Source: an uncultured Gammaproteobacteria bacterium
Lineage (GTDB): Bacteria > Patescibacteriota > Patescibacteriia > 2-12-FULL-60-25
Direction of reading: 5' to 3'
NCBI GenBank assembly: GCA_964457295.1
Contig: CAYWEE010000001.1
Span: 14,298 to 78,297 of the forward strand
Length of the DNA: 64,000 nucleotides
Shown: piece after piece, positions 1 to 64,000 of the stretch
How the letters are laid out: every line of letters begins with the position of its first letter
Position numbering within the stretch: the first letter of the stretch is position 1
Notes under the pieces: model-generated
Databases searched by the model: none
Told to the model about the DNA's origin: nothing
What the model saw: the letters and a program-made list of their open reading frames with translations, nothing else
Position numbers and translations under genes: made by a program

Positions 1-1
1 C

Positions 2-373
2 TTGATTGCCGTGTTCGCCTTTTTCTCGTTGCTCATCGTGTTTAATACGATTCGCGTGGCGATTTATACTCAGCGTGAAGAGATTGGTGTCATGCGCCTT
101 GTGGGGGCTTCGAGTGCGTATGTTCGTCTACCGTTTGTTCTGGAGGGAATATTTTTAGCGTTGTGCGCATTGGCGATTGCGAGTGGTATTACTGTTATGG
201 TCGCTTTGTATCTTGACCCTCGTCTTGTTGGTGTTTTTGGCGGAGAAAATCCCGGACTTGTTTCGTATATTTCTTCGCATGCCCCGATCTTGCTGCTATC
301 CGAAGGTGGGCTTTTGGCTGTACTCGTCTCGCTTTCTTCGTGGGCCGCAGCGGGAAAGTATTTGAAGCGATGA
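2..373 (+). CDS. ftsX: Cell-division ABC permease FtsX, C-terminal fragment (gene continues past the 5' window edge)
   Basis: ORF is open to the window edge. REEIGVMRLVGASSAYVRLPFVLEG plus two C-terminal TM helices match the FtsX TM3-TM4 region. Confidence 0.8.
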   Translation: MIAVFAFFSLLIVFNTIRVAIYTQREEIGVMRLVGASSAYVRLPFVLEGIFLALCALAIASGITVMVALYLDPRLVGVFGGENPGLVSYISSHAPILLLSEGGLLAVLVSLSSWAAAGKYLKR

Positions 374-374
374 T

Positions 375-1910
375 ATGAGGTCGTTTATGGAACAGGATCC
401 AGGGGGGTCTCGGGCGGCGCAAGAGGTTGCTGCGCGTCCGACACAACGCATCGAAAAGGATGCGCCACTGGAGACACGTCGTCGAAAATTATTTGACGCC
501 TTGTATAAGGCTCGACGGTATTTGATCGCCGGTGGAATGATTGTAACGGCAGCAAACGTTGATCCTATCAATGACGTACTTGTTGGGTCTGGGACGATTA
601 CTTTAGACCGAGGCGAGGCGCCGTCTTTTGAGGAGGTGCAGATGATGCTCGCCTTGAATGAGAAGGTTGGTAAGCGCGGCGGTGATTCAAGGCAGCAGTA
701 TTATCGGCGTCGTGCAGGGCGTGCAGAGGTCCAGGAGCAGGCGGCGGCACGTCTTCCTGTTTTTGAGAACGTGGAATCTCTTGGGATATCTTCAGAGCTG
801 CTATCTGGCTACATGATGGATGCGTTTCCACGACGATGGATTGATGCGCGGAATATCGTCAAAATGACATTTGGTGTTGAGCAGATGCCTGCGGCTCATA
901 TTCCGGGTTTGCCGCATGCACGGGAGATTGTCGCCTCCGTTCAATCCGCAGGTCTCTATGATAGTCCCGTGACGATTCAATTCGCAGAAAAACCGCTCAG
1001 TCCCTTGAGCCCAAAGACTGCCTATCAATTATTTACGGAATACGTACCTCATGCGATTGCGCATACACTTGATTGGTCCCATTCGCTTGATCTTTCCGCT
1101 CATGACGCTCTATTGTTTCAGAAGATTGCTGTAGATCGATCAACGGCCGAAGGACGACCGCTGTATTCATATCCTGAGCGTATTGAGACAACCAATCCGG
1201 ATGAGCTGCAGCAGGTCACAAAACATCGTTCCGAAGAATACTTCGCAGAGCTCATAAAGGATAGTTTACGCCCGTTTTTCGTACATACCGACGTACAAGA
1301 TTGGCCCGCGTGGCATCGCGCATTTGCTGCGCATCTTGAATCTGTACGCGGTGCAAGTTCCGAGGAGGCTGAGAAAAATGCAGCATTGGCCGAATGGATA
1401 TTCAAACACACAGGTGATGAATTTTTGCCATGGGTGCATGCGCAGCAGGCGCAGGAGCGTTTGGCGACGATCATGGATACGATTGCGCACACGTATCCTG
1501 AACATCTTTTTGATGCGCGTATACCCCCAGAGCTTACGGCGAAGCTTCTCGGTGGCTTAGAGCGGCGGCTCTCCACTCAAGAGCATGCAGGGGCTATAGC
1601 GTATCTTCGGCAGAGGGGCGATGGGCGTGGGGCTGGACGGGATGCTCTACGACACGGGCAGGCATCGTCACCCGCTGTGGAATCGGTTCGCATAGCTTGG
1701 GAGGACGTTTTAACCTCGATGGTGGAGATTCGCACGCAACGGGACGTGGGGCATGCGCCTGCCGCCTCAACGTGGTTCACGGTAGATGAGCGTTTGAATA
1801 TCTTTGCGAATAGGTTAGAGGAGCTACCTGAAACGGATCGTGCCATGTTTCTTTCGGTACTTGCGAGACGTGCTGGATTGGTTTTGCATCAAGACATTTC
1901 TGTGGAGTAA
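375..1910 (+). CDS. Hypothetical protein, 511 aa
   Basis: Long ORF. Its ATG lies 1 nt after the ftsX TGA, so it is probably co-transcribed. No motif recognised. Confidence 0.6.
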   Translation: MRSFMEQDPGGSRAAQEVAARPTQRIEKDAPLETRRRKLFDALYKARRYLIAGGMIVTAANVDPINDVLVGSGTITLDRGEAPSFEEVQMMLALNEKVGKRGGDSRQQYYRRRAGRAEVQEQAAARLPVFENVESLGISSELLSGYMMDAFPRRWIDARNIVKMTFGVEQMPAAHIPGLPHAREIVASVQSAGLYDSPVTIQFAEKPLSPLSPKTAYQLFTEYVPHAIAHTLDWSHSLDLSAHDALLFQKIAVDRSTAEGRPLYSYPERIETTNPDELQQVTKHRSEEYFAELIKDSLRPFFVHTDVQDWPAWHRAFAAHLESVRGASSEEAEKNAALAEWIFKHTGDEFLPWVHAQQAQERLATIMDTIAHTYPEHLFDARIPPELTAKLLGGLERRLSTQEHAGAIAYLRQRGDGRGAGRDALRHGQASSPAVESVRIAWEDVLTSMVEIRTQRDVGHAPAASTWFTVDERLNIFANRLEELPETDRAMFLSVLARRAGLVLHQDISVE

Positions 1911-1914
1911 TACT

Positions 1915-2367
1915 ATGAAAGATCACGCACGCATATTTCTCTTTGACGTTCTCTCTTTTACATATTTAGGTGAGATGTTGTGTATGAACGGAAAGATGTC
2001 GAGTTTTGTGTTGTCGGCAGAAGGGGAGAAGCGTTTGGGGGCAGATGTTGTTACATGGCAAACACAAGGGATTCCGTCGATGAAAGACATGGTATCGGGG
2101 ACTCGCCGGGTATTGGTGGAGTATGCCGTTCAACCACGCAGTTCACAATTCATGTCGGCGTTTACCGATTGGGCGTTGCATGAGCAGTTGCTTCCGCTGC
2201 ATATCCCAGATCATGTGGTGCATTGGTGGGAAAAGATTGTCACGCTACCGTTTACGTCTCGTGAGCGATTGTTGTTTTTGCGCGCACTGTGTCGCGCTCC
2301 CGTAGCGGATGCCAAGGCATGGGATCATGTGCTTGATACGGCACTTGCAGCATCGGCATCGTCATAA
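1915..2367 (+). CDS. Hypothetical protein, 150 aa
   Basis: ATG at 1915 lies 4 nt after the preceding TAA. The tracked ORF 1840..2367 probably starts at this internal Met (MKDHARIF). Confidence 0.5.
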   Translation: MKDHARIFLFDVLSFTYLGEMLCMNGKMSSFVLSAEGEKRLGADVVTWQTQGIPSMKDMVSGTRRVLVEYAVQPRSSQFMSAFTDWALHEQLLPLHIPDHVVHWWEKIVTLPFTSRERLLFLRALCRAPVADAKAWDHVLDTALAASASS

Positions 2368-2403
2368 TCAGCATGCTGTACTGACCGCTTTGATCAATCA
2401 AAC

Positions 2404-2430
2404 AGGGCGGACGCATCGGTCCGCCCCTAC
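2404..2430. repeat. GC hairpin repeat AGGGCGGACRCATCGGTCCGCCCCTAC (copy 1); likely bidirectional terminator
   Basis: GGGCGGAC / GTCCGCCC stem. Near-identical copy at 27559-27585. The pepF stop codon (2427-2429) lies inside the CCCCTAC tail. Confidence 0.6.
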
Positions 2431-4220
2431 CGTGATTGATGCAATGCCTTGGCTTCATCGATCAAATCTTGGATCATCTTGAGCCCGCCTTCCCAAAAGG
2501 CTTTGTCGCGGAGATTGATGCCGAACGCTTTGACGAGATCATCCGGTGATTCTGAGCCGCCTTTTTCGAGGAGGTCGAGATAGGCTGCGGCCATCTTGCT
2601 GCCGTCTGTTTGGTAGCGAGCGAACAGGGCGAGGGTCAGGAGTTCGCCAAAGGCGTAGGAGTAGACGTAGAAGGGTGTATGTATAAAGTGCGAGATGTAG
2701 CTCCACCAGATGTCATAATCTTTTGTGAGGGTCACGGCCTTGTCAAACATTTCTTGTTGCCGTGTTCGCCACAAGGCGCTGATACGTTCGGTAGTCAGTT
2801 CACCTTCCGTCTGGATGTTTTTATGCAGATCCTGTTCAAAACGATACATGGAGATTTGGCGATGGACGGTTGCAAAGATACTTTCGATTTTCCCTACAAT
2901 CAGTGCAAAGCGATCCTCGGGGCGTTTGAGTGTGCGGCGTAAGTGATCGAATACTAGCATCTCGCCAAAGACGCTCGCAGTTTCGGCGACGGTCAGTGGC
3001 ATGTAGAAGTTCAAGAAGTGTTGTTTGCGTGCGAGATAGGCGTGGATGCCGTGGCCGAGTTCGTGGGCCAACGTCATTACGTCGTCAGCTTTTTCTTGAT
3101 AGTTCACGAGAACATAGGGATGAAGATCTGGGGTCACGAACATGCAGAAAGCGCCAGAGCGTTTGCCGTTGCGCGGCGCGGCATCAATCCATTTTTTATC
3201 AAAGAATTCTTTGGCGATCGTAGCCATGGCCGGTGAAAAAGATCCAAAGGCGGTCAAGATGATTTTTTTAGCCTCTTCAAAACTGAAGCGTTGGGCGGCG
3301 CCAGGAAGGGGAGCGTAACGATCATAATCGTAGAGCGTATCGACCTTGAGGAGTTTTTGTTTGAAGCGATAAAAATCCTGGACCATTCCATAACTTGCAG
3401 CTACGGCTCCGGCGAGAGCGTCGACTGTCTCTTGGGTGGTTTCGTTATCGATATGTCGCGCAGCCTCTGGAGTAGCAAAGTGCCGGTAGCGATCTTCGAC
3501 CTGCTTGTCGCGCGCCAGAGTGTTAAAGATGAAGGTGAGGCGTCGTGATTCTTCGTGAAGTCCACGGGTAAAAAAGGTCGCAGCTTTTTTACGCTCGCTA
3601 CGTGAAGCGACGCGCAGTTTGCCTAATAATTCTGATTCGGACGCAGTTGTTCCGTTGGCGCTATTGGACGTGCGAAATCGCTTGAGAGACAGTTCTTCAT
3701 TGAATAATCGAACAAAGGCCATGCGTCCGGTTAGACGCAGGTCATTCATGAGTTGCTCTTGCGCTTCGTCTAAATGATGGGCTTTTTGTTCCCATTGAAG
3801 TTGCAGATAGTGTTTGTAGGAGCTTAGAGTTTTATCTTTCAGCAGACGACGAAACGTGTCATCAGACAGGCGGCTCATGGCAACCTGAAAGAAGACGAGC
3901 TTTTGTTCGATCTCAAGCGCACGAGTCTGCATGCGCTCGCGAAACGCGTTGAGTTCGGGTTTGCTGCTGTCGGCCTCCACGAGGAGCGTGGCATAGACGG
4001 CCGGCTTGGTGATGTCTTGCAGTAGGCTCTCGTAGTCACGGAGCGCGGATTTCATGGTCGCGGCAGATACGCTGTCGGTGATCTGTGAGCGATAGCGCTT
4101 AGCGAAGCGTTCCGTGCGTTTATTGAGCTCAACCAGAAGGGTTTCAATCGCTGGATCTTTGGGGCTTTTAAAGAGATCAGCAAGATTCCAGGAGGGGAGC
4201 GGGGAGGGCTTTGGCGGCAT
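2427..4220 (-). CDS. pepF: Oligoendopeptidase F family (M3B zinc metallopeptidase)
   Basis: 597 aa. HELGH zinc motif (TLAHELGHGIHAYL) and overall PepF-like layout. Confidence 0.85.
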   Translation of the reverse strand: MPPKPSPLPSWNLADLFKSPKDPAIETLLVELNKRTERFAKRYRSQITDSVSAATMKSALRDYESLLQDITKPAVYATLLVEADSSKPELNAFRERMQTRALEIEQKLVFFQVAMSRLSDDTFRRLLKDKTLSSYKHYLQLQWEQKAHHLDEAQEQLMNDLRLTGRMAFVRLFNEELSLKRFRTSNSANGTTASESELLGKLRVASRSERKKAATFFTRGLHEESRRLTFIFNTLARDKQVEDRYRHFATPEAARHIDNETTQETVDALAGAVAASYGMVQDFYRFKQKLLKVDTLYDYDRYAPLPGAAQRFSFEEAKKIILTAFGSFSPAMATIAKEFFDKKWIDAAPRNGKRSGAFCMFVTPDLHPYVLVNYQEKADDVMTLAHELGHGIHAYLARKQHFLNFYMPLTVAETASVFGEMLVFDHLRRTLKRPEDRFALIVGKIESIFATVHRQISMYRFEQDLHKNIQTEGELTTERISALWRTRQQEMFDKAVTLTKDYDIWWSYISHFIHTPFYVYSYAFGELLTLALFARYQTDGSKMAAAYLDLLEKGGSESPDDLVKAFGINLRDKAFWEGGLKMIQDLIDEAKALHQSR

Positions 4221-4359
4221 AGTGAAGTGTAGTGTACTGGCGGATTTGGTCCCTGGCTATATATTTTGTGCCGGGGGGTTGCATTTATTGGCTTTTTGAG
4301 GTATATGTACCTTCTCCAGCGCGCCGGTCGCGCGGAGGGAATGAGGGAGGAGTAGGGTT

Positions 4360-4812
4360 ATGTTGTCAGAGAGCATGGTCATCTTTCGTCAGGGAGGGGC
4401 GCGACGTTGTCACGAGCCCATCCCGCCGTCTTTGTTGACAAGGATCACGCGTTGGCAATATGGCGATTCCGTCTCTGCGGACGTTCTTCCTATGCTCATC
4501 CAGCTGATCATTGACGGTGACGATAGGCTTTCGCCGTCTCAACGCGGCCTTCGTCGTCTCGCCGTCTCGGTTCGATTGGATGACCATGTGTCGTCTAGCG
4601 ATGCGGTGCAGTGGGGCGTCGCGGCGTGTGAAACCTACAAGCGCCTAATGAGGAGTGAGCCGAACCGAGACCCTTGTCTCGTGGACGCTCCCCCGGATCG
4701 GTTTTGTACTGGCCAGTTCATCGCGGCCTTCTTCGGAAGACTCTATCCGAAGCGGCCGAAAATCCAATATGAGAATCTGGGGAAAGGAGTGGCTCTTTTT
4801 TTTGCAGCTTAG
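4360..4812 (+). CDS. Orphan hypothetical protein, 150 aa
   Basis: ORF preceded by a purine-rich SD (GGAGGAGTAGGG) and a GC hairpin leader (4319-4333), followed by a hairpin at 4831-4858. No motif recognised. Confidence 0.4.
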   Translation: MLSESMVIFRQGGARRCHEPIPPSLLTRITRWQYGDSVSADVLPMLIQLIIDGDDRLSPSQRGLRRLAVSVRLDDHVSSSDAVQWGVAACETYKRLMRSEPNRDPCLVDAPPDRFCTGQFIAAFFGRLYPKRPKIQYENLGKGVALFFAA

Positions 4813-4850
4813 CTCATCGCTACGTCTCCTGCCCGCCGGGGTTCTCTTCT

Positions 4851-4869
4851 CGGCGGGCGTTGGCTATTT
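4851..4869 (+). repeat. 19-nt direct repeat CGGCGGGCGTTGGCTATTT (copy 1), 3' half of a terminator-like hairpin
   Basis: Identical 19-mer at 5654-5672. GCCCGCCG (4831-4838) pairs with CGGCGGGC (4851-4858). Confidence 0.7.
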
Positions 4870-4892
4870 ATAGCCATTTTTTGCTGTTTTGG

Positions 4893-4921
4893 TTGACCAT
4901 ATTTGGTCATTATGGTTTACT
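4893..4921 (+). promoter_or_regulatory. Candidate sigma70-type promoter TTGACC-N17-TTTACT, with palindrome TGACCA-TATT-TGGTCA over the -35
   Basis: Hexamers at 4893-4898 and 4916-4921. Perfect 6-bp inverted repeat at 4894-4909. Lies upstream of ORF 4971. Confidence 0.35.
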
Positions 4922-4970
4922 AAGCCCGTTCTTTCGCGGTCGCGCGAAAGGGAAAGGTAAAAACCGAGGT

Positions 4971-5594
4971 ATGATGTCCCAGCACCCCTTAGCGGAGTGT
5001 TTTTTTGCTGTTTTGCCGGCGCGAGGGGGTGGCGTTGTGGTCGATGGGGCTGTAGAGCGAGCGGTGTTGGCAGACCTGCGCGTTCCCAGAGACCGTATCT
5101 TCAAAGGAGAGTATCTGCGCGTCACGTGTAGAACGGCGGCGCGTCCTAGCCTTCCTCCTCCTCCCTCCTCCCAGCGTGATCGTTCTTTTGCTGAGCCTGC
5201 CTTGCTCACCGCACCTGATCCGTCTTCTCTTGAGTCGAAACTCATCAGAGTTTCTGCGTGGCTCACTCTCAATGCTCCATCCGATGGAGATGAGGTGTAT
5301 CAGTGGGTTATCACGTACCTACGCCTTGTCGTGGTGCAGCTGAAACGACAGGTTAAGCTGCAGGGTGCGATTTGCTACCTCCCTCAGCCGCTAGGAGAGA
5401 CCTTGCTTCATCTGCTCGCGCTCATGCGCAAGAGAGGTATTGATATCTACGATGCGGGAATAAAACGGATGGATGTTATGAACAGTCTCGATTACGAGCC
5501 TGACTCATCGCCGCCATCTTCCAGCTCCTCTGTGTACGTTTTGCCTCCTGGCGAGGCAACACCCAAGCTCATTTCAGTCCGTTCTCGGCTTTGA
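4971..5594 (+). CDS. Orphan hypothetical protein, 207 aa, with Pro/Ser-rich linkers
   Basis: ATG at 4971 after GAGG. The tracked ORF 4860..5594 starts at a TTG inside the upstream terminator. No motif recognised. Confidence 0.4.
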   Translation: MMSQHPLAECFFAVLPARGGGVVVDGAVERAVLADLRVPRDRIFKGEYLRVTCRTAARPSLPPPPSSQRDRSFAEPALLTAPDPSSLESKLIRVSAWLTLNAPSDGDEVYQWVITYLRLVVVQLKRQVKLQGAICYLPQPLGETLLHLLALMRKRGIDIYDAGIKRMDVMNSLDYEPDSSPPSSSSSVYVLPPGEATPKLISVRSRL

Positions 5595-5653
5595 CCTCGT
5601 GGTCGGCCTCGAGTTTGGATGCTTCGTCGTCACGTCGCCCGTCGGATACTCTC

Positions 5654-5672
5654 CGGCGGGCGTTGGCTATTT
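5654..5672 (+). repeat. 19-nt direct repeat CGGCGGGCGTTGGCTATTT (copy 2), 3' half of a terminator-like hairpin
   Basis: Identical to 4851-4869. CGCCCGTCGG (5636-5645) pairs with CCGGCGGGCG (5653-5662) with one wobble. Confidence 0.7.
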
Positions 5673-5718
5673 GTGGGTTTTTCTTGACGGGCCCTTTTTG
5701 ATCCTGTTTGATGGTTGT

Positions 5719-6387
5719 ATGTCTTTTTCACGTCCGCTCACGCTAGCTACGATCTGTTCCGCCAAACGGGCGGTAATTTTTGATATGGATGGCACGATGG
5801 TGCATAACATGCCTGCGCATCACAAGGCATGGGATATCTTTTTTGAGCACCATAATCTGCATCTCACCCCTCAAGAGTATGCCGAGAAAGTTTCCACAAA
5901 ACAGGATGATGAGATCATGAGGAATTTATTTGGTACCTCGATTTCTGAACAAGACATCGCTCGCTACACGCAAGAAAAAGAATCCTGCTATCGAGAATTG
6001 TATCGTGAGCACGTTGTTGCCGTTCCTGGGTTGTGTGAGTTGCTAGAAAGGCTCCATGCACGTGCTATTCCTCTAGGTGTAGCGACGACCGCTGTCCGTG
6101 AAAATCGTGATTTGGTGTTTGATGCGTTGAGCGTTCGCCCTTTCTTTTCTGTTGTGGTTGGAGATGAGGATGTGGCGCGCGGCAAGCCGGATCCAGAAAT
6201 CTATTTCACCGCCGCCCGTCTTCTTGGTGTGGATCCCGCAGAATGTCTGGTTTTTGAAGATTCGCCGGCGGGCGTAACGGCGGCGCATCGTGCCGGGATG
6301 ACGGTTATCGGCGTTTTGACGTCTTACACCAAGCAGGATCTGGCTCTCGCCGATGATTGGATTTGCGACTACCGTGAGATACAATGA
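5719..6387 (+). CDS. HAD-superfamily hydrolase, beta-phosphoglucomutase-like
   Basis: DxDGT motif (VIFDMDGTMV), a cap domain, and a C-terminal GDEDVARGKPDPE...FEDSPAGV motif. Confidence 0.8.
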   Translation: MSFSRPLTLATICSAKRAVIFDMDGTMVHNMPAHHKAWDIFFEHHNLHLTPQEYAEKVSTKQDDEIMRNLFGTSISEQDIARYTQEKESCYRELYREHVVAVPGLCELLERLHARAIPLGVATTAVRENRDLVFDALSVRPFFSVVVGDEDVARGKPDPEIYFTAARLLGVDPAECLVFEDSPAGVTAAHRAGMTVIGVLTSYTKQDLALADDWICDYREIQ

Positions 6388-7052
6388 GCGTCATGATTGA
6401 TTGGAATAGGTTGGGTGAGCGTTTCGTGGCGACGGCGATCCATCTGCCGCTCGAGGTGTTTGTATTCGTTGGCTCGTTTGTCGAGGAAATCGTTTCTCCG
6501 ATTCCTTCCCAACTGGTCATGATTACCGCCGGTTCGGCGGCTCGATTGCAAAGCGTTGACGTGATTGGTTTGACGGTACTTGGTATGATTGGGGCGTTGG
6601 GAAAATTACTTGGCGCATGGATTTATTATGTCCTTGGTGACAAGTTGGAGCATATCCTGATCCCTCGTTTTGGAGGGTATATCGGTATTACCGAAAAAGA
6701 CATTGAGCGTGTTCGCGTGCGATTTCAGGGAACCTGGAAAGACGATGTCGCTTTGTTTTTGTTACGCTTTATTCCCATTATCCCCAGCGCTCCCGTTTCG
6801 ATTGCTTGTGGCATGATCCGGATGAATCGTCGTACGTATGTGACGGCGACGTTTTTGGGGGCGATGTTGCGCAATTGGCTGTATCTTGCCATTGGATATG
6901 TGGGTGCAGCGACGTATCGATCGTTATGGATGCGTGTTCACGCCGTTGAGGATCAGCTACGCATGATTGCCTTGGTGGTGGTTGTTTTGGGGGTCGCCGG
7001 CTGGTCGTTTTTGTACCTACGCAAGCGATACTGGACGAAGCATCAGGAGTGA
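6384..7052 (+). CDS. DedA/VTT-domain family membrane protein
   Basis: ATGA overlap with the HAD gene. Multi-TM with a FVEEIVSPIPSQLVMITAG motif typical of DedA. Confidence 0.7.
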   Translation: MSVMIDWNRLGERFVATAIHLPLEVFVFVGSFVEEIVSPIPSQLVMITAGSAARLQSVDVIGLTVLGMIGALGKLLGAWIYYVLGDKLEHILIPRFGGYIGITEKDIERVRVRFQGTWKDDVALFLLRFIPIIPSAPVSIACGMIRMNRRTYVTATFLGAMLRNWLYLAIGYVGAATYRSLWMRVHAVEDQLRMIALVVVVLGVAGWSFLYLRKRYWTKHQE

Positions 7053-7106
7053 TAGTTGAAGGATCGAAAACATACTCGACCACTTGTCAGGTGTGCCTTT
7101 TCTGTT

Positions 7107-7277
7107 ATGATGGCCGTCGAACCTTTTTGCGGAGGAGGAGTCGTGAATATTTTGCACTTCGTAGCTTGCCTGCTTGGCAGGCTTTTCATTGGGCTCATCG
7201 GCTCCACGGCAGTCGTTGCGGCATCGGTCGCGTTAGCGGTGGCTGCTCGTGATGCCTACAGGGGGCATAAACCTTGA
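7107..7277 (+). CDS. Possible small membrane protein (56 aa from the ATG; 73 aa from TTG 7056)
   Basis: Hydrophobic ORF followed by hairpin 7284-7313. No homology recognised. Confidence 0.25.
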   Translation: MMAVEPFCGGGVVNILHFVACLLGRLFIGLIGSTAVVAASVALAVAARDAYRGHKP

Positions 7278-7283
7278 ACGCGA

Positions 7284-7313
7284 ATCCCGTCGCCCGAACT
7301 TGGGCGGCGGGAT
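7284..7313. terminator. Hairpin between convergent small ORFs
   Basis: ATCCCGTCGCCC-GAACTT-GGGCGGCGGGAT, a 12-bp stem with one G.T pair. Confidence 0.5.
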
Positions 7314-7325
7314 CGTCATATATGA

Positions 7326-7448
7326 TTAAGAACGAAAAAAGATATTGGTGAGATGGAACGCGTACAAGAGATAGAGGCGGAATCCCAGTGCGAATAGGAC
7401 GACCAAGATAACGACGTAGACTATCCAGGAAGATCGTTTTGTGCTCAT
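7326..7448 (-). CDS. Possible 40-aa single-TM protein translationally coupled to tag
   Basis: Not in the ORF track (<60 aa). MSTKRSSWIVYVVILVVLFALGFRLYLLYAFHLTNIFFRS. Its ATG overlaps the tag TGA as ATGA. Confidence 0.35.
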   Translation of the reverse strand: MSTKRSSWIVYVVILVVLFALGFRLYLLYAFHLTNIFFRS

Positions 7449-8032
7449 ACTTTTGTGCAGCGAAAGCAGTTGACGGTGTGGTCATTAACCATGCCGACGG
7501 CCTGCATGTGGGCGTAGACCACCGTAGGTCCTAAGAATTTGAAGCCTCGTTTTTTGAGATCCTTGGACCAGGCCACGGCTTCGTCGATGGTTGTTGGGTA
7601 CTCTTTTGCCGTCTTAAGCTTATGGACGATGGGCTGATGTTTCACCCATGACCACATATAGCGATCGAACGTGCCAAATTCTTTTTGAATCTTGAGAAAC
7701 TGTTTAGCGTTCACGATAGCCGCTTCTATTTTTTGACGATTGCGAATGATACCGGCGTCTTGCATCAGCCGTTCGACGCGTTGGGGCGTGAATCGTGCAA
7801 CTTTATTGTAATCAAAATTGGCAAACGCTTTGCGAAAGTTTTCTCGTTTATGTAAAACGGTGCGCCACGAAAGCCCGGCCTGGAAGGTTTCGAGGATGAG
7901 AAATTCGTAGATTTTTTGATCGTCGTGTATGGGCACGCCCCACTCGGTGTCGTGATACGAGAGATAGAGCGGATCGTCAGCGCTTAGCCAGGGGCAGCGG
8001 GGGAGGGGTGTTGAGGTATTCATGTTGCGCAT
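7445..8032 (-). CDS. tag: DNA-3-methyladenine glycosylase I
   Basis: CPWLSADDPLYLSYHDTEWGVP...FLILETFQAGLSW is the Tag signature. The start is probably Met at 8032 or 8023 rather than 8200, which would overlap the divergent gene. Confidence 0.85.
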   Translation of the reverse strand: MRNMNTSTPLPRCPWLSADDPLYLSYHDTEWGVPIHDDQKIYEFLILETFQAGLSWRTVLHKRENFRKAFANFDYNKVARFTPQRVERLMQDAGIIRNRQKIEAAIVNAKQFLKIQKEFGTFDRYMWSWVKHQPIVHKLKTAKEYPTTIDEAVAWSKDLKKRGFKFLGPTVVYAHMQAVGMVNDHTVNCFRCTKV

Positions 8033-8050
8033 AGAGTATACTGTAGAGAT

Positions 8051-9301
8051 ATGAAAACGGCGAAACATTTTTCTCTTGATCAAGAGCCAACATTCATTGA
8101 GGCATTGGAAACGAAAACTTCCCCTGTTGGGAGCAGAAGAGATGTCAAAGAGTCCGGTCCGACGAATATAGATGCGAATCCATTTGGTACGTATGCTCAT
8201 GACAAGCGGAAGGCTTTATTTGCCGCTGTTGAGGATGTAGCGCCTACTTCCGGTATGCGCTCCCGTCGTTCCGGTAAAATTGAACTTCCTAAAAAAGCAA
8301 GAGTTATCGGTCAGGGCGGGGAGCATTTGGTGTTTGCATTCGAGGACCCGCGTCATAAAGGGTTTGTGCAGAAGGTTAATTTTCACCAAACACGTCCTGT
8401 TCTCGACGCGCATATACAAGGGCAGATTGCGCGTACGCAGGCGATTGAACGCATGGAAGCAGAAATGATAAAGCGGCGTGCGCAATTGCGTGAGTTGCGT
8501 GAGTATTTTGGATCACGTGCCGTTCCGGTCCAGCGGTTTTTCGTGCAAGAAGTTCCCGTGACGCGTGAGATCGTGGATTTATTATATCCCAAGGTTTTTG
8601 CTGCGGGGCACGAGATCCCAGCAACGTTGCCGGCTTGGGGATCATTGCAACGATATCTTGATCTACCAAAGGATAAAACGGTTTCACTAACGGGATACTA
8701 TCCAGAGAGTTCATATAATCGATATCACAAAGACCAAAAGAAGAGATTAGCGTCAATATATGAACCGGCGCATGATGTTCTTATCGGCAAATCCGTGGAT
8801 CATCTAGACCCCGAAGAAGAGCGGCAGTTGATTTTGGATATGTATCCTGGATTACATGCTGTCGCTGAAAAGGTTGAAGATGATTCGACATTTGCTGCAG
8901 CTTTGCAGAGTGCTGTGAAAAATATGATTCGATACACCAATGAGACACGTGTAGCTCTCGACCTCGCGGGAGGTGGGAATGTTGTGTTGGTTCAGGGAGA
9001 ACGTGGATGGGAGTTAAAAATGCCGGATCCATTGCCATTAGGGGATTTTACGTTGGAGGATATTGTAGTGGCATCTCGACAGGTGCGTAGAGGGGATGTA
9101 ATGGATGCTTCAGTGACGAATGCAAATGTGTTTAATGCATTGAACACGGTTCGTGTGATAAATGCACTCGCAATATTGTCCGGTTTGCCAGAAGAAGCTC
9201 GTTTGCGAATTCCAGAATTATCAGAGGTTCCAGCTAGTGCCTGGGCATCGATCTTTGGAGTCGAAACGCGCAAAGTAATGAAGGAAAATACGGTGGGATA
9301 A
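8051..9301 (+). CDS. Hypothetical protein, 416 aa, with protein-kinase-like motifs
   Basis: Glycine loop IGQGGEHLVFAF, a downstream Lys (FVQKV), DLAGGGNVVL (HRD-like D..N) and LKMPDP (DFG-like Asp). Fold assignment is inference. Confidence 0.65.
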   Translation: MKTAKHFSLDQEPTFIEALETKTSPVGSRRDVKESGPTNIDANPFGTYAHDKRKALFAAVEDVAPTSGMRSRRSGKIELPKKARVIGQGGEHLVFAFEDPRHKGFVQKVNFHQTRPVLDAHIQGQIARTQAIERMEAEMIKRRAQLRELREYFGSRAVPVQRFFVQEVPVTREIVDLLYPKVFAAGHEIPATLPAWGSLQRYLDLPKDKTVSLTGYYPESSYNRYHKDQKKRLASIYEPAHDVLIGKSVDHLDPEEERQLILDMYPGLHAVAEKVEDDSTFAAALQSAVKNMIRYTNETRVALDLAGGGNVVLVQGERGWELKMPDPLPLGDFTLEDIVVASRQVRRGDVMDASVTNANVFNALNTVRVINALAILSGLPEEARLRIPELSEVPASAWASIFGVETRKVMKENTVG

Positions 9302-9311
9302 GTTAAGTGAT

Positions 9312-9557
9312 ATGTGGTCTATCTATCTCGTGCGTTGTGCCGATGGAAGTTTATATACCGGAATTTCTACCGATGTTTTGAAGCGCATCGAATGTCATAA
9401 TGCTGCCAAAGGGGCGGCGTACACGCGGAGTCGACGTCCGGTGGTTTTGGTGTGGCACGAAGCTGCGGCTTCGGAATCTGCAGCGCGCAAACGTGAGGCT
9501 GAGATTAAACGGTGGAGTAAGACGCAAAAAGAAAGGTTTGTGGCCGTGCCACGGTAG
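9312..9557 (+). CDS. GIY-YIG nuclease-domain protein (YhbQ/UPF0213-like)
   Basis: 81 aa. IYLVRCADGSLYTGISTD...RIECHN...REAEIKRWSK matches the GIY-YIG core. Confidence 0.85.
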   Translation: MWSIYLVRCADGSLYTGISTDVLKRIECHNAAKGAAYTRSRRPVVLVWHEAAASESAARKREAEIKRWSKTQKERFVAVPR

Positions 9558-9578
9558 GTCGTTCGCGAACGACCTACC
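9553..9578. terminator. Perfect palindrome hairpin after the GIY-YIG gene
   Basis: GGTAGGTCGTTCG/CGAACGACCTACC overlaps the TAG stop. Confidence 0.6.
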
Positions 9579-9596
9579 ACGTGACCGCGCAAAAGC

Positions 9597-9624
9597 AAAA
9601 CCGCACCAATAAAGGCGCGGTTTT
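9597..9624. terminator. Bidirectional intrinsic terminator (serves tRNA-Gln on the minus strand)
   Basis: AAAACCGCACC-AATAAA-GGCGCGGTTTT, with A-run and T-run flanks, 3 nt from the tRNA 3' end. Confidence 0.65.
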
Positions 9625-9627
9625 ACG

Positions 9628-9701
9628 TGGCTCGGGGACCTGGGCTCGAACCAGGATTCACGGCTTCAAAGGCCGCTGTCCTACCATTAGACGATCCCCG
9701 A
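9628..9701 (-). tRNA. tRNA-Gln (anticodon UUG), CCA encoded
   Basis: The reverse complement folds as a cloverleaf. Acceptor TCGGGGA/TCCCCGA, D arm GTCT-AATGGTA-GGAC, anticodon arm GCGGC-CTTTGAA-GCCGT, T arm CCTGG-TTCGAGC-CCAGG, discriminator G plus CCA. Confidence 0.95.
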
Positions 9702-9710
9702 AAGGCGAAC

Positions 9711-9823
9711 GCTCTGATTTGGCGAGCTTCGGGCGCTTCGCCTGGAAATATCCTCAACGTACGTCATAGTACGTCTCCGGTATTTCCGTGCTCCAGCATC
9801 CCGAATCTCATCCAAATCAGAGC
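9711..9823. repeat. ~113-bp imperfect palindrome, ERIC-like element, copy A (candidate structured RNA)
   Basis: Outer stem GCTCTGATTTGG/CCAAATCAGAGC, inner GGAAATA/TATTTCC, apical ACGTAC/GTACGT. Homologous copy at 47176-47297. Confidence 0.8.
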
Positions 9824-9852
9824 CTTCGAGATACCGTATAAGCGGGATTAGT

Positions 9853-10410
9853 ATGGCGCGAGACGAGGCTTTCGTCAATGGATATGCTACCCTGGGACTT
9901 ATGACCATTCCAAGCTTTGAGGTGTTTGCCTCGCAGATTGAAGATTATATCCAGGTTTTTGATCGGTTTGCTTTTGGGAATGAGCTCGTAGGAAAAGCTG
10001 GTGCCGATCATATCTGCTGGAAGTGTGAGACCACGGCTGAGTTCGAGACGATGCGTGCGATGTGCGAACCTCAGAGCCTGTATCTGTATCAATCCTATAT
10101 TTCAGGTCGGCGCATTGCCTATTTCAAGTTTGCACATCCATTCATAACCTCCCTTGGGTCTATTTATTTTTTGGAGTTGGCTGATCAAAAACCTGATCAG
10201 AGTCAAACCAGTGGATTGGATCATATCGAAATCTATCCTCACGGCACCTCGGTTGGGACTCTCGTTAGCCACCTGGAATCTCACAACGTTGTCCTTCAAA
10301 AAATTGTGCGTCCGCATCATACAACGTTTGATCTGGCGATCGACGATCATCATATGATTCGTTTGGAGTCAGAGCCGCTCATTCAAAAAATTATAGCCAA
10401 AGAATTATGA
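9853..10410 (+). CDS. VOC-family protein, YecM-like
   Basis: ADHICWKC...GRRIAYFKF...GLDHIEIY follows the YecM layout. Confidence 0.65.
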   Translation: MARDEAFVNGYATLGLMTIPSFEVFASQIEDYIQVFDRFAFGNELVGKAGADHICWKCETTAEFETMRAMCEPQSLYLYQSYISGRRIAYFKFAHPFITSLGSIYFLELADQKPDQSQTSGLDHIEIYPHGTSVGTLVSHLESHNVVLQKIVRPHHTTFDLAIDDHHMIRLESEPLIQKIIAKEL

Positions 10411-10658
10411 GTCCTTCATTGAAGAATACGATGATTGAAGGTGTGGGTTGGTATGGTGCCGCAGCTATTTTGGGGGCGTACATCCTTTTGAGTTTTCATG
10501 TTTTAGCCCCTGATTCATTTTGGTATCAGGGTTTAAACGCGACAGGCGCCATCGCTATCGTCATAGATGCTTGGAAAGATCATAACTATCAACCCGTTGT
10601 TTTGAATCTGGTTTGGGCAGGTATTGCGATTGCTGCTCTTGTTCGGGTTTGGTTTTGA
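10407..10658 (+). CDS. Small 3-TM membrane protein (83 aa)
   Basis: ATGA overlap with the upstream gene. Three hydrophobic helices. Resembles small conserved membrane proteins of the CBU_0592 type (weak recall). Confidence 0.55.
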   Translation: MSPSLKNTMIEGVGWYGAAAILGAYILLSFHVLAPDSFWYQGLNATGAIAIVIDAWKDHNYQPVVLNLVWAGIAIAALVRVWF

Positions 10659-10673
10659 GTTTACATTATATAT

Positions 10674-11102
10674 ATGGATATCCGTCTCTTTGTGGCCGCT
10701 AAGGCCTTTGTGGTTTATCAAGGAAAGATTTTGATTCTTCAGGAATCCGGTCAATATCAGGATGGGACGAATGTGGGGAAATACGATGTGGTTGGTGGAC
10801 GGGTAAAACCGGGGGAGCGTTTTGATGATGGGTTGTTGCGCGAGATCAAAGAAGAGACGGGGTTAGATGTGGCCATTGGGCGGCCGTTTTTTGTGAATGA
10901 GTGGCGTCCGGTAGTGCGAGACGAGCCTTGGCAAATCGTTGGTATTTTCTTTTTGTGCGAAGCTACGACGGATCAGGTTCAATTGAGTGAAGATCATGCA
11001 GCGTATCAATGGATTGATCCGGCGGATTATACCCAGTATCCGCTAATTGAAAATTTACTACCGGCATTCGCGGAATATCTTCGTGTAGAGTCCAAAGTCT
11101 AA
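10674..11102 (+). CDS. NUDIX hydrolase
   Basis: Nudix box GGRVKPGERFDDGLLREIKEETGL. Confidence 0.85.
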   Translation: MDIRLFVAAKAFVVYQGKILILQESGQYQDGTNVGKYDVVGGRVKPGERFDDGLLREIKEETGLDVAIGRPFFVNEWRPVVRDEPWQIVGIFFLCEATTDQVQLSEDHAAYQWIDPADYTQYPLIENLLPAFAEYLRVESKV

Positions 11103-11411
11103 CTATTTTTTGATCCGATACAACGCGGCGTACGTTACCCCGCCGGCTCCATGCGTGGCTTCGGCGTCACGAAAATAGGGGACGAGGGCAGTTTGTTTTT
11201 GAAGCCAGGCATGAATGGCTTTGCGAAGCGTACCTGTGCCTCGACCGTGAATGATTTTTATCACTTCGGTGCCACGCATCATTTCGCGGTGCAGGAAGGT
11301 TTCTAAACGATCTAGCGCAAGATTCACGTTTTCTTCATGCAGATCTATCGATGGCGCTTCACCAATTTCGGCCGCGAAAATTGCGGCTTCGTATGGGGAT
11401 GTTGTTTTCAT
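11103..11411 (-). CDS. Smr-domain protein
   Basis: IDLHEENVNLALDRLETFL...IKIIHGRGTGTLRKAIHAWL is the Smr/MutS2 C-terminal domain. ATG at 11411 lies 2 nt after the upstream stop (alternative GTG at 11426). Confidence 0.8.
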   Translation of the reverse strand: MKTTSPYEAAIFAAEIGEAPSIDLHEENVNLALDRLETFLHREMMRGTEVIKIIHGRGTGTLRKAIHAWLQKQTALVPYFRDAEATHGAGGVTYAALYRIKK

Positions 11412-11413
11412 GT

Positions 11414-13084
11414 TCAATATACGCACCCTTCAAAAACAAGTTGTCCTTCTTTTTGGCGTCGCAACGTATCATCATACTTGGGACATTGATTTGCCCATCG
11501 TGTCTCATTATCGTCGGGAATAATGATAGAAGCTCCACGAAGATATTCCTCGATTTCTTTTTCATTCTGGATAAATGAAGCTGTTTCTTGCGCTAGTTCT
11601 ATTACGAGTAGTCCTTGGTTGATTTCAAGAGCGATGTGTTCAGGATCTTTTTGATATAGCGCATGAAGATTGAAATGGGGAAAGTACGATAAGGTTAATT
11701 TATCTTTTACGTCCCCTGGTGGCTGAATGTCGGATTCTAGTTTAAAAAACGGTGTACGAGTTTTCAGGTAATCGGATCCGCTTTGAAAAGCGATCTCTCT
11801 CCAGGGGGTCTCTGGGGTTGAGGTGGATGATAAGCTGGGGAGATGAAAGAAGTCATTGTCTGGAACTTCATGTGGCTTTTCCTGGAAACGTTCGAGGTAG
11901 AAACGCATTGTACGAGTTATCGGGGTTTCTCCCTCCGAATTTACGATCAAACGATATCCCACCCCTTCTATCCAAAATTGGTAGACGCGACGATTATCGT
12001 ATCCAGCATACGCAGCAATCGTTTTTTGTTGTCCTGTTTGTAGGTCAAAAACAGCGATATTAGCAGTTCCTGCGCTTACGGTACGTCCCATGGTCATCCA
12101 GTGTTCGTGTGCTCCATTAATGACCGGAAAATATGTACAGCCTCCTAATCCGCATCCTGAACGAAGAGAGAATGCTTGAATGTCTCCCGGTACTATTTTC
12201 ACGGTGTTTGAGGTCAAGGAGTATATCCCCACGGCTTTTTCTTTGGTCTGAAAGAATATTCTGTCTCCCCACGGATCAATAAACAGAGGACGTGTGAGGT
12301 CTCGATCGGGAAATTTGAGATCAGGAAGAGGGAGTTCTTTGCCTTGGGCATCAATAACCACATACTGTTCTTCTTGGGTACGGAATAGTCGATAGGGTCG
12401 CTGCGCAAGCTGGATGAATTTGGTAGCTTGTTTCGCGTCATCTCGATAGATATGGCGATATCGCCGTTCTTGTTCGCGTAACTCCGTTTGGCGCTCTTGA
12501 GAGCGTAGGTGGGCGCGCTGAGAACGTATGTGTTGAATGCCCCATACTCCCATCACTATGCTTATAAATAGCGCTACAGAAATGACGAGCGTGCGACGTT
12601 TGGAGAGGTGGCCAATTTGAGATAAACCAATGTAGATAAGGCCGAACACAATTTCTGTACCTACCGTAGGGACGCTTAACAGAAGCCCGCTGCCGAGAGA
12701 TAGCCCAATGATTTTAGACCACGAGATTATATTCCACGATAGTGGCTCTGCGCTGAGGCCGTTTAGAGCATATTTAGTGATGACGATCAGAACGAATGCG
12801 AGGAGTTGTATAGCAAGACCAATAAAAAATCGTTGAACGGTTATACGTAGACCTTGTACCCTCAGAGATTTGTATAAAAAATACATGACTGAGGATAATG
12901 CGGCGACCGGAAGGATGATAAAGAATAAAGGAGCGACAAGACGCAATCCATCGAGCCAGTGAGGTGAATCATCTCCACGCAGAAGCCGGATCCAAAAAGA
13001 GCCAGTTAGTAAGGCGAGGATGAGGAGGGCGATTGGTGGAACGATCCAGGCATAGGATTTAAGCGTTCGTCCAGGGATATTCAT
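11414..13084 (-). CDS. Hypothetical polytopic membrane protein, 556 aa, with a large C-terminal soluble domain
   Basis: About 6 N-terminal TM helices, a charged coil (RSQRAHLRSQERQTELREQERRYR), then ~330 aa of unknown domain. AT-richer than neighbours by eye. Confidence 0.6.
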   Translation of the reverse strand: MNIPGRTLKSYAWIVPPIALLILALLTGSFWIRLLRGDDSPHWLDGLRLVAPLFFIILPVAALSSVMYFLYKSLRVQGLRITVQRFFIGLAIQLLAFVLIVITKYALNGLSAEPLSWNIISWSKIIGLSLGSGLLLSVPTVGTEIVFGLIYIGLSQIGHLSKRRTLVISVALFISIVMGVWGIQHIRSQRAHLRSQERQTELREQERRYRHIYRDDAKQATKFIQLAQRPYRLFRTQEEQYVVIDAQGKELPLPDLKFPDRDLTRPLFIDPWGDRIFFQTKEKAVGIYSLTSNTVKIVPGDIQAFSLRSGCGLGGCTYFPVINGAHEHWMTMGRTVSAGTANIAVFDLQTGQQKTIAAYAGYDNRRVYQFWIEGVGYRLIVNSEGETPITRTMRFYLERFQEKPHEVPDNDFFHLPSLSSTSTPETPWREIAFQSGSDYLKTRTPFFKLESDIQPPGDVKDKLTLSYFPHFNLHALYQKDPEHIALEINQGLLVIELAQETASFIQNEKEIEEYLRGASIIIPDDNETRWANQCPKYDDTLRRQKEGQLVFEGCVY

Positions 13085-13087
13085 ATA

Positions 13088-13459
13088 TTGAGCTTTCGTT
13101 TCAATGACGGTAGCATGGCAGGCATGTCACATCCATTTAGTGAGGGTCATCCGGGAACATTGGCATCGGTGGGTCGGGTCGAAGAGTGGGAAGATGGCCA
13201 GGCCCGTGAGGTAAAAGTACATAAAAAACCTATGACCGTGGTCCGTATGGGCGAGCGGTTTTTTGCTGTTAACAGCATCTGTCCACATATGGGTGGTCCG
13301 CTATCTTGCGGCAAAGTTGCTCGAGGGAGTGTGCATTGTCCGTGGCATGATTGGTCGTTTGATGTGGAGACTGGTCTTTCGCCGAACGGTCATCGCATTG
13401 ATCGGTATCATACCGAGGTGAAGGATGGTCAGGTGATGGTGGGATGGATCAAGTCATAA
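13088..13459 (+). CDS. Rieske [2Fe-2S] domain protein (NirD-like)
   Basis: CPHMGGPL...CPWHDWSF (CxH...CxxH). TTG start at 13088, alternative ATG at 13115. Confidence 0.8.
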   Translation: MSFRFNDGSMAGMSHPFSEGHPGTLASVGRVEEWEDGQAREVKVHKKPMTVVRMGERFFAVNSICPHMGGPLSCGKVARGSVHCPWHDWSFDVETGLSPNGHRIDRYHTEVKDGQVMVGWIKS

Positions 13460-13460
13460 T

Positions 13461-14102
13461 ATGCATCGTCTACAAGTTGCATGGCGCCTGTTTCTTCGTC
13501 TCGGTTTGATCGTGTGTGTGTTGATTTCGATCGTTATTGTCGTGGGAGTCGTTTGGGAAACGGTTGATACAGATCCCGTTGTTCCCGCGGTGTTCGTTCC
13601 CGATGAGCCCGTCGCTTCGAGTTCTTCAGTCGTTAGCATCCCTGTTGCGACTTCGACACCGACGATCCAAACCAACGCCTTGGTTGTGCGCACGGTAGAT
13701 GGAGATACGATAGAAGTCCGCATTGACGGCGAAGCGCAAGATCAGCGCGTGCGTCTTTTAGGCATCAATACTCCCGAGACGGTAGATCCGCGTCGACCGG
13801 TGCAATGTTTTGGTAAAGCCGCATCTGAATATCTGAAAACACTTCTTGAAGGCAAACGTGTCTTATTGAAGCCGGATGTTTTGGCTGATGAACGTGATAA
13901 ATACAATCGTTTGCTCCGCAATGTCATTTTAGAGGACGGCACCGACGTCAATGCTCTGATGGTACGTGAGGGATATGCCTCGGCGTATCTGTCGTTTCCG
14001 CTTGATCCGGCGCGTAAGCGTGAGTTGAAGGATCTCGAAAAAGATGCCAAGCTAAAAGAGAACGGGCTGTGGTCTCCTAATACCTGTAACGGACGTTCTT
14101 AA
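13461..14102 (+). CDS. Membrane-anchored thermonuclease (SNase family)
   Basis: N-terminal TM, then VVRTVDGDTIEV...RVRLLGINTPET...DKYNRLLRNV...REGYA. Confidence 0.85.
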   Translation: MHRLQVAWRLFLRLGLIVCVLISIVIVVGVVWETVDTDPVVPAVFVPDEPVASSSSVVSIPVATSTPTIQTNALVVRTVDGDTIEVRIDGEAQDQRVRLLGINTPETVDPRRPVQCFGKAASEYLKTLLEGKRVLLKPDVLADERDKYNRLLRNVILEDGTDVNALMVREGYASAYLSFPLDPARKRELKDLEKDAKLKENGLWSPNTCNGRS

Positions 14103-14146
14103 GGAGGGCCCTGCACCGTCCGGTGCGGGGTGCCCCTACCATATAT

Positions 14147-15262
14147 ATGTTGATTGTAAAACACGTTTCTCTCGCTACGCTTATCTGGATTCGCCGGGTG
14201 ATGCTATGGGTGGCATTGCTCGGACTTTTTGCGTCCACGTATCTTTTGATTACCTATGTCTCTGGTACGCCCATCGTGTGTGGTTTGGTGAGCGGGTGTG
14301 AGGCGGTACGAGCATCGTCGTGGTCGTATACATTTGGCATCCCGCGTCCGGCATTGGGGGTAGCGTTTTATCTTGCGATCATCGGTTTGTTGATTTATCG
14401 CGTATACGCCCCGCATCATCTTCGACGGTGGAGCAATGTGAGTTGGTTATTAACGTTCGTCGGTTTTATCGAGTCCGGTTTTTTGACCCTAGTCCAATGG
14501 ATTGATATCAAGGCGTTTTGTATTTGGTGCTTGGTTTCGGCGGTCGCTTCGACGGTATTGTTCGTGCTGTCCTTTTTTGATGCTGAGGATCGTTTAGATA
14601 CGCGGATGGCGTTTCGTGAATTAAAAACGATTCTATTTTCATTCATTGTTGCCATGATTGCGGGTGGTTTGGGGTTGTATCTTTTGCTTGCCGCCCCATT
14701 GCGTGGAGAAAAGATTATTGAAAATGTTGTCGCTAAAGATCCGCAGGCTGCCGGCCTGATCCTTCCTACGACGCCGGTAGAGGGGCCCGTAAGTTCGACG
14801 GTCACCATTATTGAGTTTTTGGATTTTGAGTGTCCTGGCTGTGCAGCGTTTCACCCGGTTATGCAGCGGATTCGTCAGGAGTTTGCGGGCCGCATTCGCT
14901 ATGCGCAGCGTTTGTTTCCATTGGTCGAGACGCACCCGCATGCTAAAGGAGCGGCGATTGCTGCTGTTTGTGCGCAGCGACAGAATCAGTATTATCCCTA
15001 TGCGGATGCCTTAATCGTGAACCGTGACCATCTTACCCGTGATGATCTTATTCATTATGCCGAGGCCTTGCGTTTGGATCGTGCCGCTTTTGTGACCTGT
15101 CTTGATGATCCTACCGCCGCCGAAGTTGTTATCGCTGAACGCAAAGCTGGTGAAGCACTCGGTATTGATAGTACGCCAACCATCTTTTTAAACGACGCTG
15201 TTTTTGAAGGAATTCCAAGCTATGAACAACTCCGCACTCTCATCGAACAAGGCCTTAAATAA
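14147..15262 (+). CDS. Vitamin K epoxide reductase (VKOR) fused to a DsbA/thioredoxin-like domain
   Basis: VKOR core with a CGLVSGC loop cysteine pair and CIWC active site in TM4, then FLDFECPGCAAFHP. ATG at 14147 (tracked GTG at 14123 lies inside a hairpin). Confidence 0.8.
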   Translation: MLIVKHVSLATLIWIRRVMLWVALLGLFASTYLLITYVSGTPIVCGLVSGCEAVRASSWSYTFGIPRPALGVAFYLAIIGLLIYRVYAPHHLRRWSNVSWLLTFVGFIESGFLTLVQWIDIKAFCIWCLVSAVASTVLFVLSFFDAEDRLDTRMAFRELKTILFSFIVAMIAGGLGLYLLLAAPLRGEKIIENVVAKDPQAAGLILPTTPVEGPVSSTVTIIEFLDFECPGCAAFHPVMQRIRQEFAGRIRYAQRLFPLVETHPHAKGAAIAAVCAQRQNQYYPYADALIVNRDHLTRDDLIHYAEALRLDRAAFVTCLDDPTAAEVVIAERKAGEALGIDSTPTIFLNDAVFEGIPSYEQLRTLIEQGLK

Positions 15263-16772
15263 AACGACGTCGTTTTCTGTCGCCTTTCGTCAGGCGAATG
15301 CCGTGACGGCATCATGCGACCTATTGGTCGTGTGCGCGTTTCAAGATGCAAAGCGTTTGTCGCCAGTAGCCGTCGAGATTGATGCGCTTCTTGAGGGAGC
15401 GTTGAGTACAGCATTAGAGCAGGATCGTTTTGTGGCCACACTTGGGTCTTCGTGTGTGCTTCCCACGTTTGGCAAATTAAAGGCGCGGAAAGTTGCTGTG
15501 ATGGGGTTGGGTTTAAAAGCGGATTGTCGTCTCGATCATTTGCGTCGTGTTGCTGCTGCGGCGGTCAAGCTTGCCGGTGCTGCGTGTAGCGCCGAAGTGG
15601 TTATCGCTCTTCCATCTGTGGCTGATCTTGATCCGCGTCACATCGTCGAAGCGATGACGGAGGGAGCGTATCTTTCGGCGTATCGTTTTCATACCTATCA
15701 CGGAACGTTACGCAAAGCCGAGGCAGACAAGCATCGGGTCACACGGGTGATACTGATGGAGAATGATTCGCGTCAGGCGCGTGGGTGTCGTGAGGCTGTG
15801 GAGCACGGACGTGTTGTCTCAGAGGCGACCTGTTATGCGCGAGACTTGGTGAATACCCCTTCTGGTCACATGACGCCAAAGCATCTGGTCGAGGAGGCAA
15901 AGAAATGGGTGGGGAAGTCTCTGACGTTGACGGTAATGGATCGTGCGGCCATGGAGCGTAAAAAAATGCATGCGGCGCTTGCAGTCGCCGCAGGATCGCA
16001 ACACGAGCCATACGGCGTTCATCTCATCTATCGTCCACGCGGCGCAAAGAAGCGCATCGTCTTGGTCGGTAAAGCGGTAACGTTTGATTCCGGAGGGTTA
16101 TCTTTGAAGCCTGCCGATGCCATGATGACGATGAAGATTGATATGGCCGGAGCCGCCACCGTTCTAGGGGTTTTTCAGGCCTTATCTCGTCTTGGTGCTG
16201 CGGTTGAAGTTCATGGGATTTTTCTGGCTGTTGAAAACATGCCAAGTGGCACGGCGTATCGTCCTGGTGATGTGGTAACGGCGATGGATGGTACGACCAT
16301 TGAGGTCTTGAATACAGATGCAGAGGGGCGTGTGACCTTGGCCGATGCATTGTCGTACGCCAAAACGCTTGAGCCGGATATGATTATTGATCTCGCGACC
16401 TTGACGGGTGCGTGTGTCGTGGCGCTCGGCGAAGAGATCGCCGGATTGATGGGGAATGATGAGAAGTTGATTCGACGTCTCAAAGAAGCGGGGGAGGTGA
16501 CGGGCGAAGCGATTTGGGAGTTGCCGTTGTTCTCTCCATACATGGAATTGATCAAATCAAAGATCGCGGATTTAAAGAATATTGGTGGGAAAGCCGCAGG
16601 AGCCATCACGGCCGGTCTATTCCTGAAGCCCTTCGTCGGAGATATTCCGTGGGCCCATATTGATCTCGCTGGTCCGTCATACATCGAACGTGAGACTCGT
16701 CCCGATCTGCCCTACGGCGCATCGGGGTATGGCGTGAGACTGCTCGTGTCATTTTTGGAGAAGTTGAAATAA
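15222..16772 (+). CDS. pepA: Leucyl aminopeptidase (M17)
   Basis: VGKAVTFDSGGLSLKP and NTDAEGRVTLADAL signatures. The start overlaps the end of the VKOR gene. Confidence 0.9.
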   Translation: MNNSALSSNKALNKTTSFSVAFRQANAVTASCDLLVVCAFQDAKRLSPVAVEIDALLEGALSTALEQDRFVATLGSSCVLPTFGKLKARKVAVMGLGLKADCRLDHLRRVAAAAVKLAGAACSAEVVIALPSVADLDPRHIVEAMTEGAYLSAYRFHTYHGTLRKAEADKHRVTRVILMENDSRQARGCREAVEHGRVVSEATCYARDLVNTPSGHMTPKHLVEEAKKWVGKSLTLTVMDRAAMERKKMHAALAVAAGSQHEPYGVHLIYRPRGAKKRIVLVGKAVTFDSGGLSLKPADAMMTMKIDMAGAATVLGVFQALSRLGAAVEVHGIFLAVENMPSGTAYRPGDVVTAMDGTTIEVLNTDAEGRVTLADALSYAKTLEPDMIIDLATLTGACVVALGEEIAGLMGNDEKLIRRLKEAGEVTGEAIWELPLFSPYMELIKSKIADLKNIGGKAAGAITAGLFLKPFVGDIPWAHIDLAGPSYIERETRPDLPYGASGYGVRLLVSFLEKLK

Positions 16773-16809
16773 AAAGAAATAGGTTGGGGATAAGTGGAAA
16801 AGAAAAAAG

Positions 16810-16818
16810 TGGTATACT
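16810..16818 (+). promoter_or_regulatory. Candidate extended -10 promoter element TGGTATACT
   Basis: TGnTATACT lies 42 nt upstream of the glutaredoxin ATG. The same consensus occurs at 43321 and, as TGCTACACT, at 34060. Confidence 0.35.
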
Positions 16819-16859
16819 CTTTTTAATCTTTACGCTTTCGTGAATTTTATTTTCAATCT

Positions 16860-17123
16860 ATGACGATCAAAGTTTACTCAACGCCTACGTGTCCGTACTG
16901 TAAGTTGGCCAAAGAATTTTTAACGGAGAAGGGTGTGCCGTTTATGGATATTGATGTTTCTGCTGATTCGGCGGCGGCTAATGAGATGGTCAAAAAGTCT
17001 GGTCAAATGGGTGTACCGGTTTTGGATATCGACGGCATGATCATTGTGGGGTGGAATAAATCCGAAATTGAAAAGGCGATTATGGCGAAGCATGTGGCTA
17101 AGCCAACCAAGATGACGGCGTAA
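16860..17123 (+). CDS. Glutaredoxin/NrdH-like redoxin
   Basis: 87 aa. CPYC active site (STPTCPYCKLAKEFL). Confidence 0.85.
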   Translation: MTIKVYSTPTCPYCKLAKEFLTEKGVPFMDIDVSADSAAANEMVKKSGQMGVPVLDIDGMIIVGWNKSEIEKAIMAKHVAKPTKMTA

Positions 17124-17131
17124 CAATCAAT

Positions 17132-17209
17132 CGGAATCCTTCGACTCCGCTGCTGCTCCGCTCAGGAAAGAATAAAGGAAATTCGTCCCTGAGCTTGTCG
17201 AAGGGCTAC
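17132..17209. repeat. Composite palindromic intergenic repeat (CCTGAGCTTGTCGAAGG family), copy R1
   Basis: CCTTCGA...CTCAGG...CCTGAG...TCGAAGG. The reverse complement matches blocks of 22093-22195. Confidence 0.75.
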
Positions 17210-17212
17210 AAT

Positions 17213-17243
17213 AAAAAAAACGACCCCACAGGGCCGTTTTTTT
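17213..17243. terminator. Bidirectional intrinsic terminator between convergent grx and prx
   Basis: A8-CGACCCC-ACA-GGGCCG-T7. Confidence 0.6.
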
Positions 17244-17258
17244 ATTTCTGCTCGCTTC

Positions 17259-17783
17259 TTACGCTTTCCCTAACGTCGTCTCTCCAGGTGTCCATTCTAC
17301 CGGGCAGAGATCGCCGGATTGTAAGGCCTGTAAGACGCGCAAGACCTCTTTGACCGAGCGTCCAACAGAGCCAGAGCTGATCAATGAGTACTTCACGATA
17401 CCTTCTGGATCGATGATGAACAGTCCGCGCTCGGCGGTGCCATTGCTTTCGTTCAAGACTTGGTAGTCGCGTGAAATCTTGAGCGTCGTATCGGCTAAGA
17501 TCGGATAGGTGACGCCTGGTAAATCTTTTTCAAACCAGGCTTTGTGGCTCCATTCAGAGTCGGTCGAAGCGGCGAGGACCGAGCAGTTCATGGCGGTGAA
17601 TTCCGCTTCATGATCCGAAAAGCCTTTTAACTCAGTCGGGCAAATAAAGGTAAAATCTCGTGGGTAAAAGAAGAAGACGAGCCATTTACCCTTGTAGTCG
17701 GCGAGATTTACCGTGGTGAATTGCCCTTTGTGATAGGTGGTAACGCCGGAAAAATCCGGAGCGGGTGTGCCAACTTGGATCAT
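17259..17783 (-). CDS. ahpC: Typical 2-Cys peroxiredoxin (AhpC/Prx1 family)
   Basis: FFFYPRDFTFICPTEL peroxidatic Cys and C-terminal GDLCPVEWTPG resolving Cys. Confidence 0.9.
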   Translation of the reverse strand: MIQVGTPAPDFSGVTTYHKGQFTTVNLADYKGKWLVFFFYPRDFTFICPTELKGFSDHEAEFTAMNCSVLAASTDSEWSHKAWFEKDLPGVTYPILADTTLKISRDYQVLNESNGTAERGLFIIDPEGIVKYSLISSGSVGRSVKEVLRVLQALQSGDLCPVEWTPGETTLGKA

Positions 17784-17790
17784 AGTGGTG

Positions 17791-17846
17791 AGAAAGGATA
17801 AAGAATAATAGTCCCTGAGTGTAGCGGAGCGGAATCGAAGGGCTAC
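17791..17846. repeat. Palindromic intergenic repeat, copy R2
   Basis: GTCCCTGAGTGTAGCGGAGCGGAATCGAAGGGCTAC. The reverse complement matches 43916-43947. Confidence 0.7.
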
Positions 17847-17854
17847 CGTTTATG

Positions 17855-18457
17855 TTATCGCTGCGTAGCTTGATATAACGCGTTCACCTTGTTCCAGTCA
17901 AGATTTTTCCAGAAGTCGGCGATATAGGCCTTACGATCGGAGCCGTAATCGATGAAATAGGCGTGTTCATACACATCGAGGACGAGAATGGGAAGAGCGC
18001 CCCAGACGCCACCTTGGTTATGCGCGTCTCCGGTGTAGGTACGGAGTGCCTTATCGTGCGTGTCCCAGGCGAGTACGACCCAGCCGCGGGCGGCCATACC
18101 ACAGGCGCTAAAGTAGGCGAGAAAGTTTTCGAGCGAGCCGTACTGAGCTGTTAAAGCTGCGACGATTTCTCCGGATGGAGTTCCGTTGCCGCCTAAAACC
18201 TCAAAATACCATTCATGGAGATAGATGCCGTTTACCGTAAAAGTCTCGCCATCCTTGAGGGCTCGGAGTTCCGAGTAGGACTGGTTTGCGCCTGACAGAT
18301 CTCCTTCGCCGTGAGAGAGCTTGAGTAATTTTTCTGTGATCTCATTTTTCTTGGCTACGTATCCTGCGTACAGTTTGTCGTGATGGATGGCGATGGTTTT
18401 ATCAGAAATTCCCTGCAAAGAACCTTGAAAGGGAAGGGGTTTGGCTTCGTGTGGCAT
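17855..18457 (-). CDS. sod: Fe/Mn superoxide dismutase
   Basis: HHDKLYAGYV and DVYEHAYFIDYGSDRKAYI motifs. Confidence 0.9.
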   Translation of the reverse strand: MPHEAKPLPFQGSLQGISDKTIAIHHDKLYAGYVAKKNEITEKLLKLSHGEGDLSGANQSYSELRALKDGETFTVNGIYLHEWYFEVLGGNGTPSGEIVAALTAQYGSLENFLAYFSACGMAARGWVVLAWDTHDKALRTYTGDAHNQGGVWGALPILVLDVYEHAYFIDYGSDRKAYIADFWKNLDWNKVNALYQATQR

Positions 18458-18505
18458 AGTTGAAGAGAAAAAGTAGTTAGTAGGCGGTAGGCAGTAGCGA
18501 AGGAG

Positions 18506-18961
18506 TTAAGATGAGAAGGCTTTGAGGATATCGGCATTTTTAGGCATGCCGCGTTTGAGATAGACGATGACGCCGTCCTTATTGATCCCGACCACCGTGC
18601 GTCGAATAATAGAGAGCCCGAGAAGTGAGCGAACCGCTCCGTAGCTTTTACTGACTGATTTATCGGTATCAATCAGTAGTGGAAAAGGAAAGCTATGCTT
18701 CTCGAGAAAAGCGCGGTGATGGGCAGCGGAGCCGTGGTTTATCCCAAAGACGAGCGTATCCGAAGATCGGAATTTTGACCAATCATCACGTACCGCGCAG
18801 AGCTGCATGGTGCAACCTGGAGTCATGTCTCCAGGATAAAAGATCAACACAACATTATGTTTCCCGCGAAAGTCAGCGAGTGAAACGGTTGTGCCGTTTT
18901 GATCTTTAAGCGTAAATAGAGGGGCCGGATCTTTAACGGCCAGAGCAGGGGAAGAGGGCAT
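18506..18961 (-). CDS. bcp: Thiol peroxidase Bcp (peroxiredoxin Q family)
   Basis: FYPGDMTPGCTMQLC active-site region. Confidence 0.85.
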   Translation of the reverse strand: MPSSPALAVKDPAPLFTLKDQNGTTVSLADFRGKHNVVLIFYPGDMTPGCTMQLCAVRDDWSKFRSSDTLVFGINHGSAAHHRAFLEKHSFPFPLLIDTDKSVSKSYGAVRSLLGLSIIRRTVVGINKDGVIVYLKRGMPKNADILKAFSS

Positions 18962-19020
18962 AGGTGTATCATACCGCCCTGCCTCGACGTCCGTCTAGCG
19001 ATCCGTTATGCTGTGGGTCT

Positions 19021-19668
19021 ATGCAGGAGAGTCCGGCAGAAATTCGACGGGAAACCGATATTGCGGCCGCTGGTCGCCCTTGGTGGCAGGCTTGTTGTTT
19101 GGGCTGTTTAGCTCTACTTATCGCTACGGGAATCGGCGGATATATTCTTTTACGGGTGGCCGTTGGGCCGTCAGTGGTTCATCTTTCGACCCTTCCCGAA
19201 GGATATCCGACAAAGCTCGTCCCGTATCGCCTTGAAGACGCTGAAGCTATTAGTTTGGTTTCGGGGGCCCATAAGGGGAATATGATGCGTATCCTTCAAT
19301 CTCCTTTGCGCCTCATGAGTCGGGCTTTTGGGAATGCATCTTCATCCGAATCCGGAACGCTCGAAAAATCACGCATGGCCATTGAGGGGTATGCATCAAG
19401 TTTACGCGCTATGGATACGGTGACGATTGAATGGGTGGGGCTGGATGCTACCCCTGAAGCTGTGAAGATGTATTATACGAATCTCTTTCAGGCTGCTGAT
19501 CTGTCATTGCGTACCATTCATGATGAGGCGACGGGTACAGATTTTTTGTTGGGGCAAGGTGCTAATGCTGTGGTCCAGATCGAGCTGCATGATACGGCAA
19601 CGGTTCCTGGTATTGATGGTGTGATTATGACGGTTGACTATATTACAGAAAAAAATATCTCTTCTTAA
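19021..19668 (+). CDS. Hypothetical membrane-anchored protein
   Basis: ATG at 19021 (tracked GTG at 18964). One TM (CCLGCLALLIATGIGGYILL). No motif recognised. Confidence 0.5.
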   Translation: MQESPAEIRRETDIAAAGRPWWQACCLGCLALLIATGIGGYILLRVAVGPSVVHLSTLPEGYPTKLVPYRLEDAEAISLVSGAHKGNMMRILQSPLRLMSRAFGNASSSESGTLEKSRMAIEGYASSLRAMDTVTIEWVGLDATPEAVKMYYTNLFQAADLSLRTIHDEATGTDFLLGQGANAVVQIELHDTATVPGIDGVIMTVDYITEKNISS

Positions 19669-19673
19669 CTGTT

Positions 19674-20516
19674 ATGTCTGAACGATATATCTTAGCTGCG
19701 CGGGTGATGACATTGATGTGTGTCTGTGTATTGATAGGTGCCGGATGTCGAGAGGCTGCGGCGCCTGTACCCGCTGCGTCCGTTTCTGATCCTCGTCCAG
19801 CTTCTTTTGCGGGGCTATCGCCGGCCGAAGCTGCTCGAAACATTATTCCAACTGCTGCAATGGTATTAAAAATGCGTCAACACATTACGGCGTCTGGTTT
19901 AGACATCGCGCGTGAACGTGGTTTGGGTGCGGATGTTGCACGCGATATTGTGATTCGTCGTTTTTCTCCACAGAATCGCGTTGAGGTGGAATGGACGGCA
20001 TCAGCAGACACGCATCGTTATACAGGCGCTGTTGTCGGCGGTGATTTGCAGCGTACGTATGAGATGTTGCCGTTACCCTATTGGCGAGAGAATGAGCAGT
20101 CGGCGTATGGGTCAAGCGTGTTGTGGTTGTCGCGCAATATCTATGAAAACTTAACACGTTCGCGTTTTAGTACGTTTCATTTTGGCTTCTTTAATCCGGA
20201 TGCTCGCGCCACTCTCCCGGCCAGTTCGCGTCTCGCCAAGGCTGTGAATGAATTGGAAAAAGCAGTAGCGCGCGTGTCGCAAGATGTGACGCTCACCACG
20301 GCGGAGCCCACATCGACCCAGATGTTGATGGTGAATGGAACGTCGACGCAGGTAGAGGTGTTTGTGGCTCGCAATTGGTTTGGTGAAATGACGGTATTGA
20401 ACAATCCTGAGAATCCTTTAGTGCTTCGGGTGAAGATGAACAAGCTTCCTGTAGATGCTTTAAACGGCGGACTCTTTGATTACGAGATTACCGAGATTAA
20501 AGATGTGATGGAGTAG
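19674..20516 (+). CDS. Hypothetical lipoprotein, 280 aa
   Basis: Signal peptide with lipobox LIGAGC. Confidence 0.55.
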   Translation: MSERYILAARVMTLMCVCVLIGAGCREAAAPVPAASVSDPRPASFAGLSPAEAARNIIPTAAMVLKMRQHITASGLDIARERGLGADVARDIVIRRFSPQNRVEVEWTASADTHRYTGAVVGGDLQRTYEMLPLPYWRENEQSAYGSSVLWLSRNIYENLTRSRFSTFHFGFFNPDARATLPASSRLAKAVNELEKAVARVSQDVTLTTAEPTSTQMLMVNGTSTQVEVFVARNWFGEMTVLNNPENPLVLRVKMNKLPVDALNGGLFDYEITEIKDVME

Positions 20517-20518
20517 GT

Positions 20519-21223
20519 TTAGGTTCCGGTGCGTTGTTGGGGAAGATGCATGTTGGGAAAGAGGCGACGGCGATAGAAGGCGTTGCGGAGGGGCTGAAGA
20601 AAAGTAAGATCGCGCGTGAGACGTGTGAGCGTTGGGTCGTGCGTATCTTTTTTTAAGGCTACGAGCGTGCGTTTTTCGTGCCATTTTTCTATGCAGATAT
20701 CTTCAATAGCACGAACATATGGCTCAAGGGTTTCGTCAGACATGTTCGTCCGATAGGCGGTTATCGCTTCTGTGAGTGTGTGGATTTGCTGTTCCATCGC
20801 TTCGCTGTATTCTCGATACGTATCGAGATCATGGCGTTGCGGATTGATTCGTTCGTTCCAGGTATCCTGTACTCTGGCAATGAGACTGCGAAGTCGGTGG
20901 ATGATTTCTTCATTGGATACGTACCCTTCTTCATTCGGTGTGCCTGTGTACAGAAGTTTGCGTAGCTCGTTTGTATCTTGTCCGATCATCCGTTTTTTGA
21001 GAATCAAATCTAGAAGGAATGGTTCGTATACTTCCGGATCGTGATCAATGTGTCCCTGGGATTCTAAGAATGCATTTAGTGCGCGTCGACTGGGTAAGAT
21101 GGGCTCACGACGTTCAATGCGACGAGCGTAGGAGCGTGGAGGAGCTGGAGCAGCTGTCAGAGCTGTAGGAGCCTGGTTCTCGAAGGGGCTGGGTATTTTT
21201 GTAAAATCAATACCGGTCTTCAT
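20519..21223 (-). CDS. Hypothetical protein co-transcribed with era
   Basis: ATG at 21223 overlaps the era TGA as ATGA. No motif recognised. Confidence 0.55.
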   Translation of the reverse strand: MKTGIDFTKIPSPFENQAPTALTAAPAPPRSYARRIERREPILPSRRALNAFLESQGHIDHDPEVYEPFLLDLILKKRMIGQDTNELRKLLYTGTPNEEGYVSNEEIIHRLRSLIARVQDTWNERINPQRHDLDTYREYSEAMEQQIHTLTEAITAYRTNMSDETLEPYVRAIEDICIEKWHEKRTLVALKKDTHDPTLTRLTRDLTFLQPLRNAFYRRRLFPNMHLPQQRTGT

Positions 21224-22065
21224 ACAAAGCGTTCTTGCCACTTGGGATCAACGTCTACGGTGAGCTCAAGCATGGTTTTGGTGTTGGTGGCGCCTTCGAT
21301 TTCTTTACGTGCGGCTGTGCCGATTTTTTTAAGCATAGCTCCTTTGGCGCCGATAATCATGCCTTTATAGCGTTCGGCATTGGTCCAAATGGTGGCTTCG
21401 ATATGCTGTGAGCCGTTGGGTCGAGGAGTCATTGTTTCGAGGGAGACGGTGATGCTGTAGGGGAGCTCTTCGTTTAAGTGTAAAAAGATTTTTTCGCGAA
21501 TCAATTCTTCGATCCACTTTTTATGATCCATGTCGGTGAGTTGCAGTTCGGGATAGTGAGCCGGTCCTTCGGGGGCGATCATGAATAATGCATCGACGAG
21601 GCGATTGAGGTTGTTGTGCGTTTTGGCACTGATCTTGATAGATGCGATAGCTCCGACGTTGGCGTTTTCATAGGCGGCAGCGTAGGGGGAGGACACATCA
21701 GATTTATTGATCACGGAAATGATGGGGACATGCGTCGCGCGCAAGAGTTTTTGCAAATGCGTTTCTTCTTCGCCGGGTTCACGCGTTGGATCCATCACGT
21801 ACACGATCGCGTCAACGCCCTGCAGTGTTTCTTCGACAAACTGGTTGAGTTTTTTTGAGACGCGATCACGGTTACCTAAAAATACGCCCGGCGTATCAAC
21901 AAAGACGATTTGTCCACGCGGATCGTGCAAAATACCGCGAATAGGATGGCGGGTGGTTTGTGGTTTAGGTGTTACGATGGCGACTTTCGATCCGACGAGG
22001 GCATTCAAGAGCGTGGATTTACCGACGTTGGAACGTCCGGCTAACATGACAAAACTGGATTTCAT
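21220..22065 (-). CDS. era: GTPase Era
   Basis: GRSNVGKSTLLNAL (G1), DTPG (G3), NKSD (G4), plus a C-terminal KH domain. Confidence 0.9.
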   Translation of the reverse strand: MKSSFVMLAGRSNVGKSTLLNALVGSKVAIVTPKPQTTRHPIRGILHDPRGQIVFVDTPGVFLGNRDRVSKKLNQFVEETLQGVDAIVYVMDPTREPGEEETHLQKLLRATHVPIISVINKSDVSSPYAAAYENANVGAIASIKISAKTHNNLNRLVDALFMIAPEGPAHYPELQLTDMDHKKWIEELIREKIFLHLNEELPYSITVSLETMTPRPNGSQHIEATIWTNAERYKGMIIGAKGAMLKKIGTAARKEIEGATNTKTMLELTVDVDPKWQERFV

Positions 22066-22092
22066 AAAAGGAAGTATAGCATTAATTCAAAG

Positions 22093-22195
22093 GAAGCCTT
22101 TCGACAAGCTCAGGGATGAACATTTTCATATTCTTTCCTGAGCCCATTCGACGAGCTCAGGGTAAACTCTGCAGCAGCGGAGTCGAAGGATTCCG
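22093..22195. repeat. Composite palindromic intergenic repeat, copy R3 (largest)
   Basis: Contains CTTTCGACAAGCTCAGGGA, CATTCGACGAGCTCAGGG and GCAGCAGCGGAGTCGAAGGATTCCG, in inverse orientation relative to R1. Confidence 0.75.
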
Positions 22196-22200
22196 GCTGA

Positions 22201-23592
22201 CTAGTCCGCCTGTGTTTTCAATTCCATCCGTACTACAACTTCTACGTGCGGAGTGTGGGGAAACAGATCGAGGGCTTTGAGCTCCGTAATCGTATACAGG
22301 GTTTTGAACTGCTTGAGCTCTTCGACCAGGCGATGATAGTTACATGAGACGTAGATGAGCGTCGGTGCTTTCTTTTCGAGCAGTGTCTTGATGACCTTGG
22401 GGTGGAGTCCTGCGCGTGGGGGATCGAGGATGATGAGATCGGCGGGAAGGTCTTTCCACGAAAGATCTTCGGCCGGTCCAGAGGTAAACTGGCAACGTTC
22501 AGCTACGCCGTTTGTCGCGGCATTGTGTTTGGCGAGTTCGATAGCTTCGGCATCAATTTCAAATCCTGCGATAGAGATTTCAGGACGTTGTTTGGCCAGG
22601 GCGAGTCCAAAGAATCCCAGACCGCAATACAGATCCAGAATCTGCGTAGGGGCGGGTTTTAAATTCGCCCCTACCAATTTCAAAACGACGTTTTGTAATT
22701 GTTCGGCCATGACGGTGTTGGTTTGGAAAAAGGAATTGGGATGAATGCGATAGCGTACATCGTTCACGATTTCTTCGAGCCAAGGACTTCCTTTGAGCGT
22801 TTCAAATGTTTCGGCGTATGAGAGATCGGTTTGTTTGGGTTGCTCGCCGATGAGGAGTGACGTTGTCAGTGGTGACAGGGTTTCGAGAAGGGTCTTGCGA
22901 TGCTCGTCCGTGATCCGTTTCGCATCATGGACGACAATGATGACGAGACGTTCATTGGTTCTTTTTCCTTCGCGGATGATAACGTAGCGAATGTCCCCCG
23001 TATAAAATTTAGCATCCCAGGGTAGCAGATCATGCGCTTTCATCCAGACGCGTACACGTTCAAGAATGTCTCCCGTTTCTGCGTTCAAGAGAAAACAGGT
23101 TTTGATGTCGACGTAGCGATTCCAAGCTTCGTGTTCTTTGAGGCCGATCTCGCCATTCCAGCCGATGGCGTAATCCATACGGTTGCGGTAGTAGGCACGC
23201 ATCTCATCATCTGGGCTCGCAGGAGGGCAGGGGAGGACTTCGGTAATACGTTCGGCGTGCTCTGCGGTCTCAAAGGCCTGATTGATGCGTTGTTGCTTGA
23301 GAGTTAGCTGGGCCGTATAGCGAAGATGCTGCCATAAACATCCGCCACAAGTCCCGGCGTGCGGGCAGGGGGCGGTAACGCGGTCGGGGCTTGGGGTATG
23401 GATTTCGGCGACTTTGGCGAGTTTCGTGCCTCTATCGCGTCGTATAAACGTAGCGGTCAGCTCATCGCCCACGGCAGAAAAGGGGATGGTGACGGTGCTT
23501 TCGCTATGATCGTTGTTCTGGATCGTTAGCGACCCGCGCCCTTTTGCATCGTAGTGCGTTACGACTCCTTTGATTTTGTGGCCAAATTTCAT
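22201..23592 (-). CDS. 23S rRNA (uracil-5)-methyltransferase, RlmD/RumA family
   Basis: N-terminal TRAM-like domain, Fe-S cysteines CPHAGTCGGCLWQHL, SAM motifs DLYCGLGFFG and DPPRAGL. Confidence 0.85.
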   Translation of the reverse strand: MKFGHKIKGVVTHYDAKGRGSLTIQNNDHSESTVTIPFSAVGDELTATFIRRDRGTKLAKVAEIHTPSPDRVTAPCPHAGTCGGCLWQHLRYTAQLTLKQQRINQAFETAEHAERITEVLPCPPASPDDEMRAYYRNRMDYAIGWNGEIGLKEHEAWNRYVDIKTCFLLNAETGDILERVRVWMKAHDLLPWDAKFYTGDIRYVIIREGKRTNERLVIIVVHDAKRITDEHRKTLLETLSPLTTSLLIGEQPKQTDLSYAETFETLKGSPWLEEIVNDVRYRIHPNSFFQTNTVMAEQLQNVVLKLVGANLKPAPTQILDLYCGLGFFGLALAKQRPEISIAGFEIDAEAIELAKHNAATNGVAERCQFTSGPAEDLSWKDLPADLIILDPPRAGLHPKVIKTLLEKKAPTLIYVSCNYHRLVEELKQFKTLYTITELKALDLFPHTPHVEVVVRMELKTQAD

Positions 23593-23629
23593 AGGCGAAT
23601 CGTAGACAATATTCGGGTTTTTGCCTAGG

Positions 23630-24091
23630 ATGGAGGTTATGAAGGAGATTCACCTTATTGCCCACAATATCCGTTCGGCCGAGAATATCGGGTCGTTGCT
23701 GCGGACGTCCGATGCGTTGGGGATCGCGAAGGTCTGGTTGAGCGGGTATTCGCCGACGCCAGAACATCCGCGGGTTTTGAAGACGGCGCTTGGAGCTGAG
23801 ATGAGCGTCGTTTGGGAGCCGGTGACGGATATTTTAGAAATCGTGTCGCGACTTCGCCAAGAAGAATTTCGTATCGTGGGATTGGAGATTGATCGCCGCG
23901 CCATCCCGCTCATCGAGTATCATGCGCCGCAGCGTATTGCGTTGCTTCTTGGTAACGAGGTCGAGGGAATCACGCCTTCGTTACTTGATGTGTGCGACGA
24001 TGTCGTGTCTATCCAGCAGTATGGCGTAAAGGAATCATTGAACGTATCTGTTGCCGCCGCGATTGCAGCGCACTGGATGTTGAATGCGTAA
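23630..24091 (+). CDS. SpoU/TrmH-family RNA 2'-O-methyltransferase
   Basis: NIRSAENIGSLLRTSDALG, LLLGNEVEGI and ESLNVSVAAAIA motifs. Start ambiguous (TTG 23621, ATG 23630 or 23639). Confidence 0.8.
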   Translation: MEVMKEIHLIAHNIRSAENIGSLLRTSDALGIAKVWLSGYSPTPEHPRVLKTALGAEMSVVWEPVTDILEIVSRLRQEEFRIVGLEIDRRAIPLIEYHAPQRIALLLGNEVEGITPSLLDVCDDVVSIQQYGVKESLNVSVAAAIAAHWMLNA

Positions 24092-24101
24092 TATACAAAG
24101 C

Positions 24102-24833
24102 ATGCTTCTTCTTTCTATTGTCATTCCGGCCAAAAACGAGCAGCAGGATGTACCATTGCTCCTCGAGAGTATTCGTCGACAGACGTATTTGCCGCACGAG
24201 GTGATTCTTGCGGATGCGGAATCAACAGATCGAACGGTTGAGATTGCGCGCGCGGCAGGTGTGCGTGTTGTGCCTGGTGGGTTACCCGGTGTTGGTCGTA
24301 ATCGTGGTGCGGCAGTGGCTACGGGCGAGATCATTGTCTTCTTAGATGCAGAGACGGTTTTAGTTTCGCCAACATTTCTAGAAGATTGTGTGCGAGAACT
24401 GATTGATCGTCGTTTGGATATGGCGTCGTGCCTCGTGACAACATCGAGTAAGCGGCTTCTCGATCGTGTGTGGTTTGGTGGGTACAACATATACGCCCGG
24501 CTGACAGAGCGCATTCATCCGCATGCGCAAGGTTCATGTATGTTTGTTCGTCGAGTGGTGCATGAGGCACTTGGGGGTTTTGATGAGCGCGTCGTGCTGT
24601 GTGAAGATGCGGAGTATGCTCAACGGTTGATTCGTCACGGATATCGTTTTGCGAATATACATGCTCATAAGATTTATACGTCCGTTCGGAGAATGCATCG
24701 TGAAGGGTATCTGCGGGTGGCGGCAAAATATATGTTTATGGAGATCCATCTGCTTTTTAAGGGGCACTTTTATGATCATGCACCGATTGAGTATGTGATG
24801 GGTGGAGAGGATCGACAGGAGGGGCGTCGTTGA
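24102..24833 (+). CDS. Family 2 glycosyltransferase
   Basis: LSIVIPAKNE...VILADAESTDRT plus a DAE motif. Alternative ATG at 24084. Confidence 0.8.
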   Translation: MLLLSIVIPAKNEQQDVPLLLESIRRQTYLPHEVILADAESTDRTVEIARAAGVRVVPGGLPGVGRNRGAAVATGEIIVFLDAETVLVSPTFLEDCVRELIDRRLDMASCLVTTSSKRLLDRVWFGGYNIYARLTERIHPHAQGSCMFVRRVVHEALGGFDERVVLCEDAEYAQRLIRHGYRFANIHAHKIYTSVRRMHREGYLRVAAKYMFMEIHLLFKGHFYDHAPIEYVMGGEDRQEGRR

Positions 24834-24858
24834 GGCATACTTCGATGCATCTCTTCGT

Positions 24859-26487
24859 ATGTTTAATCGTCTGCGGGCCGCATGGCATGGGGAAACAAGC
24901 GGCTTGACTGCGGCGGCCGTGATTGTTGGTGTCGCGTCATTAGCGTCGCGCGTTGTGGGGTTGTTTCGTGACCGTATTCTGGCCTCGACCTTTGGGGCGG
25001 GAAACGCGTTGGATACGTATTATGCTGCGTTTCGGATTCCTGATTTTTTATACAATTTGATTATCTTGGGTGCGTTGTCGGCGGGATTCATTCCTGTGTT
25101 TTCTGAATATCTGGCGAAGCGGGGAGAAAAGGAGGCGTGGCAGCTTTCCGAACGCGTTTTGTCGCTGGTTGGCGCGACCATGGCAGTTTGCTGTGTGGTC
25201 TTGGCTTTGGCCGCGCCGTGGATCGTGCCATTTACCGTGCCTGGTTTCTCACCCGAGAACGTGGCGCTGACCGTTCACCTCACGCGTATCATGCTACTCT
25301 CGCCGTTCTTTTTAGGTCTCTCGGCCGTCATGGGCGGGATTTTGCAGGCCCAGCGTCGGTTTTTTGCGTTTTCGCTTGCTCCGGTTTTTTACAACCTATG
25401 CATTATTTTAGGGACACTGTTGCTGGCACCGCGTTTTGGTATGACGGGTGTAGCGATCGGCGTGGTCGTGGGGGCGATGCTGCATTTTGCGGTTCAAGCC
25501 GCGGTAGCTATTCGTTTAGGTGTTCGTCATGTTCCACTCCCTTCATTTCGCCATGAGGGTGTTCGCCGTATTATTCGTTTGATGTTGCCGCGTACGGCTG
25601 GTCTAGCGGTCTCACAATTAAATCTTGTGATTCTGTTAATTTTTGCTTCGACGCTCGCCAGTGGTTCGGTGGCTGTGTTCAATCTGGCGAATAATCTCCA
25701 ATCGTTTCCTATCGGGATTATTGGGATCTCGTTTGCGGTGGCGGCGTTCCCTGCGCTCTCCGAGGCCGCGAGCCGTGAGGATCGGGCGGCGTTTATTAAG
25801 GCATTATCTGGTACGGCGCGAAAGATTATTTTTTGTATCTTACCCGCGACAGCATTACTGTTTTTGCTGCGTGCGCAGACCGTTCGTTTGGCCTTGGGGG
25901 CGGGAGTTTTTGATTGGGATGACACCATTCGCACGGCGACGGTTTTAGGTATTTTTACGTTTTCTCTTTTGGGTCAGTCTTTGATTCCGCTGTTTGCTCG
26001 GGCGTTTTATGCGCTTCAGAATACACGCGTACCACTTGTCATCGGGTTGTGCGCTGAAGCTGTAAATGTGGCACTTGCGTGGTGGTTGCACCGCGTGTGG
26101 GGTATTACGGGTTTAGCTGTCGCTTTTTCTGTAGCGGCGTATATTCATGCTGGATTGTTGATATGGCAATTGCGTCGGATGTATGGGCCGATTGGTGGAC
26201 GGTCACTCGCTCGTTCGATTGGTGTTTCTGTTCTCGCCTCGTGTGCCATTATTGTTGTGGGGTATCCGGTTCGTGAATTGATGGGGAACGTGTTGTTTCC
26301 ATTGCGATCTGCGTGGCAGGTCTTGGTTCAGGCATCTGCGGCGGCTGTGGTTGGCTTGATCGGGTTTTATATCGTGGCCTCTCTTTTACGATCGGAAGAA
26401 CTAGCGGACGTTATCGAGGTGTTTCGTCGGCGGATGTTTCGTACCAAAGTTGTGGTGGCGGGGGCCGAAGAGGCTCAAGGGAGGTAG
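24859..26487 (+). CDS. murJ: Lipid II flippase MurJ
   Basis: SRVVGLFRDRILASTFGAGNALDTYYAAFRIPDFLYNL and about 14 TM helices. ATG at 24859 follows the GT2 stop. Confidence 0.9.
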   Translation: MFNRLRAAWHGETSGLTAAAVIVGVASLASRVVGLFRDRILASTFGAGNALDTYYAAFRIPDFLYNLIILGALSAGFIPVFSEYLAKRGEKEAWQLSERVLSLVGATMAVCCVVLALAAPWIVPFTVPGFSPENVALTVHLTRIMLLSPFFLGLSAVMGGILQAQRRFFAFSLAPVFYNLCIILGTLLLAPRFGMTGVAIGVVVGAMLHFAVQAAVAIRLGVRHVPLPSFRHEGVRRIIRLMLPRTAGLAVSQLNLVILLIFASTLASGSVAVFNLANNLQSFPIGIIGISFAVAAFPALSEAASREDRAAFIKALSGTARKIIFCILPATALLFLLRAQTVRLALGAGVFDWDDTIRTATVLGIFTFSLLGQSLIPLFARAFYALQNTRVPLVIGLCAEAVNVALAWWLHRVWGITGLAVAFSVAAYIHAGLLIWQLRRMYGPIGGRSLARSIGVSVLASCAIIVVGYPVRELMGNVLFPLRSAWQVLVQASAAAVVGLIGFYIVASLLRSEELADVIEVFRRRMFRTKVVVAGAEEAQGR

Positions 26488-26490
26488 CGT

Positions 26491-26515
26491 CGCCCTGCCT
26501 TCGCAGGAATGACAG
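26491..26515. repeat. Short hairpin repeat CCTGCCTTCGCAGGAATGAC; probable murJ terminator
   Basis: CCTGC-CTTC-GCAGG stem-loop 4 nt after the murJ stop. Confidence 0.5.
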
Positions 26516-26539
26516 AGTAGGATATGCTTCTGCATATAT

Positions 26540-27505
26540 ATGCGCCTATCTCTTCGTTTTTTTGTCGTAGCATCAGTTGTGGTATTGCTTGGTACTGGAT
26601 GCCAAATCCGACCACGGATTGTGCAAGCACCTGCTACTTCCTTACCGTCCGCTTCTTCGACGACGCCGATGGCGAATGGGCCGATTTTGGCGGTCGTTCA
26701 AAAAGTTGGACCAGACGCTCATGTGACGCGTGGGGGTGAGCGGTTACCCTTGCCGCCGGGGACAGTGTTGTTGCCGGGTGATGAGATTGAGACGGCTTCG
26801 AGTACGTTAACCATCTTGTTTCCAGAAACGGGTGTTTCACGTATGGAGCCAGGAAGTCGCGTAACGTTGGTTGCGGATCCGAACGCGCCCTCTTCAACGA
26901 ATTTGTTTGCAGAACTGAAGCTGACAGCTGGATCCGTGTGGACGCGGTTTGAACGTCTCCTAGGTCCAAGTGAGTGGTTTTCGGTCGAGGCGAATGGGGT
27001 GGTGGCGACGGTGCGAGGGACGGGGTTTGGGGTGACGCTTACACAAGATATTCTCGATATACAGGTGGCCGATCACACGGTGAGTGTGTTTGATGCGCCT
27101 GATATACTCGCACAAATTCCCAATTCGACCTGGCCCATGATACATGTGCAGGCAGGTGAAGGGTTTCGTATTGGTATAGCGAATATCGATGGGGGGTTGG
27201 ATTCCGTTGCTGATCTTCGTGCATATACCCGAACATTGAATCGTCAAGAAGTATCTCAAGAGCCATTTATTTTTTCGGCGACCAAACTCGCGCCTTCCAT
27301 GCTTCATCTTCCAGGAGTTTTGCGTCGTTTGCCGGTGACTCCGGTACTAGATAGCGCATTGATTCGAGAATTTAATTTGAACAAGACGATGCAGGCGATT
27401 TTTCCTCAGAAAGGTTTTCAGGCTCCAGCCCGCGGTATCTTACCGAGCGAGCAGGCACCGACGGGAACGCAGATTGTGCCTGTTATTGAGGGGCCGATAG
27501 AATAA
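26540..27505 (+). CDS. Lipoprotein with a FecR-like domain
   Basis: Lipobox LLGTGC. VTRGGERLPLPPGTVLLPGDEIETASSTLTILFPETGVSRMEPGSRV resembles the FecR fold. Confidence 0.6.
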   Translation: MRLSLRFFVVASVVVLLGTGCQIRPRIVQAPATSLPSASSTTPMANGPILAVVQKVGPDAHVTRGGERLPLPPGTVLLPGDEIETASSTLTILFPETGVSRMEPGSRVTLVADPNAPSSTNLFAELKLTAGSVWTRFERLLGPSEWFSVEANGVVATVRGTGFGVTLTQDILDIQVADHTVSVFDAPDILAQIPNSTWPMIHVQAGEGFRIGIANIDGGLDSVADLRAYTRTLNRQEVSQEPFIFSATKLAPSMLHLPGVLRRLPVTPVLDSALIREFNLNKTMQAIFPQKGFQAPARGILPSEQAPTGTQIVPVIEGPIE

Positions 27506-27558
27506 GGGGAGGGCGAATTGCCAATCTGGCTTTTTTCGGGCAGACTGGGCGAACACAG

Positions 27559-27585
27559 AGGGCGGACACATCGGTCCGCCCCTAC
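27559..27585. repeat. GC hairpin repeat AGGGCGGACRCATCGGTCCGCCCCTAC (copy 2)
   Basis: 26 of 27 nt identical to 2404-2430. Ends 4 nt before the lepA ATG. Confidence 0.6.
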
Positions 27586-27589
27586 GTAT

Positions 27590-29407
27590 ATGGCTGACCA
27601 ATCCCGCATCCGCAATTTTTGTATTATTGCTCACATTGACCACGGAAAATCGACCCTATCGGATCGCTTGCTTGAGGTGACCAAAACCATCGAATCGCGC
27701 AAGATGAAGGATCAGATGCTTGATACGATGGAGCTCGAACGTGAGCGAGGGATCACCATCAAGCTTCAGCCGGCGCGCATGGCCTACACGGGTAAGGATG
27801 GTGAAACGTATGAGTTGAACCTGATTGATACACCTGGTCACGTAGATTTTACCTACGAAGTTTCGCGTTCACTGGCTTCGGTCGAAGGAGCGATTCTGTT
27901 GGTCGACTCGACGCAGGGTGTGCAGGCGCAGACTATTGCGAACCTGTATCTGGCGATTGAGCAAGACCTGATGATCATTCCGGTGTTGAATAAAGTTGAT
28001 CTTCCCAATTCCGAAGTTGAGCGTCGAGCCGAAGAGTTGATGCGTCTCATTGGTTGCAAACGCGAAGAGATTTTGGCGGCTTCGGGAAAGACGGGTGTCG
28101 GCGTGCCGGAGATTTTGGAGCGCGTGGTCCATGATGTCCCTGCTCCAACTGGTCGAACGGATACGCCGCTTCGTGCCGTGATTTTTGATTCAAAGTACGA
28201 TGAGTATAAAGGGGTGATCGCCTATATCCGCGTGGTCGATGGTGTCATGACGAAGGGGCAAAAGATTCATTTCATGGCAGCTCAAGCGGATGCCGAAGTT
28301 TTGGATGTCGGGTATTTGAAGCCGGAGATGACGTCGTCGCCAACCGTCACGACGGGGCAGATCGGATATGTGGTTACGGGTTTAAAAGATATTTCTGCGG
28401 TTCGCGTTGGTGACACGATTACGGTGCTTGAAGCGATGTCACAGGTCGAGCCGTTGCCGGGATATAAAGATGTTCGTCCCATGGTGTATGCTGGGATTTT
28501 TCCCAAAGAGGGGAATGAATATGAGCGGTTACGCGATGCGATTTTGAAATTAAAATTGTCTGACGCCGCCTTGGCCTTTGAGCCCGAGCATTCAACCGCC
28601 TTGGGATTTGGATTCCGTTGCGGATTGTTGGGAATGTTGCACCTCGAGATTGTCCAAGAGCGTTTGCGTCGTGAGCATCGCATGGAGGTAGTGGTGACGA
28701 CGCCTTCCGTGGCCTACGAAGTGACGCGAACAGACGGCACGCAAGAGGTGATTACCTCTCCTATGGATTTCCCCGAGCCCTCCCATTTGGCAGAAGCTCG
28801 TGAACCGTGGGTGTCGGTTGATATCGTGTGTCCGTCTGACTATATCGGAAACGTCATGTCGTTAGTTCAAGATCGTCGCGGTGTGTACAAGACAACGGAG
28901 TATTTTGATACTACGCGCGCTGTGCTGCATTACGATATGCCGCTTTCGTCGGTCATCGTTGATTTTCACGACAAGCTTAAAAGCGCAAGTTCTGGCTATG
29001 CTTCCTTGAATTATGATTTTATCGGCTATCGTCCCGCGCCGATCGTTCTCATGAATATCATGGTGGCAGAAAAACCTGTGGCGGCATTTGCCACCCTCAT
29101 TCACACAGAAGAGGCGCAGCGTCGGGGTAAAGACATCGTCGAAGCCTTGAAGGATACGTTGCCGCGCCAGCAATTCGTCATCAAAATTCAGGCGGCCATC
29201 GGAGCCAAGGTCATTGCCTCGGAGCGCATTCAGGCGTTTCGTAAAGATGTTACCGGCTATTTGTATGGAGGCGATGTGACGCGTAAAATGAAGTTGCTTG
29301 AAAAACAAAAGAAAGGAAAAAAGAAAATGATGGCTATGGGTGCGGGTTCTGTGGATATTCCCCAAGAAGCGTTTATTCGCGTCTTGCGTCGCGAGACACG
29401 TAACTAA
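27590..29407 (+). CDS. lepA: Translation elongation factor 4 (LepA)
   Basis: IRNFCIIAHIDHGKSTLSDRLL, DTPGHVDF, NKVD and the LepA C-terminal domain. Confidence 0.95.
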   Translation: MADQSRIRNFCIIAHIDHGKSTLSDRLLEVTKTIESRKMKDQMLDTMELERERGITIKLQPARMAYTGKDGETYELNLIDTPGHVDFTYEVSRSLASVEGAILLVDSTQGVQAQTIANLYLAIEQDLMIIPVLNKVDLPNSEVERRAEELMRLIGCKREEILAASGKTGVGVPEILERVVHDVPAPTGRTDTPLRAVIFDSKYDEYKGVIAYIRVVDGVMTKGQKIHFMAAQADAEVLDVGYLKPEMTSSPTVTTGQIGYVVTGLKDISAVRVGDTITVLEAMSQVEPLPGYKDVRPMVYAGIFPKEGNEYERLRDAILKLKLSDAALAFEPEHSTALGFGFRCGLLGMLHLEIVQERLRREHRMEVVVTTPSVAYEVTRTDGTQEVITSPMDFPEPSHLAEAREPWVSVDIVCPSDYIGNVMSLVQDRRGVYKTTEYFDTTRAVLHYDMPLSSVIVDFHDKLKSASSGYASLNYDFIGYRPAPIVLMNIMVAEKPVAAFATLIHTEEAQRRGKDIVEALKDTLPRQQFVIKIQAAIGAKVIASERIQAFRKDVTGYLYGGDVTRKMKLLEKQKKGKKKMMAMGAGSVDIPQEAFIRVLRRETRN

Positions 29408-29427
29408 TACAGTGAGCTTGTCGAACT

Positions 29428-29529
29428 ATGAAAAAACAAACCAAGCAAATTTTGTGGAAGATCCTCTTGAGTTTTGTTGCCTTCTCCACGATCTTCTTTT
29501 TGCTCGCGCCACTCGCGACGATGTTTTAA
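29428..29529 (+). CDS. Possible 33-aa membrane peptide
   Basis: Not in the ORF track. MKKQTKQILWKILLSFVAFSTIFFLLAPLATMF fills the lepA-recJ gap; its stop lies 3 nt before the recJ ATG. Confidence 0.3.
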   Translation: MKKQTKQILWKILLSFVAFSTIFFLLAPLATMF

Positions 29530-29532
29530 ATC

Positions 29533-31260
29533 ATGCAAAAACGGTGGCAACTGCCTGCGGGCAGCGTTGAGCTCAAGGACCACGCGTCTTTGACTCAGGC
29601 GTTATTGCGCCTTCGGGGGATAGCTGAAGGGTTCGAAGAGAGCCGATTTTTGGAGCCCTCCTGGAACGACGGGATTCATGACCCATCTTTATTCGCTCAG
29701 ATGTCTCAGGCCGTCGAGCGGATCTATCAAGCGATTGAACGTAAAGAACGCATCACCGTTCATGGCGATTATGATGCGGATGGTGTCACGGGTAGCGCGG
29801 TTTTGATAACGGCCCTTCGGGAGATCGAGCGTCTGGTGGGGGTGGGGACGCCGTCGTTGATTGATGCCTATATTCCGCATCGGGACGCCGAAGGATATGG
29901 TTTGCATCCCGAAACCGTTGAGACTCTGTATGGGCGCGGGACGTCACTTATCATCACGGTTGATTGTGGTATCGCCTGTGTCGACGAAATCGCTTTAGCA
30001 AAAGAACAGGGGATCGATACCATCGTGGTCGATCATCATCAATTTGGTGACACGTTGCCGGATGGGATTTTGATCCATCCAAAGCTCCCCGGTGAAACCT
30101 ATCCGTTTCCGCATCTTGCGGCGGTAGGTGTGGCCTGGAAGCTTGCGACCGCTTTACTGAATGAAGGACGAAAGCGCGGCTTGCCTATTCCCGAAGGTTG
30201 GGAAAAGTGGCTTTTGGATTTTGTTTCCATCGCCACGGTGACAGATATGGTTTCACTGACAGGCGAAAATCGCGTTCTCGAAACGTATGGACTCAAAGTT
30301 TTAAATAAGACGCGTCGACCTGGTTTACAGGCACTCATTCGTCTTGCGGGATATGAGCTCGGAACGTTGACGACCGAGTCTGTTGGCTTTGGTTTGGGTC
30401 CGCGGATTAACGCGGCCGGGCGCATGGATCGAGCGATGGTGGCGCTTGAACTCATGTTGGCAGAATCTTTGGAAGAAGCATCGATGTTGGCTGAGCGTTT
30501 GGAAGGATTGAATCGTGATCGTCAAAAAGTAACGCGCAGGATGATGGGGGAGGCGGAAGAACAGTTTGCACAAAGTGAGGCGGCAAATGTAGTAATTCTA
30601 CATTCAGAAGAATGGTCACCGTCGCTCGTCGGTTTGGTCGCAGGCAAGTATGTTGAAAAAACCGGTAAGCCGACAATTGCGATTGGACGTTACGGGGATC
30701 GTTGGGTCGGTTCGGGGCGGTCGACGGCGTCATATGATATTACGGAAGCAGTCAAGCGCGCAGGAGAAGGTATTCTCACGCATGCGGGTGGCCATGTGCA
30801 GGCGTGTGGGTTTTCTTTTCCCGTTGATGCCTCCAAAGAGATGCTGTTTGAGCGTTTGCGCGCCGATGCGGCAACGCGCCTTTCTCTTGAGGATTTGATT
30901 CCTATACTCCCGATCGATGCCGAAATTGCGTTATCCCTGGTTGATTGGAAATTTTTGGATGTCTTGCGCATGCTTGAGCCGTACGGCGAAGGGAATAAGC
31001 GTCCTACGTTTGTGACGCGAAATGTACAGGTTGTTTCGTGTGAGGGCATGGGAAAAGATTTGCACCATGTGCGTTTGGTGTTGCGCTCCGCCGAGGGCCC
31101 AGCCATGAAATTCGTAGGATTCAACTTTGGAGATCGGATTGATGAATTGCAGGTCGGTATGCGGGTTGATGTGGTGTATCAAGTCGGACTTAATGAATGG
31201 AATGGACGAAGAGATATCCAGTGTTCGCTTATGGATGTACGGTCAACAAAGGCGGAATAA
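29533..31260 (+). CDS. recJ: Single-stranded-DNA-specific exonuclease RecJ
   Basis: DHH motifs HGDYDADGVTG, DCG and VVDHH, plus DHHA1 GGH. Confidence 0.9.
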   Translation: MQKRWQLPAGSVELKDHASLTQALLRLRGIAEGFEESRFLEPSWNDGIHDPSLFAQMSQAVERIYQAIERKERITVHGDYDADGVTGSAVLITALREIERLVGVGTPSLIDAYIPHRDAEGYGLHPETVETLYGRGTSLIITVDCGIACVDEIALAKEQGIDTIVVDHHQFGDTLPDGILIHPKLPGETYPFPHLAAVGVAWKLATALLNEGRKRGLPIPEGWEKWLLDFVSIATVTDMVSLTGENRVLETYGLKVLNKTRRPGLQALIRLAGYELGTLTTESVGFGLGPRINAAGRMDRAMVALELMLAESLEEASMLAERLEGLNRDRQKVTRRMMGEAEEQFAQSEAANVVILHSEEWSPSLVGLVAGKYVEKTGKPTIAIGRYGDRWVGSGRSTASYDITEAVKRAGEGILTHAGGHVQACGFSFPVDASKEMLFERLRADAATRLSLEDLIPILPIDAEIALSLVDWKFLDVLRMLEPYGEGNKRPTFVTRNVQVVSCEGMGKDLHHVRLVLRSAEGPAMKFVGFNFGDRIDELQVGMRVDVVYQVGLNEWNGRRDIQCSLMDVRSTKAE

Positions 31261-31417
31261 GTTTTTATATTGGAGATTTTTTGAGTATTTTTGTGAAGAT
31301 ATAGATACTCGTTTTGAGCGAAAAGACTTGACAAAATGGGTATTTTATGAAAACGTAGCTTCAACATCGCCAAAGCGATGCGATCGTTTCATCTGTCAGT
31401 GTGTGAGGAGGCCTTTC

Positions 31418-31723
31418 ATGTCCACCATCATGGAGTACATCGGGATCTCAGACGTGACGTGCGACACCTCTGACGGAGAAGTTTCCTTCGTCGAGTTCCG
31501 GACCCTTCCCAGCCACGGTATGGAGGAGGGGTGGTACGAGCAGGTCCTGCGGAGGGTCAAGGAGCTCGGTTTCATGTTCGTGAACGGCTTCCTTCTCAGG
31601 GAGCTCAAGCAAAAGTACCTCGAACAATATCCGACGTATCCGCTGGTCGGATGGGGGGAGATCGCTTACTTCATGGCGGCGAATGATGTCGCGCGCTTCC
31701 CCGTTCAGAAGAAAACTCCTTAG
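31418..31723 (+). CDS. Orphan hypothetical protein, 101 aa, GC3-rich
   Basis: Strong SD GAGGAGG 6 nt upstream of the ATG. Codon third positions are visibly G/C-rich compared with flanking genes. No motif recognised. Confidence 0.5.
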   Translation: MSTIMEYIGISDVTCDTSDGEVSFVEFRTLPSHGMEEGWYEQVLRRVKELGFMFVNGFLLRELKQKYLEQYPTYPLVGWGEIAYFMAANDVARFPVQKKTP

Positions 31724-31823
31724 CACCGTCGAGACAAGAGTGTGTCGTCGAAAGACGATATAGGGCAGCGTCATCCGTGAATGATGCGCCCCGCACTTTC
31801 GTCTTCGACGGTGCGCTTTTGTT
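31723..31823 (+). terminator. Multi-hairpin 3' structure ending in a GGTGCGCTTTTGTT terminator tail
   Basis: Closing helix GCACCGTCGA (31723-31732) / TCGACGGTGC (31805-31814). It encloses TGTCGTC-GAAA-GACGATA and GCG(T)CATC-CGTGAAT-GATGCGC. Confidence 0.5.
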
Positions 31824-31967
31824 ATAGAACGAACGATCCGCAGAAGAACTCGACCAAGAGTGATATACTGGCGGCTAAATGACGCCGCCTGCCATATCTG
31901 TTACTCCAAAGCACACGGTTAAAGATGTCGTGCGTTTTTTTGGCAGTTCTATCGGAAGTATCCTTGG

Positions 31968-32171
31968 TTGATATTTTTTATTTTATCATTTGGCGCAGCC
32001 GCAGAAATCCTACAGAGTGTACTATCAGCCATCATGGAAATGGATCGCATTATTGTGATGGAAGAAGGAAGAGTCGTGGATGAAGGGACTCATGACGAAC
32101 TCTTACAAAAAGTGGGGATCTATCAGAAGCTTTGGAATATCCAGGCTGGCGGGTTTGCTGATTCTGATTGA
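31968..32171 (+). pseudogene. Remnant of an ABC exporter ATPase (last ~50 codons only)
   Basis: LSAIMEMDRIIVMEEGRVVDEGTHDELLQKVGIYQKLWNIQ matches the extreme C-terminus of MsbA-like ABC proteins. No Walker A/B or signature motif lies upstream. Confidence 0.7.
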
Positions 32172-32205
32172 CCAGGCCGGTCCGGTATGTAATAGTGTAT
32201 GTATT

Positions 32206-32478
32206 ATGCCTAGTGTGTATTCCGTTATCGGAAAAGAGAATATCGCTTCGGTGCGCGATATTCAAAGAAATCCTTCGCAAGCACTACGTGGATTAACGCG
32301 GGTCATGCGGGGCAGTCAAACGATGGGATTTTATTTTTCTCAAGATCTATTTGATGAGCTGCTTGAGGATATCGAAGCTGCCGGTAGTCAGCGTCTTAAA
32401 AAACGCACGAAGGAAGCGCGGGCTGGTAAGGGAAAAACACATACGCTCGATGAGGTTGCTCGTCGGTATGGGGTATAA
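32206..32478 (+). CDS. Type II antitoxin (partner of the RelE/ParE toxin)
   Basis: 90 aa starting MPSVYSV. Overlaps the toxin start by 11 nt. Confidence 0.6.
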   Translation: MPSVYSVIGKENIASVRDIQRNPSQALRGLTRVMRGSQTMGFYFSQDLFDELLEDIEAAGSQRLKKRTKEARAGKGKTHTLDEVARRYGV

Positions 32479-32728
32479 CATCGTTTTGACGGATCACGCT
32501 TTAGAAGATCTGGAACAACTAGATGACGTGATCGCTAAGCGCGTGGTGAAGAAATTACAGTGGTTTGCCCGACAATCGAATCCGTTACAGTTCGCTAAGC
32601 CTCTTCGGCAATCAGCGGCTGGAGATTATCGATTTCGTATTGGAGAATATCGAGCTATTGCTATTATTCGTTTAAAACAGCGGATAGAAATTACCGCGAT
32701 TGGTCATCGAAACGAAATTTATCGGTAA
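32468..32728 (+). CDS. RelE/ParE-family type II toxin
   Basis: 86 aa. GDYRFRIGEYRAIAII...ITAIGHRNEIY is the RelE/ParE C-terminal core. Confidence 0.8.
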   Translation: MGYNIVLTDHALEDLEQLDDVIAKRVVKKLQWFARQSNPLQFAKPLRQSAAGDYRFRIGEYRAIAIIRLKQRIEITAIGHRNEIYR

Positions 32729-32730
32729 CT

Positions 32731-33156
32731 ATGCATCTCATCATCCACACCGACGGCGGCGCACGCGGGAATCCGGGTCCAGCAGGGATCGGGGTGTATA
32801 TTACGGACGAAAAAAGAAACGTGATAGAAGAGCACGCGAAATATCTTGGCGTTGCGACGAATAATCACGCTGAATATGCGGCTGCGATTTTGGCCTTGGA
32901 ACGAGCGGTGGCCTTGAAGGCTTCATCGGTCGAGCTTGTCGCCGACAGTGAGCTGTTGATTCGACAGGCAACGGGAAAATATCGCGTCAAGAATCCGGAG
33001 ATCGGCAAGCAATTTATGCAATTAAAGCGCCTGGAATCCGAGCTGGGCGGACATGTGCGTTATCGTCATGTGCGTCGGGAATACAATCTTGACGCCGATC
33101 GTCTCTCGAACGAGGCGATGGATCAGGGGATGGGGAGAAAACAGCGTGGTGTTTAG
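32731..33156 (+). CDS. rnhA: Ribonuclease HI
   Basis: HTDGGARGNPGPAG, NNHAEY, DSELL and DADRLSNEA (DEDD catalytic pattern). Confidence 0.85.
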   Translation: MHLIIHTDGGARGNPGPAGIGVYITDEKRNVIEEHAKYLGVATNNHAEYAAAILALERAVALKASSVELVADSELLIRQATGKYRVKNPEIGKQFMQLKRLESELGGHVRYRHVRREYNLDADRLSNEAMDQGMGRKQRGV

Positions 33157-33248
33157 ATTTGTACTATATTTGACGATTTTGACCGACAGAGTAAGCTCCG
33201 TTCGTTGGTCATTTTAATCAGGTTCGTTTTAAGCTCTCGTAGTATTTT

Positions 33249-33938
33249 ATGAAGAGAATTTTTTCGTTTTCTCAATCAATAGTGGTCATTGTTATCGCGT
33301 CCATGTTGGCATCTATATCGTTTCCACAAGCCTCGTTTGCCGCTACCTTGACTGCCACTTTTGTTCCAGATCTTGATGGATGGAAGAGTTTTAAGACGGG
33401 CTATCAAGGATTTTGGGCGGATGGGTATAATTCTTTCGGCGCTCCGATTACAAGTGGTGAAACATATAAGAAGATTGATGAAAATCCTTGTGCAACAAGT
33501 TTATATCTTGACGATTATATTTTTCCTCGAGTAAGCACGACCTCTAATCAGGGCGATATCGAACAAGCTTATCGAATGCAGATCTATTCCTTTATTGCGG
33601 TTGGTAGCGAGATTCAGAGTATTAAAATTACTCCCTGTGCTCATCATCGAAATAGATCTGGCAAAGCTGATAATGGATTAACGCCGACGTTTAAAGTGTT
33701 TTATCGTTACTCCGGTGGCGGGGTTATTTTTCCGGTGACGGGATATAGCCAGCCGTATCAGCTCAGTTCTTCCACTCAAGCCGTATCAGCAGATCTTGCG
33801 CCTGCGGTATTTAACAATTTACATTTGCAGCGAAATATTGGCACGGTATTAGAAATCGGCATTGAGGCGGATGATGTGTATCAATCTGAACAGATCGCTT
33901 TAAGCGGCCTGCGTGCTGAGATTACTTGGTCTGAGTAA
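33249..33938 (+). CDS. Secreted hypothetical protein, 229 aa
   Basis: Signal peptide ending SFA-AT. AT-richer by eye. Lies immediately upstream of the pilus locus. Confidence 0.6.
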   Translation: MKRIFSFSQSIVVIVIASMLASISFPQASFAATLTATFVPDLDGWKSFKTGYQGFWADGYNSFGAPITSGETYKKIDENPCATSLYLDDYIFPRVSTTSNQGDIEQAYRMQIYSFIAVGSEIQSIKITPCAHHRNRSGKADNGLTPTFKVFYRYSGGGVIFPVTGYSQPYQLSSSTQAVSADLAPAVFNNLHLQRNIGTVLEIGIEADDVYQSEQIALSGLRAEITWSE

Positions 33939-33957
33939 TTGGGATTTCGGAGCTGAA

Positions 33958-33990
33958 AACATAAAAGAGCTCATTGAGCTCTTTTATGTT
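33958..33990. terminator. Strong intrinsic terminator
   Basis: AACATAAAAGAGCTC-ATT-GAGCTCTTTTATGTT, a perfect 15-bp stem. Confidence 0.75.
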
Positions 33991-34059
33991 AGTGATTTTT
34001 ACCTTTTTTTCACCAGGGAATCGTATCAAATGTTTTTTGCGGAATAAAGTCAACTCATG

Positions 34060-34068
34060 TGCTACACT
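34060..34068 (+). promoter_or_regulatory. Candidate extended -10 element TGCTACACT; implies a near-leaderless transcript
   Basis: The -10 ends 8 nt before the ATG at 34077. No SD is present. Confidence 0.3.
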
Positions 34069-34076
34069 AGGCACCA

Positions 34077-36221
34077 ATGGAGGCTAAGCGTCGCGCGGTT
34101 CGGCGTAGGGTCTCTCGTGTAGAGCGAGGGTCGTTGTTTTGGCGTACGCATCACTTGTTAGCTGCGTTTTTGTTGTGCGTCAGTGTTGGGATGTTACTGG
34201 CTTCGTTGACCGTTTCGGTGACGCCTCGGGGTGCTCGTGCGTCATCGGCCGAGAATGTTATGGGATGGATTTGGTCTGATGCGGTGGGGTGGATATCCAT
34301 GAATGATCAAAATGTGGGTGCGTGTGGTGCTGGAGGGTGTGGTGTGTATGGAGTGAATGTTGACCCCGCCTCTCGCGAATTGACGGGTTTTGCTTGGTCG
34401 GATGGGGCGGGGTGGATTTGTGTTGGTACGACATGCAGCACCGATCCGTCGTGTGATGGCGTGCCTCCGGATGGGGCCTTGAAGGCGTATTTGGATCAGG
34501 GGATAGGGACGGTAGAGGCGCATGGGTGGGCTAAGGCGTGTAATTTGGGTGACGATGGTTGGATCTCGCTCAATTGCGCAGAAGTTGGAGCCTGCGCGTC
34601 GCTGAATCCGTATTATAAAGTTGTTTTCAATCCGGCGACCGGATATTTCAATGACGTTTCTGTTCCCGGATCCTCATTTGCGTGGAACGGCACAGTGGGT
34701 GGTGTGGGGTATGGCTACATGGATTTTTCTAATGTATTCATCGCTCCGGAGGGAACGGCGACATCTACGCCTGGACAGCCTCAGCCACAATGTCAGGATG
34801 GGGTTGATAATGATTTAAATGGTGTTGATGATTGCTCGGATCCGGCTTGTAGCGCTGATCCGGCGTGCGGAGAGGATCCGAATAATGGAAGCTGTGTTGA
34901 CGGGGTGGATAACAATAATAATGGTGTCATCGATTGCAATGAAGTGAGCTGTTCTGCGGCGGCGAACTGTCAAGAAAATCCAAATAATGGATCGTCGTGC
35001 CAAGATGGCGTAGATAATAATTTGAATGGAACGCAAGATTGTCAGGAGGTGGCTTGCCAGCCGACGCCCGTGTGCGCAGAGACGCCGGTGAATGGATCGT
35101 CGTGCCAAGACGGTATGGATAATAACGGCAATGGTCTCCAGGATTGTCAGGAGGTAGCTTGTCAGGCCTCACCGGTGTGTGTCGAGACGCCTCAAAATGG
35201 TGCCGCGTGTCAGGATGGTATTGATAATGATGGCAATGGTTTTGTCGATTGTCTCGACGCGCTATGTAGCGCTTCTCCGGTATGTGTGTTGGCCGGAGAG
35301 GCGACAGCTGTTGATCCGGTGACGGGGCTTCCGGTCGGTCAGGATGCGGCTTGTTCTGATGGGACTGATAATGATGGGAATGGTTTGGCAGATTGTGCGG
35401 ATCAAAACTGTTTGAATGCACCGATTTGTACACCTGCTTGGTTACAGGCTAAGTTTGGCAACGTGTATGCTCAAGCTGGGATTAGCGGCGTGGCCAAGTC
35501 GCACGCTACGTATTGTTTAACTTCCGATGGAGATATTACCGGCTTTACGAGTAGCAGCACGTGTATTGAGGCGCAGTCAGGTCAAGATATTCACCTGCCA
35601 AATGAAACGACGGGATACCAGGGGAGTTTGGGGCGCATCGATATCGCCGGTATCTTGAGCGGTCGATATGGAGCGGTGGTATCAAATCCTGTTTCTGTTC
35701 CTCCATCACTTGATGGAAAGGTGTATGTCGTTAACGGAGATTATACCCTTGGTGCTACGACCTTTTTGAATCAATCCGGACCTACGGCTCGAGGCAATGG
35801 TCTTTTGGTGGTGCAGGGTAATCTTACCATCGGAGGAAACCTGTCTTACCCATCTAATGTACTGACGCAGTATGTGCGTAACTTGGCATCATTTGGGGTG
35901 ATCGTGATGCGGGATCCACAAACGGGACAAGGGGGGGGTATCTACATCGCTCCTGGGGTGACGCACATTGTTGGGGCATACTTTGCCGAGGATACTCTGC
36001 ATACGGGAACGCTCTGTCCAAGCTCCATGAGCTGCGCGCTTGATCAGCCGTTGACGATTATGGGGTTAGCGGCGGCCCGTCGCTTCTCGTTTGAGCGTGG
36101 GTATCACAATGCCTCGATGGCGGCCGAGACGATCATTAACGATAGTCGCGCGGTCGCGAACCCCCCACCGGGCATGCAAGAAGTTTCACAATCGTTACCT
36201 CGTTCTAAAGACGCATTTTAG
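34077..36221 (+). CDS. Large secreted or membrane-anchored Cys-rich repeat protein (putative pilus-associated adhesin)
   Basis: N-terminal TM, GWIWSDAVGWISMN / GFAWSDGAGWI motifs, six CxDGxDNDxNGxxDC modules, and a C-terminal ~260-aa domain. Confidence 0.8.
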   Translation: MEAKRRAVRRRVSRVERGSLFWRTHHLLAAFLLCVSVGMLLASLTVSVTPRGARASSAENVMGWIWSDAVGWISMNDQNVGACGAGGCGVYGVNVDPASRELTGFAWSDGAGWICVGTTCSTDPSCDGVPPDGALKAYLDQGIGTVEAHGWAKACNLGDDGWISLNCAEVGACASLNPYYKVVFNPATGYFNDVSVPGSSFAWNGTVGGVGYGYMDFSNVFIAPEGTATSTPGQPQPQCQDGVDNDLNGVDDCSDPACSADPACGEDPNNGSCVDGVDNNNNGVIDCNEVSCSAAANCQENPNNGSSCQDGVDNNLNGTQDCQEVACQPTPVCAETPVNGSSCQDGMDNNGNGLQDCQEVACQASPVCVETPQNGAACQDGIDNDGNGFVDCLDALCSASPVCVLAGEATAVDPVTGLPVGQDAACSDGTDNDGNGLADCADQNCLNAPICTPAWLQAKFGNVYAQAGISGVAKSHATYCLTSDGDITGFTSSSTCIEAQSGQDIHLPNETTGYQGSLGRIDIAGILSGRYGAVVSNPVSVPPSLDGKVYVVNGDYTLGATTFLNQSGPTARGNGLLVVQGNLTIGGNLSYPSNVLTQYVRNLASFGVIVMRDPQTGQGGGIYIAPGVTHIVGAYFAEDTLHTGTLCPSSMSCALDQPLTIMGLAAARRFSFERGYHNASMAAETIINDSRAVANPPPGMQEVSQSLPRSKDAF
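34791..35429 (+). repeat. Six tandem ~105-bp coding repeats (Cys-rich, Asp/Asn-rich modules)
   Basis: For example TCGTCGTGCCAAGATGGCGTAGATAATAA at ~34993 recurs at ~35098. Protein modules: CQDGVDNDLNGVDDCSDPAC..., CQDGVDNNLNGTQDCQEVAC..., and so on. Confidence 0.85.
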
Positions 36222-36241
36222 ACGCAACGTCATTCTATACT

Positions 36242-37309
36242 ATGGGATTATTTTCTCGCGGAAACACCAAGCAAAGTTACATCGGTCTTGATATCGGTGC
36301 GGCCGGCATCAAGATGGTTGAGTTATTAAACGAAAAAGGCCGTGCCCGTCTTACGACGTATGCCTATGCCGAGTTACCTGCCAGCTCCATCGAACGAGCA
36401 TTTACCGATGAAGCTCCGCTGGTCGCGAGTTTTATCAAAAAGATGTTGAGCGAGGGAAAGTTTACGACGAAGCATGTGGTCACAGCCCTGCCGATCTCTT
36501 CGGTTTTTTCTTCGATTATCAGCGTCCCGGCGGCCAATGAAAAGGAATTAAAAGAAGCGGTGCAATGGCAGGCAAAGAAACTGATCCCGGTGCCGCTCGA
36601 AGAGATTTCGTTGGATTCCAAGACGATCGATTCTGGGTCGGGAGAGGGAGGAAAAAAAGTGACGCGTGTTTTGTTGACCGGAGCGCCAAAGAATTTGGTG
36701 ACTCGTTATATCGATCTCATGAAAGCCGTGGGTCTGGATTTAATCTCTCTCGAGACTGAGGCCTTTGCGCAAATTCGCGCTCTCATCGGTAAGGACCGTT
36801 CGAGTATTATGGTCATTGATATTGGCTCGATGCGTACCAATATTTCGGTGATTGAACGGGGGATTCCGTTTTTGAATCGCTCCATCGCTACCGGCGGAAC
36901 GGCGATTACGCAGATGATTTCTAAAACGCTTGGTATTACACCCGAGCAGGCAGAGGTGATGAAGCGTGATATTCGCTCGATGCAAACGTTTGCTGCCGCC
37001 GGAGATTTGTCACCTATTTTGACGACACTTCTCAAACCGATTTTGGACGAAATTCGTTATTCATTTAATTTGTATCAAGGACAAACGGATGAGGGGCAAC
37101 CCAAACGTATCGATAAAATTATTTTGACCGGTGGCGCAGCGCTCTTGCCACACTTACCAGAATTTTTAACGTCATTGATGAATGTGAATACGTATCTAGG
37201 TGATCCTTGGGCGCGCGTAGTGTATCCTGTTGATCTGCGGCCCATCCTGGATGAAATTGGTCCGCGCTTTTCTGTCGCCATCGGCTGCGCCATGCGTGAT
37301 ATAGAGTAA
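36242..37309 (+). CDS. pilM: Type IV pilus assembly protein PilM (actin-like ATPase fold)
   Basis: IGLDIGAAGIKMVEL..., VIDIGSMRTNISV and LTGGAALLP motifs. Confidence 0.85.
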   Translation: MGLFSRGNTKQSYIGLDIGAAGIKMVELLNEKGRARLTTYAYAELPASSIERAFTDEAPLVASFIKKMLSEGKFTTKHVVTALPISSVFSSIISVPAANEKELKEAVQWQAKKLIPVPLEEISLDSKTIDSGSGEGGKKVTRVLLTGAPKNLVTRYIDLMKAVGLDLISLETEAFAQIRALIGKDRSSIMVIDIGSMRTNISVIERGIPFLNRSIATGGTAITQMISKTLGITPEQAEVMKRDIRSMQTFAAAGDLSPILTTLLKPILDEIRYSFNLYQGQTDEGQPKRIDKIILTGGAALLPHLPEFLTSLMNVNTYLGDPWARVVYPVDLRPILDEIGPRFSVAIGCAMRDIE

Positions 37310-37317
37310 TCTTTCCC

Positions 37318-38364
37318 ATGTCCCAAGACATCTCCCTTCTTCCTGAGGAACTTCGACAGCGCGAAGAAGGGTTTCGATCGTCTTCTGAGCAAACGAAAGA
37401 GTCTCCTTCTACGGAGATTAAGTTTTCTGTTCCCGCCGAAGATCAGGATGACATGGAGGTGATCGAGATTGATGAGGGAGAAGTTGATCAGGTGTTGGCC
37501 GGAGAACCGTGGCCAAGTAAAATTTTTTATCGCTTAACGTCTTGGGTTGCCGATGCAAAGCATGCTTTGCTTGATCCACACCCATCACTACCTCCGCCAA
37601 AAACGCCTCCCCAGTTTTTTACCCCTCCAACGCAAAAAACATCACCTTCTTCACCTCCGCCTTCCGCTGACGGCTTACCTGCTACCTCCTCTTCTTCTGT
37701 AAAGTCCAAGAAGGCGACCGTTACACCATTCGCGAGTGCGCCAAAGCGTATCCGCGTTGTTAAACGTATTCGTAAGCCTGTGCATGTGAGTTTTGTCTCT
37801 GATGCCGAGATGCAGTTTTCGCGTATTGATATCGGCAAGCGTCGCTTTACCCTGGTGTTTTTGATGATCTTTTTTGTGTGTGCATTGGGTGTTTCGGCGT
37901 ATGCGCTTAATATTCAACGCGTTGCGGCGCATGAGGCGTTAACGAAGGCCGATGCACAATTTGCTGATGTCACCGGACAAATTCAGGCCAAGCAATCGCG
38001 TTGGTCGGCATTTCAGGATTTAGAGCCTCGCTTAAAGGCATTGAACAGTTTGCTTGATACGCATGTCTCACCCAATCGGTTGTTTCAAGAGATCGAGGCG
38101 CATACGTTGCCGACTGTCTTTTATGGATCGTTAAGTTTAACACCGGATAAGCGGGTGACATTGGCAACGTCTGCGGATTCGTTGTCGTCGGCTGCGGCAC
38201 AGATCGCTACATTTGAGACGGCGTCGTTTGTCAAAAAGGTCGAAGTCTCTGGGTACTCTCTCAAATATGATCCGCCTGATGCGCCAGCGCCGGCACGTGT
38301 TGATTTTCAAATCATCTTGACGCTTGCCGATGAGGCGTTGCGACGTTTGGATGAAACCCCATAG
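37318..38364 (+). CDS. pilN: PilN-like pilus assembly protein with a long Pro/Ser-rich insertion
   Basis: The N-terminal DISLLPEEL resembles the PilM-binding INLLP motif. A single TM at residues ~195-215 precedes a periplasmic-type domain. Confidence 0.6.
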   Translation: MSQDISLLPEELRQREEGFRSSSEQTKESPSTEIKFSVPAEDQDDMEVIEIDEGEVDQVLAGEPWPSKIFYRLTSWVADAKHALLDPHPSLPPPKTPPQFFTPPTQKTSPSSPPPSADGLPATSSSSVKSKKATVTPFASAPKRIRVVKRIRKPVHVSFVSDAEMQFSRIDIGKRRFTLVFLMIFFVCALGVSAYALNIQRVAAHEALTKADAQFADVTGQIQAKQSRWSAFQDLEPRLKALNSLLDTHVSPNRLFQEIEAHTLPTVFYGSLSLTPDKRVTLATSADSLSSAAAQIATFETASFVKKVEVSGYSLKYDPPDAPAPARVDFQIILTLADEALRRLDETP

Positions 38365-38365
38365 T

Positions 38366-39016
38366 ATGTCCTCCCTTGCTCCACTTTCGCCTCCTGCCCC
38401 TAATGCATTTTCTTCCGAGCGGTCTTCGCGTATCTTTACCGAATATTACGCGGCGTTGATGTTGTTTGTGATTGCGGGGTTTGTGGCTGGTGCGGTTTTG
38501 GTGCTGCGTCCATTATTACTGGATATCAAAGAGACAAACGCATCCACCGAAGCGCGTTTACAGGCAATTGATATGGAGCGAGCGTATTTGGCGAGCCTTG
38601 AACAATCGGTGGCCGCGGCAGAGGCGATTCCGTCGGATGCTCTAGAAAACGTGGTTCGTGCATTACCGAATGAGAGCAATACTCCATTGCTTTTGGTGCA
38701 GTTTGAGGCGGCCGCGGCACGTCACGGCATACGTATCGATACCGTTAATTTTACTGAATCAAAACCGACCAATGCCAAGGCGGCCGCCGCAGCCTCGCCG
38801 ATCCAGCCTGTCGAGGTTAATGTCGTTATTCGCGCGAAAAGTTATTTTGATGTTAAGCGTTTTTTGGCTGACGTCGAGGGCAGCTTGCGTCTTATGGATG
38901 TGATCGGCATGACCGCTACTTCTGGTACGGGTGAATTGCGCTTTTTAATACAGCTGCGTACGTATACATTTGTTCCGGTAGCATCTCGTCTACCGGCAAC
39001 ATCGACACGTCCATGA
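38366..39016 (+). CDS. pilO: PilO-like pilus assembly protein
   Basis: TM plus coiled coil plus a ferredoxin-like C-terminus, positioned after pilN. ATG at 38366. Confidence 0.5.
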   Translation: MSSLAPLSPPAPNAFSSERSSRIFTEYYAALMLFVIAGFVAGAVLVLRPLLLDIKETNASTEARLQAIDMERAYLASLEQSVAAAEAIPSDALENVVRALPNESNTPLLLVQFEAAAARHGIRIDTVNFTESKPTNAKAAAAASPIQPVEVNVVIRAKSYFDVKRFLADVEGSLRLMDVIGMTATSGTGELRFLIQLRTYTFVPVASRLPATSTRP

Positions 39017-39348
39017 AGATCTCTCCTTGGCGCTCTACGTTATTTTCTCGAATCCTCTTGATCGTGGGTGGGCTGTTGGCTGTTTTGTCGGTATATTGGT
39101 TGGTGCAGGTTAGCTTGGCTCCTGTGTCGGTGCCTCCGGCGCCAGGCGCTCGTGGCGTTATCCGTTTTGATCCAAAGCTGGATGTCTCAAAGAATGAATT
39201 GTTTTTTCGCTTACGAAGTTTAGGGCCTCAAGACGTTTCGATACCATCACTGGGCCGGGCTAATCCGTTTCTTCCTATTGTGCAGGTCCAATTACCTCCT
39301 GTTGGTGTTTCAAGCTCTACAGCAACTACCGGCACGAGTGCCCCATGA
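39013..39348 (+). CDS. Small membrane-anchored pilus-locus protein (PilP-position)
   Basis: ATGA overlaps on both sides. One TM. Confidence 0.5.
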   Translation: MKISPWRSTLFSRILLIVGGLLAVLSVYWLVQVSLAPVSVPPAPGARGVIRFDPKLDVSKNELFFRLRSLGPQDVSIPSLGRANPFLPIVQVQLPPVGVSSSTATTGTSAP

Positions 39349-41087
39349 GTATGGACGAGCAATTAATCGCTGCGCTGCAGGCTAAGGGCCTGTTGACCGA
39401 AACGACCACACAGATCGTGCGTGATCTTGTTGCACAAGGAAAAACGCTGGATCAGGCGGTGGTGAGTGGAAAGTATGCTACGGATCAAGATATGGCCAAG
39501 ATTCGGGCCGAAGTTTTGGGCCTTCCATATATTGATTTGACCGAACGTGTTATCCCAAAAGAAACGTTGGATATCTTGCCACTCGAAACCATGGAGACGT
39601 ATCAGGCGGTACCCACCTCATTTGATGGTACGACGCTTGAGGTGGCATTACTGGATCCGAAGGACTATCACGCCACCGAGGCGTTGGAATTTTTAGCGCA
39701 AGAGCGGGGATGGAAGATTTCGTACGTTGTGGCCCCGCAAGTTCAGATCCAGAGTTTACTAAAAAAGGTCCGAGGATTGGGGACAGAGGTTGCGACAGCC
39801 TTAGCTCAAGCCAAGGGAAAATTTGAACGTGTAGGTGAAAAATCCGAAGACATTGGGCAGTTAGAAAATGTCATCAAAGGGGCTCCGGTTTCGCGTATGG
39901 TCGCGATTATCATGCGCCATGCCGTTGAGGGAGGGGCGTCGGATATTCACATTGAGCCGATCGCAGGGGAGTCTCGGGTGCGCTATCGCATCGATGGTGT
40001 TTTACGCACGTCGCTGACGTTGCCGCTTTCCGTTCATCCCGCCATTATTTCTCGTATCAAGGTTTTGGCGAACATGAAGATTGACGAGGTGCGCGTTCCG
40101 CAAGATGGGCGCATCACGCAAGAAATTTCGGGTAAGAAAATTGACTTTCGTGTTTCAACCTTGCCGGTGCTGGATCAAGAGAAGGTTGTTATGCGCGTCC
40201 TCGACACCTCTGTTGGTGCGCCGACGCTTGAGCAACTTGGGTATCGTCCGGAGCACGTAAAAATGGTGGCTGAGCATATCAAGCGCCCATACGGCATGTT
40301 CCTTGTCACTGGGCCTACGGGATCGGGAAAATCCACTACGCTGTTTGCGATATTGAGTATGTTGAACGCCGATGGTGTAAACATCTCGACCCTCGAAGAT
40401 CCAGTTGAATATTACATTCCCGGTGTCAATCAATCCCAGATCCATCCTGAGATCAACTATACCTTTGCCACGGGGCTTCGCGCGTTGTTGCGTCAGGACC
40501 CGAACGTGATCATGGTGGGAGAAATTCGTGATCGTGAAACTGCGGAGCTGGGTATTCATGCCTCGCTTACCGGTCACCTCATGTTCTCGACCGTGCATAC
40601 GAACGACGTATTTGGTCTCGTCCCGCGTCTGGTCGATATTGGAGTCGAACCGTTTTTGATTGCGGCGACGTTAAATCTGGCGATCGCACAGCGTTTGGCA
40701 CGGAAGATTTGCGATGGCTGTAAAGAACCGCAAGAGATTGCGCCCGAGGTGGTCGAAAAGCTCCGTGAAAGTTTGCGTCACATACCTAAAAAATATCTTG
40801 CGCCGAGTATGGATTTAGAGGGTCCGTTGGTTTTCTTTCATGGTAAGGGCTGTGCCAAATGTGGAGGGAGCGGCTATCGAGGTCGGATCGCTATTGCCGA
40901 GATGTTTGAATTTACCGAGCATGTCCGCACGGCCATCGAGAAAGGTTTTTCTACCGAAAAAGCGCACGAAGAATTTACACGCCAAGAAGGCCTCATGATG
41001 CGCGATGATGCGCTGTTAAAGGCATTAGCTGGGCAGACAACCGTCGAAGAGGTGTTTCGACTGAGTCAGAGTGCAGAGGAGGGGTAA
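39345..41087 (+). CDS. pilB: Type IV pilus extension ATPase PilB (GspE family)
   Basis: T2SSE N-domain, Walker A GPTGSGKSTTL, GEIRD, and the tetracysteine CDGC...CAKCGGSGYRGR. Confidence 0.92.
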   Translation: MSMDEQLIAALQAKGLLTETTTQIVRDLVAQGKTLDQAVVSGKYATDQDMAKIRAEVLGLPYIDLTERVIPKETLDILPLETMETYQAVPTSFDGTTLEVALLDPKDYHATEALEFLAQERGWKISYVVAPQVQIQSLLKKVRGLGTEVATALAQAKGKFERVGEKSEDIGQLENVIKGAPVSRMVAIIMRHAVEGGASDIHIEPIAGESRVRYRIDGVLRTSLTLPLSVHPAIISRIKVLANMKIDEVRVPQDGRITQEISGKKIDFRVSTLPVLDQEKVVMRVLDTSVGAPTLEQLGYRPEHVKMVAEHIKRPYGMFLVTGPTGSGKSTTLFAILSMLNADGVNISTLEDPVEYYIPGVNQSQIHPEINYTFATGLRALLRQDPNVIMVGEIRDRETAELGIHASLTGHLMFSTVHTNDVFGLVPRLVDIGVEPFLIAATLNLAIAQRLARKICDGCKEPQEIAPEVVEKLRESLRHIPKKYLAPSMDLEGPLVFFHGKGCAKCGGSGYRGRIAIAEMFEFTEHVRTAIEKGFSTEKAHEEFTRQEGLMMRDDALLKALAGQTTVEEVFRLSQSAEEG

Positions 41088-41158
41088 GGTTGCTAAAAAA
41101 GCCAGAAACTGCTAAGGTTCCGCGTTCGCCTTCTGATAATGAACGAAAGGAGGGGGCG

Positions 41159-41476
41159 ATGCGAGATTCTTGGATACTGCTTTCTGACGGTTATCATTTG
41201 CTATTGACGACGGTCCTGTTGGCGATAGCGGCTTTTCTTTGCGGGGTAGCGGTACGTGACTCCCTGAAGGACCGCCAGGCCGTTTTTGGTTTGTACCTAG
41301 CTGCCCATGAAAGTTTTCGTGCTGGTGGCGCTCCGGAGCGGTTTCTCGCAGCGTGGCGGCGACTCCGTCGTGCTCGTTGTGTGAATACTCTTTGGCTTGT
41401 CGTGTTCGTGATCATGCTTATCCTGCTTTTCTGTACAGCAGCGATAGGGGCGCTGTACATTTGGCTGTATTTCTGA
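41159..41476 (+). CDS. Hypothetical 2-TM membrane protein
   Basis: SD AAGGAGGGGG precedes the ATG at 41159 (tracked TTG at 41090). Confidence 0.5.
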   Translation: MRDSWILLSDGYHLLLTTVLLAIAAFLCGVAVRDSLKDRQAVFGLYLAAHESFRAGGAPERFLAAWRRLRRARCVNTLWLVVFVIMLILLFCTAAIGALYIWLYF

Positions 41477-41483
41477 CTTGCTT

Positions 41484-41538
41484 GGCTCCGTAGGAACCGT
41501 GCCGTCTTCTGACGGGCACGGATCTTTCCTACGGAGCC
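41484..41538. terminator. 55-nt composite hairpin (13 bp + 10 bp)
   Basis: GGCTCCGTAGGAA-CCGTGCCGTC-TTCT-GACGGGCACGG-ATCT-TTCCTACGGAGCC, followed by TTGTGCGTTTTT. Confidence 0.6.
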
Positions 41539-41571
41539 TTGTGCGTTTTTATGTGCTATCCTATCAACGAT

Positions 41572-41955
41572 ATGTCCAAGCTTCGTATTTTATTGGTTGA
41601 GGATGACGGGTTTTTGGCCAGCATTTACGCTCAAAAATTGGAGATTGAGGGATTTGAGGTGGCTTTTGCGACAAATGGTGAGGATGGGTTGCGGTTAGCG
41701 CATAAGGATCCGGCGCCGGATTTGATTTTGCTAGATCTCTTAATGCCCAAGATGGATGGGTTTGAGCTTTTAGAAAAATTAAAAGGGGATGAAAAAACCA
41801 AAGCAGTGCCTGTCTTGATCCTGACTAATCTTGGACAAAAAGAAGATGTGGATCGCTGTATGAAGTTGGGAGCGGTGGGATATATTATCAAGGCGCATGC
41901 GTTGCCACAGGAGACGGTAAAGCGCATCAAAGAAATATTGCATGTCGGCGTTTAA
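41572..41955 (+). CDS. Stand-alone CheY-like response-regulator receiver
   Basis: ILLVEDDGF...PDLILLDLLMPKMDGFELL...LTNLGQ...K. No output domain. Confidence 0.85.
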   Translation: MSKLRILLVEDDGFLASIYAQKLEIEGFEVAFATNGEDGLRLAHKDPAPDLILLDLLMPKMDGFELLEKLKGDEKTKAVPVLILTNLGQKEDVDRCMKLGAVGYIIKAHALPQETVKRIKEILHVGV

Positions 41956-43150
41956 ATATCGCGTTCGCACGGCGAGCGGTGAAGTGCAGGCTGGGGTGAT
42001 TCAGGCTGAGAGTATGGAGTTGGCCGAAGAGGCCCTACGTGAACGCGGCATGACGCCGATGTTGCTTGAGCCGTATCGGGGAATCGCCTCGGGTGGTGGT
42101 TCGTTTACCATTTTGCATCGCATCAGCTCTAAAGAGGTCGTGGGTATTTCTCGCGCCTTGTCGGTGATGGTTTCGGCCTCGGTGCCGATTACGGAAGCGC
42201 TGCACAATATGGCGCGACAGGCCGATAATCCGCGTTTGCGTTTTATTTTGTTGGATATCGCCTCTGAGGTTGAGGGTGGCGGACGCTTGTCGGATGCGAT
42301 TGAGCGGCATGTACAGGTTTTTGGTGCGTTTTTCGTGAACATGATTCGATCCGGCGAAACCTCGGGTCAGCTTTCCGAGGTTTTGGAATATCTCGCTGAT
42401 CAGCAAGAGAAGGATTACGATCTCAAATCAAAAATTCGCGGCGCCATGATCTATCCCGCTTTTATTATGGGATCTATGGTGATCGTGGGGTTTGTCATGA
42501 TGGCGTTTGTCGTGCCCAAGCTGTTATCTGTTTTACGCGAGGCGAATGTAGCGCTGCCTCTGCCGACACGAATGTTGATTGCGGTTTCGGGTTTCTTTGC
42601 CAATTTTTGGTGGTTGATTCTTATCTTGGTTGCGATTTTTGCGATCGCCTTTCGCGTATTCATGACTACGCCGTTGGGTAAATACGTGATCGATCTTGTC
42701 TTGCTTCGTTTGCCGATTTTTGGGCGGTTGTTTCAAGGGATGTACGTCGTGCGCTTTACCCGTTCGCTTTCAACGCTTGTCAAAGGTGGGGTGGACACGG
42801 TAGGGGCTTTGACGATTGTGGCCGAAGTGGTGGGAAATGAGGTTTGGAAGCGCATGATTCAAGAAACGATCCGCGAGGTTAATGATGGGAACTCGTTGAC
42901 CACGGTGTTTGAGCGTTCGCCGTTTGTGCCCTCGATGATGAATCAGATGCTGGCAGTGGGGGAGCATACTGGACGAACGCAGGAGATTTTGCAGCGTGTG
43001 AGCGCGTTTTATAGTCGCGAGATTGACAATGTGGTGGCTAATTTGGTGGCTTTGATTGAGCCGATTGTGTTGCTTTTGTTAGGTGCAGGTGTGGGGATTT
43101 TGGTTTCGGCGATTTTATTGCCATTGTATTCACTGTCTACTGGGGTTTAG
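41942..43150 (+). CDS. pilC: Type IV pilus platform protein PilC (GspF family)
   Basis: Two GspF repeats. 402 aa, 3 TM. Confidence 0.9.
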   Translation: MSAFKYRVRTASGEVQAGVIQAESMELAEEALRERGMTPMLLEPYRGIASGGGSFTILHRISSKEVVGISRALSVMVSASVPITEALHNMARQADNPRLRFILLDIASEVEGGGRLSDAIERHVQVFGAFFVNMIRSGETSGQLSEVLEYLADQQEKDYDLKSKIRGAMIYPAFIMGSMVIVGFVMMAFVVPKLLSVLREANVALPLPTRMLIAVSGFFANFWWLILILVAIFAIAFRVFMTTPLGKYVIDLVLLRLPIFGRLFQGMYVVRFTRSLSTLVKGGVDTVGALTIVAEVVGNEVWKRMIQETIREVNDGNSLTTVFERSPFVPSMMNQMLAVGEHTGRTQEILQRVSAFYSREIDNVVANLVALIEPIVLLLLGAGVGILVSAILLPLYSLSTGV

Positions 43151-43173
43151 AGCAGGGGATAAATTCCTTGTGG

Positions 43174-43282
43174 ATATGTCTCCCGCCAGGGCACATGTCC
43201 CTTCCCGGTCTGCGGATTCCCTTTAGGTGGATGGTCAGCGTCCTATCCCGTCCAGAGACATGTGCCCTGGCGGGAGACATAT
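43174..43282. repeat. Hairpin element with a conserved 56-nt core, copy 1 (candidate structured RNA or terminator-attenuator)
   Basis: Perfect 26-bp inverted repeat 43174-43199 / 43257-43282. The block 43201-43265 is identical to 58226-58290. Confidence 0.85.
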
Positions 43283-43320
43283 CTTTTTTTATGTTTAAAA
43301 GTGCGAAGTACCTTTCATCG

Positions 43321-43329
43321 TGCTATACT
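43321..43329 (+). promoter_or_regulatory. Candidate extended -10 promoter TGCTATACT for the major pilin gene
   Basis: TGnTATACT lies 36 nt upstream of the ATG at 43365. Confidence 0.4.
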
Positions 43330-43364
43330 CCACTTATTCATTTCATCCATCTTTATATCTTGCT

Positions 43365-43862
43365 ATGCAGAAAACTAAAGGGTTTACCCTTATCGAACTA
43401 TTGGTTGTGGTCGGGATTATTGGTCTGTTGGCGACACTTGCTGTGGTGGCGTTTGGAAGTGCTCGAGTGAAGGCGCGGGATGCCAAGCGTGTGGCTGATG
43501 TTCGTTCGGTGGTTTCTGGTCTTGCCGGAGCCGCACAGGATAGTTTGTATCTTTGTCAAAAGGGATGTGGTGCGCCACTTGCGGCAGGGGATTTGGTGAG
43601 CGCTTCGGATATTTGTAACGTGAATTGTAATGGTTCTAGTGCTAATTCTGTGTCTATTAACTATATCAATTTAGGTATTGTGCAGGATGCGGATCAGGCC
43701 AATTGGAGCACAGCATGTGATGGGTCTAACACCAAGTGTAATTATGCCTACGGTGCCGGCTCCACGATTGAGAGTTTTACGATTAACTTCTTTACCGAGC
43801 AGGCTGTACAGGGTATCGCAGCTGGGGCGCATACGGCGGCTCAAACAGGTATCGTTAAATAA
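43365..43862 (+). CDS. Type IV pilin (probable major pilin)
   Basis: Prepilin leader MQKTKG|FTLIELLVVVGIIGLLA, with a Cys-containing C-terminal domain. Confidence 0.9.
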   Translation: MQKTKGFTLIELLVVVGIIGLLATLAVVAFGSARVKARDAKRVADVRSVVSGLAGAAQDSLYLCQKGCGAPLAAGDLVSASDICNVNCNGSSANSVSINYINLGIVQDADQANWSTACDGSNTKCNYAYGAGSTIESFTINFFTEQAVQGIAAGAHTAAQTGIVK

Positions 43863-43871
43863 GAGAAAATA

Positions 43872-43947
43872 GTTCCTGAGCTTGTCGAAGGATGACCAAA
43901 ATCAAAGTATTGCGGCCCTTCGATTCCGCTCCGCTGCACTCAGGGAC
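43872..43947. repeat. Composite palindromic intergenic repeat, copy R4
   Basis: TTCCTGAGCTTGTCGAAGGA...GCCCTTCGATTCCGCTCCGCTGCACTCAGGGAC. Confidence 0.75.
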
Positions 43948-43972
43948 GAATATATTGATTACATATTCTCAC

Positions 43973-44452
43973 ATGACAGCTCTAAAGTTTTCTCGCATAT
44001 CACGTCCTGGTTTTACCATCCTCGAGCTGTTGATCGTGGTGGTTTTGGTTGGGATTCTTGCGGCCGCTGCGGTCTATTATCTGAATCTCACTCGTGCGAG
44101 CAATCGGGATGCTAAACGGGTATCTGATGTGAGTGTTATTCGGGCTGGGCTTACGCAATATTGGCTGCAAAAAGCCAACTATCCAACTAGTGATCCGGTT
44201 GATCTTGGTCGCCCTCAGGCCGGTGCGGATCATCTGACGATGGATGGATTCGTCGCAGCTGATCGTCCCGTGAATACCATGATTATCGAAAAGATTCCTA
44301 CCGGTCCTAAGCCACAAGAGTATTATCAGTATCACGGATCAGCCAAGGGATATTCATTGCGTTTTGTAACCGAGCGCCCCACGATTTACGGTCCACCTGG
44401 TACTTGGTATGCCCATGCGGACGGAGTTGATCAAGAAGACATGGAGCGTTAG
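43973..44452 (+). CDS. Type IV pilin-like protein
   Basis: RPG|FTILELLIVVVLVGILAA. ATG at 43973 (the tracked upstream extension translates repeat R4). Confidence 0.85.
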   Translation: MTALKFSRISRPGFTILELLIVVVLVGILAAAAVYYLNLTRASNRDAKRVSDVSVIRAGLTQYWLQKANYPTSDPVDLGRPQAGADHLTMDGFVAADRPVNTMIIEKIPTGPKPQEYYQYHGSAKGYSLRFVTERPTIYGPPGTWYAHADGVDQEDMER

Positions 44453-44472
44453 GCGCGATATTCTCTTTTTTC

Positions 44473-45252
44473 ATGTTTCCCCAGTTTTTCAGCCTCGCCT
44501 TTGCCGCGCTTATCGGGGCCGCGCTGGGTTCGTTTGCGAACGTTGTTATTATTCGGTTTCATGAGGAGGTGTCGTTGTGGGGTCGCTCCGCCTGTCCGAC
44601 GTGCAAGAAGCTGCTGCGTCCGCGGCACCTGATTCCCATCGTATCCTGGTTGATGCTGCGTGGTCGTTGTGCGGATTGTAAGGCAGCGATTCATATTCAG
44701 TATCCATTGGTTGAAGGCGCTGCAGTTATGTTGGCTGTGGTGACTGCCCTGCGCCATGATCCGTTTGCTTCGCCATTTTTGTTTTTTGGGGAGTTGATAT
44801 TGATTCTTGGTTTTTTAGTTCCGGTGGTGATGGATATTCGTTGGAAGGAGTTGCCGATTGAATATCTGGTTATCTTAGGCATCTTTGGTTCGGTGATGCG
44901 CGTGTTTGGAACTACGGAAGTTATGGCGTTTGCACAGATTATGTTTGATGTTTTGTTGCCGGTCGTCGTCGCTTCAGCGTTTTTTGGTTTACAGGTTTTT
45001 GTATCCAAGGGTCGTTGGATGGGGAGTGGTGATATTTGGTTTGGTGGCATGATGGGTGCGATTCTTGGTTGGCCGGGGGTCTTGGTCGGCGTGTATCTCG
45101 CCTATGTGATCGGTGGAATGGTGGCGCTTTTTGGTTTGGCGTTTAAAATCTATAAACGAGGGGATCGCCTGCCATTTGCTCCGGCGCTCGCCCTCGGTAC
45201 ACTGATTGCCTATTGGTATGGCCCACAGCTGCTCTCTCTTTTTTCGTTGTAA
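44473..45252 (+). CDS. pilD: Prepilin peptidase PilD (A24 family)
   Basis: N-terminal CPTC...CADC zinc motif. Multi-TM with GSGD and conserved Asp residues. Confidence 0.9.
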   Translation: MFPQFFSLAFAALIGAALGSFANVVIIRFHEEVSLWGRSACPTCKKLLRPRHLIPIVSWLMLRGRCADCKAAIHIQYPLVEGAAVMLAVVTALRHDPFASPFLFFGELILILGFLVPVVMDIRWKELPIEYLVILGIFGSVMRVFGTTEVMAFAQIMFDVLLPVVVASAFFGLQVFVSKGRWMGSGDIWFGGMMGAILGWPGVLVGVYLAYVIGGMVALFGLAFKIYKRGDRLPFAPALALGTLIAYWYGPQLLSLFSL

Positions 45253-45265
45253 GACGTTCGTGTCC

Positions 45266-45910
45266 ATGCGGATGGGTGGTCGTCGTTTAGGATTCACGCT
45301 GCCCGAACTGATGATTAGCGTATTGATTGTTGGCTTGATTGCTACCGCCGCTTCGGTTGATTTACGCGCTTCGCAATATCATGATGAATTGCGTACGGCT
45401 ACGCGCGTTTTGGCGGCAGATCTTCGTTCCCTTCAGTCTCAGGCACTAACCGGTCGAAATGTGGCCGTGTGCAATGATGCGGGTGGTGTATCGGTGATCT
45501 GTGAAGCGAATACGGCGTTGTGCGCTGCTGGTTCGGCCTGCGCTATGGCCCCACCCGGAGCCCTTGGATTGACGTTGAATGTCGGTTCTTCGACGTATCT
45601 CTTGTTTGCCGATGTTGATGCCGCAAAGAGTGGGGGAACACTGAGCGATGTAACAGAGATTTTGGAGACGCATAATTTTGCGTTACTGGGTTCTCCGCGT
45701 GTAGTAATTCACGCATTACGAATCCCGGCCAGCGTTGGGAGTGCGACGGTGGCTTTTTCTCGCCAAAACGGCGTCACCGGTATTAATGGTTGTTTTGCCC
45801 CCGCCTGCAGTTCACCGTCTGTTGTTCGTATTGAATTGCAACATAGCAAGACGGGTGATATCAGCACGATCGAGGTAGATGCGGTTACGGGAAGAGTCTC
45901 CGCTCCATGA
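45266..45910 (+). CDS. Minor pilin / pseudopilin
   Basis: RRLG|FTLPELMISVLIVGLIA N-terminus. Confidence 0.75.
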   Translation: MRMGGRRLGFTLPELMISVLIVGLIATAASVDLRASQYHDELRTATRVLAADLRSLQSQALTGRNVAVCNDAGGVSVICEANTALCAAGSACAMAPPGALGLTLNVGSSTYLLFADVDAAKSGGTLSDVTEILETHNFALLGSPRVVIHALRIPASVGSATVAFSRQNGVTGINGCFAPACSSPSVVRIELQHSKTGDISTIEVDAVTGRVSAP

Positions 45911-45916
45911 CGTGAT

Positions 45917-46540
45917 ATGATGCGAAGGATGATAAAAAGCGGTCAGACTCTCATTGAGCTTTTGGTGGCGATGACTGTGATTTCGGTCGGTCTTTTGGCG
46001 ACGATTACCTTGGTGTACGGCAATCGCATGTTGGTGGAGCGGGATACAGATGAGGTGGTAGCCTTGAACATTGCTCGTGAGGGGATCGAATTAGCCAAGA
46101 ATCTACGTGATAGCAATTGGTTAGCTAATCTTCCTTTTACGACCGGTTTTGTCGGCCCCAATGGTGCGCCTGCAGCCGACTATACCGCTGTTCCAGTTTG
46201 GGATGGACTTGCGAGCGTTCCTTCGTTTGATTTTACCCCAGATGCATTTACGCATCCGGCGACGATCGTGCTTCGATCAACAAATCCCGCGACGTTGGGA
46301 TTTTTTGCGAACAGCAGTACGCTTGCTGCGGTTACGGGATCGACGACACCGTTTCGTCGCTTGTTAACGTTTCATCCGCTCTGCGCGGGATTGCCGGATG
46401 CGCCGCTTGCGAGTGGTGCGGCGTGCAGCGATACAGGTCTCGAAACGGTGGGGATACGCGTGGAGTCGCGGGTAGAGTGGAACCGTGCCGGAAAAGCGTT
46501 TAACGTGACGTTGTATAGCGATCTCTATGACTGGCGTTAA
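45917..46540 (+). CDS. Minor pilin / pseudopilin
   Basis: SGQTLIELLVAMTVISVGLLA N-terminus. Confidence 0.75.
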   Translation: MMRRMIKSGQTLIELLVAMTVISVGLLATITLVYGNRMLVERDTDEVVALNIAREGIELAKNLRDSNWLANLPFTTGFVGPNGAPAADYTAVPVWDGLASVPSFDFTPDAFTHPATIVLRSTNPATLGFFANSSTLAAVTGSTTPFRRLLTFHPLCAGLPDAPLASGAACSDTGLETVGIRVESRVEWNRAGKAFNVTLYSDLYDWR

Positions 46541-46601
46541 ACGACCTTTAAAAAAGGCGATTTGTGCATCTCATCCTTTTGCAAAGGTCGTAAGAGGTAA
46601 G

Positions 46602-47177
46602 ATGCATTCCGGTTTTTCTCTTCTTGAGATGTTGATTGTGATTGCGTTATTTTCGACGCTAACGGTGATTGTCTCGCAAACGTTTATTTCTTTTTCTACG
46701 CTTCATCGTCGTACGGCGAATGCAGCTGTGGTGGGCGCGGAGATGCGTTTTGTTATGGAGTATATCGTTCGAGCTGCCCGGAATCGGGAGTTGAATTATG
46801 TGCTGGCTCCCTTAGATCCGCAGGATACGGTTTTGCATTTGCGTGATTCCACCGGTGCGACGCTGGATGTTGGCTTGCGTCCGGGTGGAACGGGCGGAGA
46901 TTGTGCAGATGCCACCGTGACTCAGTGCTTAGCGGTTTCGATTGACGGTGGAACGACGTGGCAGCCGCTTACGGGTAAGCGGGTTGAGGTAACGAGTTTT
47001 CGTGTGTATCCACGTCCGGCAGATTCGCCGTTCGCTTCGGTGAATGGAGTATACGCATCCAATGTTCAACCGTTTGTGACAGTGACGGTTGGGCTGCGCT
47101 ACATGAGCGAACGGGTAAAAGAGCAGGCAAGTTTGGAGGCGCAGACGACCGTAAGCTCCCGTATCTATGTCCGGTAA
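46602..47177 (+). CDS. Minor pilin / pseudopilin
   Basis: MHSG|FSLLEMLIVIALFSTL. SD AAGAGG precedes the ATG at 46602. Confidence 0.75.
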   Translation: MHSGFSLLEMLIVIALFSTLTVIVSQTFISFSTLHRRTANAAVVGAEMRFVMEYIVRAARNRELNYVLAPLDPQDTVLHLRDSTGATLDVGLRPGGTGGDCADATVTQCLAVSIDGGTTWQPLTGKRVEVTSFRVYPRPADSPFASVNGVYASNVQPFVTVTVGLRYMSERVKEQASLEAQTTVSSRIYVR

Positions 47178-47297
47178 CATTGTTTTATTTGGCGAGCTTC
47201 GGGCGCTTCGGTCAAAAATATCCTCAGCGTACTTACGGTACGCTTCCAGTATTTTTGCCCTCCAGCATCCCAAATCTCATCCAAATAAAACAATGTT
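47176..47297. repeat. ~122-bp imperfect palindrome, ERIC-like element, copy B
   Basis: Outer 17-bp stem AACATTGTTTTATTTGG / CCAAATAAAACAATGTT. Homologous to 9711-9823. Spans exactly from the upstream TAA to the downstream ATG. Confidence 0.85.
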
Positions 47298-48105
47298 GCG
47301 TTTTCATCGGGGTCCTGGGAATATCTTGCCTTTGGCCATTATCATGACCCTGACGATTCTGTTGGGTGGCATTGGAATTGGCGCAGTTGTTTTGAGTGGA
47401 TCAAAAGAATCAAAGCGCACGGATGCAAGCGTTGGCGCGTACTATATGGCGGATGCGGGCGTAGAGCGTCAATTGTATGAGATTCGAAAAAATAATCAGC
47501 CGATTTCGTTTATCAACAGTCTAGGCGGGGTGTATGCGAACGGTGGATCGTGGATTTCGACCGGAGGCCTTGAGCCGATTCTGGCTAAGACGATTGAAAC
47601 GGTTGCGACCAGTAGCGTTGGGGTGATTGATCTGTTTGATCCGGATAATTTATTGACTCCTCCGGGTATCTCCCGTGTCGTGATCGCATGGCAACCGGAT
47701 GCGAATTGTCCCACGACGCCTTCACTCGAGGCGAGTTATGCCTATTGGCAACTCGTGAATGGCGTTCCGGAGCTTCCGACGGATGATGCCTACGTGGTGT
47801 TACCAAAAGATACGCAGGGCAAGATTTCTATTGATGGTCTTGATCCGTCTTCTGCATATCGCATCCGTCTTCGCGCGTTTGAGTGTTCGGCGTATGCGAT
47901 CACGGCCGAAGCGGAGGGCTCGAATGGGGCGGTGTCGTTTCCGGGAGACGTGACGTTGGCGGCCGAAGGAACGTACAATAAAACCACGCAGAAAATCGTG
48001 GTTACGATGCCTAAATTGGATGTGCTATCCGGTGTGTTTGATTACGTTTTATTTTCCGAATGTACCCTCGTAAAAGGATCGGGGGCGCAAGTATGTCCTC
48101 CGTAG
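47293..48105 (+). CDS. PilX-like or minor-pilin-like protein with an N-terminal hydrophobic helix
   Basis: MLRFHRGPGNILPLAIIMTLTILLGGIGIGAVVL. The tracked 47167 start would translate repeat B. Confidence 0.65.
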   Translation: MLRFHRGPGNILPLAIIMTLTILLGGIGIGAVVLSGSKESKRTDASVGAYYMADAGVERQLYEIRKNNQPISFINSLGGVYANGGSWISTGGLEPILAKTIETVATSSVGVIDLFDPDNLLTPPGISRVVIAWQPDANCPTTPSLEASYAYWQLVNGVPELPTDDAYVVLPKDTQGKISIDGLDPSSAYRIRLRAFECSAYAITAEAEGSNGAVSFPGDVTLAAEGTYNKTTQKIVVTMPKLDVLSGVFDYVLFSECTLVKGSGAQVCPP

Positions 48106-48120
48106 CAGGTCAATGGAGTT

Positions 48121-49179
48121 TTACCACAAACTTTTCCATATAACATTTCCGTTTTTCGGGTTGAGTCCTAGAATCGTTCCGCCGATAAGAATGATGGCTT
48201 GATTGTTATGAAAGATAGCATGCGTGAGAGGTGGATTGGCGAGAGATGTGAGAGAGATGGCTCCTAGTTGGGCGGGGGTGGTTTGCCACAAGCGTTGCGC
48301 GTTTACGACACCGCTTAGTATCGCCTCGCGTTCATCGGTTCGGGTAAAACTTCGAATCAAAGTGATGTCTTGCGTGTGATCTTCGGCAAGAATAGCGCCG
48401 TGCAAGAATGTTTCTTGTGGTAAAACGGGGCGTTCTTGGGAATCTTGCAGTGTCGCGCGGGCATTATTCGTGAGGTGAAGTCGAGATGGGGTTTTTCGTG
48501 CACAGGGAGTGAATGTGTTCGATGAGGTGCTGGATGGTGGTTGGAGTGTTTCGAGATCAAACAGATAGGTCCGTCCATCATCCGTAAAGACATTTACGTT
48601 GAATGAGTCTGGTTGTACGACGAGTCGATCTATTCCGGCGCCAAGTTCCGGATGTTGCTTAAGGATCGTTTTTGCATTGACCATAAAGCGTGTTGCCCCA
48701 TGATGCATGTCGATGCCGTGCCAATTTTGTCGTTCGTTCATCCACAATGTGGTGCCTTTAATACCGAGAAGTGTAATGGGGTATCGAAACATCCGACGAA
48801 ATGTTCGTGTTTGATGTTCCAGATCAAATCCGTGCAGGCGAAATGTGTAACTCGGCTCGCCTTCGGGATCGGGAATGGTCAGTGTATCTGTTCCGATGAG
48901 TGTGGTTTGATCTACACAGATATCGTCAACTTCTTGAATGTAGCTTCCTCCCACCAGGGTGGGATTAATGAGTCCCATGTAAAACCAGGCGATTGCGACG
49001 GCAAAACTGGTCCCAGCGATACCGAGGTACCAGCAGATTTGCCTACATCGTTCGCTTTTGGTGAACATCATGATGGCCATCGGGATGATGCCCAGAGAAA
49101 ACAAAACGAGCATGCCCAGTGCGGGTGAACGGAGGAATAGCGAGGTGACGTAATCAACGGGCGTCCAAATGGGATTCAT
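48121..49179 (-). CDS. Hypothetical 2-TM membrane protein, paralog 1 (352 aa)
   Basis: Shares N-terminal (M.P.WTP.D...S.L) and C-terminal (IGGTI.G....GNV.W.SLW) regions with 49207..49989. Confidence 0.65.
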   Translation of the reverse strand: MNPIWTPVDYVTSLFLRSPALGMLVLFSLGIIPMAIMMFTKSERCRQICWYLGIAGTSFAVAIAWFYMGLINPTLVGGSYIQEVDDICVDQTTLIGTDTLTIPDPEGEPSYTFRLHGFDLEHQTRTFRRMFRYPITLLGIKGTTLWMNERQNWHGIDMHHGATRFMVNAKTILKQHPELGAGIDRLVVQPDSFNVNVFTDDGRTYLFDLETLQPPSSTSSNTFTPCARKTPSRLHLTNNARATLQDSQERPVLPQETFLHGAILAEDHTQDITLIRSFTRTDEREAILSGVVNAQRLWQTTPAQLGAISLTSLANPPLTHAIFHNNQAIILIGGTILGLNPKNGNVIWKSLW

Positions 49180-49206
49180 GTTCGTAGGGAGTCCGGTGTT
49201 ATCGTC

Positions 49207-49989
49207 TTACCACAGGCTTGTCCAGGCCACATTGCCTGTTGGTTGATCGATACCGACAATTGTTCCTCCAATAAAGAGAAGGGGTTGTGTGTTATGTGAT
49301 GCAGTGTGGGTCAAAGGCGGCTGTGGTCGTGAAAAGGTATGTATGGCGGCGGCGCGAGCATCCACAGGGACGCGCGTGTCATCGGATATGCGTTGACCCC
49401 CGCATGGATAGAGACGTGGAAGAGATGTGTGTGTAAAAGCATCTGCATCTTGCGGAAGATCCAATATAGACACTGGAGCACTGACTGTTTGTTGTGTTTT
49501 ACCGGTGTTGATATCGAGACCAAGGCGTCCTCGTTCCGTTTGAATCCAGACCGTCGTATCTTGAATACCTAGGAGCGCGATGGGGTCACGGAATATACGG
49601 CGAAACGTGCGCGTTTGAGAGGGGAGATTAAATCCATGGACGCGAAAGGTATAGCCGGTATTGCCATCGGTATCCGGGATGCGCATGGTGTCGATGGCGA
49701 TGGCTGTATTACCCACGACGCACAAATCATCGACTTTTTGTATGTAGCTCGCGCCGACGGCGATGGGGTTAATGAATCCCATGAAGACCCAAGAAAAACC
49801 AAAGGCGAGCGCAACACCGATACCGCATAGTCGCCATAGCAGTGTATGGATGTGTTGTTTTTGAGCATCGACAAAGCGCGCGATGATGGCCGGAAGGATG
49901 CCAATACCAAAGAGGATGATCATGCCCCAGCCGGGGGCGTTGAGGTAAAGCGAGGCAAGCTGATCAAAGGGGGTCCATAGGGGGCTCAT
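49207..49989 (-). CDS. Hypothetical 2-TM membrane protein, paralog 2 (260 aa, shorter middle region)
   Basis: Starts at Met MSPLWTPF. Alignable with paralog 1 over YTFR.HGF.L..QTRTFRR.FR.PI.LLGI. Confidence 0.6.
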   Translation of the reverse strand: MSPLWTPFDQLASLYLNAPGWGMIILFGIGILPAIIARFVDAQKQHIHTLLWRLCGIGVALAFGFSWVFMGFINPIAVGASYIQKVDDLCVVGNTAIAIDTMRIPDTDGNTGYTFRVHGFNLPSQTRTFRRIFRDPIALLGIQDTTVWIQTERGRLGLDINTGKTQQTVSAPVSILDLPQDADAFTHTSLPRLYPCGGQRISDDTRVPVDARAAAIHTFSRPQPPLTHTASHNTQPLLFIGGTIVGIDQPTGNVAWTSLW

Positions 49990-50023
49990 GTGGGGCATCA
50001 TAGCAACGGGAGGCCGCCTTTGA

Positions 50024-52174
<2,151 letters not shown>

Positions 52175-52178
52175 AAAT

Positions 52179-52871
52179 ATGAAAACGTTTTTGATTACCG
52201 GCGTTGGTAAGGGGATTGGTCATGCGCTGGCGGCAGCATGTCTCGGACAGGGCTATCGCGTGATCGGAACAGTCTACGCGAGTTCTTCGCCATTCACGCA
52301 TTCGTTGTTTGCGCCGATTCAACTGGATTTGGCTTCGTCATCGAGCATTGAGCAGTGTGTTAAAGATGTACAGACATGCGGTGAATCTATCGATGTTTTG
52401 ATCAATAACGCAGGCGTGTTGCTCGATGAAGATGAAACGCGAGTGAAGGTAGAGAAGCTGCGGCGCACGTTAGAGGTAAATGTGATCGGAACGATCGATC
52501 TAACAGAGCGCCTTGTGCCACTCATGCGAGACGGTGGACACATCGTCAATATTTCATCGACGGCGGGATCATTGGGTCTTGTGACGCGTGCGGGCGCGAG
52601 TCATCGTCCACATCACTATCCAAGCTATAAGATTTCTAAGGCTGCTCTCAATGTGTATACGCGAACACTGGCGGAAGAGCTCCGAGACCGTCAGATCACC
52701 GTTTCGTCGATTCATCCCGGCTGGGTCAAAACAGATATGGGCGGCCCACAGGGCGAACGAACCCCCGAACAGGCCGCCGAGGCGTTGCTTGCGTTCGCAT
52801 TATCTCATCCCTCCACGGGTCAGTTTTGGTTTGCTGGAAAACGGTTTTTTGGGAAGCGGGTTCCGTGGTAG
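52179..52871 (+). CDS. Short-chain dehydrogenase/reductase
   Basis: TGVGKGIGHALA, NNAG and YKISKAALN motifs. Confidence 0.85.
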   Translation: MKTFLITGVGKGIGHALAAACLGQGYRVIGTVYASSSPFTHSLFAPIQLDLASSSSIEQCVKDVQTCGESIDVLINNAGVLLDEDETRVKVEKLRRTLEVNVIGTIDLTERLVPLMRDGGHIVNISSTAGSLGLVTRAGASHRPHHYPSYKISKAALNVYTRTLAEELRDRQITVSSIHPGWVKTDMGGPQGERTPEQAAEALLAFALSHPSTGQFWFAGKRFFGKRVPW

Positions 52872-52906
52872 GTTGGGAGTTAGGGTGCATATAATCACTA
52901 GCCGGC

Positions 52907-52935
52907 TTGACGGGGACCGTTTTTTTGAGTACGAT
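52907..52935 (+). promoter_or_regulatory. Candidate promoter TTGACG-N17-TACGAT
   Basis: Hexamers at 52907-52912 and 52930-52935, upstream of orphan ORF 53051. Confidence 0.35.
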
Positions 52936-53050
52936 CGCGAGCCAAGTTGACCCGTTAATAAAACAGGTCGTTGGTTCTTAGGTACTTGCTTATATACGAC
53001 GAATAGGCGCGGATTGTGGTGCATTTCAGCATCGTAGATGGAGGGCAGAA

Positions 53051-53347
53051 ATGAAAAAGGGCACGCCGGGCATTCATCAGGCTGGTTGGTCGAAGGACGT
53101 GCGATGTGAGTTGACCGAGCTCACGGTAGGGGATGGTGGACCGTTCTGTTACGGGACTTTTACGGTCGAGCTCTCAGATCTCTTCTGCATTCCACCGCGT
53201 GGTGCGGCGAGGGGGATAGGGGCGGACATCTGCTGTTACTGCCCACACTGCGACCGCGAACTGAAGATCATCTGTGGTGCGGTCGTCTCTACCGATCCTC
53301 CCATTCCATCCCGGCAGAATTTCTTGGAAAAGCAAGAGTCCGAATAG
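53051..53347 (+). CDS. Orphan Cys-rich hypothetical protein, 98 aa, GC3-rich
   Basis: SD GGAGGG lies 6 nt upstream of the ATG. Eight Cys, including CCYCPHC. No family recognised. Confidence 0.45.
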   Translation: MKKGTPGIHQAGWSKDVRCELTELTVGDGGPFCYGTFTVELSDLFCIPPRGAARGIGADICCYCPHCDRELKIICGAVVSTDPPIPSRQNFLEKQESE

Positions 53348-53528
53348 TGATCGTTCCTTGTCGGAGGACGCGCAAATTTCTCAGCTGGAAGAGCCGACAC
53401 TCTTCCGTTCGCGCACCTAGCGCGGCAAAGAGCACGCACTCGCTCTCGCCGTCCGGGTGCGCTTTTTGTTTTCTTGAGATTTGCGTATTTATTGCCTCCC
53501 TTGGTATTTCACGTTACCCTCTTGCCAT

Positions 53529-53837
53529 ATGGCATTATCTCGTGAAGATATCTTGGGGTTGGCGGAATTGGCTCGTTTGGAGCTGAATGAAGAGGAGGTG
53601 GCTCGCGCCGAGCATGATTTGGATGCGATTTTAGGGTATGTGACCCATCTGCAAGCGGTTGATACGACGGGTGTTGAGCCCTGGGCAATGCCTGCTATAG
53701 CCGAGGGGTTTCGTCCTGACGATGCTCGCGTGATTGATGAGCGAACGCGTGAGTTGATTATTTCTAATTTTCCGGCGCGTGAGGGGGATCTTTTAATGAC
53801 CCCAGGTGTTTTTGCTCGGCCCAAAGGATCATCTTAG
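53529..53837 (+). CDS. gatC: Glu/Asp-tRNA amidotransferase subunit C
   Basis: MALSREDILGLAELARLELNEEEV...ILGYVTHLQAVDT. Confidence 0.85.
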   Translation: MALSREDILGLAELARLELNEEEVARAEHDLDAILGYVTHLQAVDTTGVEPWAMPAIAEGFRPDDARVIDERTRELIISNFPAREGDLLMTPGVFARPKGSS

Positions 53838-53840
53838 TGT

Positions 53841-55274
53841 ATGCAACCAAATACCTTAACTATCGCCAAAGCGCGAACCATGTTGGATGCGGGAGAGATT
53901 TCTTCTCGCGAATTAACGCAGGCGTGTTTGAATGAAATACAAAGTTTGAACGGTGCCTTGAACGCTGTCATCGAGACGTACGAAGCGACGGCGCTTGAAG
54001 AGGCGGAGCGAGCTGATACGCGGAGAATTCAGGGTAAGGGCGATGGAGTGTTAGATGGAATTCCGCTCGTCTTGAAAGACAACATGTTGATTCAGGGTCA
54101 TCGTGCTACGGCAGGTTCCAAGATACTTGAGAACTATGTGGCTCCAACGGATGCGACGGTTGTACAGAAGCTCAAAGATCAAGGTGCAGTGTTACTTGGT
54201 CGTACCAACATGGATGAGTTTGCCATGGGTTCTTCTACCGAACGTTCGGCGTATGGTGTGACCAAGCATCCGCGTGATCCGGATCGTGTTCCTGGTGGTT
54301 CGTCTGGCGGTAGTGCTGTGGCGGTGGCGGCGAATTTTTGTTTAGGTGCTTTGGGTTCTGATACCGGTGGATCCATCCGTCAACCGGCCTCGTTTTGTGG
54401 CATTGTCGGGTTAAAGCCGACGTATGGTCGCGTTTCACGTTCTGGGCTTATCGCGATGGCGTCTTCGTTGGATCAGATCGGTCCCATGACGAAAACCGTA
54501 GAAGACGCGGCGTTGTTATTTTCTGCCATTCAGGGTCAGGATATCTACGATCAAACAACAAGTGATGCTGCTCCGTTTGTTCCGGCGTGGCGCGAGCGCT
54601 TGGATGGCCTGCGTGTCGGGCTCCCGCGCCAAGCCTGGGGAGAGGGGATTGCTGATGGTGTGCGTGAAAAAGTCATGGAAGCAGTACGAGTCCTAGAATC
54701 TTTGGGTGCGACGGTGAGTGAAGTTGATCTTCCCTACGCGCAAGAATCTCTGGCAGTGTATTACGTTCTGATGCCGTGTGAAGTGTCGGCGAACCTCTCA
54801 CGTTTTGATGGCATGCGTTATGGCTTGCGCCACGATCATCTTCCATTGCTTGAAACCTATGCACGTTCACGCGCTACTGGATTGGGCCCTGAAGTTCGAC
54901 GACGTATCTTGCTTGGTACGTATGCGTTGTCTCGTGGATATTATGATGCGTACTATCTTCAAGCCAAACGAGTGCAAACCTTGATTCGTCAGGGGTATGA
55001 AGCGGCATTTCGTTCTGTTGATCTTCTGCTTACTCCTACGGCCCCGACCACGGCCTTTAAGATTGGAGAAAAGTTGAGTGATCCTTTAGCGATGTATCTC
55101 GAAGATGTCTTTACGGTTGGCGCGAATGTGGCCGGATTGCCCGCGTTATCCGTTCCGTGTGGATCGTCTGACGGCTTGCCGGTCGGTATGCATTTACTGA
55201 GTCGTCACTTTGATGAAGCGACGTTGTTGGCTGCGGCGCGTGCTTACGAAACCGTCACGGCGGAAGTACGATAA
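53841..55274 (+). CDS. gatA: Glu/Asp-tRNA amidotransferase subunit A
   Basis: Amidase signature GGSSGGSAVAVA and the KDN...Ser-cisSer-Lys context. Confidence 0.95.
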   Translation: MQPNTLTIAKARTMLDAGEISSRELTQACLNEIQSLNGALNAVIETYEATALEEAERADTRRIQGKGDGVLDGIPLVLKDNMLIQGHRATAGSKILENYVAPTDATVVQKLKDQGAVLLGRTNMDEFAMGSSTERSAYGVTKHPRDPDRVPGGSSGGSAVAVAANFCLGALGSDTGGSIRQPASFCGIVGLKPTYGRVSRSGLIAMASSLDQIGPMTKTVEDAALLFSAIQGQDIYDQTTSDAAPFVPAWRERLDGLRVGLPRQAWGEGIADGVREKVMEAVRVLESLGATVSEVDLPYAQESLAVYYVLMPCEVSANLSRFDGMRYGLRHDHLPLLETYARSRATGLGPEVRRRILLGTYALSRGYYDAYYLQAKRVQTLIRQGYEAAFRSVDLLLTPTAPTTAFKIGEKLSDPLAMYLEDVFTVGANVAGLPALSVPCGSSDGLPVGMHLLSRHFDEATLLAAARAYETVTAEVR

Positions 55275-55279
55275 ACTAT

Positions 55280-55768
55280 ATGGATCCAGGTCTTTATGAT
55301 CCGCTGATTGATGTTTCGACGGCAGAGATACAAACACCGCTCTGGATGTATCTGATTGCGGGCGTTTTAATTCTGCTTATTCTCTTGTTGTTTATTTGGG
55401 GGATTTGGATGTTAAAACGTCGTCTGACCCGTCCCGAGATGTACGGATTGACGCGTGAGGAAATGGCGCGTCGTTTTAAAGAAGTTCGAGCTACGGCCAA
55501 ACAAGGACTTCTCGGTTCCAAGATGGCGATTTTAGAAGCAGATACGTTGCTCGATGCGGCGCTTAAATCTCTCATGATGCCAGGAGATACGCTGGGGGAG
55601 CGATTAAAGGTCGCTTGTTACAAATACCCGGATCTTCGTCCAGTATGGTGGGCGCACAAATTACGCAATCAAATGGCCCATGACGTATCGTTTAACGTGT
55701 CGCGTCGTGAAGCCGAAAAAGCCATTGATGAATTCGAGCGCGCCCTCAAACTGTTGAATGTTTTATGA
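55280..55768 (+). CDS. Hypothetical membrane-anchored protein, 162 aa
   Basis: One TM, then a helical domain with AHKLRNQMAHD. Confidence 0.55.
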   Translation: MDPGLYDPLIDVSTAEIQTPLWMYLIAGVLILLILLLFIWGIWMLKRRLTRPEMYGLTREEMARRFKEVRATAKQGLLGSKMAILEADTLLDAALKSLMMPGDTLGERLKVACYKYPDLRPVWWAHKLRNQMAHDVSFNVSRREAEKAIDEFERALKLLNVL

Positions 55769-56523
55769 TTCCCTATATTGAGTGGCACGCGTTTCAGGTT
55801 TTTGGTGTCACGTTTCAAGTATGGGGGATGTTTGTCGCTGTGGCGTTTATCGTTGCTACGGCGATTGCGGCACGACGCGCTAAAATACAAGGGCTTCATC
55901 CGCGTCATGTCTGGGATGTGGCGGCGTGGATTTTTATCGCCGCGTTTATCGGGGCGCGTCTAGTTCATGTCATATTTTATGAGCCTGCGTTCGCCTTGGC
56001 GCATCCGTGGAGTATTATCGACCCTCGTTTGCCGGGATTTGCTATCTATGGAGGCTTTATCGGCGCTGTTGTCGCATTTGTGTGGTACATACGACGGCAT
56101 AAGCTTGATCTTCTTTCTTATGCTGACGCCTTGGCTTGGGGATTGCCCTGGGGGTGTGGGATTGGGCGGATCGGTTGTTTTTTAATCCACGATCATCCCG
56201 GAACGCTGACGTCGTTTGTCTTAGGGGTGAAATATCCGGATGGGTCCGTACACCATGATTTGGGTTTGTATCTATCACTTGTCGGTTTCGCGATTGGCTT
56301 GATCTTTTTGATCTTCCGTCGTCGCCGTCTGCCGCCTGGATTTTTTGTGGCAGCTTTTTTCGTCCTTGATGCTACCGCGCGCCTCTGGCTTGATTTCTAT
56401 CGACTTGCGGATACGCGCTATGCTAGTCTTACTCCTACGCAGTGGATATCCATCCCTTTGATTCTGGGGGGCGGATACTGGCTCGTTGGTATGCTTCGGA
56501 GTAGTCCTAAATCTTCCGCTTAA
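55765..56523 (+). CDS. lgt: Prolipoprotein diacylglyceryl transferase
   Basis: ATGA overlap. Multi-TM with GARLVHVIFY and GIGRIGCFLIHDHPG (a variant of the GRxGNF motif). Confidence 0.75.
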   Translation: MIPYIEWHAFQVFGVTFQVWGMFVAVAFIVATAIAARRAKIQGLHPRHVWDVAAWIFIAAFIGARLVHVIFYEPAFALAHPWSIIDPRLPGFAIYGGFIGAVVAFVWYIRRHKLDLLSYADALAWGLPWGCGIGRIGCFLIHDHPGTLTSFVLGVKYPDGSVHHDLGLYLSLVGFAIGLIFLIFRRRRLPPGFFVAAFFVLDATARLWLDFYRLADTRYASLTPTQWISIPLILGGGYWLVGMLRSSPKSSA

Positions 56524-56539
56524 ACTTCCTCCTGTTTTT

Positions 56540-57235
56540 ATGACTGAAGAGCGTTCTCGTGTATTTATTTTGGTCGGCATCATTGCGTTGGTGGCGGTAG
56601 CTATCATCGGCATTGTGGTGGCGATTTTAGCTGGCCCTGATCCTTCTACGGGACCCGGTCAGGTCGAAACAGGATTGTCATTTTCTGATGAGGCTGATCC
56701 GACGCAGGGTCCGGGAGAGGCAAAGGTGATTGTTCGTATGTTCAGTGATTTTCAGTGTCCGGCATGTCAGGCGGCCGAGCCGGCCTTGCAGGCGATCATG
56801 AAAAAATATGTTGATCGCGTTCGATTTGTTTGGAATGATTTTCCATTAACAACCATTCATCAAAACGCTTTAGCTGCGTCGAACGCGGCTCGATGTGCCG
56901 AAGAGCAAGGAAAGTTTTGGGAGATGCATGATGTGTTATATGCGCGTCAACGAAGCTGGTCGGATCTTCCGGCTCCAACGTCTGAATTTACCAAGTATGC
57001 TCAAGAGATTGGGTTAAATGAGGGTGCATTTACTGCGTGTGTGGGTGGTAGTCGCCATGCGCGTAAAGTTGACAACGATCGTGCCGAAGGAACGCGAAAT
57101 ACGGTTCGAGCAACCCCTACGTTCTTTGTTAACAATCGCCGCATTGAGGGTGTGGTTACTGAAGCTCAATGGGAGCAGGTCTTAGAAGCTGAACTATCAG
57201 CTACGTCGTCCTCTGGCGCGACTTCAACCCCTTGA
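56540..57235 (+). CDS. DsbA-family thiol:disulfide oxidoreductase, membrane anchored
   Basis: TM anchor plus FSDFQCPACQAAEP. Confidence 0.8.
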   Translation: MTEERSRVFILVGIIALVAVAIIGIVVAILAGPDPSTGPGQVETGLSFSDEADPTQGPGEAKVIVRMFSDFQCPACQAAEPALQAIMKKYVDRVRFVWNDFPLTTIHQNALAASNAARCAEEQGKFWEMHDVLYARQRSWSDLPAPTSEFTKYAQEIGLNEGAFTACVGGSRHARKVDNDRAEGTRNTVRATPTFFVNNRRIEGVVTEAQWEQVLEAELSATSSSGATSTP

Positions 57236-57321
57236 CGCGCCTCTCGACCCCTGCATTCCGACGCGCTATCCTCATTCGTACGATTTTAGGGTAGAAATTT
57301 AATTTCATTTATTTCATCACC

Positions 57322-58134
57322 ATGTCTGAACAGCCTCATATGCACGAGCATCCTCATCCACACATGGACCCATCTTCTGTAGGTCCATTTAGCGGATCTC
57401 CTCGAACCATGTTTTATCTGGGTTTGTTTGTAGGGATCGCGGCGTATACGACGTTGTCGTTACTGTTGTTGCTTTCGTTTATTGTTTCTGGCAAGTCTGT
57501 TCCTGGTTTGGGTGGTTCTGGTACGGATTCAGTGGCTGTAGCTCCGACGCCGAGCGCCGCCCAGCCTTCCGCGCAAGCTCCTTCGGCTGCGGCTCCCGTG
57601 AAGCCTGTGGATGAAAAAGCTGATCATATTCTTGGTGCCAAGAACGCCAAAGTAACATTGATTGAATATTCAGACTTCGAATGTCCGTTCTGCAAGCGCC
57701 ACTTTGATACGATGAATCAAGTGATGAAGAAGTATCCAAATGATGTGCGTTTGGTCTTCCGTCATTTTCCTCTCTCGTTTCATCAGAACGCCCAAAAGGA
57801 GGCCGAAGCTTCAGAATGTGCGGCCGAGTTGGGTGGAAACGACGCGTTTTGGAAGTTCCACGACAAGATTTTTACCGAAACAACATCAAATGGCACGGGT
57901 ATCGCGTTGACGCGTCTCGCTCCGATGGCCAAAGAACTTGGCTTGGACGAAAAGAAATTTCAGACCTGTCTTGATTCTGGAAAGTACGCCGCCAAGGTTG
58001 CTCAGCAGATGCAAGAAGGTTCTGATGCCGGTGTGCAGGGTACGCCTGGCACGTTCGTGAACGGTCAATTGGTCGAAGGAGCTGTTCCTCTCGCTCAATT
58101 CACGACCATGATTGATGGGATGTTGAAGAAGTAA
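57322..58134 (+). CDS. DsbA-family thiol:disulfide oxidoreductase with a His-rich N-terminus
   Basis: MSEQPHMHEHPHPHMD, a TM anchor and YSDFECPFCKRHF. Confidence 0.8.
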   Translation: MSEQPHMHEHPHPHMDPSSVGPFSGSPRTMFYLGLFVGIAAYTTLSLLLLLSFIVSGKSVPGLGGSGTDSVAVAPTPSAAQPSAQAPSAAAPVKPVDEKADHILGAKNAKVTLIEYSDFECPFCKRHFDTMNQVMKKYPNDVRLVFRHFPLSFHQNAQKEAEASECAAELGGNDAFWKFHDKIFTETTSNGTGIALTRLAPMAKELGLDEKKFQTCLDSGKYAAKVAQQMQEGSDAGVQGTPGTFVNGQLVEGAVPLAQFTTMIDGMLKK

Positions 58135-58164
58135 GTTGTTGCTTCAAGTAGCAGATACAATAAC

Positions 58165-58195
58165 AATCCCCTCTAAAACAGAGGGGATTTTGTTA
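58165..58195 (+). terminator. Intrinsic terminator after the second dsbA-like gene
   Basis: AATCCCCTC-TAAAACA-GAGGGGATT followed by TTGTTATT. Confidence 0.75.
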
Positions 58196-58200
58196 TTGAG

Positions 58201-58305
58201 ATTTCTCCCGCTCCAGCACATGCCTCTTCCCGGTCTGCGGATTCCCTTTAGGTGGATGGTCAGCGTCCTATCCCGTCCAGAGACATGTGCTGGAGCGGGA
58301 CAAAT
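58201..58305. repeat. Hairpin element with a conserved 56-nt core, copy 2
   Basis: 24-bp stem 58201-58224 / 58282-58305 with 2 mismatches. Its core is identical to copy 1. Confidence 0.85.
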
Positions 58306-58310
58306 ATTCT

Positions 58311-59510
58311 TTATAAGGATGTCTCCATTGGATATCCTTTCTTCTTCCATGCGGCATTCACATCGTCAAATGGTTCGGTGTAAGTGCGACCAAGACGTTG
58401 GAGGCGGATACCGAGGACTTTGGCGTAAAAGCAATTGACGTAGCTGTTGCAGTAGATAAGTAGATCGGCCGTAGGGGGGACGAGAGAGATGATGCGGTTG
58501 ACCTCGGCCGTCGTTGTGGTTTCGAGGGGTAGAGACAGGGCGCCTAGAAGATGGCCGTCGGCATAGTCTTTCGGAGATGTTACATCAATGATCGTGGCCT
58601 TGTTATCGAATTTCTTTTTGGCTTCGTCGAGTGACATAGAGTAGGAGGGCGCGAAGACTTGGCTCCAACGTGTATGGCCCCGCCATGGTAATCCAGCATC
58701 AATCCAGCCCGGTTGTGATGGCATGTTGATGTCGCCTTGTAATCCTCCCTGGATGGCATATGCGCGAGGAAAGCCGTGTGCCCGTAACCAGGTGGCAATT
58801 TCTTGGCCACGGAGACTGGTCCAGCAAATGACGAGAATATCTTTGTCATGTGGCAATGTCTCGGCCTGTCCGTTAATCAAGTCTCCATACCGGATCCAGG
58901 TTGTCGTCGCATCGATGTTTCCTACCTCGCGTTCTTCAGCTTCGCGGATATCAACCAGAAACGTGCGGTCTGACCAGCCTGGCTCGGCTACCACTTGACG
59001 TAACGTTTCAATTGGGACCAGGATAGTAGAAGAGGAGACACGAGACGAGAGGAGATTGGCTGATGTCATTCCGACCGACGAGTCTTCGAGGAGCGGAGGA
59101 ATCCCTTCGAAGGGGTCCCTCGGTTCGTCGGACTCACTCGGGACGACAGATGGGATGTTTTCGTTTGCGTGTTCTATTTCGTATTGAGCCCGTTCGGTTT
59201 TAAATGCTTGTTGAGAGCGACGCAGATGGAGATAGGCAGAGCTGCTCACGATGATGAGGGTCAAAGTAAAGCTTCCTCCAAGGCATATCCAGGCGGCGCG
59301 GCGATGTTTGGGGGTTAGGCGCTGTGCGGTACGCTTGATCCAGATACCGAGCGCTCCAAATACCGTTGAAGCAACCCCGATCATGGTGAAGATCCAGGCG
59401 ACAACGGGCCTAACGAAGTCGGGTGAGGGGATGGCAAAGGTGGGGGCAGCGGTAAAGAGTCCGATGCAGACGAGAGCGGTAATAAGGATTATCATGGCAG
59501 TATGATGCAT
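58311..59510 (-). CDS. Membrane-anchored tandem rhodanese-domain protein
   Basis: Three N-terminal TM helices and two rhodanese-like domains (ILVICWTSLRG; LLIYCNSYVNC). Alternative start at 59495 avoids overlap with the divergent gene. Confidence 0.75.
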   Translation of the reverse strand: MHHTAMIILITALVCIGLFTAAPTFAIPSPDFVRPVVAWIFTMIGVASTVFGALGIWIKRTAQRLTPKHRRAAWICLGGSFTLTLIIVSSSAYLHLRRSQQAFKTERAQYEIEHANENIPSVVPSESDEPRDPFEGIPPLLEDSSVGMTSANLLSSRVSSSTILVPIETLRQVVAEPGWSDRTFLVDIREAEEREVGNIDATTTWIRYGDLINGQAETLPHDKDILVICWTSLRGQEIATWLRAHGFPRAYAIQGGLQGDINMPSQPGWIDAGLPWRGHTRWSQVFAPSYSMSLDEAKKKFDNKATIIDVTSPKDYADGHLLGALSLPLETTTTAEVNRIISLVPPTADLLIYCNSYVNCFYAKVLGIRLQRLGRTYTEPFDDVNAAWKKKGYPMETSL

Positions 59511-61340
59511 GATCTAGGGACAATTCCGCAAACCGCGGATGTGGGAGGAAAAGCTCGGGAGCTGGATCGGCTCATGCGGCAGGGTTTTACGGTCCCTTCG
59601 GGGTTTGTCATAGATACAGCTACGTGGTCTGCGGATGGATGGCAACAAGAGGTGAATGCGAGAGTTCGGCGGGTGGGCGGATTATTTGCCGTGCGTAGTT
59701 CTGCGGCGATTGAGGATACGGCTGACGAAAGTATGGCCGGGATGTTTTTATCAAAGATTCGTGTTCCGGCTGCAGAGGTCGTGGCTGCGGTGCACGAGGT
59801 TGTGGCTCATGCGCGTCGCGTGTGTGGAGAGCCGATCTCGGTCCTTGTTCAGGTGTGGATTGAGGGAGATGTTTCTGGTGTGATGTTTTCTCGTCATCCG
59901 ACCAAGTCGCTGGGAGAGATCGGCGTGATTGATGCGGTACGTGGAGGTGTGGCGCGGGTCGTCAGTGGGGAGGCAACGCCGCAGCGATGTTTTATGTGGG
60001 AGGGTGGCGCCTTGATTCCCGAATCGTTTCCGTTGACGCGTGATCATGTGGGGATGATGCAGCAGATAGCGTGGAAGATTCATGCGACGTGTGGTACCGC
60101 GGTGGATGTGGAGTGGACGATACGGGATGGGTCCATCTATGTGTTGCAGGCGCGGCCCATGACGCGTATACCGCCAGAACACGCGGAAGATCGAGAAGAG
60201 GGACGAATAATGCAGAGGTATGCTCAAGAAAAACAATTGTGTTTACAACGAGGGGATTTTGCAGAGACGATGCCTCGCCCTTCTCGTGCCACGCTTGATA
60301 TGTTGCATGTGTTGTATGCTCCCCGTGGACCGTTTGCCGAGGCTGCAGAGGCGCTAGGCTTGGTCTTTGATCCTCATGCCGCGATAGGATATTTGACGAC
60401 TGTTTTTGGATGGTTGTATGCGGACATGTCGCATGAGCCGATTCGGTTTCTCACGGGATGGGTGCGACATATGCGTGTGAGTTGGCGATTGCACAAAGAG
60501 ATGCTTGTATTTCCGCAGCGATTTTATGCGACGAAGCGTTTCGTGATTCCATCTTCGGCGGATCGCAAAACCTTATTTCATCTGTTGACGCAGATACACG
60601 GTATACAGTATGCCTGTGTTGCGTTACTGGCGCGTATTGCCGAGAAGCAGCCGCGGATACATGGCTCGGTTATTCATGAGGCGTGGCATGCGCGTCGACG
60701 ATGGCTCGATCAGCGTGAGCGAACGTTGATCTTGCAAGATATGGAACTTGGGCACGAAGGTGTTCAAGGTGAGCGTCGAGAGTGGAATGAGCCAGAACAG
60801 TTAATAGACATGTACGCTATTCTGCGTGAGGATGCGAAGGATGAGCTTCGTCCGCTTTTTTCAGCCTTGCGGCGTGCGTATGCGCATGATGATCCTGCCG
60901 CACTCGCTCTTCCTTCACCGATGACGTCCGCAGCTCCGCCGCTGACAATTCGGTGGTCTGATATATTTGATCTGCAACAGGCATCTGCGCGAGAGGGATC
61001 AGCGAATGGGGTGCACGGTACGGGCGTGTCGTTTGGCGCTGCGCGTGGTTTGGCCGTTATGCCTTCTAAACCGTCGATTATTCCATCGGGTGCCATTCTC
61101 GTTGTTCCATCATTGTCGCCAGAATGGTTTCCGTATCTTACGCCAACACTAGGTGGAGTTATTTCGGAAGCGGGGAGCCTAATGAGCCACGGCGCGATTC
61201 AGTGCCGTGAGCGGGGGATTCCGGCGATTTTTGGCGTGGTGGGAGCGACGCATCGTATCCAGGCGGGGGAATTAATTGCCATAGATGGAAAGAAGGGAAG
61301 TGTTTTGCATGTGGGGGAGCGAGATGATAAGTGGCTTTAA
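59502..61340 (+). CDS. PEP/pyruvate-binding plus PEP-utilising mobile-domain protein (PEP synthase / phosphotransferase-like)
   Basis: N-terminal VGGKARELDRLMRQGFTVPSGFVI...VRSSA ATP-grasp region. C-terminal GGVISEAGSLMSHGAIQCRERGIPA phospho-His swivel domain. Confidence 0.75.
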   Translation: MMHDLGTIPQTADVGGKARELDRLMRQGFTVPSGFVIDTATWSADGWQQEVNARVRRVGGLFAVRSSAAIEDTADESMAGMFLSKIRVPAAEVVAAVHEVVAHARRVCGEPISVLVQVWIEGDVSGVMFSRHPTKSLGEIGVIDAVRGGVARVVSGEATPQRCFMWEGGALIPESFPLTRDHVGMMQQIAWKIHATCGTAVDVEWTIRDGSIYVLQARPMTRIPPEHAEDREEGRIMQRYAQEKQLCLQRGDFAETMPRPSRATLDMLHVLYAPRGPFAEAAEALGLVFDPHAAIGYLTTVFGWLYADMSHEPIRFLTGWVRHMRVSWRLHKEMLVFPQRFYATKRFVIPSSADRKTLFHLLTQIHGIQYACVALLARIAEKQPRIHGSVIHEAWHARRRWLDQRERTLILQDMELGHEGVQGERREWNEPEQLIDMYAILREDAKDELRPLFSALRRAYAHDDPAALALPSPMTSAAPPLTIRWSDIFDLQQASAREGSANGVHGTGVSFGAARGLAVMPSKPSIIPSGAILVVPSLSPEWFPYLTPTLGGVISEAGSLMSHGAIQCRERGIPAIFGVVGATHRIQAGELIAIDGKKGSVLHVGERDDKWL

Positions 61341-61369
61341 ATGGAGGATATCTGTTATGCTGGACATCT

Positions 61370-62833
61370 ATGCTTCATCGCTTTATCCGTGGAAAGCTGT
61401 CTCAAGCTGGCCTGCTCGCAGGTTTAGCCTTGATGTTGACCATCATTTTTCATAGTTTGTTGGCCCATTGGCCGTATGGTCGGAGTTTTGCCGTCTTCGC
61501 CTTTACTGCTGTTTCTTTGTCATTCATTGTCTTAGCCTTAAAATCTGGGCCACGGAATGGATGGGGATATATATTTTTTTTGCCAGTCATTATGGCGGGA
61601 GTTTCGCAGCTTCTCTATGCTAGTGAAGACAACACGGTGCTTTCCTGGATGGTTGCGATTGTGGCATTTGCGACCGCGATGTATTGGAGTTCCATTCCGC
61701 GTGTAGCCTATGGGGAGGTGAAGGGCTTTTGGCCTCGTGAAGTTATTCGGGCTACCTTGCTACCATTTGCTTCACTACGTTCATATATTGAGGTTCTTTC
61801 GGCTGAGCGTCATTGGGTGATGATTGGTTTGGGAATCGTCATCGCTATTCCGTTTTTACTCATCTTCGCCTTGCTGTTTGGTTCGGCGGATCCGCTCTTT
61901 CAACGCGTCCTCTCCGATATCTTTTCTTTTTCAGACGGGGGAAAAACGGTTGTTCGTTTGTTGCGTGATGTTTTTCTCTTTGCTTGTTTCTTGGGGGCGG
62001 CGTGGACCATGCTTTCTCGGGCCGTTGTCCCGACGATGCGTTCGTGGACGGTGATCGCCATTTCCTCGATTATTCCACAGACCGTTTTGAGTTGTTTGAA
62101 TGTTCTCTTTCTTATTTTTCTGGGTTTCCAAATTCCGTATCTCATGGGTGGCGGTTCCTTTATTGCCCAATATGGCATTACGTATGCGGATTATGCCCGG
62201 AACGGATTCTTTCAGCTTCTGATTGCCGGAGCTATTGCCCTTACGTTGATCCTCGCGATTCATGTGACTACGGAATTCCGCGAGCGTTTTACGCGTTTAC
62301 TCGGAGCGCTCCTTATCATCCAAACGCTCGTGATTTTGGTCTCCGCTGCTTCGCGGTTGCGTCTCTATATTGGCGCCTACGGCCTCACCGTCGATCGTTC
62401 TTGGGCAGCCTACGGTATCTTCTGTATCGCTGTTGTTCTGATCATGACACTTGTAGCGCTGGTGACTCAAGTGGAAAGTTTTCGTTTGCGGAAGCTCTTG
62501 AGTCTTGTGGCGATAGCTTCTTTCTCGCTGCCGTTGCTCGTCAACGTTGAGAGTATCGTGGTCACATATAATATCCAACGCGCCGAAGCGCATCCGGAGC
62601 GGCCTATGGATATGGGATATCTGCAATCCTTGTCTTTTGACGCCATCCCTCCCCAGGTTGCGCTATGGCAGCGTGCGCAGCTTCCAGAATCTTCCAGCCC
62701 TCTATCTGCTGGCGATGTGATTGATCTCCGCGAACATCTGCTGAACCAAAAAACGCAGGTTTCGCAGGAGTCATGGTGGGGGAGAACGTTGTCACAGGAT
62801 GTTGCCGCAGAATCCTTGCAGAGCGTGCGTTAA
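61370..62833 (+). CDS. Polytopic membrane protein (DUF4153-like)
   Basis: About 10 TM helices. Family assignment is weak recall. Confidence 0.55.
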   Translation: MLHRFIRGKLSQAGLLAGLALMLTIIFHSLLAHWPYGRSFAVFAFTAVSLSFIVLALKSGPRNGWGYIFFLPVIMAGVSQLLYASEDNTVLSWMVAIVAFATAMYWSSIPRVAYGEVKGFWPREVIRATLLPFASLRSYIEVLSAERHWVMIGLGIVIAIPFLLIFALLFGSADPLFQRVLSDIFSFSDGGKTVVRLLRDVFLFACFLGAAWTMLSRAVVPTMRSWTVIAISSIIPQTVLSCLNVLFLIFLGFQIPYLMGGGSFIAQYGITYADYARNGFFQLLIAGAIALTLILAIHVTTEFRERFTRLLGALLIIQTLVILVSAASRLRLYIGAYGLTVDRSWAAYGIFCIAVVLIMTLVALVTQVESFRLRKLLSLVAIASFSLPLLVNVESIVVTYNIQRAEAHPERPMDMGYLQSLSFDAIPPQVALWQRAQLPESSSPLSAGDVIDLREHLLNQKTQVSQESWWGRTLSQDVAAESLQSVR

Positions 62834-62882
62834 GCGATATTATCCAGTTTTTCTTAAAAACACACATACGTTAATCATCACT

Positions 62883-63311
62883 ATGCCAACAATCAATCCG
62901 TACATAAACTTTAATGGAAACGCCGAGGAAGCATTTACATTTTATAAATCAATATTCGGCGGAGAATTCGGAAAGATTATTCGTTTTAAAGATATTGCTA
63001 GCGCTGAATTTCCCGTACCAGAGAATGAGGCGAATAACATTATGCGCATTGTTTTGCCGATTGGTAACAATGTTTTAATCGCGAATGATGTTCCTGAAAG
63101 CATGGGACGGGTCAATGAACGTGAAAACCGATCTAAAATAGCTATCAGCGCAGACAGTCGTGAAGAAGCGGACAGATTGTTTCACGGGCTTTCGGAAGGT
63201 GGGGAAGTTGAAATGCCTATGGCCGAAAGTCCCTGGGGTTCATCTTTTGCCATGTTGAGAGACAAATTTGGTATTGAGTGGACGGTGGAATATACACACA
63301 AATCGTCATGA
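62883..63311 (+). CDS. VOC-family protein, PhnB-like
   Basis: INPYINFNGNAEEAFTFYKSIFGG...SPWGSSFAMLRDKFGIEW. Confidence 0.75.
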   Translation: MPTINPYINFNGNAEEAFTFYKSIFGGEFGKIIRFKDIASAEFPVPENEANNIMRIVLPIGNNVLIANDVPESMGRVNERENRSKIAISADSREEADRLFHGLSEGGEVEMPMAESPWGSSFAMLRDKFGIEWTVEYTHKSS

Positions 63312-63361
63312 GCATGGTTCCGCTGATTATACGCTAAGATCTACGTCAAAAAATACATAAC

Positions 63362-63763
63362 ATGAAGAATATCGCAAAAACGATTGCTGAATATCATAAA
63401 GCGCAGACACGAGATATACGGAAGATGTGTGATTTTTTGAGATTGCATATCGATGCATGTTTAAAGAAAGCTGAATCAAAGGTGTGGCATGGTACACCTG
63501 TGTGGTTTATAGACGGCAACCCGATCGTTTCGTATTCTGTTCGTACGAATGGCTCCGTGTCGCTCATGTTTTTTAGTGGTCAGAGTTTTGAAGAGCAAGA
63601 CTTGCAGCCAGAAGGAAAATTTAAGGCGGCTGAAATATTGTATACGGATGTGCAAGAGATCAAGATCACTCATCTCAAGCGGTGGTTGAAGAAGGCGAAA
63701 GATATACAATGGGACTATAAGAATATCGTAAAAATGAAAGGTGTTTTGAAGAGGATCTCGTAG
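63362..63763 (+). CDS. DUF1801 (YdhG-like) domain protein
   Basis: 133 aa, WHGTPVWFIDGNPIVSY...KRWLKKA. Visibly AT-rich. Confidence 0.6.
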   Translation: MKNIAKTIAEYHKAQTRDIRKMCDFLRLHIDACLKKAESKVWHGTPVWFIDGNPIVSYSVRTNGSVSLMFFSGQSFEEQDLQPEGKFKAAEILYTDVQEIKITHLKRWLKKAKDIQWDYKNIVKMKGVLKRIS

Positions 63764-63815
63764 GATGCTCTGGTGAAGATGACAAATAGGTTAAGAGCTG
63801 GCACACTCCTGTTTC

Positions 63816-64000
63816 ATGGCGATTGTTTTGCAGTTGCAGGAAATTTCGAAGTCGTTTGGACCACGGCAGTTGTTTGATGCGGCTACGGTGTCGGTGGCTG
63901 AGGGGCAACGTATTGGGCTCATCGGGGCGAATGGAGCGGGAAAAACCACGCTGTTTCGCGTTATGTTAAAGCAGGAATCCCTCGATAGCGGAGAAGTCGT
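63816..64000 (+). CDS. ABC-F family ATPase, N-terminal fragment (runs off the 3' edge)
   Basis: Not in the ORF track because it has no stop. Manual translation gives MAIVLQLQEISKSFGPRQLFDAATVSVAEGQRIGLIGANGAGKTTLFRVMLKQESLDSGEV, with a Walker A motif. Confidence 0.8.
   Translation, partial: MAIVLQLQEISKSFGPRQLFDAATVSVAEGQRIGLIGANGAGKTTLFRVMLKQESLDSGEV

Follow-up and report, generated by a model that had tools for sequence, protein, structure and literature searches.

A type IV pilus cluster lies within the window analyzed here, which is the whole stretch of 64,000 nucleotides. In this cluster, pilC and a type IV pilin gene follow one another on the plus strand, with the genes for PilB, a second pilin, and the prepilin peptidase nearby, and those PilC homologues that bear a name belong either to the Patescibacteria group or to Candidatus Uhrbacteria. 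The pilC-pilin spacer is 214 nt long and contains a hairpin element of approximately 111 nt (copy 1, whole extent 43173-43283), which is placed 23 nt past the pilC stop codon and 82 nt ahead of the pilin ATG. A second copy of the element is present 15 kb away at an unrelated intergenic site, between two convergent genes, a DsbA-like gene (57322-58134, plus strand) and a gene for a rhodanese-domain protein. There, copy 2 sits between the rhodanese stop codon, which is 2 to 5 nt away, and a canonical bidirectional terminator hairpin (58165-58189), which is also the DsbA-like gene's own terminator. A position directly after a stop codon is shared by both sites. Since copy 2 lies in the 3' UTR of the minus-strand rhodanese gene, its direction of transcription would be opposite to that of copy 1. 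The features of the two sites are as follows.

41942-43150, plus strand: pilC (T2SSF family), upstream neighbor of copy 1
43173-43202, plus strand: left arm of copy 1, 30 nt, with 43174-43199 pairing perfectly; variable block CAGG at 43187-43190
43203-43253, plus strand: loop core of copy 1, 51 nt, unpaired and the same in copy 2; its own fold is not above chance
43254-43283, plus strand: right arm of copy 1; complementary block CCTG at 43266-43269
43284-43290, plus strand: run of seven T (T7) directly after the stem, terminator-like; not common to copy 2 and absent in relatives
43320-43329, plus strand: GTGCTATACT, extended -10 box of the pilin gene; kept in relatives, within approximately 13 nt of the pilC stop codon
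43365-43862, plus strand: type IV pilin gene (N_methyl motif), downstream neighbor of copy 1
58165-58189, no strand assigned: canonical bidirectional terminator hairpin, preexisting, between the DsbA-like and rhodanese genes
58198-58227, plus strand: left arm of copy 2; variable block TCCA at 58212-58215
58228-58278, plus strand: loop core of copy 2, identical to the loop of copy 1
58279-58308, plus strand: right arm of copy 2; block TGGA at 58291-58294; ends 2 to 5 nt from the minus-strand rhodanese stop codon
58311-59510, minus strand: rhodanese-domain gene, with copy 2 in its 3' UTR

Structure of the hairpin and divergence of its two copies

A sequence-only reading of this DNA had described the arms of copy 1 at 43174-43199 and 43257-43282 as perfect reverse complements. 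This was confirmed, and the inverted repeat was found to reach even further, to 30 nt on each side (43173-43202 and 43254-43283, 97% complementary), so that the unpaired core between the arms measures 51 nt and not the 56 nt originally proposed. The 26-bp stem of copy 1 is formed by Watson-Crick pairs only, with no G:U pairs, which, judged from the pairing pattern, leans towards a DNA palindrome over an RNA stem. The equivalent arms of copy 2 (58201-58227 and 58279-58305) are 27 nt long and 93% complementary. The reported identity of the 65-nt block at 43201-43265 with that at 58226-58290 was also correct (100%), and no match was obtained in 100 shuffles of the window. The element is shorter than 200 bp and noncoding, the open reading frames across it being only mechanical, and its G+C content is 56 to 59%, compared to 50% for the window.

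The replacement of four consecutive stem pairs on both arms between the copies (CAGG/CCTG to TCCA/TGGA, with positions 43187-43190 paired to 43266-43269), likewise claimed from the sequence alone, was borne out by a pair-by-pair table, in which a fifth pair, 43178/43278, was also found to be compensated, from G:C to T:A on both arms. When all 30 stem pairs were tallied, 5 were compensated and 20 were invariant, and 5 positions were altered on one arm only. The compensated pairing collapsed in all slid-register controls; in a shuffle control, which is weak because only two sequences enter it, 12 of 500 shuffles reached the observed value. Overall, the changes between the two copies fell on 15 of the 60 arm positions and on 0 of the 51 loop positions (Fisher's exact test, p = 4e-5 by position and p ~0.004 to 0.013 when 7 to 9 mutational events are counted). 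An invariant loop with varying arms is the opposite of what is seen in REPINs and most MITEs, whose ends are conserved. With n = 2 copies, either the loop may carry a sequence that is recognized, or the palindromic arms may mutate faster.

Folded as a whole, the element was far better than its shuffles on both strands (z = -10.7 and -10.4 as RNA and z = -11.3 as DNA), and the stability of the hairpin was -70 kcal/mol. Folded alone, the 57-nt core was worse than most shuffles (z = +1.06 for the plus strand and z = +1.03 for the minus strand); the sub-hairpin that had been drawn within the core is not better than chance. At gathering thresholds, Rfam 15 yielded no match to the element, its sole hit being a tRNA elsewhere, and permissive E-value scans of both copies returned only generic miRNA-precursor hairpins, with at most 28 bits versus cutoffs of 93 to 96 bits. 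The sequence-only reading had likewise been unable to assign the core to a riboswitch or ribozyme consensus.

The sequences that follow copy 1 are as had been claimed, namely, C plus T7 at 43283-43290, an extended -10 sequence at 43321-43329 (TGCTATACT, within the pilin extended -10 region), and the pilin ATG at 43365. A promoter scan found no promoter-like site or boxes inside the element or in its arms, and a terminator scanner made no call at copy 1, with its 51-nt loop. At the ends of the element, copy 1 has the dinucleotide TA on both sides (43175-43176 and 43280-43281), and copy 2 has GA on its left side and TA on its right. Homology between the copies runs 2 to 3 nt past these dinucleotides, and no clean target-site duplication was found.

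Filled sites, empty sites, and searches for further copies

The pilC-pilin junction of relatives was compared with that of the window. In two sites of sister lineages, the spacer measures 54 nt (Logan contigs L007 and L008; PilC, 94% identical; samples of this 94% lineage, SRR31802043 and SRR31802046) and 56 nt (a JGI contig; PilC, 93% identical), and in a more distant relative, it measures 52 nt (L009 to L012; PilC, 69% identical); there is no trace of the element in any of these spacers. Relative to them, approximately 156 nt of extra DNA is present here upstream of GTGCTATACT, which is itself retained; as this exceeds the 111 nt of the element, the comparison of filled and empty sites is not a clean one. 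Because the element is missing from the spacers of the relatives, where GTGCTATACT comes directly after pilC, the element represents an insertion of approximately 156 nt; by the same token, the pilin promoter is the ancestral feature, and the hairpin arrived later, between this promoter and pilC. The right-hand 37 nt of the extra DNA, T7 included, is not common to copy 2, and the T7 run would accordingly be assigned, by alignment, to the locus-specific part of the insertion. At the site of copy 2, an 82% identical relative has the same stop codon followed by unrelated sequence over the 22 nt available, a comparison that is suggestive of an empty site and not conclusive. The lack of the insertion in close relatives, together with the 65-nt block that is identical between the copies, indicates that the duplication was recent. 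As far as these comparisons of homologous loci go, the element at the pilC-pilin junction appears to be a recent, lineage-specific insertion and not a conserved riboswitch-like regulator.

The JGI 3300045353, JGI 3300045354, and Logan SRR23702505 assemblies also contain this sequence, and since they are independent, the element is not an assembly artifact. The genome is carried by Logan sample SRR12487045 as well. Logan contig L006 stops at window-equivalent position 43230. The last 31-mer with the copy-specific base 43200 ends there, and we infer that an assembly graph (k = 31 is assumed) would branch at this point if a repeat starts at 43201, which would independently support repetition of the shared block in that sample.

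Two copies are known, both within approximately 74 kb of this genome. A covariance model run over 197 kb (approximately 74 kb of this genome and approximately 110 kb of relatives) recovered the known copies only, and single arms of the element do not occur elsewhere in the window or in the loci compared. Extension of the genome to the right of the window (approximately 10 kb) revealed no copy, and extension to the left gave nothing new. Among 185,579 species genomes, an 18-mer from the core had three random hits, and no hit was obtained with a 20-mer from the core in a collection of JGI metagenome contigs, which evidently does not hold the JGI samples carrying the element. A search with the stem pattern in which the 4-nt block was left free gave one hit, a lone arm with no partner arm. 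Two viral scans produced random matches only, blastn against plasmids and phages detected no copy, and a protein-level search among 5.8 billion proteins had no match to any of the element's three open frames. Among the 30 window ORFs scanned, there was no transposase, integrase, reverse transcriptase domain, or RAYT-like gene. A TnpB/omega-RNA end beside copy 2, which the size (399 aa) and position of the adjacent ORF had brought to mind, was dismissed when that ORF proved to be the rhodanese protein. A DNA-uptake sequence was rejected, as the arms were found to occur in these two elements only, and a restriction-site cause of the 4-nt block (CCWGG versus CTGGAG) was set aside, as neither site is depleted in the window. 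A literature search returned no description of small hairpin repeats in Patescibacteria.

Other repeats were observed in the window. A second hairpin family is present at 9706-9828 and 47176-47297, where both copies form whole-length rods that bulge at corresponding places (z = -7.2 and -9.0) and have no Rfam match. Identity between the interiors is 82%, and several pairs in them are compensated. The outermost 11 nt of one copy bear no relation to those of the other and yet are self-complementary within each (10/11 and 11/11). The copy at 47176-47297 separates two genes of the pilus operon for which the gap in relative L009 is 4 nt, and its arms extend into the stop codon of the upstream gene and the start codon of the downstream gene. 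From its sequence context, this second family likewise looks like an insertion. For its outer arms, insertion into preexisting dyad-symmetric targets is one explanation, which would parallel what is known for YPAL (PMC2229807). In addition, a short G+C-rich hairpin, GGGCGGAC...GTCCGCCC, occurs with shared flanks at two gene ends (2399-2430 and 27554-27585; 91% identical) and may represent either a third small hairpin repeat or a terminator common to both; Logan contig L029 begins near the first of these copies. The motif (CC)TGAGCTTGTCGAA(GG) is found three times, at 17171-17219, 29413-29436, and 43858-43906, one of them in the 29-nt gap between two pilin genes, and may be a putative shared leader or binding site. 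A 714-aa ORF of the pilus cluster, for which there is no Pfam match, contains five diverged tandem repeats of approximately 105 nt at 34791-35424 (TGYCARGATGG...GATAATRAT...AATGG...GATTG), and its repeats look like those of a cysteine-rich repeat protein. Finally, a long imperfect inverted repeat lies at 11151-11279, with 26-nt arms that are 73% complementary and 77 nt between them.

Host function versus mobile DNA

Given the position of copy 1 between pilC and the pilin gene, we considered the possibility that the element is maintained for its effect on host transcripts. One such proposal is that of a host-selected terminator or mRNA-stabilizing cassette, which would end transcripts and protect their 3' ends and would have been duplicated by recombination with no dedicated transposition. 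The placement of both copies just after stop codons (23 nt for pilC and 2 to 5 nt for the rhodanese gene), the T7 run after copy 1, and the extreme stability of the hairpin (-70 kcal/mol) all speak for this proposal. We nonetheless judge it unlikely. On the minus strand, from which copy 2 is transcribed, no T/U-run follows the stem, and a canonical bidirectional terminator already exists downstream of this copy; intrinsic terminators do not typically have a loop of 51 nt or a stem of 30 bp; the identity of the 51-nt loop is left unexplained; and relatives do without the element. The duplex of 26 to 30 perfect base pairs that would form once either copy is transcribed, both being in probably transcribed positions, might also serve as a small RNA precursor or as a double-stranded substrate cut by RNase III, by analogy with Correia elements, which are bound and cleaved by this enzyme (PMC2649163). 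Control of the stability of neighboring mRNAs in this way is very unlikely to be the primary function, since such cleavage is compatible with a mobile-element origin and would be an added effect rather than a rival origin, and since the opposite orientations of the copies mean that the loop sequence cannot be a functional part of an RNA at both sites.

The sequence-only reading had gone further and proposed that the element could gate read-through from pilC into the pilin genes, as a riboswitch, attenuator, thermosensor, or other cis-regulatory structured RNA would. A core conserved in sequence, a closing stem with five compensated pairs, and the terminator-like T7 after the stem on the plus strand are what could be expected of such an RNA. 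However, the junction has no element in the 93 to 94% and 69% PilC lineages, where pilC is immediately followed by the promoter box of the pilin gene; copy 2 has no connection with pili and has the opposite transcriptional sense; the core folds no better than shuffles; no Rfam family matches; and a perfect 26-bp stem leaves no room for an alternative antiterminator conformation. We therefore regard cis regulation as highly improbable. What survives of the gating proposal is a plausible terminator-like effect on pilC read-through, and what does not is its conserved part in the junction, which is empty in those relatives; a regulatory reading that covers both copies is not supported, as they face opposite ways relative to host transcription. 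Similarly, where that reading had offered either a functional structured RNA or a hairpin-recognized DNA site, the DNA site is plausible, and the RNA is disfavored by the Rfam noise and the absence of a core fold. A dyad-symmetric site in double-stranded DNA that is not itself mobile (a cruciform or recombination site) and to which a recombinase or some other dimeric protein binds would account for arms that are strictly Watson-Crick palindromic, with the invariant loop as a possible binding site. This we consider the least probable of the readings, since a fixed binding site should keep the sequence of its arms and yet these vary, no recombinase gene is nearby, and the sites are empty in relatives. 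Nor does direct reading reveal attC-type end motifs; the ends of both copies read GATATGTC... and ...GACATATC, in which the R'' (RYYYAAC) and R' (GTTRRRY) motifs are absent, and an integron attC site was rejected.

Taken together, these results lead us to the view that the element probably belongs to a small and hitherto undescribed family of nonautonomous hairpin repeats in a Patescibacteria (CPR) genome, of the bacterial MITE/REPIN kind. Bacterial MITEs have been defined as noncoding elements of less than 200 bp that carry terminal inverted repeats with TA at their ends, produce target duplications, and yield long stem-loop transcripts (PMC2229807). In its sequence, the element appears to conform largely to this description, being noncoding, under 200 bp, and bounded by terminal inverted repeats, with filled versus empty sites, the decisive comparison, distinguished for copy 1; it is not A+T-rich and in this is unlike classical MITEs. 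With REPINs it shares inverted ends that form a hairpin around a spacer, with compensatory changes, and its ends are not more conserved than its spacer. The sequence-only reading had held, on account of the compensated stem, that the element does not fit a MITE. That argument does not stand, because compensated stems are already documented for mobile DNA: compensatory changes are common across the hairpin of REPINs, fitting selection on a folded single strand (PMC3116915), and base-pair compensatory changes maintain the structure of bcr1 repeats (PMC3184786).

If the element is such a repeat, it would spread, or be kept intact, as a folded single strand, with single-stranded DNA likelier than RNA, as has been proposed for REPINs and for IS200/IS605-type elements. 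The arms would need only to pair, and the loop would carry whatever sequence is recognized. A folded single strand is favored because classical recognition of terminal inverted repeats in double-stranded DNA predicts conserved arms and not mirrored arm changes. A change in one arm could be mirrored in the other either through arm-to-arm templated repair within the palindrome or through selection for hairpin competence, and such mirroring would yield both the 4-nt block that is complementary between the arms and the fifth pair. Effects on the host would then be side effects. At copy 1, a very stable hairpin followed by T7 would end or stabilize the pilC transcripts and separate them from the pilin gene, which retains its own conserved extended -10 promoter; on the modeled hairpin, we think that copy 1 probably does terminate or stabilize these transcripts. 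At copy 2, the side effect would be an added 3'-UTR hairpin upstream of the existing terminator.

A further suggestion, to which we give a rather slim chance, is that hairpin repeats here may be propagated by way of a single-stranded intermediate that folds back, so that one arm is resynthesized from the other. Daughter copies would then show any change in the template arm on both arms, and recognition would fall to the 51-nt loop, which is unstructured and invariant. Fold-back regeneration would jointly explain the perfect pairing over 26 bp, the mirrored block of 4 nt, and the fifth compensated pair. For the second hairpin family, it is the more novel explanation and would also cover the outer 11-nt arms, which are unrelated between copies and yet self-complementary. 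If true, it would constitute a mobility mechanism distinct from classical transposition, in which terminal inverted repeats are recognized.

Patescibacteria are generally regarded as having small, streamlined genomes. The recent arrival of a hairpin repeat in a type IV pilus operon would imply that such elements are active in this group and can rewire operon boundaries, here by placing a terminator of pilC relative to the pilin promoter. Such elements can also be mistaken for regulatory RNAs, and they probably break short-read assemblies, as illustrated by Logan contig L006, which ends inside the element. The combination of an invariant loop with compensated arms is unusual for the class; if this pattern holds over many copies, it would provide a clean natural test of selection as folded single strands.

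Comparison with known systems

Copy 1 resembles Rho-independent terminators in having a G+C-rich hairpin followed by seven T right after a stop codon. It differs from them in its 30-bp stem and 51-nt loop, in the lack of a T-run on the transcribed strand at copy 2, and in that the element is repeated and is an insertion. Like the ERIC/IRU repeats of enterobacteria and the bcr1 repeats of the Bacillus cereus group, the element is a small imperfect palindrome, these families measuring 100 to 160 bp, being cotranscribed with their neighbors, and differing in presence among related strains (PMC3184786, PMC2229807). Unlike the element, of which two copies were found and which has no sequence similarity to either family, they comprise tens to hundreds of copies and have defined direct end repeats.

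REPINs, which are REP doublets mobilized by RAYT transposases, are also nonautonomous and extragenic, form a hairpin of approximately 100 nt from two inverted ends and a spacer, and show compensatory changes on both sides of the hairpin (PMC3116915). In REPINs, the 16-mer ends are invariant and the spacer is less conserved, whereas in the present element it is the arms that vary, around an invariant spacer; moreover, there is no RAYT gene in the window, and the arms are without the conserved REP-like intra-arm hairpins.

By analogy, the closest counterpart in size and build would be the Correia elements of Neisseria (CREE/NEMIS), which consist of an inverted repeat around a conserved core, bind RNase III, and can alter the expression of neighboring genes (PMC2649163). 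The element described here has no sequence similarity to them, is G+C-rich with no promoter-like boxes in its arms, is represented by two copies so far, has an unclean TA duplication at copy 2, and varies more in its arms than in its core. The similarities are nonetheless extensive. The short form of the Correia elements is approximately 105 to 107 bp long, compared to approximately 110 nt here, and in both cases terminal inverted repeats of approximately 24 to 26 bp surround a conserved core, with TA at or near the termini. Both are intergenic and lie beside genes that include pilus genes (PMC2649163, PMC2229807), and, if the likeness extends to function, both would be transcribed into a long duplex that RNase III can cut and could thereby change the expression of their neighbors (PMC2649163, PMC2229807).

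Follow-up and report, generated by a model that had tools for sequence, protein, structure and literature searches.

The window, which is the whole 64-kb stretch of DNA that was analysed, contains a co-oriented pilus operon with an A24 prepilin peptidase gene at 44473-45252 and, further along, a minor (pseudo)pilin gene and a pilin-like gene whose junction is occupied by a long palindrome. This palindrome is one of two copies of a repeat in the window (copies A and B), a third (copy C) being found on another contig of the same organism. The features, all on the + strand, are as follows.

46527..47177, +, upstream minor (pseudo)pilin gene, with an N_methyl motif (G|FSLLEM)
47167..48105, +, pilin-like gene, a 312-aa ORF from an overlapping ATG or 270 aa from 47293
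47167..47169, +, ATG within the last codons of the upstream gene (ATGTCCGGTAA), reading in frame across the element; probable ancestral start
47175..47177, +, TAA stop of the upstream pseudopilin gene, inside which the left arm begins
47176..47297, +, whole palindrome of copy B (outer stem and core)
47176..47186, +, left outer arm AACATTGTTTT, copy-specific; its first two bases finish the upstream TAA
47187..47286, +, 100-nt core of copy B (ATTTGG...CCAAAT), common to copies A and C
47187..47210, +, 5' near-invariant block ATTTGGCGAGCTTCGGGCGCTTCG, a REP-like 24-mer identical to that of copy A, with one mismatch against copy C
47211..47259, +, variable spacer with the inner helices and apical loop, holding 5 compensatory pairs
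47260..47286, +, 3' near-invariant block CTCCAGCATCCCAAATCTCATCCAAAT, imperfect inverted partner of the 5' block
47287..47297, +, right outer arm AAAACAATGTT, copy-specific, which includes ATG 47293-47295
47293..47295, +, second in-frame ATG (270-aa product), buried in the 17-bp stem
47298..47309, +, possible 3' tail GCGTTTTCATCG of 12 nt, missing at the empty site of the related contig L056
9706..9828, +, copy A, core 9717-9817 with its own outer stem CGAACGCTCTG/CAGAGCCTTCG (10/11 paired)

The outer arms of copy B, AACATTGTTTTATTTGG (47176-47192) and CCAAATAAAACAATGTT (47281-47297), are complementary at 17/17 positions with 88 nt between them, and the element as a whole, 122 nt long, is an imperfect palindrome whose basal stem pairs perfectly over 17 bp (19 bp once G-C and G.U pairs are added). 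A first-pass annotation of this DNA had described this stem, the overlap of its left arm with the TAA and the ATG in its right arm, all of which are confirmed in the sequence, and had proposed a physical pairing of the stop region with ATG 47293, which is borne out by folding. As RNA, copy B is predicted to form a single long hairpin on the + strand (-48.9 kcal/mol, z = -9.5) and an even more stable fold on the - strand (-59.9 kcal/mol, z = -10.7), the DNA fold reaching -29.5 (z = -8.5). The hairpin persists with and without flanks (45-50 nt on each side), a comparison that the annotation had proposed, and z-scores across copies range from -9 to -11. Around copy B (46900-47500), a search for promoter-like and terminator-like sites found none, and the base of its stem is A/U-rich, unlike an intrinsic terminator in which a GC-rich stem is followed by a U-tract. 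Direct reading finds no Shine-Dalgarno-like sequence before either ATG 47167 or ATG 47293.

The downstream protein is pilin-like in architecture only. Its invariant Gly is followed by NILPLAI, its N-terminal helix has 54 residues, and it has a beta-sandwich domain. The 'PilX-like' label that it had been given finds no support in Pfam, NCBIfam or a fold search, and a GspK/PilX fold is not supported for its head either, a beta-sandwich of jelly-roll-like form for which the PDB has weak matches only. Among 90 homologues, the leader ahead of the invariant Gly has a median length of 6 residues (range 2-52). A Pfam scan of 67 ORFs in the 64-kb window found no transposase, RAYT, Y1_Tnp or integrase.

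Three copies of a hairpin repeat

Three distinct loci of the family are present in about 70 kb sampled, copies A and B in the window and copy C on L047 (JGI 3300045354). Copy A lies 4 nt from the 5' end of a tRNA-Gln gene (- strand) and 24 nt upstream of a YecM-like gene (9853-10410). The homologue at 9.7 kb with near-identical ends to which the annotation had pointed is real, since the cores of copies B (47187-47286) and A (9717-9817) are 82% identical, sharing 24/24 bases of the 5' block and 26/27 of the 3' block, and each of the end blocks, a 23-mer and a 27-mer, is present exactly two times in the window (chance expectation about 0.01). A chance origin of this likeness is excluded. Identity of the core among the three copies is 82-88%, and they score 111-119 bits with a covariance model that gives everything else <= 14 bits and that, run with filters off, finds no further copy in the window or loci.

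Conservation begins at ATTTGG/CCAAAT. Only 1-2 bases vary over the three copies in the 24-nt and 27-nt blocks, the spacer is variable, and the outermost 10-13 nt are wholly different between copies, each of which has an outer stem of different sequence (pairing at 10/11, 11/11 and 10/10 positions) that directly abuts ATTTGG/CCAAAT. Since all three copies have their own, different one, the outer stem is a property of the element and no adaptation for coupling two pilin genes. Read directly, the 24-mer has a weak C(TTCG)G-type self-pairing without a clear stem.

In the three-copy alignment, 96% of cells are paired. The two compensatory helices noted in the annotation are confirmed, and further such pairs appear once copy C is added, 5 pairs in the spacer being changed on both sides vs 1.7 in shuffles and 0-1 in slid controls. 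The C.A mismatch that it reported (TTCGGG opposite CCCAAA, G.U on the minus strand) is present too. The G.U pairs do not settle the strand, 2 wobble-only positions favouring + and 3 favouring -. Because mismatches are split between the strands and DNA-level copying from arm to arm explains the changes equally well, the compensatory changes are no proof of an RNA function.

Stop trinucleotides are scarce on the + strand of the core (0 in copies B and C, 1 in copy A, about 3.4 expected), with none in any + frame of copy B, and only 2.5% of 100-nt segments of the window lack any stop trinucleotide. Three TGAs in the arms, on the - strand, all face the three asymmetric loops. A start codon follows each of the three copies at a distance of 0-24 nt, and all have the same orientation to the downstream gene, copies A and C lying between divergent genes and copy B within the co-oriented pilus operon. 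The assembly breaks at the element in one case, contig L054 ending at the apex of copy A.

Counting copies more widely, which the annotation had suggested, yielded copy C on L047 and nothing more in the two large contig collections, the DNA collections covered not including the source genome. A 20-mer scan of GTDB representative genomes gave 38 matches, all chance, in high-GC genomes and with the second block missing; among JGI metagenome contigs, one scan had no match and another had 6, all chance, and a scan of viral contigs gave 0. The element has no match in phages and plasmids, nor in 5,426 complete E. coli genomes (blastn, word size 11, E <= 1), and is hence not ERIC, and its six-frame translation had a single match among 5.8 billion proteins, which led to copy C. 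An Rfam comparison, also suggested, assigned no family to the element at gathering threshold (only a tRNA passes), the best matches near it being generic miRNA-precursor families at 12-20 bits vs thresholds of 54-100. A text search of a collection of papers found no description of such small palindromic repeats in Patescibacteria.

Occupied and empty sites

Locus C is where the two states of a site can best be compared, L047 being occupied while L055 (98.8% identical to L047 over 2.2 kb) and L057 (99% identical over 96 nt upstream) have empty sites. Both empty alleles read GGCAAGAG directly followed by TCTATATG, at which point L047 reads GGT-GCAGGCCTCA-core-TGAGGCCTGC-CTGTCCGAACTATTATTT, that is, 142 nt gained and 2 lost. 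There is no target duplication in the occupied allele (GGCAAGAG, the 142 nt, then TCTATG), and the insertion carried along an 18-nt tail and a 10-bp outer stem of its own. Copy C arrived recently, as co-occurring strains are without it; its insertion left no direct duplication of the target, which was not the source of its outer stem either. The native spacer between rpmB and the M50 gene is 32 nt, and native intergenic spacers are so tiny that any surviving insertion adjoins a start codon.

Two candidate origins of the outer stem were rejected at this locus. Neither arm is found in the locus C target, as an inverted target-site duplication (the stem being a fold-back copy of a 10-11 nt target) would entail, and insertion into a pre-existing loop-less palindrome is ruled out by the empty alleles. 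Joined outer arms were not found elsewhere. Palindromes without a loop do occur in the window, one of them at 9553-9578. As an observation on copy B, the inverted-duplication idea did fit there, removal of the left arm and core (111 nt) restoring an in-frame leader.

Presence/absence also varies at locus B, which is occupied in the window and empty in L056, L043 and L044, these empty sites coming from relatives at 75-80% nucleotide identity only. The two genes of the relatives share an 11-nt overlap in L044-L046 and L056 and have 1 nt between them in L043, so that the annotation's view of an element that fills a gap does not hold. L056, from the same 90% protein cluster, reads TATGCCCGCTAAACGTCCTGG, with the 11-nt overlap and no palindrome, and the window is 132 nt (44 codons) longer. 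ATG 47167 gives the same 11-nt overlap as in L044 and L056, and the 312-aa ORF that starts from it is open across the whole element, with no stop. Given the compact junction of the relatives and this in-frame, uninterrupted start, the element is better read as an in-frame insertion into leader codons, which weakens the case for sequestration of ATG 47293; masking this codon may not matter.

The boundaries of the copy B insertion and the native share of its right flank are uncertain because the relatives are so distant, as is the boundary of its 3' tail because L056 is only 75% identical. A direct target duplication at copy B was rejected, the 8/9 match AACATTGTT/AACAATGTT being a by-product of a near self-complementary 9-mer. 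In L042 (80% nucleotide identity), an unrelated 146-nt palindromic insert sits at the same TAA, the ORF is open through it, and there is no ATG, GTG or TTG start from the insert to the conserved GNILPLA motif. Homology of this insert with that of the window was considered, and the alignment is weak, with only short strings in common (ACAACAAT, GTTTCAT), which leaves a shared older insert unsupported.

A probable mobile repeat and its possible roles

Copy B is probably one member of a small non-autonomous hairpin-repeat family in an Uhrbacteria-like Patescibacterium, mobile and not a dedicated regulator. Not described before, the family adds a further example to a known class of selfish DNA. 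Its unit consists of (i) two ~25-nt inverted blocks, (ii) a ~50-nt spacer that varies yet pairs, (iii) a 10-11-bp outer stem and (iv) a short 3' tail after that stem, 18 nt long in copy C and, with less certainty, 12 nt in copy B. Copy B appears to have inserted in a type IV pilus operon, within the leader codons at the 5' end of its last pilin-like gene, where it would be tolerated since (i) it is in frame and its sense strand stop-free, so that ATG 47167, coupled to the TAA, could drive read-through, and (ii) the residues that precede the invariant Gly form a short and variable leader, which the prepilin peptidase of the operon probably cleaves off.

Propagation probably proceeds through a hairpin intermediate in single-stranded form, with an enzyme acting in trans from a gene elsewhere in the genome, as proposed for REPINs. 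The perfection of the stems, the compensatory changes and the outer stems would then probably result from fold-back or template-switch synthesis, with one arm serving as template for the other, and not from RNA selection; template switching leads to multi-base compensatory change and stem extension (PMC8794818). Effects on expression would be a by-product, whether masking of ATG 47293, a ribosome roadblock or extra leader peptide from 47167, or dsRNA cleavage. No known transposition chemistry accounts for the origin of copy-specific, perfectly paired outer stems. A rather improbable, more radical proposal is an undescribed propagation route, in which the core would integrate with a newly made copy-specific outer stem (one arm non-target or untemplated, the other fold-back primed) and no target duplication, its imperfections being shaped to keep one strand stop-free in every frame, which would let the family spread, in gene-dense candidate-phyla-radiation genomes, into very short spacers and the 5' ends of coding sequences.

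The same orientation of the copies (3/3) and their stop-free sense strand could instead mean a selected function. One possibility, which we regard as unlikely, is that the element was recruited as a coupling or regulatory module, the pilin-like gene being translated only when ribosomes ending the upstream gene melt the stem. The 17-bp stem does cover both TAA 47175-47177 and ATG 47293 and survives folding with flanks, and local structure should dominate initiation where, as here, neither ATG has a Shine-Dalgarno-like sequence before it. However, copies A and C, which have nothing to couple, possess an equivalent outer stem of other sequence, and the ancestral coupled start at 47167 (11-nt overlap) is intact and in frame, so that coupling needed no reinvention. 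Close relatives, moreover, do without the element (L056) or have an unrelated one (L042), and the regular placing of all three copies at 0-24 nt from a downstream start codon, with one shared orientation, which might speak for such a device, is where tiny native spacers would put any surviving insertion.

Quite unlikely as the explanation of the element is a role in RNA processing or stability, whereby RNase III would cut the ~50-bp dsRNA, or an RNase E site would be exposed, splitting off the last gene and setting its level. Long hairpins of high stability are predicted for the RNA of either strand, the element sits inside a co-oriented operon and Correia and ERIC elements offer a precedent (PMC10969869), but the sequence has no nuclease-specific feature, and processing of this kind would be an effect rather than an origin, compatible with a mobile repeat.

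It is very improbable that the copies are DNA recombination or protein-binding sites, either folded sites like integron attC or cruciforms bound by a host protein, although the DNA hairpin is stable and a size of ~120 bp, imperfect dyad symmetry and conserved extrahelical bases resemble chromosomal attC repeats. Integron attC sites have a conserved base with R''/R' core sites and a variable centre, and form cassette arrays next to intI. Here the base is variable and the centre conserved, which is the reverse; the copies are dispersed among housekeeping genes without a cassette array, no integrase is found in the window, and on direct reading the R''/R' motifs (RYYYAAC / GTTRRRY) are missing at the base of copies A and C. 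Least probable of all is a multi-copy structured non-coding RNA gene, for which compensatory pairs and very low folding energies might argue, but which is at odds with a plain hairpin structure, wobble-only positions that conflict between strands, Rfam matches restricted to generic miRNA hairpins far below threshold, the absence of promoter or terminator signals, and presence/absence among near-identical strains.

Relation to known palindromic repeats

Small palindromic repeats (REP/REPIN, ERIC, Correia and Rickettsia palindromic elements, or RPEs) have been described chiefly in Proteobacteria and in a small number of other cultured groups. If copy B is, as we think probable, a mobile hairpin repeat, then ~1-Mb, gene-dense candidate-phyla-radiation genomes too carry recently active elements of this kind, which can occupy genes via a variable, probably cleaved pilin leader and which fragment metagenome assemblies. 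A copy-specific self-complementary outer stem without target duplication could point to an unusual integration mechanism. There is also a lesson for annotation, namely that this 'intergenic' hairpin lies inside an ORF whose probable original start codon is upstream.

Classical MITEs (Correia) are similarly short and non-coding, with terminal inverted symmetry, multiple copies and polymorphism between strains, but they differ in that there is here no direct target-site duplication at the one junction with near-identical empty alleles, the outermost bases are unconserved between copies and no partner IS is known. Membership of a known MITE family with such duplications, which the annotation had considered as an alternative, is thus not what locus C reveals. 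As for ERIC/IRU, the proposed likeness holds for size (an imperfect palindrome of about 122-127 bp), for dispersal and for location in transcribed operon regions, where it could alter mRNA fate, and the sequence is, as had been stated, unrelated to ERIC. In contrast to ERIC/IRU, however, the two sub-terminal blocks are conserved and the ends variable, the host range is another one, and the site of copy B was originally coding or overlapping sequence with no intergenic gap; the closest analogues are rather REPINs and RPEs.

RPEs, the in-frame palindromic elements reviewed in PMC10969869, are also palindromic repeats of 100-150 bp that lie in frame inside a gene, with a sense strand without stop codons, and add an element-encoded peptide, a likeness that is one of architecture, with the ORF read from the sequence. 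They belong to an unrelated phylum, and only 1/3 copies is intragenic here, in a probably cleaved leader rather than in the mature protein.

REPINs are doublets of REP sequences that form hairpins, with common compensatory changes, and are mobilised by RAYT Y1 transposases (PMC3116915). The family described here shares with them a unit of about 100 nt, in which two conserved ~25-nt inverted sequences surround a less conserved spacer, a hairpin potential kept by compensatory changes (5 pairs here), dispersal in short intergenic space with no target-site duplication, and a transposase that is not within the element. It differs in having no RAYT gene in the 64-kb window, blocks that on direct reading are no obvious short palindromes with a GTAG-type foot, a candidate-phyla-radiation host, and a unique paired outer stem per copy together with a tail that arrives with the insertion, which to our knowledge have not been described for REPINs. 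Overall, REPINs are the nearest match for the family, and its translatability is what it has in common with RPEs.

A family of dispersed hairpin repeats

The 122-nt palindrome at 47176-47297 (copy B) is a real feature, which the first-pass annotation had described correctly down to its stem, stop and start codons. Its arms (AACATTGTTTTATTTGG and CCAAATAAAACAATGTT) are complementary at 17 of 17 positions across 88 intervening nt, the first base of the left arm is the second of the TAA stop (47175-47177) of the ORF at 46527-47177, and the right arm contains an ATG (47293-47295). The whole element folds into a single long, slightly bulged hairpin, be it as plus-strand RNA (-48.9 kcal/mol, z = -9.5), minus-strand RNA (-59.9 kcal/mol, z = -10.7) or DNA (-29.5 kcal/mol, z = -8.5), and this hairpin stays the same when 45-50 nt of flanking sequence are included on each side. 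No promoter-like or terminator-like signal was found in or beside it.

The homologue proposed near 9.7 kb (copy A) is equally real, since the end blocks of the element each occur exactly twice in the window (~0.01 expected), and the conserved cores, ATTTGG...CCAAAT, are 82% identical (47187-47286 vs 9717-9817). A search of the protein collection with six-frame translations of the element gave a single match, an M50 protease whose ORF had been called too long, from JGI sample 3300045354, which also contains the window's pilin-gene locus. This match led to a third copy (copy C, contig L047, 518-618) that is 88% identical to copies A and B. Against a covariance model built from the three cores, these reach 111-119 bits, and no other sequence in the window or the fetched relatives exceeds 14 bits. 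The family is dispersed, on an evidence base that is thin at three copies.

These copies share a common anatomy, in which a 24-nt 5' block and a 27-nt 3' block, imperfect inverted complements of one another, are invariant but for 1-2 bases, while the ~50-nt spacer between them varies in sequence and keeps its pairing. In the three-copy alignment, 96% of cells form a standard pair (30-50% in slid controls) and five pairs have changed on both sides (1.7 in shuffles, 0-1 in slid controls). Neither strand is favoured, the four single-sided breaks and the two G.U positions being divided between them. The first-pass reading holds for the repeat family, the hairpin and the compensatory changes, and had to be revised for the prior nature of the site, the relevant start codon and the closest analogue.

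Outer stems and a recent insertion

Right outside ATTTGG...CCAAAT, each copy carries 10-11 bp of perfect or near-perfect pairing, the sequences of which are unrelated between copies.

Outer stems of the three copies
Copy A: left CGAACGCTCTG, right CAGAGCCTTCG, 10/11 paired
Copy B: left AACATTGTTTT, right AAAACAATGTT, 11/11 paired
Copy C: left GCAGGCCTCA, right TGAGGCCTGC, 10/10 paired

Since every copy has its own outer stem, the stem joining the stop codon to ATG 47293 is a local case of a general feature of the element, and its interpretation as an adaptation of this particular gene junction has to be abandoned, copies A and C carrying such stems as well.

The site of copy C is empty in two contigs from one sample (L055 and L057, SRR12901034), which match the occupied contig at 98.8% identity across 2.2 kb and at 99% across 96 nt upstream, respectively. 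Both empty alleles read GGCAAGAG joined directly to TCTATATGCT, and the occupied allele reads GGCAAGAG-GGT-GCAGGCCTCA-core-TGAGGCCTGC-CTGTCCGAACTATTATTT-TCTATGCT, which amounts to a gain of 142 nt and a loss of 2 nt. No direct repeat is present at the ends of the insertion when these alleles are compared, and neither outer arm exists in the empty site. This shows a recent insertion without target duplication, in which the outer stem (or shell) and a short 3' tail arrived with the core. Two other origins of the outer stem, as an inverted copy of the target or as a pre-existing palindrome into which the core inserted, are refuted by the same empty alleles.

Several other repeats and notable features were seen in the window.

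Other features in the window
43168-43287 and 58193-58312: second palindromic family, unrelated to copy B (120 nt, 85% identical), with 27-30-nt arms, a conserved 51-nt loop and no copy-specific outer stem; compensatory arm changes include a mirrored 4-nt block (CCAGGG/CCCTGG vs CTCCAG/CTGGAG); one copy lies between pilC-like and major-pilin-like genes
9312-9557: 81-aa stand-alone GIY-YIG nuclease-domain gene, adjoining tRNA-Gln and copy A
9553-9578: perfect 26-bp palindrome with no loop (GGTAGGTCGTTCG then CGAACGACCTACC), ~140 nt away from copy A and overlapping the stop codon (TAG) of the GIY-YIG gene; its right half opens with CGAACG, as does copy A's left outer arm; a possible terminator, operator or empty 'shell'
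17171-17219, 43858-43906 and 29413-29436: short dispersed repeat centred on CCTGAGCTTGTCGAAGG, one copy just upstream of and overlapping the 5' end of the second pilin ORF
2399-2430 and 27554-27585: two hairpins, GGGCGGAC...GTCCGCCC, 91% identical
33958-33990: perfect hairpin (16-bp stem) with a T-rich run after it, 20 nt past the gene end at 33938; terminator-like
34784-35396: ~105-nt tandem repeats within a 714-aa ORF (34077-36221, no Pfam match); the motif they repeatedly encode is rich in Asp, Asn, Gly and Cys
48121-49179 and 49207-50109, both minus strand: adjacent paralogues just downstream of the pilin-like gene, with similar N- and C-termini and no Pfam match

Repeats and palindromes of this sort probably break assemblies: a contig from an independent sample (L054, SRR12487045) ends, at its position 1, exactly at the apex of copy A (window 9757), and contigs with copy B in other samples are only ~2 kb long.

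The pilin junction and its start codons

Copy B lies in a type IV pilus operon encoding PilM, PilO, a T2SSE ATPase, a response regulator, a T2SSF protein, two pilins, an A24 prepilin peptidase and three N_methyl minor pilins, after which comes the gene downstream of the element. The upstream gene is that of a genuine pseudopilin (G|FSLLEM). No Pfam or NCBIfam family contains the downstream protein, and Foldseek returned only weak jelly-roll matches, with neither GspK nor PilX among them, so that its label as 'PilX-like' rests on gene position only. Its AlphaFold model (pLDDT 79), a 54-residue N-terminal helix and a beta-sandwich, predicts a pilin-like architecture. Its homologues are annotated only as Patescibacteria or Candidatus Uhrbacteria, and in 90 of them a short basic leader (median 6 residues, range 2-52) precedes an invariant Gly followed by NILPLAL, which is, by sequence, a prepilin-type pattern in an operon with an A24 peptidase encoded upstream. 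Cleavage of minor pilins without Glu5 is known from GspK-type proteins. Five homologues (P0092, P0116, P0112, P0034 and P0074) have leaders of 31-52 residues, which may be similar hidden insertions or mis-called starts.

In a relative from the same 90% protein cluster (L056, 75% nucleotide identity), the junction reads ...TAT GCC CGC TAA ACG TCC TGG, there is no palindrome, and downstream ATG and upstream stop lie in an 11-nt overlap of the two genes (ATGCCCGCTAA). The same overlap occurs in L044-L046, and in L043 the genes are separated by 1 nt. Relative to L056 the window has 132 extra nt (44 codons), and it has kept the overlapping ATG, at 47167 (ATGTCCGGTAA), the frame of which is open across the whole element into the gene, a 312-aa ORF that a gene caller reported in one metagenome. 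On its plus strand, the core is free of stop trinucleotides in every frame in copies B and C, and has one, in the apical loop, in copy A (~3.4 expected; 2.5% of 100-nt window segments are stop-free), which is suggestive only, as three related copies amount to one observation. On the minus strand, the arms contain three TGAs, all of them opposite the three asymmetric internal loops and therefore not mirrored on the plus strand.

In a further relative (L042, ENA ERZ27280297, 80% nucleotide identity), the stop codon of the upstream gene is the site of another palindromic insert (160-305), which is 146 nt long, bounded by TAA/TAA and unrelated to copy B. At least two different small palindromic elements have therefore landed at this junction. 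The pilin-like ORF is open across the L042 insert too, and the stretch from there to the conserved GNILPLA motif is free of ATG, GTG and TTG, which makes read-through the likeliest route to a full-length protein; an ATG within the N-terminal hydrophobic segment would give a truncated product only. Copy B would sit in a dispensable leader, and may have survived there because it is in frame and stop-free. We put the chances that 47167 is the start used now at about even.

Two side observations concern these relatives. The 243-nt spacer that separates two minor-pilin genes in the operon of L044 contains an ~88-nt hairpin (8662-8749, also in L045 and L046), which is a weak generic match to the covariance model (14 bits) and could be a further palindromic insertion in this operon. 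The public contig L056 (GCA_020026565.1, JAHQYO010109796.1) starts, at 1-19, with AGATGTGTATAAGAGACAG, which we take to be the Nextera transposase adapter; if so, the deposited assembly contains an untrimmed adapter.

Propagation, possible effects and known analogues

No partner gene for the element was found within the 64-kb window. Propagation would probably involve a hairpin intermediate and a trans-acting enzyme, as proposed for REPINs (PMC3116915). Copying of one arm from the other in replication or repair (PMC8794818), without RNA-level selection, would be the most economical explanation of the compensatory changes, among them the mirrored block of the second palindromic family, and the copy-specific outer stems would fit arm-copying too, acting on non-target sequence. 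Possible side effects of copy B are masking of ATG 47293, a structural obstacle to ribosomes started at 47167 and, by analogy with known precedents (PMC10969869), RNase III-type cleavage. Copy A lies 4 nt from the 5' end of tRNA-Gln (minus strand) and, were transcription to begin at a promoter-like site at 9878-9850 (minus strand), would form part of the pre-tRNA-Gln leader. That all copies are 0-24 nt from a start codon is unremarkable, because native spacers are tiny (e.g. 32 nt between rpmB and the M50 gene).

The element has no sequence match to any Rfam family, in phages or plasmids, or among GTDB representative genomes and JGI metagenome contigs, and a text search found no description of such elements in Patescibacteria. 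There is no match in E. coli genomes either, so it is not ERIC; the comparison with ERIC was right as to a hairpin repeat family of that size class and is corrected as to the closest analogue, which is the REPIN or the Rickettsia palindromic element. It fails the tests for a classical MITE, having neither a target-site duplication nor a conserved outermost TIR. The likeness to REPINs, membership of which would require a RAYT, is one of architecture, and that to the Rickettsia palindromic element is one of coding compatibility. We conclude that the element is a new family of a known kind of selfish hairpin DNA, in which a copy-specific shell gained without target duplication is possibly a new variant.

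Follow-up and report, generated by a model that had tools for sequence, protein, structure and literature searches.

The 64,000-nucleotide stretch of DNA analyzed here (the window) contains two copies of a 111-nt hairpin, one downstream of pilC (copy 1) and one in the gap between a dsbA-like and a rhodanese gene (copy 2). The second copy adjoins a canonical terminator, and the first-pass annotation described it as a seemingly redundant hairpin whose loop core is identical to that of copy 1. The question raised by this locus is what such a hairpin represents: a chance palindrome, a spare terminator, a mobile repeat, or a structure that is maintained for a function of its own. At the most general level the answer is clear; the element is a real, selected and lineage-restricted dispersed hairpin, neither a chance palindrome nor a mere spare terminator. 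Redundancy says too little about a second hairpin beside a terminator, as the constraint on its loop clearly exceeds what a terminator needs.

The two copies are the two longest inverted repeats that the repeat finder reports in the window. The arms of copy 1 measure 30 nt and are 97% complementary, those of copy 2 (58201-58227 and 58279-58305) measure 27 nt and are 93% complementary, and 51 nt lie between the arms in both cases. Within copy 2, positions 58201-58224 pair with 58282-58305 with two mismatches, as originally described; the stem including the basal GAGAT/ATATT pairs corresponds to the arms listed in Table 1. An unbroken identity of 65 nt (43201-43265 and 58226-58290) covers the whole 51-nt loop, and a 30-mer from this core occurs exactly twice in the window, compared with 0.00 occurrences expected from shuffles. 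The similarity of the copies stops at the hairpin base. The element, with the ends TGTCTCCCGC...GCGGGAGACA, has a GC content of 52-55%, and both copies have the same orientation.

Table 1. Positions of the hairpin copies and of neighboring features in the window.
Feature	Position	Strand	Remarks
pilC (T2SSF)	41942-43150		followed by N-methyl pilin genes
Copy 1, left arm (GATATGTCTCCCGCCAGGGCACATGTCCCT)	43173..43202	+	variable block CAGG
Copy 1, loop, 51 nt	43203..43253	+	same letters as copy 2 loop
Copy 1, right arm	43254..43283	+	block CCTG; TTTTTTT directly 3' at 43284-43290
DsbA-like genes (two)	56486-57235 and 57322-58134		second gene Thioredoxin_4/DSBA
Terminator-like hairpin (AATCCCCTCT..AGAGGGGATT)	58165..58189	called on both strands	between dsbA and copy 2
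Direct repeat, left member (TTATTGAGAT)	58193..58202	+	imperfect 10-nt direct repeat flanking copy 2
Copy 2, left arm (GAGATTTCTCCCGCTCCAGCACATGCCTCT)	58198..58227	+	variable 4-nt block TCCA at 58212-58215
Copy 2, loop, 51 nt (TCCCGGTCTGCGGATTCCCTTTAGGTGGATGGTCAGCGTCCTATCCCGTCC)	58228..58278	+	same letters as copy 1 loop
Copy 2, right arm (AGAGACATGTGCTGGAGCGGGACAAATATT)	58279..58308	+	block TGGA, complementary to TCCA
Rhodanese-domain gene	58311-59510	-	stop codon at 58311-58313
Direct repeat, right member (TTATAAGGAT)	58311-58320		rhodanese stop codon and last two codons

Both copies are predicted to fold with high stability. Compared with shuffles, copy 1 reaches -70.0 kcal/mol on the plus strand (z -8.6) and -73.5 kcal/mol on the minus strand (z -11.2), and copy 2 reaches -53.9 kcal/mol (z -6.5) and -59.8 kcal/mol (z -8.1), respectively; no shuffled sequence matched the real energy of either copy on either strand. 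The folds calculated for single-stranded DNA (ssDNA) are also highly significant (z -6.8 and -7.7). The isolated loop, which is pyrimidine-rich, folds no better than its shuffles on both strands (z +0.9 and +0.8), which suggests that it is read as a sequence. A coding function of the loop is ruled out, given that it offers no ORF with a usable start and no variation of the synonymous type. The ORFs across the element are spurious read-through frames only; those at 43168..43470 and 58136..58438 share the peptide PGLRIPFRWMVSVLSRPETCA for precisely the reason given in the first-pass annotation, namely that both read through the element. A protein search with the plus-frame peptide yielded no candidates, and the protein matched by the minus-frame ORF (P0023) is an unrelated tandem-repeat protein, a match which we judge to be spurious.

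A third copy permits an estimate of the constraint. It was found via the rhodanese homolog P0002 (78% amino-acid identity) on a 1.7-kb NCBI metagenome contig (L002), in the equivalent convergent dsbA/rhodanese gap; because this is an independent assembly, the element is not an assembly artifact. Third codon positions of the flanking genes are about 70% identical between the window and L002 (dsbA 103/148, rhodanese 176/253), and their difference, 0.30, serves as the neutral rate. The element itself is identical at 101 of 106 positions. In the loop there are no substitutions in 51 nt (P ~9e-9 at the neutral rate) and one inserted A, whereas the stem carries 4 substitutions in 60 positions (P ~8e-6 for at most four). 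Each of the four creates a pair or re-establishes one: CCCA/TGGG replaces TCCA/TGGA, a C·A opposition turns into C-G, and a C·C opposition likewise turns into C-G. Between the paralogous copies 1 and 2, differences occupy 15 of the 60 stem positions and none of the 51 loop positions (Fisher P = 4e-5).

The same pattern emerges when copy 1, copy 2 and the L002 ortholog are aligned (alignment A3). Changes on both sides with pairing kept are found in 6 of 30 stem pairs, and 94% of the cells are paired, although the three known copies, two of them orthologs, provide few independent events. Among 500 column shuffles, only 2 show as much pairing and double change; when the partner is slid by 1-3 columns, pairing falls to 37-59%, with at most one double change. 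According to these comparisons, it is pairing that matters in the stem and sequence that matters in the loop, with purifying selection acting on both of them at the orthologous locus. Two processes could contribute to this picture. Arm-to-arm templated repair in long palindromes could yield matched changes without selection, and part of the conservation of the element could be regional, because the adjoining intergenic terminator segment is conserved between the window and L002 as well (59 of 66 aligned columns). The first-pass annotation had proposed to inspect related dsbA/rhodanese gaps, and would have abandoned its view had neither core nor stem pairing been conserved; L002 retains both.

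The presence of the element varies among relatives. In the window, the pilC-pilin gap extends over 215 nt, copy 1 being part of the roughly 157 additional bases, as against 52-56 nt in the five relatives sampled, all of which lack the element at this position. These relatives were drawn from L008/L009 (PilC 94% identical), JGI 3300071358 (93%; gap known from gene coordinates only), L010-L019 (68%) and L020 (69%). Where their DNA is available, the gap consists of approximately just the promoter-like sequence GTGCTATACT or GTGATATACT; in the window, the promoter-like GTGCTATACT of the pilin gene lies downstream of copy 1. The insertion of copy 1 need not be recent, since the relatives without the element are not close (third-codon identity of pilC between the window and L008 is 50%).

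At the rhodanese locus, the most informative relative besides L002 is L001 (rhodanese 82% identical). Its contig ends 22 nt past the stop codon; these 22 nt are unlike the element, which is thus probably missing from this gap, and L001 may have a different hairpin beyond them. A single TTATTGAGAT is joined directly to the last rhodanese codons in L001. This junction looks like an empty site; alternatively, the DNA separating the imperfect repeats TTATTGAGAT and TTATAAGGAT could have been deleted. Because the window, L001 and L002 are about equidistant, the order of gain and loss cannot be derived from them. The difference in length of the pilC-pilin gap, together with the differing sequence in L001, gives the element the character of an insertion. 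Sequence comparison thereby demonstrates that the element is repeated, that its pairing is kept through compensatory changes, that its loop and stem are under purifying selection, and that relatives differ in having or lacking it.

Farther rhodanese loci have other neighboring genes and ordinary terminators. The first-pass annotation had pointed out, with reservation, that both neighborhoods concern exported, disulfide-bonded proteins. We find this link unsupported: there are two loci only, the pilC-pilin gap is free of the element in 5 of 5 relatives, and on the rhodanese side the L001 gap does not show it, while distant loci have other neighbors.

Beyond L002, the element is rare in public data, and what is matched is matched by chance only. 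A covariance model (R1) detected no additional copy, either in the window or in related loci totaling about 200 kb; for the window and L021/L022, this result held even when the filters were switched off. Among 185,579 species-representative genomes, a core 21-mer gave 0 matches and a core 20-mer 2 chance matches, both in alphaproteobacterial coding regions; the 21-mer spans the site of the 1-nt insertion in L002 and is blind to L002-like copies. The core 20-mer matched JGI metagenome contigs once, by chance, inside an ORF; the core patterns gave 0 matches in viral contigs, and blastn against plasmids and phages no match to the element. In Rfam, a tRNA is the only match in the window at the gathering threshold. 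With E up to 10, the element weakly matches miRNA-precursor models by its hairpin shape only (18-28 bits, compared with thresholds of 62-96), and a known RNA family is ruled out at both settings.

The genomic context bears on the level at which the element may act. The dsbA-rhodanese gap is convergent and comprises 176 nt, with the rhodanese stop codon following 5 nt past position 58305; this arrangement, like the canonical terminator beside copy 2, had been described correctly. On the plus strand, copy 2 begins 3 nt past the dsbA terminator; on the minus strand, it is bounded by the rhodanese stop codon and that bidirectional terminator. Its tail is only weakly T-rich and in part coding. Copy 1 starts 22 nt past the pilC stop codon, is sense to pilC on the plus strand, and is followed by seven T residues. 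Neither copy was called in the terminator scan, and no promoter-like sites were called within the repeat unit or at its ends. The GC skew is positive in every 2-kb bin of the window (positions 1-64000; 0.03-0.25) and genes lie mostly on the plus strand, which places the window on one replication arm with the plus strand as the leading strand. Relative to this uniformly positive skew both copies have the same orientation, i.e. they lie on the same replication strand.

One explanation for the repetition could be that the element is a selfish MITE, that is, a deletion derivative of a DNA transposon which is moved in trans by a transposase binding the terminal inverted repeats, with no host role. 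Size and form agree with this: the element has 111 nt, no coding capacity, and terminal inverted repeats of 26-30 nt (arms of 27-30 nt, 93-97% complementary). Its copies, two in 64 kb and one ortholog, are dispersed and intergenic. The element-free pilC-pilin gaps likewise correspond to empty sites and to presence/absence among relatives, with third-codon identity to these relatives at 50-70%. In the frame TGTCTCCC...GGGAGACA, the flanks read TA..TA for copy 1 and GA..TA for copy 2, both possible target-site duplications, and the imperfect direct repeat TTATTGAGAT/TTATAAGGAT surrounds copy 2. Compared with shuffles, none of this is significant: the direct repeat fails when taken alone, and similarities beyond the hairpin that could indicate homology or target duplication give p = 0.07-0.66. 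Direct repeats are lost with age in MITEs, and MITE transcripts form stable stem-loops that may lie in 3' UTRs (PMC10969869).

What speaks most clearly against a selfish MITE is the distribution of the changes. The arms differ by 25% between the paralogs, always compensated, around an invariant interior, which is the opposite of what recognition by a transposase would lead one to expect, and the resident orthologous copy is conserved far above the neutral rate. Within the window, none of the approximately 50 ORFs has a transposase, RAYT, integrase or reverse transcriptase domain that would point to a parent element, no additional arm-like sites occur, and the GC content given above is not AT-rich. 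We consider this explanation unlikely.

In form, the element appears closest to the small dispersed palindromic repeats of the MITE/ERIC/Correia type, the invariant unpaired core being its unusual trait. Correia elements (CREE, NEMIS) of Neisseria are alike in having about 100-150 bp, with an inverted repeat of about 26 bp around a conserved core, in lying in intergenic regions at gene ends, in presence/absence between strains, and in being co-transcribed as RNA hairpins. They differ in exceeding 100 copies per genome and in their TA target duplication, end-generated promoters and IHF site, none of which is shown for the present element; furthermore, the host of the latter belongs to the CPR, its arms drift with compensation, and its core is unpaired and invariant. 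In Correia elements, the conserved core within the inverted repeat binds RNase III and IHF (PMC2649163). With architecture alone in common and no promoter-like site called at the ends, we do not assign the element to this class.

Imperfect palindromes with a length of about 127 bp, ERIC sequences lie in intergenic regions that are transcribed, frequently at 3' ends, and are able to influence the fate of mRNAs (PMC10969869). They are unrelated in sequence to the present element and palindromic over their whole length, in contrast to its 51-nt non-palindromic loop; in this respect they are more like a second hairpin family of the window (family 2, described below). The puzzle of ERIC conservation has reportedly been raised by Wilson and Sharp in 2006, who are said to have found these sequences unusually well conserved.

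A role at the level of DNA would have the advantage of removing the problem posed by the differing transcriptional settings of the two copies. The element could be a ssDNA hairpin recognized by its structure, as in REP/REPIN-RAYT, IS200/IS605-type or attC-type systems or as a replication or recombination signal, or its loop, framed by the inverted repeat, could be a duplex site for a protein. Pairing that is kept irrespective of sequence, the significant ssDNA folds and the common replication strand of both copies are consistent with such a role; a shared orientation of two copies is, on the other hand, a chance event of 50%. REPINs resemble the element as extragenic two-arm hairpins of about 70-110 nt in which compensatory changes across the hairpin are common; their ends, however, are invariant and the spacer is less conserved, the reverse of the present element with its invariant loop and varying arms (PMC3116915). 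Its arms are not REP-like, its copy number looks low, and no RAYT gene or other Y1 transposase is found in the window. Hence, we reject membership in the REPIN/REP-RAYT class.

As for attC sites, these imperfect palindromes, 57-141 nt long, follow genes at their 3' ends and are recognized by structure as folded single strands. The element is likewise an imperfect palindrome at gene 3' ends. The center of attC sites is variable, whereas that of the element is invariant, and the element has neither R''/R' boxes (RYYYAAC / GTTRRRY) at its ends nor a cassette array. The window contains no integron integrase and no HUH transposase. The genes on either side of the element belong to the syntenic core; pilC-pilin and dsbA/rhodanese represent conserved pairs on the chromosome rather than cassettes. 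Membership among attC sites is rejected on these grounds, and a DNA-level role in general appears to us rather unlikely.

Two further functions can be set aside with more assurance. The element might be a spare intrinsic terminator and nothing else, since T7 follows the strong stem of copy 1 and both copies lie at gene ends. A terminator has no need of an invariant 51-nt loop, which falls outside terminator norms; the scan did not call the element, and a canonical terminator adjoins copy 2. Or it might be an invertible promoter segment (inverton) controlling the pilin gene, as suggested by the inverted repeats that enclose a short stretch immediately before the major pilin gene. We reject the inverton, because a segment of 51 bp would be very short for one, the window revealed no recombinase, the pilin gene has its own promoter-like site downstream of the element (GTGCTATACT, which the relatives have too), copy 2 has no gene to switch, and the loop has the same orientation in the window and in L002. 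Either function is, in our estimation, highly improbable.

What is more demanding is the interpretation of an element whose stem is free in sequence and whose loop is not. A requirement for pairing but not for a given sequence in the stem, together with one exact sequence in the loop, points to the folded single strand as the target of selection, and the settings of copy 2 on the minus strand and of copy 1 on the plus strand suggest RNA in 3' UTRs. We thus tentatively propose, with a probability of roughly 0.45, that the element belongs to a lineage-restricted, non-coding hairpin family of about 111 nt in Patescibacteria (CPR), which is selected as a folded single strand, most likely RNA in 3' untranslated regions, and whose loop is a sequence-specific docking site. 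New copies would originate through duplicative insertion. The element would then be co-transcribed in the 3' untranslated region of a neighboring gene: copy 1 on the plus strand as the end of the pilC transcript, followed by T7, and copy 2 on the minus strand as part of the rhodanese 3' UTR, up to the shared bidirectional terminator; the plus strand of copy 2 would be transcribed only via read-through of the dsbA terminator. The stem of about 30 bp, free to change its sequence while pairing, would serve as a 3'-end hairpin, either in termination or as a barrier to exonucleases, or as a double-stranded target of RNase III, for which a stem of this length suffices. The single-stranded loop, kept letter for letter over its 51 nt, would be where a protein or another nucleic acid docks. 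Transcription, the acting strand, action as RNA rather than as ssDNA, and the molecular role are what we infer in this proposal.

Some observations sit uneasily with the docking-site proposal. The transcriptional settings of the copies differ, copy 1 being sense to pilC on the plus strand while copy 2 lies in a 3' UTR only on the minus strand. An attempt to identify the acting strand from wobble pairs and fold energies was rejected, as the asymmetry is inconsistent across copies. Taken together, these two points weaken a model with a strand-specific loop and keep a role as DNA or ssDNA alive. No complementary site of at least 12 nt for the loop was found in the 64-kb window. We reject as unlikely an anti-SD loop, or one that mimics an SD, because the genome barely uses Shine-Dalgarno sites.

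An invariant, unstructured and pyrimidine-rich loop on a long stem, identical in the paralogs, is also what a gene or precursor of a trans-acting small RNA might look like. The loop or the whole hairpin would be set free, for example through cleavage of the 30-bp stem by RNase III or as an sRNA derived from a 3' UTR, to pair with targets elsewhere; the U7 tract that ends copy 1 resembles the terminator of an sRNA. The repeat unit, however, has no promoter-like site, the similarity of the copies ends at the hairpin base, copy 2 starts 3 nt after the plus-strand terminator, and no complementary target occurs in the 64 kb. We regard an sRNA gene as quite unlikely. More speculatively, the element could represent an undescribed class in Patescibacteria, in which a free-sequence stem of about 30 bp presents an invariant, unstructured docking strand of 51 nt, or in which a novel single-strand transposition machinery recognizes the loop. 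We hold this to be doubtful; if it were true, the element, family 2 and a further hairpin from relative L010 (both described below) would imply that, in these streamlined genomes with few regulators, dispersed long hairpins of several families serve at gene ends as modules for regulation or processing.

Judging from the neighboring proteins, the window belongs to Patescibacteria (CPR), near Uhrbacteria-like genomes. Members of this group have tiny genomes with little non-coding DNA, and an element of 111 nt that is under strong purifying selection and ends at most 5 nt from a stop codon is unlikely to be junk. To our knowledge, small repeats and regulatory RNAs of Patescibacteria are almost unexplored, and a literature search found no paper devoted to MITEs in Patescibacteria/CPR; three papers contain both terms, with a single mention of each. 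Read from sequence comparison, the finding would be a solid but modest one that rests on three known copies. The combination of a frozen loop with a freely covarying stem provides a testable handle, with regard both to a binder of the loop and to the strand that is made. If a mobile hairpin has been co-opted as a 3'-end module, biology of the Correia/ERIC type extends to the CPR; if the element is merely a decaying repeat, it is nonetheless a useful strain marker.

Other hairpins and repeats occur in the window and its relatives. The hairpins of family 2, about 122 nt long and unrelated to the element, lie at 9706-9828 and 47176-47297 in the window and at 5613-5734 in L020. They are palindromic over their full length; the core is 84-87% identical between the window copies, and the L020 homolog aligns with a score of 50, compared with 14.7 for shuffles. 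The 17-bp basal stem is wholly different in 3 of 3 copies, yet perfect or nearly so, and compensatory changes occur in 22 of 50 predicted pairs; Rfam gives no match. One copy adjoins a tRNA gene (9631-9701, minus strand), while the arms of another overlap the stop codon of a pilin-like gene as well as the likely ATG of the gene after it, a site that comprises only 4 nt in L010. A hairpin of different sequence is found at 2085-2195 in L010 (PilC 68% identical), at a locus also present in L011 and L014: its 28-nt arms are 93% complementary and enclose 55 nt of loop, and it lies upstream of an RNase H gene, overlapping the point where an ABC-transporter gene has its stop codon. Its geometry is like that of the element; its sequence is unrelated (p ~0.5). 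Copy 1 is related neither to family 2 nor to this hairpin (p 0.3-0.8). For copy 2, the comparison with family 2 is borderline (p 0.01-0.08), owing to a common 9-mer, GCTCCAGCA, in the variable stem block, which we judge to be coincidental. Family 2 and the hairpins of the same geometry in relatives suggest that dispersed hairpins are a general feature of the clade.

With respect to gene content, the window is rich in thiol and redox functions, including a VKOR-DsbA (Thioredoxin_4) fusion protein (14123-15262), the pair of DsbA-like genes (56486-58134), and peroxiredoxins together with a superoxide dismutase (17259-18961). Most genes of the window have no Shine-Dalgarno sequence, and several have a -10 box of the TATACT type a few bases or about 35 nt from the ATG, with examples upstream of the start codons at 21220-22065 (minus strand), 36242 and 43366; these sequences suggest leaderless mRNAs or mRNAs with very short leaders. 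An invariant 13-mer, TGAGCTTGTCGAA, occurs in intergenic DNA just past gene ends at 17190-17202 (downstream of an AhpC-like gene), 29413-29425 (after LepA) and 43877-43889 (between the first two pilin genes), and is part of a longer 49-nt similarity in two of the three sites. Five copies of a 105-nt periodic repeat (34784-35396), 62-79% identical to the reference copy, lie in the ORF 34077-36221, which encodes a 714-aa protein without a Pfam match just upstream of pilM; each unit contains two TG(C/T) triplets, candidate cysteine codons. Finally, positions 2399-2430 and 27554-27585 are 32-nt stretches with 91% identity, and the GC-rich hairpin they contain (GGGCGGAC..GTCCGCCC) looks like a common terminator-like module.
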